This document shows, one piece after another, positions 1 through 64,000 of a stretch of 64,000 nt of DNA (the first letter of the stretch is position 1; the number at the start of each line of letters is the position of its first letter). The notes beneath the pieces were generated by a model. It searched no databases. It was not told the origin of the DNA and saw nothing but the letters and a program-made list of their open reading frames with translations. The stretch is from positions 32,001 through 96,000 of the forward strand of contig CAWEZH010000002.1 of NCBI GenBank assembly GCA_963813535.1, given 5' to 3'. The DNA is from an uncultured Chloroflexia bacterium (GTDB taxonomy: Bacteria > Chloroflexota > Limnocylindria > Limnocylindrales > CSP1-4). The position numbers and the translations under genes are program-made.

Positions 1-259
1 CCTGCATCCGTCGAGCTACGACTTCCGTTTCGTGCCGATCGCCGGCCAGACCTTCGCGGATAGCGGCACGGCGTCGTGCCACGGTGCGCCGTCCGGCGCG
101 GCGATCGCCAGGAGCCGCGCCGCCTCCGACCGGGAGCTTCGGACATGGGCGCGCGACGTCGTCCGGCAGGCGCGCAGCGGCCGACCCACCGACGTCGTCG
201 CGGGCGACCTTCGCGACGCGACATCGGGTGCGATCCTGCATCCGGCAATGAACCGATAG
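1..259 (+). CDS. 3' end of a metallophosphoesterase-domain protein (5' part outside window), paralog of the next gene
   Basis: Frame 2 from nt 2 reads LHPSSYDFRFVPIAGQTFADSGTASCHG, nearly identical to LHASSYDFQFIPIAGQSFTDSGTGSCHG at the end of the 416..2827 protein; TAG at 257-259. Confidence 0.85.
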   Translation, partial: LHPSSYDFRFVPIAGQTFADSGTASCHGAPSGAAIARSRAASDRELRTWARDVVRQARSGRPTDVVAGDLRDATSGAILHPAMNR

Positions 260-415
260 GCTGCTGACGGTCTAGGTGGCCGAACCGAGGCTCGGCCGAA
301 CCCCCCCACCGACCCACCCGCTCCGCACGGATTCACACCTCTCCGAGGTTTCGGGGTACCCTGCCCAGACACATCGGTGGTGGAGGGCGCCGCGGATGTC
401 ACAGGGGGTGGAGTC

Positions 416-2827
416 GTGACACGAGCGCGCGCAGGTATCTACATTGCCTTTGCGGCGGTCGCCGTGCTGTTGGCGAGCGTGCTGCCCACGACGACCAGCG
501 CCGCGACCACGATGACCTTCACCGCCGTCGCCGATGGTCAGGTCGCCCTCGCCAGCCCCGGCTCGACCTACGGGACGACGACCTCGATGCGAACGCGGGA
601 AGGCGCCGGGACGAGCTCCGATCCGACCTACCGGAGCTACCTGCGTTTCGACGTCAGCGGCGTGGCCGGCCAGACCATCCAGTCGGTCACCCTCCGTCTA
701 TTCGCGACCGACGCTAGCCCCAACGGCCAGGGTGTCCATCGGGTGCCGAACCCCAACTGGTCGGAGGCGACCCTCTCGGGTGGTACGGCCCCGGCGTTCG
801 ACGCGACAGCGCTTGCCACGGCCCCCGTGCCGCTCGCGGCCTACAACGACATCGCCCTGCCGACCTCGGCCATCGCGGGAGATGGACTCGTCTCGTTCGC
901 GGTCAAGTCGACGGGTAACAACAACGCGGCGTTCAATACGCGCGAAGCCACGGCCAATCGTCCGCAGCTCGTGATCGTGACGGCCGACTCGACCCCGACC
1001 GCCACGCCCACTGCCACGCCCACGCCCACCGCAACGCCAACGCCCACGGCGACACCGGAACCGACGCCGACGCCCGACCCAACCCCGACGCCCGACCCAA
1101 CCCCGACGCCGACCGCGACCGCGACGCCGACAGCGACGCCGACCGCCACACCGACCCCGCCCCCACCCTCCAGTGCCACGCTGAACCCAGTCGCCGACGC
1201 GCAGGTGAAGTCGGACTCCGCGACGACGAATTACGGGTCGCTCGGTTCGTTGCGGACGCGGGAGGAAACGGGCGGATCGACCTATCGGTCGTATCTGCGG
1301 TTCAACGTCCCGGCCATCACCGTCAATAGCCTGGTGCTGCGCCTGTACGTGACTGACGCGACGACCCAGGTCCAGGGCGTCTATGCGGTCAACGACACGA
1401 CGTGGTCAGAGACGGCCATCAACTACTCGAACGCGCCCGCGATCACCGGTTCCCCGATCGCGACGTCCACACCGGCGGCGCTCAACGCCTACGTCGATAT
1501 CACGCTCCCGACGAACGCTGTCGTCCCGGGCAACCTCGTGACGTTCGGTCTCAAGGGAACCGGTACCAACAGCCTCATCGTCAACAGCCGCGATGCGGCG
1601 ACGAACAGGCCGCAGCTCGTCATCAACGGTGGCGGGACACCGCCGCCGACCGCCCCGGTCGGCGCGTTCAGCGCCGCCCCGTCGAGTGGGACCGCTCCTC
1701 TGACCGTCACGTTCACCGACCAATCGACGAACAGCCCGACGGGCTGGGCGTGGAACTTCGGCGATCCGGGGTCGGGAGCCCAGAACACGTCGACCGTCCA
1801 GAACCCGACGCACACCTTCGCGTCGGCCGGCAACTACAGCGTGACGCTCACACCCAGCAACGCCGCGGGGCCAGGGACTCCGGTGACCCACACGATCAAC
1901 GTGACGCCGCCGGGCGGCGGCGGTGGGGGCAACGTCCTGGTGGGCGCGGGTGACATCGCGGACTGCACCCGGACCACCGACGAGTCCACGGCGCAGCTCC
2001 TGGACAACATCGCAGGCACCGTGTTCACCGCGGGCGACAATGCGTACGAGGACGGCAGCACGGCGGAGTACATGGCCTGCTACGACCCCACGTGGGGACG
2101 CCATAAGGCACGGACCAGGCCTGCTATCGGCAACCACGAGTATCAGACCCCGAACGCGACCGGATACTTCGGCTACTTCGGATCGGCCGCTGGTCAGCCG
2201 GGACAGGGCTACTACAGCTTCGACTTGTCCGGCTGGCACATCGTGGTGCTGAACACCAACTGCTCGTCACCCGGCGTCACCGGCGGCTGTGGCACCAACT
2301 CGCCCCAAAACCAGTGGCTGCTGAGCGACCTGGCTTCCCACAACGTCAGCTGCACGGCGGTGATCCTCCATCATCCGCGCTTCACTTCACTCCGGTCGAC
2401 GCCTGACGGCGTCGGTTCGTCGATGTGGACGACGATGTACAACGCGGGCGTCGACCTCGTGCTCGCGGGGCATCGCCATAACTACGAGCGGTTCGCGCCG
2501 CAGACGCCGGCGGGCGTCGCTGACGCGTCGTTCGGGATCCGCGAGATCGTCGTCGGCAACGGTGGAACTTCCCTCAACAACTTCGGGAGCAACGTCATGG
2601 CGAACAGCCAGGTCCGCAACGGGACCACGCACGGGGTGGTGAAGCTGACCCTGCACGCCAGCTCCTACGACTTCCAGTTCATCCCTATCGCCGGCCAGTC
2701 CTTCACCGACTCCGGGACCGGCTCCTGCCACGGCTCCCCGGGCGCCGGCGCCCAGGCGTCGTCTGCCAGCGGCGTGGCGGCGCAGCAGCGCCAGGCCGCT
2801 GTCGATGCCCAGGGTTCTGGACGGTAG
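416..2827 (+). CDS. Secreted multidomain protein: signal peptide, two DNRLRE/CBM96-like domains, Pro/Thr linker, PKD domain, C-terminal calcineurin-like metallophosphoesterase
   Basis: Hydrophobic N-terminus ending in SAA; two repeats of AD..V...YG...RSYLRF...N.R.A..NRPQLVI; PKD motif W.WNFGD..NPTHTF...G.Y.V.L; phosphoesterase motifs GD, GDNAY, GNHE, HH, GHRH. GTG at 416 follows GGAG (ORF track starts at 377). Confidence 0.85.
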   Translation: MTRARAGIYIAFAAVAVLLASVLPTTTSAATTMTFTAVADGQVALASPGSTYGTTTSMRTREGAGTSSDPTYRSYLRFDVSGVAGQTIQSVTLRLFATDASPNGQGVHRVPNPNWSEATLSGGTAPAFDATALATAPVPLAAYNDIALPTSAIAGDGLVSFAVKSTGNNNAAFNTREATANRPQLVIVTADSTPTATPTATPTPTATPTPTATPEPTPTPDPTPTPDPTPTPTATATPTATPTATPTPPPPSSATLNPVADAQVKSDSATTNYGSLGSLRTREETGGSTYRSYLRFNVPAITVNSLVLRLYVTDATTQVQGVYAVNDTTWSETAINYSNAPAITGSPIATSTPAALNAYVDITLPTNAVVPGNLVTFGLKGTGTNSLIVNSRDAATNRPQLVINGGGTPPPTAPVGAFSAAPSSGTAPLTVTFTDQSTNSPTGWAWNFGDPGSGAQNTSTVQNPTHTFASAGNYSVTLTPSNAAGPGTPVTHTINVTPPGGGGGGNVLVGAGDIADCTRTTDESTAQLLDNIAGTVFTAGDNAYEDGSTAEYMACYDPTWGRHKARTRPAIGNHEYQTPNATGYFGYFGSAAGQPGQGYYSFDLSGWHIVVLNTNCSSPGVTGGCGTNSPQNQWLLSDLASHNVSCTAVILHHPRFTSLRSTPDGVGSSMWTTMYNAGVDLVLAGHRHNYERFAPQTPAGVADASFGIREIVVGNGGTSLNNFGSNVMANSQVRNGTTHGVVKLTLHASSYDFQFIPIAGQSFTDSGTGSCHGSPGAGAQASSASGVAAQQRQAAVDAQGSGR
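990..1170 (+). repeat. Imperfect (Pro-Thr)n/TPTA coding repeat forming an interdomain linker
   Basis: TPTATPTATPTPTATPTPTATPEPTPTPDPTPTPDP... in the translation. Confidence 0.85.
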
Positions 2828-2908
2828 CGACATCGTGCGTCGCGGCGGACCCCGCACGGCACGCGACCGACCGGTCTAGCGAACCGGCCCACCCGTACCA
2901 TGGCGGTC

Positions 2909-3790
2909 ATGGACAAGGTCGCCTTCCTCGGGCTCGGCACGATGGGGGCCGCGATGGCGGCCAACCTTGCCCGTGCCGGTTTCCCGGTGACGGCCTGGAA
3001 CCGGACGCCAGGCCGTGCGCCCGAGCTCGCCGACCTCGGCGTCGAGATGGCGGCGACCCCAGCCGAGGCGGTGGCAAGCACCCCGATCGTCGTCATCTGC
3101 GTCTCGGATACGCCGGACGTCGAAGCCGTCCTGTTCGGCGAGGACGGCGTGGCCTCCGCGGCCGCGTCCGGCACGCTCATCATCGATTGCTCGACGATCG
3201 CTCCGTCCGGCAGTTGGGATTTCGCGGCGCGACTCCGGGAGCGCGGCCTGCGCATGGTCGATGCGCCGGTCTCCGGTGGGAGTGAAGGGGCCCGCAACGC
3301 CACCCTGACGATCTTCGTCGGCGGCGACGAGAAGGACGTGGAGCATGCTCGTCCCGTGCTCGATGCCCTGGGGCGCACGATCACGCATGTCGGCCCGATC
3401 GGTGCCGGTCAGGCGGTCAAAGCCGTTAACCAGGTCATCCTCGCCGGCGCCTATCTGGGCGTCGCCGAGGGTATCGTGCTGGCCATCAAGGCCGGTCTGG
3501 ACGTCGAGCAAGTAGTCGGGGCGCTCAGTGGTGGCGCCGCCCAGAGCTGGGTCCTCACCAACCGCAGCGCACGCATGATCGACAACGACTACCCGCTGGG
3601 GTTCAAGGTCGCGCTGCACCGCAAGGATCTCGGGATCGCGCTCGGTCTCGCGGAGCAGCTCGGTGCCGTGCTGCCGGTCAGCGCCCTCGCGGCCCAGCTC
3701 GAGAGCGGCCTCATCGCCAACGGCCACGCCGATGACGACATGTCCGCACTGGCACGCGCGATCCGCGGCCTGTCGGCCCTCGACGACTAA
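2909..3790 (+). CDS. NAD(P)-dependent beta-hydroxyacid dehydrogenase (3-hydroxyisobutyrate dehydrogenase/tartronate semialdehyde reductase family)
   Basis: GLGTMG Rossmann motif, DAPVSGG, catalytic K in GQAVKAVNQ, F...LHRKDL; ATG 2909 preferred because a TACCAT -10 lies 7 nt upstream. Confidence 0.88.
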   Translation: MDKVAFLGLGTMGAAMAANLARAGFPVTAWNRTPGRAPELADLGVEMAATPAEAVASTPIVVICVSDTPDVEAVLFGEDGVASAAASGTLIIDCSTIAPSGSWDFAARLRERGLRMVDAPVSGGSEGARNATLTIFVGGDEKDVEHARPVLDALGRTITHVGPIGAGQAVKAVNQVILAGAYLGVAEGIVLAIKAGLDVEQVVGALSGGAAQSWVLTNRSARMIDNDYPLGFKVALHRKDLGIALGLAEQLGAVLPVSALAAQLESGLIANGHADDDMSALARAIRGLSALDD

Positions 3791-3837
3791 GTCCCGGACG
3801 GCGAGCCGCTCATCGACGACCTCTCAGCGGCGGCCGG

Positions 3838-5023
3838 TCAGTCGAGGCCGACCAGCAGCATCGGATCGCCGAGCTTGCCGTCGTACCTCGGCCGGAACCG
3901 CTCCGCGTTGTACATGACGGGCACATCCACCCGACGCGGCCCGAGCGCCGGATCGGGCAGGCTGGCATGTGCGTATTTGCCGTCCTGGATCGCGACCATC
4001 CGACCGCTCACACCGTCCTCGATCAGGTCCATCGCGACGTTCGCGAACGTCGTCGCGACCATCGAATCGATCGAAATCGGGCTCGCCCGACCGGAGGTCG
4101 TAGGTCAGCTCGGAGGCGAGCGTCTCGATACCGGTCCGGGCGCGTAGCTCGTAGGCGAGCGCCTCGCCGACGTTCGCCTTGTGGCGATGTCCGAAGGCAT
4201 CGGCCTCGCCGATATCGCTCACCCTGGCGCCCCGCCAGATCGCTCCTTCGGCGGTGATGACGAACGCGTAGTGGCTCGGATTGGCGGCATGGTCGGCAGC
4301 CAGCAGACGCGCCAGCGCATCGAGGTCGTAGGGTGCCTCCGGGATCACGCAGCGCGCCGAGGTCACATACGCCGTGTACAGCGCCGAGAACCCGGCATCC
4401 CGACCGAAGATCCGGAACACCCCGATCCGTTCATGCGACCCGAGCGTAGTCCGCTGTCGGTTGATCGCCTCCTTGGCCCGGGTGATCGCCGTCGAGAAGC
4501 CGATGCAGTACTCGGTTCCCTGGACGTCGTTGTCCATCGTCTTCGGGATCGCGACGAGGGCGACGCCCGCGTCGGCCAGCACCTGCGAGTAGGAGAGGGT
4601 GTCGTCGCCACCGATCGTCACGAGGACATCGACCCCGAGTGAGCCGAGATGGTCGAGCACCAGCGGGGTCAGGTCGAACAGGTCGTCGCCGACCGCGTAG
4701 CGGGCCCGATCGTCCTCCGGCAGCCAGACTGGCAGCGCCTTGGCGCGCATCTTGCGCGGGTTGGTCCGCGAGGTATGGAGGATCGTGCCGCCGGTCCGCT
4801 CGATGGTGCGGGTGTTGATCCGATCGAGCGGCCGGATGTAGCCGCTCCCGCCGCCGCCCGGAAGCTCGGGCTGGACGTGGGTGAGTCCCTCCCAGCCGCG
4901 CCGGATCCCGGTGACGTCGTAGCCGGCCTCGGTGGCGCGGTAGACGACGCTCTTGATGACGGCGTTGAGCCCCGGTACGTCGCCACCGCCGGTGAGGACC
5001 GCGATGCGTTTGGGGGTCGACAT
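3838..5023 (-). CDS. pfkA: 6-phosphofructokinase, probably PPi-dependent; +1 frameshift at 4074-4076, true C-terminus in ORF 3838..4062
   Basis: TGGGD.PGLN, GGT.L.TSR, GGDDT and PKTMDND (Asp/Lys pattern of PPi-type enzymes); removing one A at 4074-4076 gives YDLRSGEPDSIDSMVATTFAN. Confidence 0.85.
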
Positions 5024-5120
5024 GCCGGACTGAATCCTAGCGTTTCGACGGAAGGCATCGGGGTTGCGGTTCGGTGGCCCCGAGCTGAGGGCCGACAGGC
5101 GTCTGCTAGCATCGGCCGCG

Positions 5121-5561
5121 ATGAACTACGAGCTGTTCATGGGCGAGGCTCTGGCCGAAGCGCGATTGGCCATGGAACGCGGCGAGCGACCGATCGCCGC
5201 GGTCGCGGTCGTCGACGAAGCGATGGTCGGCCGTGCCCATGACCGCGTCGAGGAGACGGACGATCCGACGGCCCACGCGGTCGTGGTCGCACTCCGCGAA
5301 GCCTCCCGTCGCCTGGGTCGGGGACGGCTGGCCGACGCCACGATCTTCGCGACGATGGAGCCGTGCGCCATGTGCGTCGGGGCGCTGCTGGAGAGCGATG
5401 TCGAGGCGCTCGTTTATGCGGTCCCAAACACGCGCAACGGTGCTGCCGGCACCGTGATCCAGCTTGCGCAGCATGCGTCGTTGCCGCGTCGGATCAAGAT
5501 CGTCAGTGGGATCCGGCGAGACGAGGCCGAGGCGATGCTCACGGCCAGTACGACCGTCTGA
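5121..5561 (+). CDS. tadA: TadA-like nucleoside deaminase-fold protein lacking the catalytic Glu (HAV instead of HAE)
   Basis: GE.P, DPTAHA, T.EPCAMC, GAAG motifs; sits in the canonical tadA-SRP RNA-dnaX locus. Confidence 0.8.
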   Translation: MNYELFMGEALAEARLAMERGERPIAAVAVVDEAMVGRAHDRVEETDDPTAHAVVVALREASRRLGRGRLADATIFATMEPCAMCVGALLESDVEALVYAVPNTRNGAAGTVIQLAQHASLPRRIKIVSGIRRDEAEAMLTASTTV

Positions 5562-5610
5562 CCGGGGGTCGTCCAAGGGTCGTCCGAGCCTCGTTTGGTA
5601 TCCTCCCGGC

Positions 5611-5696
<86 letters not shown>

Positions 5697-5750
5697 GCAC
5701 TCGTGACGCGGGACCGGTCGGCGCGTTTCCGACCGGTCTTGACGTGTCCG

Positions 5751-5838
5751 GGAGAGGTCGCCTAGTGGACTATGGCGCCGCACTGGAAATGCGGTTCGGG
5801 GCAACCCGTCGCGGGTTCGAATCCCGCCCTCTCCGCCA
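5751..5838 (+). tRNA. tRNA-Ser(GGA)
   Basis: GGAGAGG/CCTCTCC stem, CCGCA-CTGGAAA-TGCGG arm, long variable arm, CCA end. Confidence 0.95.
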
Positions 5839-5865
5839 CCCGCGTCGCGACCGGAGCGGCCGATG

Positions 5866-5939
5866 CCCGCGTTGGCGCCTGCGGTCCTCACTCACGCACC
5901 TGCAGGTGCGCTCGTTCCGGTCCTCGGACGCCGCCTTGG
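5866..5939 (-). repeat. 74-nt dispersed palindromic repeat, copy 1 (REP-like)
   Basis: Reverse complement CCAAGGCGG..CCGAG..CGAGCGCACCTgcAGGTGCGTGAG..AGGCG.CAACGCGGG matches 35559..35632. Confidence 0.8.
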
Positions 5940-6054
5940 CCTCGCCCGTCCTGCCGCGGCGCGGAGATCCGCGGGCTGTGGCACAGCAACCCACCGCGTG
6001 AACCGCCTCGCCTCGAACCGCGTGCGGTAACGCGGACCCCGTATCGTTTCGACG

Positions 6055-6789
6055 ATGACCGACATCGAGATCGTCCCGCTCGAGCTCGGGGAGTTCCGGT
6101 TCCCCGATCCGGAGCTGGCCGGTCGACGCGGCGTCGTCATGGGCTACGCCGTCCGGCATCCAGGCGGGATCTTCCTATTCGATACCGGCTTCGGGTTCGG
6201 CAATACGGAGCTCGACGAGACGTACCATCCCGTCCGGCGTCCGATCAACGAAGTGCTGTACGACGCGGGTATCGATCTCCGTGACGTGACGGCAGTCGCG
6301 AACTGCCACCTCCACGCCGACCACGCCGGCCAGAACGGCGCCTTCCGCGACCTGCCCGTGCAGATCCACGTCCAGACGGCCGAGTGGGAGCTGGCGCACA
6401 CGACCGATCACACGGTGCTCGAGTGGATCGATGCGCCGGGTCTGGACGCCTACCTCCTGGTCGATGGAGATCACGAGGTGACGCCCGCGATCCAGCTGAT
6501 CGCGACGCCAGGGCACACCAAGGGTCACCAGTCCGTCGCGGTGGGGACGCCCGGTGCCCCGGTCGTCGTCCTTGCCGGCCAGGCCTGCTACACCGCCGGT
6601 GAGTGGGAGGGCGATCCAGACGCGCTCGAGGGCCGCAGCGGCGCGCCAGACAGCGCCGCCTACGACGCCTCGATCGCGCATCTCCGCGGCCTCGACCCGG
6701 GGTTGGTCTACTTCGCACACGACCGCGCCGTGTGGACCGCCGGAGCCGGTGTCCGATCCGCGCCTGCTATCCTTCCGGGGCCGTGCTAG
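6055..6789 (+). CDS. Metallo-beta-lactamase-fold hydrolase (N-acyl-homoserine lactonase/AttM-like)
   Basis: LFDTG, HLHADHAG, TPGHTKGHQS, C-terminal AHD; the usual bridging Asp reads Gln (LAGQA). Confidence 0.8.
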   Translation: MTDIEIVPLELGEFRFPDPELAGRRGVVMGYAVRHPGGIFLFDTGFGFGNTELDETYHPVRRPINEVLYDAGIDLRDVTAVANCHLHADHAGQNGAFRDLPVQIHVQTAEWELAHTTDHTVLEWIDAPGLDAYLLVDGDHEVTPAIQLIATPGHTKGHQSVAVGTPGAPVVVLAGQACYTAGEWEGDPDALEGRSGAPDSAAYDASIAHLRGLDPGLVYFAHDRAVWTAGAGVRSAPAILPGPC

Positions 6790-7046
6790 GCGGGGAACTA
6801 GCGGTGCCCTGTAGCCTGCAATCCGCTCCAGCAGGGCCGAATCCCCTCTCGAGGTCTCCGTTCTCGGTCGCCGCCCGTCGGTGCGACGTTGAGGATCGGG
6901 TCCCGCGCAGCGGCGAACCGCGAACCGTGTCAGGTCCGGAAGGAAGCAGCACTAAGCGATCATCGCCGGGTGCCGCGGAACGGCCTGATCCGAGCCGCCC
7001 GACGTGGTGGGCCCGAGCGACGGTTGATCGACGGAGGGTGCACGGC
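6780..7046 (+). ncRNA. ffs: Signal recognition particle RNA, large Alu-domain (Bacillus-type) form
   Basis: GCCGTGC/GCACGGC terminal helix; Alu-like 5' GCTAGGCGGGGAACTAGCGGTGCCCTGT; helix 8 motif TCAGGTCCGGAAGGAAGCAGC; directly upstream of dnaX. Confidence 0.92.
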
Positions 7047-7081
7047 ATATCGATCCAGCCCGCCCTCGACCGGAGGAGGTC

Positions 7082-8731
7082 GTGACCACGACCGCACCGC
7101 ATCAGGCGCTGTACCGACGCTGGCGCGCCCAGACCTTCAGCCAGATCGTCGGCCAGGAGGCGGTCGTCGAGACGCTTCGGAACGCGGTCCGCACGGACCG
7201 CGTGTCGCACGCGATCCTGTTCGTCGGTCCGCGCGGGACGGGCAAGACGTCGCTGGCGCGGATCCTCGCCAAGGCCGTCAACTGCACGAACCTCCAGGAC
7301 GGCGACCCATGCGACGCCTGCGAGGCGTGCGTCGCGGTCCGCGAGGGCACGACCCTCGACGTCCTCGAGATCGACGCCGCCTCGAACCGCGGCATCAACG
7401 AGGTCCGCGATCTGCGCGAGCGTCTGGCCTATCCGCCAGGACACCTTCGCCGCAAGGTATACATCCTCGACGAGGCGCACCAGATCACCCGCGATGCCTG
7501 GAACGCGCTCCTGAAATCGCTGGAGGAGCCACCCGACTTCGTCCTCTTCATGTTCGCGTCGACGGAGCCGTCCGGCTTCCCGCCGGCGATCCTGTCGCGA
7601 CTGCAGCGCTACGACGTCCGACGACTGACGGTGCCCGAGATCGAGGGCAAGCTGACTCGCATCCTCGAGGCCGACGGTCGGACCATCGAGCCGGCCGGCC
7701 TGACGTTGATCGCGAGACTCGCCGCCGGCGGCATGCGCGACGCCGAGTCGATCCTCGACCAGCTGCTCTCGACCTCGACCGACACGGTGACCGAAGCTGC
7801 CGTTCGCGACCTGCTCGGCATGGCCGACGCGGCCGCGGTCGATGGGTTCGTGGAGGCGCTGCAGACCGGTGACGTCGCGGCAGGCATCGCCGTCCTCGAT
7901 GCGCTCGAGGACCGCGGCCGCGACCCACGCGCACTGCTCGATCAGGTCGTCGATGTCGTCCGCGCCCGACTCATCGACCCGACGACCGCCGATCCCGCCG
8001 CGCTCGTCGAGGTGGCCCGCCGCCTCGTGGCGATCGATCCGGACAGGGCCGGCATCGGCGGGCTTCGACTGCAGCTCGAGCTGGCGTTGTTCGCCGGTTC
8101 AGGCCGCGCGTCGCCTGCGGCCCAAGCCACGGTGTCCGCGCCGACGGCGACGTCTGGCACGGTGCCCGCCTCGGCGAACCGGACGCGAGGCGGACCGCCA
8201 GCTGTCCCGGCCAAGGTCCAGACCTACACGCAACCCGCGGTCGAGCCGCAGCACGCCGAGCCGACGGGACCGTCGGTGGCCACCGGCGAGGCTTCTTCGG
8301 AACCCGCGCAGCCCGCGGGACCTGCGGAACCCGCGGCTGCGAGCGTCGAGCCCGTGCCGGAGCGTGCCCCGGTCGCCGTGTCGATCGGCGTCGGCGACGA
8401 CCTCGACCGCCTCGTCTCTGACTGGTCGATCATCGTCGGGTCTGCCCGGCCGGCGACGCGCGCGGTCCTGAGCGAGTGCCGCCCGATCGCCGTCGATGGC
8501 AATGTCGTCACGCTCGGCTTCCCGGAGGCCAAGGCCTTCCTCAAGGACCACGCCGAGCGTCGTCGTACCGAGGTCGAGGCCGTCGTCGGAGGCCACCTCG
8601 GTCGTGAGGTGAGCGTCCGGTCGGTCGCCACCAACATCGAGGTCGCGCCCCTCGCGGTGGCCGACGACCTCGTGGCGGAAGCGCGGCGCATCTTCGGGGA
8701 AGACCTGGTCGACGTCGCCGAGGTCGACTGA
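7082..8731 (+). CDS. dnaX: DNA polymerase III subunit gamma/tau
   Basis: ALYRRWR, GPRGTGKTS, Cys zinc cluster, EIDAASNRG, DEAH, SR.Q; low-complexity linker before the C-terminal domain; SD GGAGGAGG. Confidence 0.95.
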   Translation: MTTTAPHQALYRRWRAQTFSQIVGQEAVVETLRNAVRTDRVSHAILFVGPRGTGKTSLARILAKAVNCTNLQDGDPCDACEACVAVREGTTLDVLEIDAASNRGINEVRDLRERLAYPPGHLRRKVYILDEAHQITRDAWNALLKSLEEPPDFVLFMFASTEPSGFPPAILSRLQRYDVRRLTVPEIEGKLTRILEADGRTIEPAGLTLIARLAAGGMRDAESILDQLLSTSTDTVTEAAVRDLLGMADAAAVDGFVEALQTGDVAAGIAVLDALEDRGRDPRALLDQVVDVVRARLIDPTTADPAALVEVARRLVAIDPDRAGIGGLRLQLELALFAGSGRASPAAQATVSAPTATSGTVPASANRTRGGPPAVPAKVQTYTQPAVEPQHAEPTGPSVATGEASSEPAQPAGPAEPAAASVEPVPERAPVAVSIGVGDDLDRLVSDWSIIVGSARPATRAVLSECRPIAVDGNVVTLGFPEAKAFLKDHAERRRTEVEAVVGGHLGREVSVRSVATNIEVAPLAVADDLVAEARRIFGEDLVDVAEVD

Positions 8732-8802
8732 CCCACAACGTTCATCGCGCCGGCCGAGCGCATCGGTCAGACTGGCGACACGACACAGGAGGACCACACA
8801 CG

Positions 8803-9108
8803 ATGGGGATGGGCAACCTGCAGCGCATGGCGCAGCAGATGCAGCAGGAGATGCTCCGCATCCAGACGGAGCTCGAGGCCACCACGGTCGACGGCACGGC
8901 TGGCGGCGGGGTGGTCGGCGCGACGGTCACCGGGAAGCAGGAGCTCGTCAGCATCACGATCGACCCGTCCGTCGTCGATCCCGGGGACGTCGACATGCTC
9001 CAGGACCTGGTCGTGGCGGCGGTCAACGACGCCCTGCGCGCGTCGCGCGAACTTGCCGAGCAGAAGATGGCGGCCGTGACCGGCGGCCTGCGCATCCCGG
9101 GCATGTGA
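8803..9108 (+). CDS. ybaB: YbaB/EbfC nucleoid-associated protein
   Basis: AQQMQ..., G.AGGG.V, D..MLQDLVVAAVNDA; lies between dnaX and recR. Confidence 0.93.
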   Translation: MGMGNLQRMAQQMQQEMLRIQTELEATTVDGTAGGGVVGATVTGKQELVSITIDPSVVDPGDVDMLQDLVVAAVNDALRASRELAEQKMAAVTGGLRIPGM

Positions 9109-9115
9109 CGGCCGG

Positions 9116-25799: not shown

Positions 25800-26858
25800 T
25801 TGATCCGCTACATCCGTCTCCTTGGTGCTGCGCTCGGCGGGCTCGTCGGGCTGGTGCTCGCCGGCATGGGCGAGGGTCTGTTCACGGACGCCGGCTACGC
25901 GGGTTTCCTGTTGGCCGCCTGGGTCGTCGCCTGGGTCGTGGTCGGCTTCGCGATCCTGCCGTACCTGACGCTGGTTCCGGCGACCTGGCTGATCTCGCAG
26001 GTCGAGGACCTGTCGACCGCCGAGTTCGTCACCGCGGTCATCGGCCTCACCCTCGGACTCCTGATGGGTCTCCTCCTCGGCGTCCCGCTCGCCAACCTCC
26101 CGCCTCCCTGGGGAGACGTGTTGCCCCTCGGGGTGTCGCTGTTCCTGGGTCTCGGGATGCTCGGTCTCACGGTCGCCAAGCGACGCGACCTCATCGTGGC
26201 CGCCCAATCGACCGGACTCCTCCGACGGGGCGATGACAGCAAGGGTCCCGAGCGGTCGGGCGACCCTCGGATCGTCGTCGACACGTCCGCCATCATCGAC
26301 GGGCGTATCGCCGAGATCGTCGAATCCGGCTTCATCTACGGCACGCTGGTCGTGCCTCGGTTCGTGCTCGATGAGCTCCAGCACATCGCCGACAGCTCCG
26401 ACACGCTGCGGCGCAACCGCGGCCGCCGCGGCCTCGAGATCCTGAACCGGATGCAGAAGGAGCCGGGCACGCCGGTGGAGATCGTCGAGGATGCCGTCCC
26501 GTCCGAATCGGAGGTCGATGCCAAGCTCGTGGCGCTCGCCCGGGCACGCAGCGGCGTCATCCTGACGAACGACTTCAACCTCAACCGCGTGGCCGAGCTG
26601 CAGGGTGTCCGCGTGATGAACATCAACTCGCTCGCGAACGCGGTGAAACCAGCCGTCCTGCCCGGCGAGGAGCTGCGGGTCCGCGTCATCCAGGAAGGCA
26701 AGGAGGCCGGGCAGGGCGTCGGCTTCCTCGACGACGGCACGATGATCGTCGTTGAGGGTGGCGCCCGGCATATCGACAAGGACCTCGATGTCGCGGTCAC
26801 GCGTGTCCTCCAGACCGTGGCCGGTCGGATGATCTTCGCGCAACCGCGACTCGAATAG
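25800..26858 (+). CDS. Membrane PIN/TRAM domain protein (YacL family)
   Basis: Four N-terminal TMs, DTSAIIDGRI, RGRRGL, TNDFNL.RVA, GVGFLDDGTM.VVE. Confidence 0.93.
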   Translation: MIRYIRLLGAALGGLVGLVLAGMGEGLFTDAGYAGFLLAAWVVAWVVVGFAILPYLTLVPATWLISQVEDLSTAEFVTAVIGLTLGLLMGLLLGVPLANLPPPWGDVLPLGVSLFLGLGMLGLTVAKRRDLIVAAQSTGLLRRGDDSKGPERSGDPRIVVDTSAIIDGRIAEIVESGFIYGTLVVPRFVLDELQHIADSSDTLRRNRGRRGLEILNRMQKEPGTPVEIVEDAVPSESEVDAKLVALARARSGVILTNDFNLNRVAELQGVRVMNINSLANAVKPAVLPGEELRVRVIQEGKEAGQGVGFLDDGTMIVVEGGARHIDKDLDVAVTRVLQTVAGRMIFAQPRLE

Positions 26859-26889
26859 CCCTCGGGCCGATGGCTCACAGGAGCGGACG

Positions 26890-28074
26890 GTGAGCGTGGC
26901 CGGCGGAGCCGACGCGATCGTCGTCGCCGCTGGTGCCTCGACGCGGATGGACGGCACCGACAAGCTGTTGGCGGTCCTCGGGGATCGGCCACTGCTGGCG
27001 CACGCGGTCGGTGTGCTGGCGGATAGCCCATCGGTCGACGCCATCGTGGTCGTCACCTCGCCCGAGCGACGGGATGCGCTCCTGGCCGGTGGCTGGGCCC
27101 CATCCGAGCGAACGACGTTCGTCGACGGAGGCGGGCGACGGCAGGATTCGGTGCGATCGGGGTTCGAGGCGCTGGAGCGGTTCAGACCGGATCCGGCCGG
27201 TGAGCGCGTCGTCCTGGTCCACGATGGCGCTCGCCCCGTCGTGTCCGCGACGCTGATCGCCGACGTCGTCGATGCCACGGAACGGCATGGTGCCGCGATC
27301 CCGGCGCTGTCCGTCGACGAGACGCTCAAACGGGTCGTCGATGGCCGCGTCATTGCCACGGTCGATCGGACCGGGATGGCGGTCGCCCAGACACCCCAGG
27401 GCGCACTGCGCCGCGTGTTCCGGGACGCGCTCGCGACACCGGAGGCCGGGAACGGCACATGGACCGACGAGGCCGCGCTGCTGGAGGCCTGTAGAATCGC
27501 GGTCCATGTCGTCCCGGGCGATCCCGCCAACCTCAAGGTGACGGTCCCCGCCGACCTCGATCGGGCCGCGTCGCTCATCGCCGGGCCGTCCGTGCGGCGG
27601 CGTACCGGGATCGGGCGAGATCTCCATCCGTTCGGCCCGGGCGGGCCACTACGTCTGGGCGGGATCGAGATCCCGGGTGCCCCCCGCCTGCACGGTCATT
27701 CCGACGGCGATGTCGCACTCCACGCCGTGGCCGATGCGCTGCTCGGCGCCGCCTCCCTCGGCGACCTCGGGCGGCTGTTCCCGGCAGGGCCCGAGACACC
27801 AACGGGCATCGACAGCGGGACGCTCGTTCGGTCCGTCGTCGTGCGGCTCCGCGAGGCCGGCTGGCGTCCGGCCGGTATCGACCTGACGATCGTGGCCGCA
27901 CGGCCGCGACTCGCCGCTCGGCTCGATACGATGCGAGACGCGATCGCGGTGATGCTCGACCTCCCGGTCGATGCCGTGAGCGTCAAGGCGTCGACGGGCA
28001 ATCTCGAGGGTGCCGAGGGCGCCGGGCGGTCGATCTCCGCGCTGGCCCTGGCGACGATCGAGGCTGGCGCGTGA
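26890..28074 (+). CDS. ispDF: Bifunctional IspD/IspF (MEP pathway)
   Basis: AAG.S.RM...K, VHDGARP, AQTPQ, TDEA, NLKVT; IspF G.G.DLH, GHSDGDV..HA..DALLGA. Confidence 0.92.
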   Translation: MSVAGGADAIVVAAGASTRMDGTDKLLAVLGDRPLLAHAVGVLADSPSVDAIVVVTSPERRDALLAGGWAPSERTTFVDGGGRRQDSVRSGFEALERFRPDPAGERVVLVHDGARPVVSATLIADVVDATERHGAAIPALSVDETLKRVVDGRVIATVDRTGMAVAQTPQGALRRVFRDALATPEAGNGTWTDEAALLEACRIAVHVVPGDPANLKVTVPADLDRAASLIAGPSVRRRTGIGRDLHPFGPGGPLRLGGIEIPGAPRLHGHSDGDVALHAVADALLGAASLGDLGRLFPAGPETPTGIDSGTLVRSVVVRLREAGWRPAGIDLTIVAARPRLAARLDTMRDAIAVMLDLPVDAVSVKASTGNLEGAEGAGRSISALALATIEAGA

Positions 28075-29489
28075 GCGAAGTGCGACTCCACGACACGCTG
28101 TCGGGCGAGACCCGCCCGCTCGTCCCGCTGCTCGACGACACGATCCGCATCTACTCTTGCGGTCCGACCGTGTACGGCCCGGCCCACATCGGCAACTTCC
28201 GCTCGTTCCTCTTCGCCGACCTGTTGGTCCGTCACCTGCGGTGGCGGGGGCATGCGGTGCGCTGGGTGATGAACATCACCGACATCGACGACAAGATCAT
28301 CCGCGGGGCCGCGGCAGCCGGGGAACCGATCGGTACCTTGACGGAGCGCTACCTGACCCGCTTCCTGGCAGATGCGGACACCCTCCGGATGACGCGACCC
28401 GACGTGATGCCGCGGGCGACGGAGCACATCGAGGAGATCGTCGGGCTCATCGAGACGCTCCTCGAGCGTGACCACGCCTACCGGACGGACGATGGCTCGA
28501 TCTTCTTCCGGATCTCGTCCTGGCCGGCCTACGGCCGCCTTGCCCGCCTGGATCCCGAGCAGCTCCGGGTCGGCGAGCGGGTCGAGGCGGACGAGTACGC
28601 AAAGGACGATGTCCGCGACTTCGCGCTCTGGAAGGGGCCGAAGCCGGATGAACCGTCGTGGTCGACACGGATCGGCGAGGGCCGGCCTGGCTGGCACATC
28701 GAGTGCTCGGCGATGAGCATCGCCCACCTCGGTCCATCATTCGATATCCACACCGGCGGCATCGACCTGATCTTCCCCCACCACGAGGACGAGATCGCCC
28801 AGAGCGAGGCGGCGACGGGGCGACCGTTCGTCCAGACCTGGCTCCACTGTGCGCACCTGCGCTCGAGCGGCTCGAAGATGGCCAAGTCGAGCGGCAACAT
28901 CGCGCGCGTGAGCGAGCTCCTCGAGGCCGGCGTTTCGCCGCGGGCCCTCCGCTACGCATTGCTCGCCGTCCACTATCGGGCGGGTCTCGATCACTCCGAC
29001 GAGTCGCTGGCGGCGGCCGGCGCCGCGCTGGATCGGCTCGACACGCTGGTCCTGACGCTCGAGGCCTATCGCGAGGACGGCTCGGGGGATCCGAGCCTCG
29101 ACGCGGCACTCGACGATGCTCGTGAGGCCTTCGGCCGCGCCCTCGATGACGACCTCAACATCTCGGCCGGCCTAGGCGCCGTGTTCGATCTCGTTCGCGA
29201 CCTCAACCGCAGGATCGAGGCACGCTCGATGTCGACCGACGACGCCGGACGCGCCCTCGCCGCGCTCCGGGATATCGACCTGGTGCTCGGCGTATTGGAC
29301 GAGCCCACCAGGGAAGGGCTCGATGACGAGCTGCAGGCGCTGCTCGACGAGCGCGCGGCCGCACGCGCCGCGCGCGATTGGGCAGCCTCGGACCGCCTGC
29401 GCGATGTCCTCGCCGAGCGAGGCGTGGCGGTCGAGGACACGCGCGACGGCCAACGCTGGCGGCGGATCCCGCAGCCGACCCGTGGCTGA
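28071..29489 (+). CDS. cysS: Cysteine--tRNA ligase
   Basis: CGPTVY, HIGN, GRPGWHIECS, GG.DL.FPHHEDE, KMAKS. Confidence 0.97.
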   Translation: MSEVRLHDTLSGETRPLVPLLDDTIRIYSCGPTVYGPAHIGNFRSFLFADLLVRHLRWRGHAVRWVMNITDIDDKIIRGAAAAGEPIGTLTERYLTRFLADADTLRMTRPDVMPRATEHIEEIVGLIETLLERDHAYRTDDGSIFFRISSWPAYGRLARLDPEQLRVGERVEADEYAKDDVRDFALWKGPKPDEPSWSTRIGEGRPGWHIECSAMSIAHLGPSFDIHTGGIDLIFPHHEDEIAQSEAATGRPFVQTWLHCAHLRSSGSKMAKSSGNIARVSELLEAGVSPRALRYALLAVHYRAGLDHSDESLAAAGAALDRLDTLVLTLEAYREDGSGDPSLDAALDDAREAFGRALDDDLNISAGLGAVFDLVRDLNRRIEARSMSTDDAGRALAALRDIDLVLGVLDEPTREGLDDELQALLDERAAARAARDWAASDRLRDVLAERGVAVEDTRDGQRWRRIPQPTRG

Positions 29490-31185
29490 CCGACCGCCGG
29501 AGGATCGAAAGAAGCCCAGCGGCCCTCGCCGAGGCGGCGGGCCGCGACGCGATGGCCCTCGCCCCGGCGGACCTCGGCCCGGTGGACCACCCCGCGACGG
29601 ACCGCGAGGTCACGGGCCGAAGCCCGGGCACGGGACCGATCGCCGGCCCGGCGGTCCGGGCGGGGGTCGCGGCCCACGCGACGAGCGGCCCTGGCAGGCG
29701 GGACCGGGCGACGGATCGAGGCGCCCGTGGACGCCGGGTCCGCGCCGGGACGCCGACGATCGGCCGCAAGGGCCACGCCGCTGGGAAGACCGCCCCCCGC
29801 GTCCCCCGGGATCGCGGCCGTCCGGACCGCGTCCACCGGGCCCTCGGCCGATGGATCGCGACGACCGTCCCTACGGATCCCGGCCGCGCCGCTACGACGC
29901 ACCGGGCGGTGACCGTCAGGGGCCGTCCGACCGTCGACCGCCGTTCACCGGAGATCGCCATCCGGACCGACGCCCGCCGGACCGACGCCCGCCGGACCGA
30001 CGACCGCCATACCGAGGCGACCGCTATCCCGCCCGGCCGCCCGGTGGCTTCGGGCAGCCGCCATCTCGGTTCCAGGCGCCGGCCCTGCCGCCGCCGGACG
30101 CGCTCGGTCCCGACGAGGAGCTGATCGCCGGTCGCCGTCCGGTCGAAGAGGCATTCGTCGCCCGACGGCCCGCCGTCCGGTTACTGGTCGTGCCGCAACG
30201 CCGGTCCGCACTCGAAAAGCTCGTGCTGCATGCGACGAACCTGCGGATCCCGATCGTCGAGGTGGAAGGGGGGTCGCTCACGGCACTCGCCGGCTTCGAT
30301 GGGCACCAGGGCATCGCCCTGGTCGTGGAGCCGCGTCGCTTCGCCGGTCTCGACGACATCCTCGCCCGTGCCTCGGAGCGAGGCGAGCCGCCGTTAATCC
30401 TCGTGCTCGATTCGCTCGAGGACCCGCACAACGTCGGGTCGCTGCTGCGCAGCGCCGAGGGAGCCGGGGTCCACGGGGTGATCTTCCCGACCCATCGCCA
30501 GGCGCCCCTGAGCCCGTCCGCCGTCAAGGCGTCGGCCGGCGCCGTCGAGCACCTGTTGCTGCACCCCGCCGACGACCTGGCCGGGACGCTGGCCGACCTC
30601 CACGCGCGTGGCGTGCGGATCGCCGGAGCCGATGGCGAGGCGCCACTGACGGCCCGCGAGACCGACCTTCGTGGCCCGCTCGCGATCGTCGTCGGCAGCG
30701 AGGGCAAGGGCCTTGGACCGGCCGTCCGACGTCGGTCGGACGTGTTCATGCGGATCCCGATGAAAGGCGCGGTCGGGTCGCTCAATGCCGCGGTCGCCGG
30801 CTCGATCCTGCTCTTCGAGGCCCTGGCGCAGCGCGAAGCGGCATCGCCTCAGGCGCCAGCCTCGGCCGAGCCTGCAGACGCCGGACCGTCAACGCCGACC
30901 GAAGCGCCCGGGACGTCCGTGCCCGCGCTCGCCGCGAAACCCCGAGCTCGTCGCACCAAGAAGACCGCGACCGAGGCGGCGACGGAGGCCGTCTCGGAAC
31001 CGACCGCGAAGCCACGCGCGTCCCGCACCAGGAAGACCGCGGCTGCCCCGTCGAGCGAACCGGCCGAGGAGGACCTGCTACCGGCGGATGCGGCGCCGAA
31101 GCCGGCTCGACGATCACGCCGGCCCAAGCCGGCAGCGCCGGCCGGCGATGCCGAGCCACCGGGGGAGGAGCCCCCGCACGCTTGA
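29482..31185 (+). CDS. rlmB: 23S rRNA Gm2251 methyltransferase RlmB with ~200-aa R/G/P/D-rich N-extension and ~115-aa C-extension
   Basis: GRRPVEEA, HQGI, DPHNVGSLLRSA, GSEGKGL, IPM.G.V.SLNAAVA; GTG overlapping the cysS stop. Confidence 0.9.
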   Translation: MADRPPEDRKKPSGPRRGGGPRRDGPRPGGPRPGGPPRDGPRGHGPKPGHGTDRRPGGPGGGRGPRDERPWQAGPGDGSRRPWTPGPRRDADDRPQGPRRWEDRPPRPPGSRPSGPRPPGPRPMDRDDRPYGSRPRRYDAPGGDRQGPSDRRPPFTGDRHPDRRPPDRRPPDRRPPYRGDRYPARPPGGFGQPPSRFQAPALPPPDALGPDEELIAGRRPVEEAFVARRPAVRLLVVPQRRSALEKLVLHATNLRIPIVEVEGGSLTALAGFDGHQGIALVVEPRRFAGLDDILARASERGEPPLILVLDSLEDPHNVGSLLRSAEGAGVHGVIFPTHRQAPLSPSAVKASAGAVEHLLLHPADDLAGTLADLHARGVRIAGADGEAPLTARETDLRGPLAIVVGSEGKGLGPAVRRRSDVFMRIPMKGAVGSLNAAVAGSILLFEALAQREAASPQAPASAEPADAGPSTPTEAPGTSVPALAAKPRARRTKKTATEAATEAVSEPTAKPRASRTRKTAAAPSSEPAEEDLLPADAAPKPARRSRRPKPAAPAGDAEPPGEEPPHA

Positions 31186-31211
31186 CCCATCAACCGGCTC
31201 GGCCCTATCAT
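31182..31211 (+). promoter_or_regulatory. Promoter of the tRNA-tuf operon
   Basis: TTGACC-18-TATCAT. Confidence 0.65.
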
Positions 31212-31258
31212 CTCTCGGCGCCGAATGGGTCATTCTGCGGTATGCCCCTGCCCGTCGC

Positions 31259-31334
31259 GCCGACGTAGCTCAATTGGTAGAGCAGCGGTTTTGTAAACCG
31301 CAGGTTCCGGGTTCGAGTCCCGTCGTCGGCTCCA
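31259..31334 (+). tRNA. tRNA-Thr(TGT)
   Basis: GCCGACG/CGTCGGC, GCGGT-TTTGTAA-ACCGC, CCA. Confidence 0.96.
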
Positions 31335-31401
31335 GAACACGTCCATCGGTGGTCGGATCCGCCACGGGGCCGCAGTCCCGATCCGGCACCGCAGCGTCAG
31401 T

Positions 31402-31486
31402 GGGTAGGTTGAGCAGGTGGTGAGCTCAGCTGGCTGTAGACCAGCCGCCTTCGGCTATGGGGGTTCGATTCCCTCCCTGCCCACCA
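31402..31486 (+). tRNA. tRNA-Tyr(GTA), atypical
   Basis: GGGTAGG/CCTGCCC, A73, GCTGG-CTGTAGA-CCAGC, long variable arm, GGTTCGATTCC, CCA; usual Thr-Tyr-Thr-tuf context. Confidence 0.9.
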
Positions 31487-31518
31487 ACATCGAGTAGCTA
31501 AGCCCCGATCGGTTCCGG

Positions 31519-31594
31519 GCCCACATAGCTCAGCTGGCAGAGCACTTCCTTGGTAAGGAAGAGGTCATCGGTTCAAGTCCGATTGTGGGCTCCA
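31519..31594 (+). tRNA. tRNA-Thr(GGT)
   Basis: GCCCACA/TGTGGGC, CTTCC-TTGGTAA-GGAAG, CCA. Confidence 0.96.
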
Positions 31595-31654
31595 TCGCCC
31601 GATCCATCCCCTGCGGCGTCGCCCGCACCATGATCTAAGGAGTTGACTGGTCCT

Positions 31655-32851
<1,197 letters not shown>

Positions 32852-32857
32852 GGACGC

Positions 32858-33022
32858 ATGGCACGAGTCGAGAACCGTCCGACGATCCAGCTCGCCTGCA
32901 CCGAGTGCAAGCAGCGGACCTACACCACGCGCAAGAACAAGAGGAACGATCCGAACCGGATCGAGCTGATGAAATACTGCCCGCGCGAGCGACGGCATAC
33001 ACTTCACCGCGAGGCGAAGTAG
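32858..33022 (+). CDS. rpmG: 50S ribosomal protein L33 (not in ORF track)
   Basis: [54 protein letters not shown]. Confidence 0.95.
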
Positions 33023-33042
33023 GCCGACGGCCTCGCCGCCGC

Positions 33043-33118
33043 AGGGGTGTAGCTCAATTGGCAGAGCACTGGTCTCCAAAACCAGCGGTTGTAGGTTCGA
33101 GTCCTATCGCCCCTGCCA
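33043..33118 (+). tRNA. tRNA-Trp(CCA)
   Basis: AGGGGTG/CGCCCCT, CTGGT-CTCCAAA-ACCAG, CCA end; upstream of secE. Confidence 0.96.
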
Positions 33119-33145
33119 GATACCCTGGGAGAGAAGAACCACGAC

Positions 33146-33340
33146 GTGAAGCGACTACGACGCTATTTCGCTGAGGTCTGGTCCGAGCTGAAGAAAGTCA
33201 GCTGGCCGACCCGAGAACAGGTGCGCAACCTGACCGTGCTGGTCTTCGCGATCAGCATCGTGATCGGGGTGTACATCAGCGTCCTCGATCGCGTGTTCGT
33301 CGGCCTGCTGAACCTGATCAGCCCCCCGACGGCGTCGTAG
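33146..33340 (+). CDS. secE: Preprotein translocase SecE
   Basis: ELKKVSWPT motif plus one TM. Confidence 0.95.
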
Positions 33341-33347
33341 GGACCCG

Positions 33348-33929
33348 ATGATGACCGACATGACCAGCACCACCGAGACCAAGGCGCCCGAGAAGCGGTG
33401 GTACATCATCCATACGTACTCGGGCTACGAGAACAAGGTGAAGACCAATCTCGAGCACCGCATCGAGTCGATGGGCATGGAGGACAAGATCTTCCAGGTC
33501 CTCGTCCCGATGGAGGACGAGATCGAGATCCGGCAGGGCCAGCGGCACACCGTCCAGAAGAAGGTGTACCCGGGCTATGTCCTGGTCGAGATGATCCTCG
33601 ATCCGGACAGCTGGTTCGTCGTCCGCAATACGCCGGGCGTCACCAGTTTCGTCGGCGGCGCCAACATCCCGGGCGTTCGCAGCGAGCCCATCCCGCTGAC
33701 CGAGACCGAGGTCAAGCAGATCCTGCGGCACATGGGCGTCGAGACGCCGAAGTACCGCGTCGCGTTCACCAAGGGCCAGAGCGTCCGGGTCACCGACGGG
33801 CCGTTCGCCGAGTTCATCGGGACGGTCGAGGAGATCAACCCGGAGCGCAACAAGGTCAAGGTCCTGGTGAGCATCTTCGGCCGCGAGACCCCGGTCGAGC
33901 TTGACTTCTTGCAAGTCGAGAAGTTGTAG
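33348..33929 (+). CDS. nusG: Transcription termination/antitermination factor NusG
   Basis: [40 protein letters not shown]. Confidence 0.97.
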
Positions 33930-33947
33930 AAAGGACCGCATCGCCCC

Positions 33948-34373
33948 GTGGCCAAGAAGATCCGCATCGTCCTGACCCTGCAGCTGCCCGCTGGCGCCGC
34001 CACCCCGGCGCCGCCCGTCGGCACCGCACTGGGTCCGCACGGCATCAACATCGTCGAGTTCACCAAGTCGTACAACGAGAAGACGCAGGACAAGCGCGGC
34101 CAGGTGATCCCCGCCCAGATCACGATCTTCGAGGATCGATCGTTCACGTTCATCCTCAAGACCCCGCCCGCTGCCGACCTGCTCCGCAAGGCGGCCGGCA
34201 TCGAGAAGGGATCGGGCCTGACCGGCACCGAGAACGTCGGCCGGGTCACGCGTGACCAGCTTCGCGAGATCGCCGGCGTGAAGATGACCGACCTCAACGC
34301 GAACGACATCGAGGCTGCCGCCAAGCAGATCGAAGGGACGGCTCGGTCCATGGGGATCGACGTCGTCGGCTGA
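33948..34373 (+). CDS. rplK: 50S ribosomal protein L11
   Basis: [18 protein letters not shown]. Confidence 0.97.
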
Positions 34374-34465
34374 TCCGTCAGCGCACGACGGTGACCTGAC
34401 CCCGGGCACCGCCGACAGACAGCAGGGGAAGGTCGGATGCGCCGACCGAACGAGGAGAACCACAC

Positions 34466-35173
34466 GTGGCACACCGAGGCAAGAAGTACCAGGAGGCGGC
34501 GAAGCTCGTCGACCGCGAGCGCGCCTACGAGCCGGCCGAAGCGGCGGAGCTCGTCAAGCAGACGACGACGGTCAATTTCGACGCGACCATCGAGGCGCAC
34601 ATCCGCGTCGGCGTCGATCCGCGTCATGCCGACCAGATGGTCCGCGGCACCGTCGTCCTGCCGAACGGCACGGGCAAGGTCGTCCGCGTGGTGGTGTTCG
34701 CGCAGGGTGAGAAGGCCCAGGAGGCGCTCCGCGCCGGCGCCGACGAGGTCGGCGGCGAGGACCTCGTCAAGAAGATCGAGGCCGGCTGGCTCGAGTTCGA
34801 CGTCGCGCTCGCGACACCCGATTCGATGGGCCTGGTCGGTCGACTCGGCAAGATCCTCGGTCGGCGCGGCCTCATGCCGAACCCCAAGGCGGGCACGATC
34901 ACCTTCGACCTCGAGCGAGCGATCAAGGAGGTCAAGGGCGGCCGCGTCGAATTCAAGGTCGACAAGGCCGCGATCATCCACGTCGCGGTCGGCAAGAGCA
35001 GCTTCGAGGCGGAGGCGCTGGTCGACAACCTGGCCGCCCTCGTCGATGCCGTGAACCGCGCCAAGCCCTCCGGTGCGAAGGGCCAGTACCTGCGCAACCT
35101 GACCATCACCAGCACGATGGGCCCGGGCATCCGGGTCGACGTGCCGGCCACCCTGGCGGCTGCGGTCGCCTGA
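34466..35173 (+). CDS. rplA: 50S ribosomal protein L1
   Basis: [27 protein letters not shown]. Confidence 0.97.
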
Positions 35174-35248
35174 CCCCGCCGGCGGTTCGCCGGCACACGA
35201 GACGCGATGGCGGTCGAGAGATTGGCCATCTGACAAGACAAGACGGAC

Positions 35249-35380
35249 CGCCGCAGACAGCCTGCGTCCGACGTGCGCGACCGATGGGGTCGACGTGCGG
35301 GACTTGATCCGTCGGGCCGGACCGGCCACCGCTGGCATCAGCCAGCCAACGCCGGGGACGACGACGAGCACGCCGAGGCA
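35249..35380 (+). promoter_or_regulatory. Probable L10 leader core
   Basis: GCC-GCAGACA-GC (35250-35261) and GC-CGA-GGC (35372-35379) match the AGACAG...GCCGAGG pattern of L10 leaders upstream of rplJ. Confidence 0.6.
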
Positions 35381-35558
35381 GTCGGTGCCTCCACCGCATC
35401 GGTGGGTGCGCCCCTGCGAGCCGGGGTCGGCCTCCCTCGGGAGGTTGCCATGGGATCCGTCGCAGGGGACGTCCGGACACACGTCCGGTCGACCCACCGC
35501 CGCACGCCGGTCCGCGTGCTGAAGGAAGGGAGTACCGGCGAGTCAGCCGTTCCCAGAT

Positions 35559-35632
35559 CCAAGGCGGAGCCGAGCACCCGACCGAGCGCACCTTGAGGTG
35601 CGTGAGGGAGCGCGCGGAGGCGACAACGCGGG
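35559..35632 (+). repeat. 74-nt dispersed palindromic repeat, copy 2
   Basis: CCAAGGCGG.CCGAG..CGAGCGCACCTtgAGGTGCGTGAG..AGGCG.CAACGCGGG, ~80% identical by eye to the reverse complement of 5866..5939. Confidence 0.8.
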
Positions 35633-35670
35633 AGATGGGTGCGGATGACCGCCGCCCCGCTAGGAGGCAC

Positions 35671-36198
35671 ATGCCAACAGAGGCCAAAGAGGCGATGGTC
35701 GCCGAGCTTCGCGAGGAACTCGCGAAAGCCCGGACGATGATCGTGTCCGAATACCGCGGCCTCACGGTGAAGGAGATCGCCGAGATCCGGCGAGCCTTGA
35801 CGAAGCAGGACGTCAAGTACCGCGTCGTCAAGAACCGCCTGATGCGCATCGCCGCAGCCGACACGCTGGGCGACGCCCTCGACCCGCTCCTGACCGGCCC
35901 GACCGCCATCGCGTTCGGGACCGATGAGGCGGCGACGGCGAAGGCCGTCCTCGATGCCACCCGTCCGTACAACAAGATCGTGCGGATCACCGGCGGCATC
36001 CTCGGCGACCGGGCGATCGACGCTGACGCGGTCACCCGTCTTGCGGCCCTGCCCGCGCGCGAGGTGTTGCTGGCCAAGCTGGCCGGCGGCATGCAGGCGC
36101 CGGTCGGGACGCTGGCCAGCCTCTTCGCGGCGCCACTGCGCAACCTGGGCTACGCCCTCGCGCAGGTCGCCGAACAGAAGCGCCAGGCCGAGGCCTAG
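35671..36198 (+). CDS. rplJ: 50S ribosomal protein L10
   Basis: EYRGLTV, VVKNRL, L.GPTAIAF, LA.LP.RE.L; SD AGGAGG. Confidence 0.96.
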
Positions 36199-36239
36199 AC
36201 CCGCACCACGAGACCTACCAGACCGACAAGGAGATATCC

Positions 36240-36644
36240 ATGGCTACCGCCCCGTCCCAGGACGACCTGCTCGAAGCGATCGACAAGATGACCGTCCTCG
36301 AGCTTTCCGAGTTCATCAAGAAGTTCGAGGAGCGCTACGGCGTGACCGCGGCCGCTCCGGTCGCCGTCGCTGCTGCGCCCGCAGCGGCCGGTGGTGACGC
36401 CGGCGCGGGTGCCGCTGCCGCGGCCGAGGAACAGACCGAGTTCAGCGCCGTCCTGACCGAAGTCGGCCCGAACAAGATCCCCGTCATCAAGGTCGTCCGT
36501 GAGCTGACCGGCCTGGGCCTCAAGGAGGCCAAGGACCTGGTCGACGCCTCGCCGAAGCCCGTCAAGGAGGGTGTCGCGCGCGACGAAGCCGACAAGATCA
36601 AGGCTGCCCTCGAAGAGCAAGGCGCCAAGGTCGAGGTCAAGTAG
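36240..36644 (+). CDS. rplL: 50S ribosomal protein L7/L12
   Basis: MTVLELSE, Ala hinge, [17 protein letters not shown]. Confidence 0.97.
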
Positions 36645-36846
36645 CGAGCGAGTTGGCCGGCGCTTGGGCGGCGCACCCGTGCGTTGCCCAGCCGGCACGA
36701 CCGCTCCGAGGGCCGAGGCGACGCTCTGCTAGCCATCGGCCCGAGGATTCGCCTTCGGCTGCGCTCGCCCGGCGCCGCGCGCCAGACCCAGCGCCGGCAA
36801 GGCAGGAAATCGGTCGTGGGACCCCCATAGCAGAATTCTGGAGGGT

Positions 36847-36874
36847 TTGACAAGATACGAAATCGCGGTATCCT
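36847..36874 (+). promoter_or_regulatory. rpoBC promoter
   Basis: TTGACA-16-TATCCT in a locally AT-richer stretch. Confidence 0.65.
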
Positions 36875-36935
36875 ACTCCTTCTGTGAGCGCGGCCCCCCA
36901 TTTTCCCTTCGTCCTCCGTCAAGGAGTGGTGTTTC

Positions 36936-40415
<3,480 letters not shown>

Positions 40416-40481
40416 CCGTCATCACAGCAATAGACATCAACCGCTCACCGTTCCTGCGGGGCCGCGTCCCGGCCGACATGA

Positions 40482-45075
<4,594 letters not shown>

Positions 45076-45100
45076 CCGCCGAGCCGATCCTCGCCTGAAC

Positions 45101-45128
45101 CGTGACCCCGGGGCGACCCGGGGTCACG
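45101..45128 (+). terminator. GC-rich hairpin downstream of rpoC
   Basis: CGTGACCCCGGG-gcga-CCCGGGGTCACG perfect 12-bp stem, no U-tract. Confidence 0.5.
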
Positions 45129-45495
45129 TCACGTCGCGGACATCGGGATCGAGCCCGTGCCACGCTCCGACCGCGGCCGGGGCCACCAGTTCGTGCCAAA
45201 AGGTCGCCACATGCACCTTCGGCACGGTCAGCCCGTGATCGTGACGTCGCCGACGGATGGATATGCAGGATCCGGCCCTCAAGGGCCGCGGGACCGCCAC
45301 CCGGTCGCATGAAGATGCAGGGCCCGCACAGCAGCGCCGACGCGCTGGGACCAGTGCGCGCCTCATGCACATATGGCACGAATCGGGTCCGCGCGGCACC
45401 CGCCACGACCGTAGCGGGGCATGTCCGTTGACCGGGACGCGGCACAAGCCTCGACCGTACTTGCGGACCCGACCGCTCCCCGCTCCGCGGTTCGT

Positions 45496-45525
45496 TTGAC
45501 ACTGATTCCGGGCCGCCGATATACT
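45496..45525 (+). promoter_or_regulatory. str operon promoter
   Basis: TTGACA-18-TATACT. Confidence 0.75.
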
Positions 45526-45709
45526 CCGCGTTCGTGGCCTCGGGAGGGGTCCGCCTTCGGCGCGTGCGCCGAGACCCATTTCCGCCACCATCACACATCA
45601 TCTCCGGTCCCGACCGGACCGCCCATGCGGGCGCGATCCGGTGACGCTGGACCGGCCCCCGCGGTCGGGGCTGACCGCCCCGTATCGACATATGAGGAGC
45701 AGCGTCTTC

Positions 45710-46120
45710 GTGCCGACGATCAGCCAGCTCGTGCGACACGGTCGCCAGACCAAGACCAAGAAGGTCAAGGCGCCCGCGATGCGCAAGAACTGGAACAGCC
45801 TGCGACGCCGTCAGGTGTCGATCCCGGGCGCCCCGCAGAAGCGTGGAGTCTGTCTCCAGGTGCGCACGATGACGCCGAAGAAGCCGAACTCCGCCCTGCG
45901 CAAGATCGCGCGCGTCCGGCTGTCGAACCAGATGGAGGTCACGGCCTACATCCCGGGGATCGGTCACAACCTGCAGGAGCACTCGGTGGTCCTGGTCCGT
46001 GGCGGTCGGGTCAAGGACCTGCCCTCGGTCAAGTACCACATCATCCGCGGCACCCTCGACGCTGCCGGCGTGCGCGACCGCAAGCAGGGTCGTAGCAAGT
46101 ACGGCGCGAAGGCGAAGTAG
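45710..46120 (+). CDS. rpsL: 30S ribosomal protein S12
   Basis: [27 protein letters not shown]; GTG after GAGGAG. Confidence 0.97.
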
Positions 46121-46133
46121 GGAAGCCCGAGCC

Positions 46134-46601
46134 ATGCCGCGACGTACGAGCATCCCGCGCAAGACCAAGTACGAGGTCGTGCCGGCCAACCAAATCACGC
46201 ACCGGTTCTCAGCCAAGCTCATGAAGGGCGGCAAGCAGAACCTCGCCGAGCGGATCCTTCGCCAGGCGCTCGCCCGCGCCGAGGCGCAGGCGGGCCGTCC
46301 CGGACTCGAGATCCTCGAGGCGGCGATGCGCAACGCGACCCCCATCATCGAGGTCAAGCCCCGCCGTGTCGGTGGTGCGACCTATCAGGTCCCGGTCGAG
46401 ATCCGGGGCGATCGCCGGCTGTCGCTCGGTGTCCGCTGGCTCGTCCAGGCGGCCCGCAAGCGGAGCGGCAAGAGCATGAGTGAGAAGCTCGCCGCCGAAT
46501 TCGTCGACGCCATGAACGGCCTCGGCGCCGCGGTGAAGCGCCGCGAAGACACGCACAAGATGGCCGAGGCGAACCGCGCCTTCAGCCATTTCAAGTGGTA
46601 G
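46134..46601 (+). CDS. rpsG: 30S ribosomal protein S7
   Basis: MPRR, RRVGGATYQVP, HKMAEANRAF. Confidence 0.97.
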   Translation: MPRRTSIPRKTKYEVVPANQITHRFSAKLMKGGKQNLAERILRQALARAEAQAGRPGLEILEAAMRNATPIIEVKPRRVGGATYQVPVEIRGDRRLSLGVRWLVQAARKRSGKSMSEKLAAEFVDAMNGLGAAVKRREDTHKMAEANRAFSHFKW

Positions 46602-46622
46602 ACGCAGGAGCCTAGGAAGACC

Positions 46623-48713
<2,091 letters not shown>

Positions 48714-48727
48714 GGAGCACAAGCACG

Positions 48728-49924
48728 ATGGCCAAGAAGAAGTTCGAGCGCACCAAGCCGCACGTCAATATCGGCACGATCGGCCACATCGACCACGGCA
48801 AGACCTCGCTGACGGCCGCCATCACCAAGTACCTGGCGCTCAAGGGCGAGGCCGAGTACCGCGCCTTCGAGTCGATCGACAACGCGCCCGAGGAGCGCGA
48901 GCGGGGCATCACCATCGCCATCGCCCACGTCGAGTACGAGACCGACGCGCGCCACTACGCCCACGTCGACTGCCCGGGCCACGCCGACTACATCAAGAAC
49001 ATGATCACCGGCGCCGCGCAGATGGACGGCGCCATCCTGGTGGTGGCCGCGACCGACGGGCCGATGCCCCAGACGCGCGAGCACATCCTGCTCGCCCGCC
49101 AGGTCGAGGTGCCCTACATCGTGGTCTTCCTCAACAAGGTCGACATGGTCGACGACGAGGAGCTGCTCGACCTGGTCGAGCTCGAGGTCCGCGAGCTCTT
49201 GTCCAAGTACGAGTTCCCGGGCGACGACATCCCGGTCATCCGCGGCAGCGCGCTGAAGGCCCTGGAGGCCCCCGACGACCCGTCCAACGACGCGTACAAG
49301 CCCATCCAGGAGCTGATGGACGCGGTCGACTCCTACATCCCCACCCCCGAGCGGGCGGTCGATCGGCCGTTCCTCATGCCGGTCGAGGACGTGTTCGGCA
49401 TCAAGGGCCGGGGCACCGTCGCCACCGGGCGCATCGAGCGCGGCATCGTCAAGGTCGGCGACGAGGTCGAGCTGGTCGGCGTCAAGCCGACCCGCAAGAT
49501 CGTGGTCACCGGCGTGGAGATGTTCAAGAAGCTGCTCGACGAGGGCCAGGCCGGCGACAACGTGGGCTGCCTCATCCGGGGCATCGAGCGCGACGAGATC
49601 GAGCGCGGCCAGGTGCTGGCCAAGTCGGGCTCCATCAAGCCCGGCACCAAGTTCAGTGCCCAGGTCTACGTGCTGACCAAGGAGGAGGGCGGCCGCCACA
49701 CGCCCTTCTACAACGGCTACCGCCCGCAGTTCTACCTGCGCACGACCGACGTGACCGGCGCCATCGGGCTGCCCGACGGGGCCGAGATGATCATGCCCGG
49801 CGACAACGTCGAGATGTCGGTCGACCTGATCACCCCCATCGCCCTCGAGGTCGGCCAGCGCTTCGCCATCCGCGAGGGTGGCCGCACGGTCGGCGCCGGG
49901 GCCATCACCAAGATCGCCGAGTAG
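48728..49924 (+). CDS. tuf: Elongation factor Tu, str-operon copy
   Basis: Canonical EF-Tu motifs; follows fusA. Confidence 0.98.
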
Positions 49925-49930
49925 GGACGC

Positions 49931-50239
49931 ATGGCGAAGCAGCGGATCCGGATCCGCCTCAAGGCCTACGACCACCGACTGCTCGATCAGTCGGCGGCGC
50001 AGATCGTCGAGACCGCCCAGCGCACCGGCGCGGACGTGCTCGGCCCGGTGCCGCTGCCCACCCGCATCGAGAAGTTCACCGTGTTGCGCTCGCCGTTCAT
50101 CGACAAGGACTCCCGGGAGCAGTTCGAGATCCGCACCCACAAGCGGCTCGTCGACATCCTGGATCCGAGCTCGAAGACCGTCGACGCCCTGATGCGACTC
50201 AGCCTTGCCGCTGGCGTCGACATCGAGATCAAGATGTGA
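49931..50239 (+). CDS. rpsJ: 30S ribosomal protein S10
   Basis: [28 protein letters not shown]. Confidence 0.97.
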
Positions 50240-50862
50240 TGAGTATCGGACTCATCGGCCGCAAGGTCGGGATGACGCAGGTGTTCCAGGACGACGGGAC
50301 GATGGTCGCGGTGAGTGTGCTCGCCATCGAACCGAACACCGTCACGCGCTTGCGCACCAGCGAGCGCGACGGCTACACGGCCGTCCAGCTTGGCGCCGAG
50401 CCGGCCAGGAAGCTCAGCAAGCCCGAGGCGGGCCAGCTCAAGAGCCTGCCCAAGGCAGCCCAGAGTCTCGCCACGCTGCGCGAGTTCCGCGTGGACAGCG
50501 TGGATGAGTACGAGATCGGTCAGACGGTTTCGATCTCCGACCTGTTCGATGCGGGCGACGATGTCGACGTGTCGGGGGTCTCGAAGGGCAAGGGCTTTGC
50601 CGGACACATCAAGCGCCACAACTTCCACCGTGGCCCGAAGACCCACGGTTCGGACCATCACCGCGAGCCCGGCTCGATCGGACCGGGCACCACGCCCGGC
50701 CGCGTCTACAAGGGCGTGAAGATGGCCGGCCATATGGGCGACGAGACCGTGACCATCAAGAAGGTGCGCATCGTGCGCACGGATCCCGAGCGCAACCTGC
50801 TGCTTGTGGCTGGCAGCCTGCCCGGCGCGCGCGGCTCGCTCATCCTGGTCAGGAAGGCCTGA
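50239..50862 (+). CDS. rplC: 50S ribosomal protein L3
   Basis: [22 protein letters not shown]. Confidence 0.97.
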
Positions 50863-50864
50863 CG

Positions 50865-51512
50865 ATGCCGTCGACCCCTCTCTACGACCGCACCGGCAAG
50901 ACCGTCGGCAACGTGGACCTCAGCGATGCGCTGTTCGCCGCCCCGGTCAATACCGCGGTCCTGCATCAGGTCGTGACCGCCCAGCTGGCCGCGCGCCGGC
51001 TCGGCACGCACGACACCCGTACGCGCGGTGAGATCCGCGGCGGCGGTCGCAAGCCGTATCGCCAGAAGGGCACCGGCCGTGCCCGCCAGGGCAGCCTGAG
51101 CGCACCGCACTACCGCGGTGGTGGCACCGTGTTCGGACCGCACCCGCGGTCGTACGAGCAGCGGCTCCCGCGTAAGATGAAGCGCCTCGCGCTGCGTGGC
51201 GCGCTGACGGCCAAGTTCGGTGACGAGCAGCTCAAGGTCATCGACGGCTTTGGGCTCGATGCCATCAAGACCAAGGAACTCGTCGGCGTCCTCACGGCGC
51301 TCGACGCGACGGGCCGCGTGCTCCTCGTTGCGCCCGGTCGCGACCAGAACCTGGAACTGTCGGCCCGCAACCTGCCCACGGTCAACGTGATCCTCGCCGA
51401 CTCACTCAACGTGGTCGACCTCATCGCTGCCGACCTCGTCCTCATCGAGCAGCCCGCGCTGGCTCGGATGGAGAGCGTGTACGGCGATGCCGGCAAGGAG
51501 GTGGAGGCGTGA
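50865..51512 (+). CDS. rplD: 50S ribosomal protein L4
   Basis: [17 protein letters not shown]. Confidence 0.97.
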
Positions 51513-51823
51513 GCGAGTTGACCGCCGCCGACATCATCGTCCGCCCCGTCGTGAGCGAGAAGTCCATCGACGAGTCCGGGCGCGGCAAGTACACGTTCGC
51601 CGTGCACGAGCGCGCCAACAAGATCCAGATCAAGGCGGCCGTCGAGGAGCTCTACAAGAAGGAGGGCGTGACCGTCATCGCGGTCAACGTCCTGACCACG
51701 AAGGCCAAGGAGAAGCGACGCGGGACGCGGCGCGGTCGGATCGTCGGCCACACCACGCCGTGGCGCAAGGCCATCGTCACCCTGGCCCCGGGCCAGAAGA
51801 TCGAATTCTTCGAGGGGGTCTGA
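51509..51823 (+). CDS. rplW: 50S ribosomal protein L23
   Basis: P.VSEKS, ANK.QIK.AVE, KAIVTL. Confidence 0.95.
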
Positions 51824-51825
51824 CG

Positions 51826-52653
51826 ATGCCGCTGCGCAGTTACAAGCCGACGTCGCCGGGTCTCCGCCAGATGACCCGCTCCACGTTCGAGGAGATCACC
51901 ACCAAGGAGCCGTACAAGCCCCTGCTCGAGCCGCAGAAGCGCGGCTCCGGGCGGAACAACCAGGGCCGCCTCTCCGTGCGCCATCGTGGCGGTGGCGAGA
52001 AGCAGCATTACCGGCGCATCGACTTCAAGCGGGACAAGACCGGCGTACCCGCCCGCGTCGCGACGATCGAGTACGACCCCAACCGCTCCGCGCGGATCGG
52101 GCTCCTGCACTATCGCGACGGCGACAAGCGCTACATGCTGCTGCCCCACGGGCTGCGCGTCGGCGATGTCGTCGTGTCCGGTGCGGACGCGGAGGCCCGC
52201 GTCGGCAATGCCCTGCCGCTGGCCAACATCCCGCTCGGCACCACGATCCACAACATCGAGCTGACGCCCGGCAAGGGCGGCCAGATCGTGCGTTCGGCCG
52301 GCACCTCCGCCCAGCTCCTCGCGAAGGAAGGTGGCTACGCCACGGTGCGCATGCCGTCGGGCGAGATGCGCCGTATCCCGATGGCCTGCATGGCCACGGT
52401 CGGCCAGGTCAGCAACCTCGATCACGAGAACCAGAACCTCGGCAAGGCCGGCCGCGCCCGGCACATGGGCCAGCGCCCGGAGGTCCGCGGGGTCGTCATG
52501 AACCCGCGCGACCATCCGCATGGCGGTGGCGAGGGCAAGTCCCCGACCGGGATGCCGCCCAAGACGCCGTGGGGCCAGCCCGCGATGGGCTACCGCACCC
52601 GGCGGTCGAAGACGACCGGACGCCTCATCGTCCGCTCGCGGCATCGCAAGTAG
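51826..52653 (+). CDS. rplB: 50S ribosomal protein L2
   Basis: [32 protein letters not shown]. Confidence 0.97.
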
Positions 52654-52671
52654 GCGGGGAGGTAGGAGTCG

Positions 52672-52956
52672 ATGTCCCGTTCCATCAAGAAGGGCCCGTT
52701 CGTCGAGGCCCGCCTTCTCGGCCGGATCGAGGAGATGAACAAACGCAACGAGAAGAAGGTCGTCAAGACCTGGTCGCGTGCGTCGGTGATCTTCCCGACG
52801 TTCATCGGCCACACCATCGCCGTCTACAACGGCAAGAAGCATGTGCCGGTCTACGTGACCGAGAATATGGTCGGCCACCGACTCGGTGAGTTCAGCCCGA
52901 CCCGCAACTACCGCGGGCACGGTCGGCACACCGAGCGCTCGACGGCGCTGAAGTAG
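52672..52956 (+). CDS. rpsS: 30S ribosomal protein S19
   Basis: RS.KKGPF, KTWSR, GH.LGEF. Confidence 0.97.
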
Positions 52957-52964
52957 GCCTGCCG

Positions 52965-53303
52965 ATGCGTGTATCCGCCACCGCCAAGTACCAGCGCGCG
53001 TCGACGCGCAAGACCCGCCTCGTGACCGCCGCCATCAAGGGCAAGCGGGTCGAGGAGGCGACGGCCCTCCTCCGGTTCATGCCGCAGAAGGCCGCCGCGG
53101 ATGTGGCACGCGTCCTCAAGAGCGCGACCGCCAATGCCGAGAACAACCACAACCTGTCCGCGGAGGACCTGGTGATCGTCGACGCGATCGCCGACGAGGG
53201 ACCGACCATCAAGCGCTTTCAACCGCGGGCCCAGGGTCGGGCGTTCCCCATCCACAAGCCCATGACCCACATCACGATCGTCGTCGCGGACCAGGAGGCC
53301 TGA
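52965..53303 (+). CDS. rplV: 50S ribosomal protein L22
   Basis: LKSA.ANA, GP..KR..PRA.GRA. Confidence 0.96.
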   Translation: MRVSATAKYQRASTRKTRLVTAAIKGKRVEEATALLRFMPQKAAADVARVLKSATANAENNHNLSAEDLVIVDAIADEGPTIKRFQPRAQGRAFPIHKPMTHITIVVADQEA

Positions 53304-53304
53304 C

Positions 53305-53988
53305 ATGGGACACAAGGTCCATCCGTACGGCTTCCGCCTGGGTGTCTCGCGCACCTGGACCGCGAAGTGGTATGCGGACAAGGAATACACCACCTCCCTC
53401 AAGGAGGACATCTCGATCCGTACGCTCATCGAGCGGCGGCTCTCGAACGCCAGCGTCAGCGGCGTCGAGATCGAGCGTGGCATCAACCACGTGACGGTCA
53501 CGATCCACACCGCCAAGCCGGGCATCGTCATCGGCAAGGGTGGCGCGAACGTCGAGGTCCTCCGCCAGCAGATCGGCGCGCTCAGCGACCGCAAGGTCAA
53601 GCTCGAGATCAAGGAGATCCGGCAGCCGGAGCTCGACGCGCACCTGGTGGCCATGAACATCGCCGGCCAGCTGACCCGCCGCATCGCCTTCAAGAAGGCG
53701 ATGAAGCAGGCCATCCAGCGGTCGATGAAGGCCGGTGCGAAGGGCGTCAAGATCGCCGTCGCCGGCCGGCTCGGCGGCTCCGAGATGGGCCGGCGAGAGT
53801 GGGACAAGGAAGGCCGCATCCCGCTCGGCACGCTGCGCGCGGACATCAGCTACGGCCAGGTCCACGCGCACACCACCTACGGCCGCATCGGCGTCAAGGT
53901 CTGGATCTATCGGGGCGACATCGCTCCCGAGCCGGTCCGTCGACCCGAGCTGGCCGGTGCCAACGCGCCGGCAGGACAGGGGGCCTGA
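53305..53988 (+). CDS. rpsC: 30S ribosomal protein S3
   Basis: [30 protein letters not shown]. Confidence 0.97.
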
Positions 53989-53990
53989 CG

Positions 53991-54413
53991 ATGTTGATGC
54001 CGCGACGCGTCAAGCATCGCAAGGTCATGCGAGGCCGCATGTCCGGGTTGGCCAAGGGCGGCCACACGGTGGCATTCGGTGAGTACGGGCTGGCCACACA
54101 GGAGCCGGCCTGGATCACGAGCCGCCAGATCGAGGCCGCGCGGCGCGCCATGACCCGCTCGGTCAAGCGCGGCGGCAAGATCTGGATCCGCATCTTCCCC
54201 GACAAGCCCGCGACCAAGAAGCCGGCCGAGACCCGCATGGGCTCGGGCAAGGGCGCCCCCGACCATTGGGTCGCGGTCGTCAAGCCCGGCCGCATCCTCT
54301 TCGAGATGGCCGGTGTCGACCACGACTCCGCCGTCGAGGCGATGCGACTCGCCAGCCACAAGCTCCCCGTCGCGACCCGCGTGGTCGTGCGCGAAGGCGC
54401 GAAGGAGGCCTGA
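53991..54413 (+). CDS. rplP: 50S ribosomal protein L16
   Basis: [22 protein letters not shown]. Confidence 0.97.
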
Positions 54414-54414
54414 G

Positions 54415-54624
54415 GTGGCTGAGGTGGACCTGAAGAAGATCCGCTCGCTGTCCGACGCCGAGCTCGACGAGGCGCTGCGTGAGGCGAAGCAGGACCTGTG
54501 GGGAGCGCGCTTCGCGCTCTCGACCCGACAACTCAAGGACTACAGCACGATCCCGCAGACGCGGAGGACGATCGCGCGGATCCTGACCGTCCAGCGCGAG
54601 CGCAAGCTCGGCCAGACGGCCTGA
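54415..54624 (+). CDS. rpmC: 50S ribosomal protein L29
   Basis: IR.LS..EL, RR.IARILT; position between rplP and rpsQ; start may be 54424. Confidence 0.92.
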
Positions 54625-54638
54625 GGGGATATCACGCG

Positions 54639-55148
54639 ATGACAGGAGCGATCACCAAGGTGCAAGTCAAGCGGAGGACCAAGGTCGGCCGCGTCGTCAG
54701 TGACCGGATGGACAAGACCATCGTCGTGTCCGTGGAGCGGCTCGCCCGCCACCGGCTGTACAAGCGGGTCATCCGCTTGACGACGAAGTTCAAGGCGCAC
54801 GATGAGACCAACGACGCCCGTATCGGGGACACCGTCCTCATCGAGGAAGCGCGCCCGATGTCGGCGACCAAGCGCTGGCGGCTCATCAGCGTCATCCAGC
54901 GCGCCGGCGAGCACGGCCTCCCGGGCGAGGCCGTGGTCGGCGAAGAGGAGGCCGTCACCGAGGCCATCCATGCCGCCGCGCATCCGGGCCGGGTTCGCGC
55001 CGCGGAGGCCGCCGCCGAGTCGACCGGATCGCCGGCTGAGACCGGATCGCCGGCTGACACTGAGCCCGTCGCCACAGCCGAGGAGCCCGCCGACGAGGCC
55101 GCCACCGCCGACGCGTCCGGCAGCGACGATGAGGATGATCGATCGTGA
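54639..55148 (+). CDS. rpsQ: 30S ribosomal protein S17 with acidic C-terminal extension
   Basis: G.VVSD.MDKT.VV, AHDE, RP.SATK.W, then ~80 aa E/A/P/T/D-rich tail. Confidence 0.95.
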
Positions 55149-55513
55149 TCCAGCCTCAGACCCGCCTCAAGGTCGCGGACAACACCGGTGCCCGGAGCAT
55201 CCAGTGCATCCGGGTGATGGGTCGTTCCCTCAAGACGACCGCCGGCGTCGGTGACGTGATCGTGGCGAGCGTCAAGCAGGCGATCCCGAACGCCGCCGTC
55301 AAGAAGGGCGACGTCGTGCGGGCGGTGATCGTCCGCACGAACAAAGAGTACGGCCGCGCCGACGGCAGCTACATCCGCTTCGACGAGAACGCCGCCGTGC
55401 TCATCAACAACCAGGGCAACCCGCGCGGGACGCGCATCTTCGGCCCGGTCGCGCGCGAGCTACGGGACCGCAACTACATGAAGATCGTGTCGCTCGCGCC
55501 GGAGGTGCTGTGA
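55145..55513 (+). CDS. rplN: 50S ribosomal protein L14
   Basis: [26 protein letters not shown]. Confidence 0.97.
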
Positions 55514-55950
55514 TGGCCACCGAGACGCGAGCCCGTTCCCCGAAGGTGCCTGAGATCCGCAAGGGCGACACGGTGGTCGTGCTGTCCGGCAAGGACGCCG
55601 GCAAGCGCGGCACGGTCGAGCGCGTGATCCGACGTTCGCCGTCCCCGCGCGGCACGCGCAGCGTGTTCCGGCGCGGTTCGGCGGCCGGTGGCGTGAGCGT
55701 CGTGGTCGAGGGGATCAACATCGCCAAGCGCCACACGAAGCCGCGCCAGACGGCGAGCTCGACCGACCGCATGCCCAAGATCCAGCAGGGCGGCATCCTC
55801 GAGATCGCCCAGCCGGTGCCGGTCGGCAAGGTGATGCTCGTCTGCGGCAGCTGCGGCAAGCCGACGCGCATCGCCCATCGGACCCTAGACAACGGACGCC
55901 GCGTCCGCGTCTGCAAGAACTGTGGCGAGCAGCTGGAGGTGAAGTCGTGA
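55513..55950 (+). CDS. rplX: 50S ribosomal protein L24
   Basis: KGDTV.V.SGKD.GK KOW, VEGIN..KRH.KP; Arg-rich insertion; C-terminal CxxC..CxxC. Confidence 0.93.
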
Positions 55951-56489
55951 CCAGCCGCCTGCACGAGCGCTACGCGGCCGAGGTCGTCCCGGCGCTGCAG
56001 AAGCAATTCGACTACGGCAACCCCAACCAGGTGCCGAAGGTGTCGAAGATCGTGGTCAACATCGGGCTCGGTGAGGCGTTGTCCAACGCCAAGGCACTCG
56101 ACGCTGCGCTCGGGGACCTCGCCACGATCACGGGGCAGCGGCCGATCGTCACGAAGGCCAAGCGCTCGATCGCCCAGTTCCGCCTCCGCACCGGCAACTC
56201 GATCGGCGCGAAGGTGACGCTGCGTGGTGAGCGCATGTGGGACTTCCTCGATCGGCTCACGACGCTCGCCCTGCCTCGCATCCGCGACTTCCGGGGCGTC
56301 CCGGGCAAGTCGTTCGATGGGCGAGGGAACTACTCCCTCGGGATGCGCGAGCAGCTCGCGTTCCCCGAGATCGACTACGACAAGGTGGACCGTCTCCGCG
56401 GGCTGGAGATCAGCATCGTGACGACGGCGAAGTCCGACGAGGAATCGAAGAAGCTCCTCGAGCTCCTCGGCATGCCCTTCGCCTCGTAG
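55947..56489 (+). CDS. rplE: 50S ribosomal protein L5
   Basis: [27 protein letters not shown]. Confidence 0.97.
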
Positions 56490-56507
56490 GCGCGGGGAGG
56501 GAGAACC

Positions 56508-56693
56508 ATGGCAAAGAAATCGATGGTCGCGAAGGCCAAGCGGACCCCCAAGCACCCGGTGCAGGCGTATCACCGCTGCTTCGTGTGCGGACGACCGCGC
56601 GCCTTCATGCGCCGGTTCGCGCTCTGCCGCATCTGTTTCCGGGAGCGCGCGCTCCTGGGCGAGCTGCCGGGCGTCACGAAGTCGAGCTGGTAG
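56508..56693 (+). CDS. rpsN: 30S ribosomal protein S14, zinc-binding type Z
   Basis: RC..CGRPR, CRICFRE, PGV.KSSW. Confidence 0.96.
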
Positions 56694-56700
56694 GGAACCG

Positions 56701-57099
56701 ATGAACATCTCCGACCCGATCGCGGACATGCTCACGCGCGTCCGGAACGCCTCGCGCGCACGTCACACCGAGGTGGTCGTGCCGGCGTCGCGGACGAAGC
56801 GTGAGATCGCCCGCATCCTCAAGGACGAGGGCTTCATCGCCGACGTCACGGAGGAACAGGACGGGCCCTCGGCGGTCCTGCGCCTGACCCTCAAGTACGT
56901 CGACGGCAAGGTCCCGGTCGTCTCCGGCCTCAAGCGCATCAGCAAGCCGGGCCTGCGCGTGTATGCGCGCAAGACCGACATCCCGCGGGTGCTCGGCGGC
57001 CTCGGCATCGTCATCGTCAGCACGAGCAAGGGCATCATGACCGGCCAGCAGGCGCGGCAGGCCCAGCTCGGCGGCGAAGTCCTGGCATACGTCTGGTAG
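56701..57099 (+). CDS. rpsH: 30S ribosomal protein S8
   Basis: [27 protein letters not shown]. Confidence 0.97.
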
Positions 57100-57108
57100 G
57101 CGGGATCG

Positions 57109-57660
57109 ATGTCACGAATCGGACGATTGCCAATCGCTGTCCCGTCGGGTGTCGACGTGACGATCGCGGGGCGCGAGGTCACGGTGAAGGGGCCGAAGGG
57201 CACCCTCAGCCGGATCCTGCACCCCGACATGACGGTTCGCCAGGAGGACGGCAGCATCGTCGTCACCCGGCCGACCGAGCAGAAGACCCACAAGCAGCTC
57301 CACGGTCTGACCCGGACCCTCGTGAACAACATGGTGGTCGGCGTGACCGACGGCTATCGCAAGGGGCTCGAGATCACCGGCGTGGGCTACCGGGCGGCGC
57401 TGAGCGGCAAGAAGCTCACGCTCAACCTCGGCTATAGCCACCCGGTCGAGATCGACCCGCCAGAGGGCATCAGCTTCGAGCTCGAGAACCCGACCCGCCT
57501 CGCGGTCATCGGGATCGACAAGGAACTGGTGGGCCAGATCGCCGCGCAGGTGCGCGCGACCCGCAAGCCCGAACCCTACAAGGGCAAGGGTGTCCGGTAC
57601 GCCGGGGAGCAGGTCCGCCGCAAGGCGGGCAAGGCCGGCAAGATCGGCGCCAAGAAGTAA
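57109..57660 (+). CDS. rplF: 50S ribosomal protein L6
   Basis: [19 protein letters not shown]. Confidence 0.97.
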
Positions 57661-57678
57661 TGACGAAGGACTGACACG

Positions 57679-58041
57679 ATGACGCAGGTCGCCAGCCGCG
57701 GCGCCGCCCGACGCAAGCGCCACGACCGGATCCGCCTCACGATGGCGGGGACGGCCGGGCGACCGCGTCTGGCCGTGTTCCGCAGCCTCAATCACATCTA
57801 CGCGCAGGTCATCGACGACGCGTCCGGCAAGACGCTCGTCGCCGCCTCGACCCTGGAGAAGGAGCTACGTGGCTCCAAGTCCAGCAAGTCCGAGGAGGCC
57901 GCGGTCATCGGCCGGCTCATCGCCGAGCGGTCGAAGGCTGCCGGGATCGAGCGCGTCGTCTTCGATCGAGCCGGGTTCCGGTACCACGGGCGCATCAGAT
58001 CGCTCGCCGATGCCGCCCGTGAGGCCGGTCTCGACTTCTGA
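57679..58041 (+). CDS. rplR: 50S ribosomal protein L18
   Basis: RPRL.VFRS..HIYAQ.IDD, VFDR.G..YHGR. Confidence 0.97.
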
Positions 58042-58056
58042 TCGGAAGGAGCATCC

Positions 58057-58596
58057 GTGGCACGTATCGATCCCAACAAGCTCGCGCTCGAGGAGCGCGT
58101 CGTCCAGATCAACCGCGTGGCGAAGGTCGTCAAGGGTGGTCGCCGCTTCAGCTTCAGCGCGGTCGTCGTCGTCGGTGACGGCGCCGGTCACGTCGGCGCC
58201 GGGCTCGGCAAGGCCGGCGAGGTGCCCGAGGCCATCCGCAAGGGCGTCGAGGACGCGAAGAAGAACATCATCAAGATCCCGATGGTCGGCACGACCATTC
58301 CGCACGAGGTGAACGTCGAGTTCGCCGCGAGCAAGGTGATGCTCAAGCCGGCATCGCAGGGCACCGGCGTGATCGCCGGTGGCTCCGTCCGCGCCGTCCT
58401 CGAGGCGGCCGGGGTCCGCGACATCCTGTCGAAGATCTACGGTTCGACCAACCCGGTCAACGTCACCCGCGCGACCATCGAGGCGCTCCGCGGCCTGCAC
58501 TCGGCCGAGGAGCTCTCGGCACGCCGCGGGGTCAAGCTCGTGAGCCATATCTCCGGCCAGCCGGCCCCGTCGTCGGAGGCGGCCGATGCCCGGTAA
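58057..58596 (+). CDS. rpsE: 30S ribosomal protein S5
   Basis: RV.KVVKGGR, GTG.IAGG, GS.NP.N. Confidence 0.97.
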
Positions 58597-58867
58597 GCTG
58601 CGGGTCACCCAGACCAAGTCGACGATCAGCCACATCGCCCGCAACCGGGCGACCGTCAAGGCGCTCGGGCTGCACGGCATCGGGAGCACCAGCATCGTGT
58701 CGGACAACGACGCGACGCGTGGCATGGTCCGCCAGGTCCGCTTCCTCGTGACGGTCGAGGAGATCGACGACGCCCCGACCAAGCGACGCGCCAGCGACTC
58801 CCCGACGAAGCGAAGCGCCGGCGACGCCCCGAGCAGCACCAGCGCCGGCGCCGAGGAGACAGCATGA
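58586..58867 (+). CDS. rpmD: 50S ribosomal protein L30 with C-terminal extension
   Basis: VT..KS.I, TV.ALGL, RGM...V; ~33-aa disordered tail. Confidence 0.92.
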
Positions 58868-59724
58868 AGTTGCACGATCTGCGTCCAGCCGAGGGTTCGC
58901 GCAAGGAGCGGACCCGGGTCGGTCGCGGCATCGCGGCCGGCAAAGGCAAGACGGCGGGCCGGGGCACCAAGGGCCAGAAGGCGCGCGCCGGCGGCTCGAT
59001 CCCGGCGTGGTTCGAGGGCGGCCAGACGCCGCTGCACGTCCGTATCCCGAAGCTGCGCGGTTTCAAGAACCGCTTCAAGATCGAGTATGAGATCGTGAAC
59101 GTCGGTGCCATCGCGGCCGCGGTCGAGCGCGGTGCGCTCGAGACGGCCGACCGGGCCGGGTCCGGCGGCAAGTCGAAGTCCGCTGGGCAGACCACCGTGA
59201 ACCAGGATCTCCTCCGCGCGGTCGGTCTGGTGCGCACCCTGAACAAGCCACTCAAGATCCTCGGCAGCGGCGAGCTCAGCTCGCCGCTCTTCGTCGTGGC
59301 CGATGCGTTCACGGCGTCGGCGCGCACGAAGATCGAGGCGGCGGGCGGGACGGTCTCCGTCCTGGAGGTCCCGACGAGGCCCACCAAGGCGATCGGCGTG
59401 GAGACAGAGGCAGCGGCGCCGCGCGAGACACGTTCGAAGAAGGCGGCGACCACCGACGCTGACACCGACTCCGAGCCGGCCGTGGAGGCCGACGTCACCG
59501 CCGAGACCCCGGCGGCGGTCGAGCCCGAGCCGGCCGTCGAGCCCGAGGCCATCGCCGACACGGAGGCTCCCGCCGAGACCTCGCCGGCCGACGATACGGC
59601 TCCGACCAAGCGCCGACGCGGCAAGGCCAAGACCGAGGCCGCCAGCGAAACCCCGTCCGACTCGGAGGCAGAGGCCGACACGACGCCTGACGACGCCACG
59701 GCGGCGTCGGGCGACGACGCCTAG
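58864..59724 (+). CDS. rplO: 50S ribosomal protein L15 with ~115-aa acidic C-terminal extension
   Basis: RVGRG...[32 protein letters not shown]. Confidence 0.95.
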
Positions 59725-59730
59725 GCGCCC

Positions 59731-61011
59731 GTGTTCGAATCCCTGCTCAACGCCTTCCGGGCGCCGGATATCCGGCGCCGGATCCTGATCGTTCTCGGCC
59801 TACTGATCGTCTTCCGGTTCCTGGCCGCCGTGCCGGTGCCGGGCATCGACCGTCAGCAGCTCGCCGCGTTCCTCCAGGGCAACCCGCTGTTCGGGCTGCT
59901 GAACCTGTTCTCAGGTGGCGGCCTCTCGAACTTCTCGGTCGTGGCGTTGGGCATGAATCCCTACATCAACGCGTCGATCATCATGCAGTTGATGCAGGGC
60001 GTCGTACCGTCGTTGCAGGCGCTCAGCCGCGAGGGCGAGTACGGGCGGAACAAGATCACCCAGTACACCCGCTACCTGTCCGTCCCCATGGCCATGCTCC
60101 AGGCCTATGGGTTCCTCGCCCTCCTCAATAGCAACGGCGTCCTGACGAGTGGGTTCGACCTCGGCAGCTTCGCCACGCTGACCCAGATCGCGACGCTGAC
60201 CGCCGGTGCGGTCGTCCTGATGTGGATCGGCGAGCTGATCACCGAGCGCGGCATCGGCAACGGCATCAGCTTCATCATCTTCGCCGGCATCGTGAGCCAG
60301 GCCCCGTCCGCGATCGGGGCATTCACCGTCAATCCCAATATCGCCGCCCTCATCGCCTTCGCCGTCGTCGCCATCGCGGCGGTCGCGGTCATCATCTACA
60401 TCCAGGAGGGCCAGCGGCGCATCCCGATCCAGTACGCCAGCCGCGTGCGTGGCCGGCGGATGTACCAGGGCGGTCAGACGTTCCTGCCGCTGCGCGTCAA
60501 CCAGGCCGGCGTGATCCCGATCATCTTCGCGGTCAGCATCCTGTTGTTCCCGGTCCAGCTCGCGTCGTACTTCACGGCATCCGACATCCCGATCGTCCGC
60601 GATATCGCCAACGGGATCATCGCGCTGCTCAACCCGAGCTCCATCCTGTACGTCGTCCTGTACTTCCTGCTGACCGTCGGCTTCACGTACTTCTACACGG
60701 CGTTCACGTTCAAGCCGGACGAGACGGCCGAGCAACTGCGCAAGAACGGCGGCTTCATCCCGGGCATCCGTCCGGGCCGGCCGACACAGGACTACCTTGC
60801 CCGCGTGGTGTCGCGCATCACGCTCGCCGGCGCGCTGTTCCTGGCGATCGTGGCGGTCTCGCCGTCGATCATCGCGCTGATCTTCCCGGACCTCGGTGCG
60901 ATCGGATTAGGCGGGACCAGTCTGCTGATCGTGGTGTCCGTCGTGGTCGAAACGATGAAGCAGATCGAGGCGCAGTTGATGATGCGCAACTACGAAGGGT
61001 TCATCCGATGA
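59731..61011 (+). CDS. secY: Preprotein translocase SecY
   Basis: ALG..PYI.ASII.QL, GIGNGIS, GGFIPGIRPG, GGTSLLI.V. Confidence 0.98.
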   Translation: MFESLLNAFRAPDIRRRILIVLGLLIVFRFLAAVPVPGIDRQQLAAFLQGNPLFGLLNLFSGGGLSNFSVVALGMNPYINASIIMQLMQGVVPSLQALSREGEYGRNKITQYTRYLSVPMAMLQAYGFLALLNSNGVLTSGFDLGSFATLTQIATLTAGAVVLMWIGELITERGIGNGISFIIFAGIVSQAPSAIGAFTVNPNIAALIAFAVVAIAAVAVIIYIQEGQRRIPIQYASRVRGRRMYQGGQTFLPLRVNQAGVIPIIFAVSILLFPVQLASYFTASDIPIVRDIANGIIALLNPSSILYVVLYFLLTVGFTYFYTAFTFKPDETAEQLRKNGGFIPGIRPGRPTQDYLARVVSRITLAGALFLAIVAVSPSIIALIFPDLGAIGLGGTSLLIVVSVVVETMKQIEAQLMMRNYEGFIR

Positions 61012-61033
61012 CGGCGGCCAGCGCCACCGTCCG

Positions 61034-61696
61034 ATGACAGTCCTCGTGCTCCTCGGGGCGCCGGGCGCCGGCAAGGGGACACAAGCGGCCCTGCTGGCCG
61101 AGCGGGTCGAGATCCCGCACGTTGCCACCGGCGACCTGTTCCGGGCCGCGGTCCGGGACGGCTCGCCGATCGGTCTCGAGGCGCGCCGGTTCATGGAGCG
61201 CGGTCAGCTGGTCCCCGACGACATCACGATCCGCATGCTGCTCGGCCGGCTCGACCAGCCCGACGCCGCAAGCGGCGCGATCCTGGACGGCTTCCCGCGC
61301 AACGGGTCCCAGGCGAAGGCGCTCGATGACGCACTGGCCGACCGCGAGGAGAAGGTCGACCTCGCGATCAACATCCACGTGCCCGCGGACGAGGTCATCC
61401 GTCGGATGTCGGGCCGCTGGGTCTGCCGCGACCAGGGCCACGTCTACAACGAGACGACGAATCCGCCGCTGGAACCTGGTCGCTGCGACATCGACGGATC
61501 TCCCCTGGTCCAGCGCGAGGACGACCGCCCGGAGACGGTGCGGGCCCGACTCGAGGTGCAGCTCGACAGCCTTCGGGAGGTCCTCGACCACTACCAGCGG
61601 ACGGGCATCCTGCGCGACGTCGATGGGACGCGGTCGATCGACGACGTCGCCACGGACGTCCTGTCCGTCGTCGAAGGCCGCGAGCTCGGCAGCTGA
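61034..61696 (+). CDS. adk: Adenylate kinase
   Basis: GAPGAGKGTQA, TGD.FR, LDGFPR, QR.DD. Confidence 0.97.
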   Translation: MTVLVLLGAPGAGKGTQAALLAERVEIPHVATGDLFRAAVRDGSPIGLEARRFMERGQLVPDDITIRMLLGRLDQPDAASGAILDGFPRNGSQAKALDDALADREEKVDLAINIHVPADEVIRRMSGRWVCRDQGHVYNETTNPPLEPGRCDIDGSPLVQREDDRPETVRARLEVQLDSLREVLDHYQRTGILRDVDGTRSIDDVATDVLSVVEGRELGS

Positions 61697-61698
61697 TC

Positions 61699-62463
61699 GT
61701 GGTCACCCGCAAGTCTCGCGCGGAGATCGAACGGATGCGTCGCGCCGGGCGGATCGTGGCCGAGGTCCTCGCACTCGTGGAGAGCGAGCTCAAGCCAGGG
61801 GTCACGACCGGTCACCTCGATCGCCTGGCCGAGGCGCACATCCGCTCGTCCGGCGCGATCCCGTCCTTCAAGGACTACCCAGGTATCAATCCGCGCCGGC
61901 CGTTCCCCGCCAGTCTGTGCATCTCGCTCGATGACGAGATCGTCCACGGCATCCCCGGCGAACGCACGATCCGCGACGGCCAGATCGTCTCGGTCGATGC
62001 GGGCGCCATCGTGGATGGGTGGCATGGGGATGCGGCCAGGACCTTCTTCGTCGGCGTCCCGCCGGCGCCCGTGCAACGGCTCATCGACACCACCCGCGAG
62101 GCGATGATGGCCGGCATCGCGGCCGCGGTCCCGGGCAACCACATCGAGGACATCTCGGCCGCCGTCGAGGACGCCGCACGACCCCACGGCTTCGGGATCG
62201 TGCGCCAGTTCGTCGGGCACGGCATCGGTACCGAGATGCACGAAGAACCGCAGGTCCCCAATTACCGGACCGGCCGCCGCGGCCGCAAGCTCGAGCCCGG
62301 CCTCTGCCTGGCGATCGAGCCGATGTTCACGCTCGGCGACTACCGCGCCCACGTCCTCGACGACGACTGGACCGTATCGACCATCGACGGCTCCCTGGCC
62401 GCCCACTTCGAACACTCCATCGCCATCACGGAGAGTGGCCCGGAGATCCTCACCAAGGTATGA
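61699..62463 (+). CDS. map: Type I methionine aminopeptidase
   Basis: VHGIP, D.G....G.HGD, GHGIG..MHE.P, AIEPM, AHFEH. Confidence 0.97.
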   Translation: MVTRKSRAEIERMRRAGRIVAEVLALVESELKPGVTTGHLDRLAEAHIRSSGAIPSFKDYPGINPRRPFPASLCISLDDEIVHGIPGERTIRDGQIVSVDAGAIVDGWHGDAARTFFVGVPPAPVQRLIDTTREAMMAGIAAAVPGNHIEDISAAVEDAARPHGFGIVRQFVGHGIGTEMHEEPQVPNYRTGRRGRKLEPGLCLAIEPMFTLGDYRAHVLDDDWTVSTIDGSLAAHFEHSIAITESGPEILTKV

Positions 62464-62561
62464 GCGCCTTGCTCGGATCGCCGACTTTTGATACGCTACG
62501 CGTTCGTGTGTCGGCCCGCCCGGGCCGGCACTCCGCGTGAGAAAGGGAAGCACACCAGCCT

Positions 62562-62780
62562 GTGGCCAAGAAGGATGCGATCGAAGTGGAAGGGACGGTC
62601 ATCGAGCCGCTCCCCAACACAATGTTCGCAGTGGAGCTCGAGAATGGCCACCGGGTGCTCGCCCACATCAGCGGCAAGCTTCGGATGAATTTCATCCGCA
62701 TCCTGCCGGGTGACCGGGTCCGCGTCGAGTTATCGCCGTACGACCTCACCCGCGGCCGCATCACGTATCGACTCAAGTAA
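62562..62780 (+). CDS. infA: Translation initiation factor IF-1
   Basis: LPN.MF.VEL.NG, SGK.R...IRIL.GD.V..E.SPYDL.RGRI. Confidence 0.97.
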
Positions 62781-62813
62781 GACACGCACGCAACGAACAC
62801 GATCGAGGAACCG

Positions 62814-62927
62814 TTGAAGGTCAGAGCTTCCGTCAAAGCACGCTGCGACAACTGCAAGGTGATCCGTCGCCGGGGCACGGTGATGGTCATCTGCACCAAT
62901 CCCAAGCACAAGCAGCGGCAGGGGTAA
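62814..62927 (+). CDS. rpmJ: 50S ribosomal protein L36 (not in ORF track)
   Basis: TTG start: [37 protein letters not shown]. Confidence 0.95.
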
Positions 62928-62930
62928 CCG

Positions 62931-63302
62931 ATGGCACGCATCGCCGGTGTCGACATCCCGCGTGAGAAGCGGGTCGAGGTCGCCCTCACATACGTCTTCG
63001 GGATCGGCCTGCCGACCAGCACGAAGATCCTGACCCAGACGAACATCAATCCGGACACCCGTGTCCGCGACCTCACCGAAGAGCAGGTCAACCGCCTCCG
63101 CGAGTTGATCGACCGCCGCTACAAGGTCGAGGGCGACCTCCGCCGCGAGGTGGCCTTGAACATCAAGCGGTTGATCGAGATCGGCTCGTATCGCGGACTC
63201 CGCCACCGGCGCAACCTGCCGGTCCGCGGCCAGCGCACGAAGACCAACGCTCGCCAGCGACGCGGACCGAAGAAGACGGTCGGCATCCGGCGCAAGAAGT
63301 GA
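62931..63302 (+). CDS. rpsM: 30S ribosomal protein S13
   Basis: MARIAGV, YRG.RH...[13 protein letters not shown]. Confidence 0.97.
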
Positions 63303-63319
63303 CGAGGGACTGACCACGC

Positions 63320-63715
63320 ATGGCGGAACGCAAGAAGGCAGTCAAGCAGCGTCGGCGGGAGAAGAAGAACGTCCCGCAGGGGCACGTCCACATCCAGGCG
63401 ACGTTCAACAACACCATCATCACGATCACCGATCTCAACGGCGCGGTCATCAGCTGGGGCTCCGCCGGCGTGGCTGGCTTCAAGGGATCGCGCAAGAGCA
63501 CGCCATACGCGGCCGCGCTGTCGGCCGATGGCGCCGCCAAGCGCGCCATGGAGCACGGCATGCGCCAGGTCGAGGTCTACGTCAAGGGGCCGGGCGCCGG
63601 TCGTGAGCAGGCGATCCGCTCGCTCCAGGCTGCCGGCCTCGAGGTCAGCGCCATCACCGATGTCACCCCCATCCCGCACAACGGTTGCCGCCCGCCCAAG
63701 CGGCGACGCGTCTAG
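63320..63715 (+). CDS. rpsK: 30S ribosomal protein S11
   Basis: [31 protein letters not shown]. Confidence 0.97.
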
Positions 63716-63726
63716 CCCGGAGATCC

Positions 63727-64000
63727 ATGGCTCGATACACCGACTCCGTCTGCCGGATCTGCCGGCGCGAGGGCGCCAAGCTCTTCCTGAAGGGCTCGCG
63801 CTGCTATACGAAGAAATGCGCGTTCGAGCGGCGACCCACGCCGCCCGGGCAGCACGGCGTCCGCCGCCGCAAGGTCGGTGAGTACGGCCTCCAGTTGCGT
63901 GAGAAGCAGAAGGTCCGCAAGACCTACGGTCTGCTCGAGCGCCAGTTCCGGAACTACTTCATCGACGCGGAGAACCGTCCCGGCGTGACCGGCGAGAACC
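63727..64000 (+). CDS. rpsD: 30S ribosomal protein S4 (runs off the window)
   Basis: [24 protein letters not shown]...KC, PPGQHG, YG.QL.EKQK. Confidence 0.95.

What the first reader, a model, noticed from the sequence alone, without database searches (positions are those of the whole stretch)
5121..5561. Syntenic TadA is an ADAT3-like pseudo-deaminase (HAE->HAV) that naturally carries base-editor-type Val106/Asn108
Seen: the protein keeps the Zn ligands H52 and PC82xxC85, but the proton-shuttle Glu is Val (codon GTC at 5280-5282, two substitutions from any Glu codon, so not a homopolymer-type error). Aligned gaplessly to E. coli TadA from memory (offset +5: H57, C87, C90), the N46 position is Asp, FGARDAKTGAAG reads YAVPNTRNGAAG (Val at 106, Asn at 108), and the NH and C-terminal FF..RR tRNA-contact motifs are missing. 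Established: the Glu of HxE is required for deamination; eukaryotic ADAT3/Tad3 is the inactive HxV subunit of the ADAT2/3 heterodimer; A106V/D108N were the first mutations that let TadA act on DNA in adenine base editors. Inference: the gene in the usual tadA-SRP RNA-dnaX position is intact, has its own promoter, and has been repurposed. It may be a non-catalytic partner of an active deaminase encoded elsewhere (a bacterial ADAT2/3-like heterodimer) or a nucleic-acid-binding protein. Either way Arg CGN decoding may not rely on canonical I34.
Basis: partly seen in the sequence, partly recalled or inferred. Interest (0 to 1): 0.85.

Follow-up and report, generated by a model that had tools for sequence, protein, structure and literature searches.

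The report
Conserved catalytically dead TadA homolog
This gene is the tadA (tRNA-editing deaminase) of an uncultured soil Chloroflexota lineage that lost its catalytic glutamate after its tRNA substrate was replaced, yet selection has kept the protein intact across hundreds of species, so it must now do something other than edit tRNA.

Summary
Window 5121-5561(+) encodes a 146-aa TadA-fold protein with His52, Cys82 and Cys85 intact and Val (GTC, 5280-5282) in place of the catalytic Glu. It aligns to E. coli TadA without gaps at offset +5.

It is not an error or a decaying gene. No copy has Glu at this position in 30/30 same-genus loci, 63/63 loci from about 30 genera of the family, or 20/20 loci of a second family. 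All carry V, I or L, or HPV once, written with five different codons. dN/dS is 0.14-0.27, no higher than the 0.17-0.28 of the true HAE TadA in a sister family.

The genome has no tRNA-Arg(ACG) and no other A34 tRNA. CGN codons are read by tRNA-Arg GCG, UCG and CCG. Across the class, HAE TadA goes with ACG, HAV goes with GCG, and a streamlined family has GCG and no tadA.

The ADAT2/3-like partner idea is not supported: there is no HAE TadA-type gene and no substrate. Val106/Asn108 are present here but are not conserved.

The best reading is a Zn-site-retaining, probably dimeric pseudo-deaminase with a selected but unknown non-catalytic role.

In passing, the window's order also lacks TilS and carries tRNA-Ile(UAU).

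The parts
5121..5561 (+). HAV-type tadA ortholog (146 aa; pseudo-deaminase)
   Evidence: Translation. Pfam and NCBIfam hits. AF2 pLDDT 96.8. Foldseek TM 0.96-0.98 to TadA structures. The start at 5121 is conserved as MNYEL.. in orthologs.
5280..5282 (+). GTC codon = Val54 at the position of the catalytic Glu (E. coli E59)
   Evidence: In relatives the codon is GTC, GTG, GTT, GTA, ATC or CTG and never a Glu codon.
5274..5276 (+). His52 codon (Zn ligand, E. coli H57)
   Evidence: Invariant in 71/71 HAV-clade sequences.
5364..5375 (+). Cys82-Ala-Met-Cys85 (Zn ligands, E. coli C87 and C90)
   Evidence: C82, M84 and C85 are invariant in 71/71.
5611..5696 (+). tRNA-Ser(CGA), conserved downstream neighbour
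   Evidence: The same order is seen in 11/11 f1/f4 loci.
5751..5838 (+). tRNA-Ser(GGA), conserved downstream neighbour
6781..7045 (+). Large-type bacterial SRP RNA
   Evidence: Rfam RF01854, 180 bits.
7082..8731 (+). dnaX (DNA polymerase III tau/gamma)
   Evidence: Pfam DNA_pol3_delta2, DnaX_C and related domains.
3824..5023 (-). Divergently transcribed phosphofructokinase-family gene; the 97-nt spacer to the tadA-like start must hold the promoter(s)
   Evidence: Pfam PFK 199 bits. No consensus promoter was found.

Best explanation
The ORF is the vertical, positional ortholog of tadA. In the common ancestor of two families of class Limnocylindria (Chloroflexota; codes f1 and f4), tRNA-Arg(ACG) was replaced by tRNA-Arg(GCG), with UCG and CCG also present. 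Wobble inosine then became unnecessary. TadA lost its proton-shuttle Glu (E59V in E. coli numbering), several tRNA-contact positions and the end of its C-terminal helix. It kept the Zn site, the TadA fold and probably the homodimer, and it has stayed under purifying selection ever since.

It is therefore a stand-alone pseudo-deaminase kept for a role that does not need deamination. My best guess for the mechanism is inference only: a Zn-stabilised dimer that binds a ligand or a partner through the remodelled former active-site face and the invariant N-terminal N-Y-E-L/M-F/Y-M helix. On this guess it binds rather than catalyses.

Shown: orthology, fixation, selection, loss of the substrate tRNA, and the fold. 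Inferred: Zn binding, dimerisation in vivo, and any binding function.
For: 1. Fixation. No Glu at the site in 30/30 genus loci, 63/63 family loci (60 HAV, 2 HAI, 1 HPV) and 20/20 f4 loci (18 HAV, 2 HAL). 77 HAV + 3 HAI in 80/80 named Limnocylindria/Chloroflexota MAG loci. 119/120 best database proteins are HAV. The codons used are GTG, GTC, GTT, GTA, ATC and CTG.

2. Selection. NG86 dN/dS has a median of 0.138 in the genus (251 usable of 253 pairs). The closest pair gives 0.014/0.265. Values are 0.21-0.27 in other HAV groups against 0.17-0.28 in three HAE TadA genera of sister family f3.

3. Substrate gone. G000 has Arg tRNAs GCG, UCG, CCG, CCU x2 and UCU, and no A34 tRNA. ARAGORN's 84-nt 'Arg-ACG' has an 8-bp acceptor and a poor T arm, and it is not among Infernal's 47 tRNAs.

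4. Co-distribution in 121 class genomes. The ACG pattern is found in f3 28/39, f4 0/40, f1 1/35 (a non-pairing chance hit) and f2 0/5. The GCG pattern is found in f1 32/35, f2 5/5, f4 38/40 and f3 4/39. f3 and f5 proteins are HAE, 27 of 27 loci examined. In the order sample of 151 genomes, ACG is 4/151 (all non-pairing) and GCG is 136/151.

5. Single origin. HAV proteins of f1+f4 form one clade (SH-aLRT 92) on a long stem. The order tadA*, tRNA-Ser x2, SRP RNA holds in 11/11 HAV loci. HAE tadA lies 2.5-6 kb upstream of the same tRNA-Ser pair and SRP RNA in 4 of 5 long f3 loci.

6. Fold. AF2 pLDDT is 96.8. Foldseek TM is 0.96-0.98, rmsd 0.8-1.3 A, to TadA structures.

7. Dimer. Complex prediction scored 0.84 against a best of 3 controls of 0.00. 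The mark was reached by 20 of 30 proteins solved as pairs of one chain and by 1 of 23 solved as single chains. Runs agree in at least 98% of contacts, and partner pLDDT is at least 92. My own alignment was used, so these counts hold only roughly. TadA dimers are solved, so the pass may reflect likeness.
Against: No function was demonstrated and no partner or ligand was identified.

Many canonical RNA-contact or family-signature positions are degraded: N46 to D/E mostly, R48 to V, W73 variable, K110 variable, N127 to P, F148/F149 lost. The proteins are more acidic than HAE TadAs (median pI 5.2-5.5 against 6.2). Both points argue against canonical tRNA binding.

The gene is dispensable in some backgrounds. 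It is absent from the streamlined family f2: 0/24 with the protein query and 0/28 with the TadA model. Two f3 genomes with tRNA-Arg(GCG) have no TadA-type hit. Three of 30 genus loci are frame-disrupted, which could be assembly error or real decay.

dS is high (median 0.9), so omega estimates are rough. The species tree was not built independently. tRNA presence and absence in relatives rests on a strict sequence pattern applied to incomplete MAGs. Expression evidence is weak.
Confidence: 0.72

Rival explanations
1. Still an enzyme. The Zn site works with a different proton shuttle (for example Asp/Glu at the N46 position, present in 59 of 71 HAV sequences) or on a new substrate such as another RNA site, DNA or a free nucleoside/nucleotide.
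For: The Zn ligands, the DPTAH loop, EPCxMC and the GAAG loop are all conserved. Purifying selection is as strong as on true TadA. N46 is replaced by D or E in most members. The best PDB sequence hits are evolved DNA-acting TadA variants, 103.9 bits for 8e2q against 95.6 for wild-type 1z3a.
Against: The HxE Glu is treated as a defining catalytic element of the deaminase superfamily (passages of PMC3711424 and PMC3239186). No new invariant acidic residue appears in the HAV clade. D/E at position 41 is replaced by A, P and other residues in the deep genera. The 106/108-type residues vary.
Confidence: 0.12
2. Non-catalytic subunit of an ADAT2/ADAT3-like heterodimer with an active deaminase encoded elsewhere.
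For: HxV with retained Zn ligands is the ADAT3/Tad3 signature. [quoted passage not shown] ADAT3 chains are detectable homologs at E 3e-9. The genome holds two other HxE CDA-fold genes.
Against: The genome has no A34 tRNA. No TadA-type HAE gene was found: the other two hits score 64.9 and 45.5 bits on the TadA model, and one is fused to a glyoxalase domain. Many relatives with the HAV gene have it as their only hit at E<=1e-10. There is no ADAT3-like N-terminal domain, since the protein is a single 146-aa domain. A self-dimer is predicted. The heterodimer itself was not modelled.
Confidence: 0.03
3. Functionless relic: a slowly decaying gene, or an ORF kept only because it carries signals for the downstream tRNA-Ser/SRP RNA genes.
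For: The canonical function is gone. The gene is lost in f2 and in two f3 genomes. Three of 30 genus loci are frame-disrupted.
Against: dN/dS is 0.14-0.27 across clades that are only 48-60% identical. There are 20 invariant residues in 71 sequences, including the Zn ligands. Synonymous turnover occurs at the Val codon with no escape from V/I/L.
Confidence: 0.05
4. Sequencing or assembly artefact at the Glu codon.
For: The assembly may carry indel errors: the neighbouring pfk reading frame looks shifted near its 3' end.
Against: The change needs two base substitutions, not an indel. The same residue is seen in hundreds of independent assemblies. No alternative letter is listed at 5280-5282 where contigs of other runs cover it (with 119 differences not shown).
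Confidence: 0.01

Closest known systems
Bacterial TadA (tRNA adenosine(34) deaminase; E. coli TadA, S. aureus TadA, B. subtilis YaaJ)
   Same: Same fold (TM 0.96-0.98). 33-38% identity over the aligned structure columns in the TadA hits, with a gapless sequence alignment to E. coli-derived TadA. Same Zn ligands. Same gene neighbourhood as the HAE tadA of the sister family. A predicted TadA-like self-dimer.
   Different: Catalytic Glu replaced by Val. Below the NCBIfam cut-off (116 against 150 bits). Degraded tRNA-contact positions and a truncated C-terminal helix. No tRNA-Arg(ACG) in the genome.
Eukaryotic ADAT3/Tad3, the inactive subunit of ADAT2/ADAT3
   Same: A TadA-derived protein that keeps the Zn ligands and has Val in place of the HxE Glu (PMC3239186 passage; PDB 7nz7_B hit). 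It is a conserved pseudoenzyme.
   Different: ADAT3 is a paralog that works with a catalytic ADAT2 and has an extra N-terminal domain (PDB chains of 317-320 aa). Here the sole ortholog itself went dead. There is no catalytic partner, no extra domain and no A34 tRNA.
Mollicutes 'life without TadA' (Yokobori et al. 2013, PMC3711424)
   Same: The same rewiring of the CGN box: tRNA-Arg(ACG) replaced by GCG and/or UCG once A-to-I activity is relaxed (abstract and passages). A review passage also says all sequenced Thermotogae and Spirochaetes carry tRNA-Arg(GCG) instead of ACG (PMC8007984).
   Different: In Mollicutes tadA is lost outright in tiny parasitic genomes. Here free-living soil-type lineages with 2-4 Mb genomes keep a dead copy under selection. 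Outright loss is seen only in the 1.0-1.4 Mb family f2 and two f3 genomes.
Laboratory-evolved TadA variants used in adenine/cytosine base editors (PDB 8e2q, 8e2p, 6vpc)
   Same: They share Val and Asn at positions 106 and 108 with this protein, and they are its best PDB sequence hits.
   Different: The evolved enzymes keep E59 and are active. In this clade 106/108 vary and the catalytic Glu is absent. That A106V/D108N were the first ABE mutations is recalled, not checked here.

Membership tests
TadA (NCBIfam NF008113 / PRK10860, tRNA adenosine(34) deaminase) | Score at or above the curated cut-off (150 bits) | tested here: not met
   116.4 bits. 0 of 151 genomes of the order reach the cut-off; the maximum is 125.2.
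TadA (NCBIfam NF008113 / PRK10860, tRNA adenosine(34) deaminase) | H-A-E catalytic motif (proton-shuttle Glu) | tested here: not met
   H52-A53-V54. V, I or L in all 83 f1/f4 loci except one HPV.
TadA (NCBIfam NF008113 / PRK10860, tRNA adenosine(34) deaminase) | Zn ligands His + PCxxC | tested here: met
   H52, C82 and C85 are invariant in 71/71. Zn binding itself was not measured.
TadA (NCBIfam NF008113 / PRK10860, tRNA adenosine(34) deaminase) | Substrate tRNA-Arg(ACG) encoded in the genome | tested here: not met
   Not among 47 Infernal tRNAs. ARAGORN's ACG call is malformed. The pattern search finds none in the order beyond 4 non-pairing chance hits in 151 genomes.
TadA (NCBIfam NF008113 / PRK10860, tRNA adenosine(34) deaminase) | TadA-specific RNA-contact and signature residues (N46, K110, N127, C-terminal helix with FF and basic residues) | tested here: not met
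   N46 to D, K110 variable, N127 to P, F148/F149 absent. The contact roles of D104, K106 and N123 (S. aureus numbering) come from PMC3711424 passages. Other roles are recalled.
TadA (NCBIfam NF008113 / PRK10860, tRNA adenosine(34) deaminase) | Orthology (position and phylogeny) | tested here: met
   Same neighbourhood as the HAE tadA of family f3. The HAV clade is nested among HAE TadAs.
ADAT3/Tad3-like inactive subunit | HxV with retained Zn ligands | tested here: met
ADAT3/Tad3-like inactive subunit | Obligate catalytic ADAT2/TadA-type partner in the same genome | tested here: not met
   There are only 3 CDA-fold hits and none is TadA-type HAE. The paralogs are not co-conserved.
ADAT3/Tad3-like inactive subunit | Additional N-terminal tRNA-binding domain | tested here: not met
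   146 aa, a single domain that starts at helix 1.
CDA superfamily (Pfam PF00383 dCMP_cyt_deam_1 / PF14437 MafB19-deam) | Domain score above the gathering threshold | tested here: met
   75.6 bits against a threshold of 25, and 88.6 bits against 27.

The most novel reading that the evidence does not exclude
The HAV protein is a new kind of stand-alone bacterial pseudo-deaminase. TadA was given an 'afterlife', with a selected non-catalytic role in RNA or translation biology. It arose as the first step of a staged dismantling of the two bacteria-specific wobble-editing systems in a free-living lineage: inosine/TadA first, then lysidine/TilS in the window's order.
Probability: 0.35. Interest if true: 0.8.

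Novelty: new variant of a known kind. Interest (0 to 1): 0.66.

Why it matters
TadA is treated as the bacterial enzyme for wobble inosine, and annotation pipelines name these proteins 'tRNA(adenine34) deaminase' (JGI) or 'nucleoside deaminase' (NCBI). Here a whole clade of abundant soil and freshwater Chloroflexota carries a version that cannot work by the known mechanism and has no substrate, yet it is conserved as tightly as the real enzyme.

This gives three things. It is a natural experiment on what else the TadA scaffold can do. It is a bacterial, partner-less parallel to the E-to-V change of eukaryotic ADAT3. It is also a dated series for how the CGN decoding box is rewired outside reduced parasites.

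Practically, annotation should not infer I34 in these genomes, and models of tRNA modification should not either. My five literature searches and the passages I read found no description of a conserved catalytically dead bacterial TadA.

Tried and rejected
ARAGORN reported a tRNA-Arg(ACG) at G000:C2:109330-109413. I rejected it because it is 84 nt with an 8-bp acceptor and a mismatched T arm, and it is absent from Infernal's 47 hits.

The promoter and terminator scan of 4950-5900 found 0 promoters and 0 terminators. It gives no support either way for an own promoter.

Public runs: no run held more than 24% of the sampled words. Laying four runs gave short contigs only. One 294-nt contig (5091-5384, 7 differences) came from a library whose RNA status is a guess, and two pieces of about 50 nt came from a metatranscriptome. 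I treat this as at most a weak hint of transcription in relatives, not as evidence.

The listing of cluster members on ten representative proteins returned no organism names.

Independent HxV/HxR/HxP/HTQ singletons among the representatives (P0161, P0149, P0236, P0202) sit on short contigs and could not be placed or verified.

Test for a clean deletion in family f2. The SRP RNA-dnaX junction of five f2 genomes has no tRNA-Ser pair and no tadA remnant within 1.5 kb, so the region is rearranged rather than simply deleted.

The ORF upstream of the f4 gene (L150:2141-3019) has no Pfam hit. No conserved protein-coding neighbour that could be a partner was found.

G212 (f4) has a second, canonical HAE TadA (184.5 bits) on a 3.4-kb contig, and it groups with unrelated TadAs. 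I treat it as probable bin contamination and do not use it.

The heterodimer with the FCY1-like paralog was not modelled. The single complex-prediction job went to the homodimer.

A phylum-wide survey and an independent species tree were not done.

One early collection call was too early.

Supplementary files of PMC3711424 and PMC3575796 (lists of tRNA sets and of tilS-lacking bacteria) could bear on the novelty claims and were not seen.
Full report
OBSERVATION. Window 5121-5561(+) is an intact ORF of 146 codons. It contains DPTAH52-A-V54 and EPC82-A-M-C85. Val54 is GTC at 5280-5282, two substitutions from any Glu codon. Pfam assigns it to the CDA superfamily: MafB19-deam 88.6 bits and dCMP_cyt_deam_1 75.6 bits. 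The NCBIfam TadA equivalog scores 116.4 bits, under its 150-bit cut-off.

HMMER aligns residues 2-141 without gaps to residues 7-146 of 167-residue E. coli-derived TadA chains. The best PDB sequence hits are laboratory-evolved TadA variants, 8e2q at 103.9 bits against 95.6 for wild-type 1z3a. These share V and N at positions 106 and 108 with this protein.

An AlphaFold2 model built on a 73-sequence alignment has mean pLDDT 96.8. It superposes on TadA structures at TM 0.96-0.98 and rmsd 0.8-1.3 A.

Downstream lie tRNA-Ser(CGA), tRNA-Ser(GGA), a metallo-beta-lactamase-fold ORF, a large-type SRP RNA and dnaX. Upstream, on the other strand, lies a phosphofructokinase-family gene. A consensus scan finds no sigma-70-like promoter.

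ORGANISM. The window is C2:32001-96000 of a 3.28-Mb, three-contig genome with 69.5% G+C and 92.9% completeness. Close homologs are named by their sources 'Candidatus Limnocylindrales bacterium'. The record titles of 80 related loci read Candidatus Limnocylindrales, Candidatus Limnocylindria, Chloroflexota, or uncultured Chloroflexia, with a few other labels.

NOT AN ERROR AND NOT SPORADIC. All 30 loci from other species of the genus carry HAV. Three of them (L034-L036) have disrupted frames. In the family (code f1, about 30 genera), 63 of 63 orthologous loci lack Glu: 60 are HAV, 2 HAI and 1 HPV. In a second family of the same class (f4), 20 of 20 lack it: 18 HAV and 2 HAL. These are only 53-61% identical to the window protein.

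Of the 120 best hits in the 5.8-billion-protein collection, 119 are HAV. Of the 150 best 50%-identity cluster representatives, 34 are HAV (down to about 44-54% identity), 90 are HAE (at most 51% identical; mostly 35-48%), 22 are fragments without the motif, and four are singletons of other kinds. A scan of species-representative genomes found at least 590 stretches encoding relatives. The 80 kept loci are 77 HAV and 3 HAI. The codon varies among GTC, GTG, GTT, GTA, ATC and CTG while the residue stays V, I or L.

SELECTION. I wrote a Nei-Gojobori script that works on MAFFT-guided codon alignments. In the genus it gives median dN 0.133, dS 0.916 and dN/dS 0.138 (range 0.047-0.267; 251 of 253 pairs usable). 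The closest pair, G000 against G024, gives 0.014/0.265. Other HAV groups give 0.21-0.27. Three genera of the sister family f3, which have a normal HAE TadA, give 0.17, 0.20 and 0.28. The HAV protein is thus constrained at least as much as the real enzyme. dS is high, so these values are approximate.

THE SUBSTRATE IS GONE. ARAGORN finds 51 tRNAs and Infernal finds 47. The Arg set is GCG, UCG, CCG, CCU (two copies) and UCU. Every four-codon box, CGN included, is served by a G34/U34/C34 trio. The only A34 call, 'Arg-ACG' at C2:109330, is an 84-nt object with an 8-bp acceptor stem and a mismatched T arm, and Infernal does not report it.

Only three CDA-fold genes exist in the genome. The other two are an FCY1-like 157-aa protein (HGE...PCDMC) and a deaminase fused to a glyoxalase-family domain. 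Neither is TadA-type.

CO-DISTRIBUTION. I searched a strict tRNA pattern (end of D stem, anticodon loop, T loop) in relatives. In 151 genomes of the order (at least 80% complete), the ACG version hits 4, and all 4 have anticodon stems that cannot pair. The GCG version hits 136: f1 114/122 plus G000, and f2 21/28. It shows compensatory changes in the anticodon stem. The TadA model hits 114/122 f1 genomes, never above the cut-off, and 0/28 f2 genomes. The protein query also finds 0/24 in f2.

In 121 genomes of the class the counts are as follows.
- ACG: f3 28/39, f4 0/40, f1 1/35 (a chance hit), f2 0/5, f5 0/1.
- GCG: f1 32/35, f2 5/5, f4 38/40, f3 4/39.

Two of the four f3 GCG hits are real tRNAs (G181 and G213). 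Those two genomes are also the ones without a TadA-type hit. All 27 f3 and f5 TadA loci examined are HAE and keep the C-terminal FF...RR helix. The single f5 genome has HAE TadA but neither pattern, which I cannot explain. Counts without the four genomes flagged as unpublished are given under Tried and rejected, and nothing changes.

ORIGIN. A quick IQ-TREE tree of 128 sequences puts all f1 and f4 HAV proteins in one clade (SH-aLRT 92), on a long stem. One HAE metagenome protein (P0162) is its sister (95). f4 is monophyletic (99), and f3+f5 is monophyletic (99). One HAV representative, P0161, falls elsewhere on a long branch.

The gene order tadA*, tRNA-Ser, tRNA-Ser, SRP RNA holds in 11 of 11 f1/f4 loci. 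In 4 of 5 long f3 loci the HAE tadA lies 2.5-6 kb upstream of the same tRNA-Ser pair and SRP RNA, on the same strand. tRNA-Arg(GCG) usually lies within 1-10 kb of the HAV gene and is directly adjacent in G107.

I infer one E-to-V change, tied to the ACG-to-GCG switch, in the ancestor of f4+f1+f2, followed by gene loss in the 1.0-1.4-Mb family f2. No independent species tree was built.

WHAT CHANGED IN THE PROTEIN (71 HAV sequences against 27 class HAE and 27 other HAE). Positions below use E. coli numbering unless stated.
- Kept in all three groups: M12, A15, E18, D53-P-T-A-H57-A58, L75, E85-P-C87, M89, C90, G92-A93, V103, G112-A113.
- Constraint lost in HAV: V28, G31, G38, E49, W73, V82, A97, S116, L145, F148, F149. 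In addition N46 becomes mostly D/E, R48 becomes V, R98 becomes D/Q, K110 is variable and N127 becomes P.
- Newly fixed or switched: E59V, V40M, A79T, Y81F, A91V, G105A. An invariant N-terminal motif also appears: Y3 and E4 in 71/71 and N2 in 67/71 (window-protein numbering).

Passages of PMC3711424 name S. aureus D104, K106 and N123 (E. coli 108, 110, 127) as RNA contacts. Of these only 108 is retained, as D or N. HAV proteins are shorter (median 147-150 aa against 158-159) and more acidic (pI 5.2-5.5 against 6.2). Positions 106 and 108 read V33/L20/A9 and D45/N25, so the base-editor-like pair is not a clade character.

A homodimer is predicted. The score is 0.84 against a best of 3 controls of 0.00. 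The mark was reached by 20 of 30 proteins solved as pairs of one chain and by 1 of 23 solved as single chains. Runs agree in at least 98% of contacts, and partner pLDDT is at least 92. My own alignment was used, so the counts hold only roughly. TadA dimers are solved, so the pass may reflect likeness. The predicted interface includes D48-T50, H52, C82-M84 and V86-A88.

INTERPRETATION. Five things are shown. The gene is the tadA ortholog. The catalytic Glu is absent as a fixed, selected state. Its only known substrate class is absent. The fold and Zn ligands are retained. Selection is as strong as on active TadA.

It follows that the protein has a function independent of deamination by the canonical mechanism. 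What that function is remains inference. Canonical anticodon-loop binding is unlikely because the contact residues are degraded. An ADAT3-like role lacks both partner and substrate. A residual or new catalytic activity cannot be excluded, but no replacement acid/base is conserved throughout. I commit to a Zn-stabilised dimeric binding or scaffolding pseudoenzyme. My confidence is about 0.7 for 'pseudoenzyme under selection' and much lower for any specific partner.

KNOWN CONTEXT.
- Replacement of tRNA-Arg(ACG) by GCG/UCG together with loss of tadA is described for Mollicutes (PMC3711424; abstract and passages).
- A review passage states that Thermotogae and Spirochaetes carry GCG instead of ACG (PMC8007984).
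- B. subtilis tadA (yaaJ) is dispensable (PMC10454642, abstract).
- Tad3 lacking the Glu is in the deaminase-fold survey (PMC3239186, passages).
- TadA is inferred at the bacterial root (PMC6063277, passages).
- None of these, nor the listings, nor passages of PMC12255301, describes a conserved catalytically dead bacterial TadA.

SIDE FINDING. The genome has tRNA-Ile(UAU) and only two CAU tRNAs, and no TilS hit. Across the class the TilS model hits f1 0/35, f2 0/5, f3 38/39, f4 39/40 and f5 1/1. The tRNA-Ile(UAU) pattern hits f1 30/35, f2 4/5, f3 0/39, f4 0/40 and f5 0/1, with covarying anticodon stems. The window's order thus appears to have given up lysidine as well, after the inosine system.

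Noticed in passing
Outside the window: G000:C2:1862827-1862902 (-). Class-wide.: The genome has tRNA-Ile(UAU), only two CAU tRNAs and no TilS hit (TIGR02432; the control rings in 14/14 named genomes). Across 121 class genomes the TilS model hits f1 0/35, f2 0/5, f3 38/39, f4 39/40 and f5 1/1. The tRNA-Ile(UAU) pattern hits f1 30/35, f2 4/5 and 0/80 elsewhere. An entire order of free-living Chloroflexota seems to read AUA without lysidine. This is known so far for Mycoplasma mobile and, per a PMC3575796 passage, Bifidobacterium and Neorickettsia species.
   Followed up: partly
window 3824-5023 (-), near 4060-4100: The phosphofructokinase ORF's last 80 or so residues look out of frame (Arg/Gly/Asp-rich). 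A separate 74-aa ORF at 3838-4062 (-) reads like a genuine C-terminus. This is a probable frameshift, either an assembly indel or a real break. The Pfam PFK match covers residues 6-316 only.
   Followed up: no
window 6055-6789 (+): A metallo-beta-lactamase-fold ORF sits between the tRNA-Ser pair and the SRP RNA, and its end overlaps the SRP RNA start (6781). In 10 of the 11 other f1/f4 loci examined the SRP RNA follows the tRNAs within about 150 nt; in the eleventh (L078) the gap is about 2 kb.
   Followed up: no
L170 (G181:C26) and L171 (G213:C21): Two genomes of the HAE/ACG family f3 instead carry tRNA-Arg(GCG) directly followed by tRNA-Arg(UCG), and they have no TadA-type hit. Their GCG tRNAs have the f3-type acceptor stem but an anticodon arm like that of f1/f4. 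These may be independent ACG-to-GCG switches with outright tadA loss.
   Followed up: partly
L252-L256 (family f2 genomes G037-G041): In the 1.0-1.4-Mb family f2 the SRP RNA matches only positions 111-210 of the large-SRP model, so it is a small 4.5S-like form of about 98 nt. It lies directly upstream of dnaX, with no tRNA-Ser pair nearby.
   Followed up: no
L110 (G212:C60, 3.4-kb contig): One f4 genome has, besides its HAV gene, a fully canonical HAE TadA (184.5 bits) on a short contig. It groups with unrelated TadAs and is probably bin contamination.
   Followed up: partly
G000:C2:109330-109413 (outside the window), also C2:1329486 and C2:1331472: ARAGORN calls of 84-93 nt (Arg-ACG, Glu-CTC, Leu-GAG) are not confirmed by Infernal's tRNA model. 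They are likely false positives in this 70% G+C genome.
   Followed up: partly
Database names of P0004-P0121 and P0122, P0145, P0202 and others: Source pipelines label these Glu-less proteins 'tRNA(adenine34) deaminase', 'tRNA(Arg) A34 adenosine deaminase TadA' (JGI) or 'nucleoside deaminase' (NCBI). These are functional annotations that the sequence does not support.
   Followed up: no
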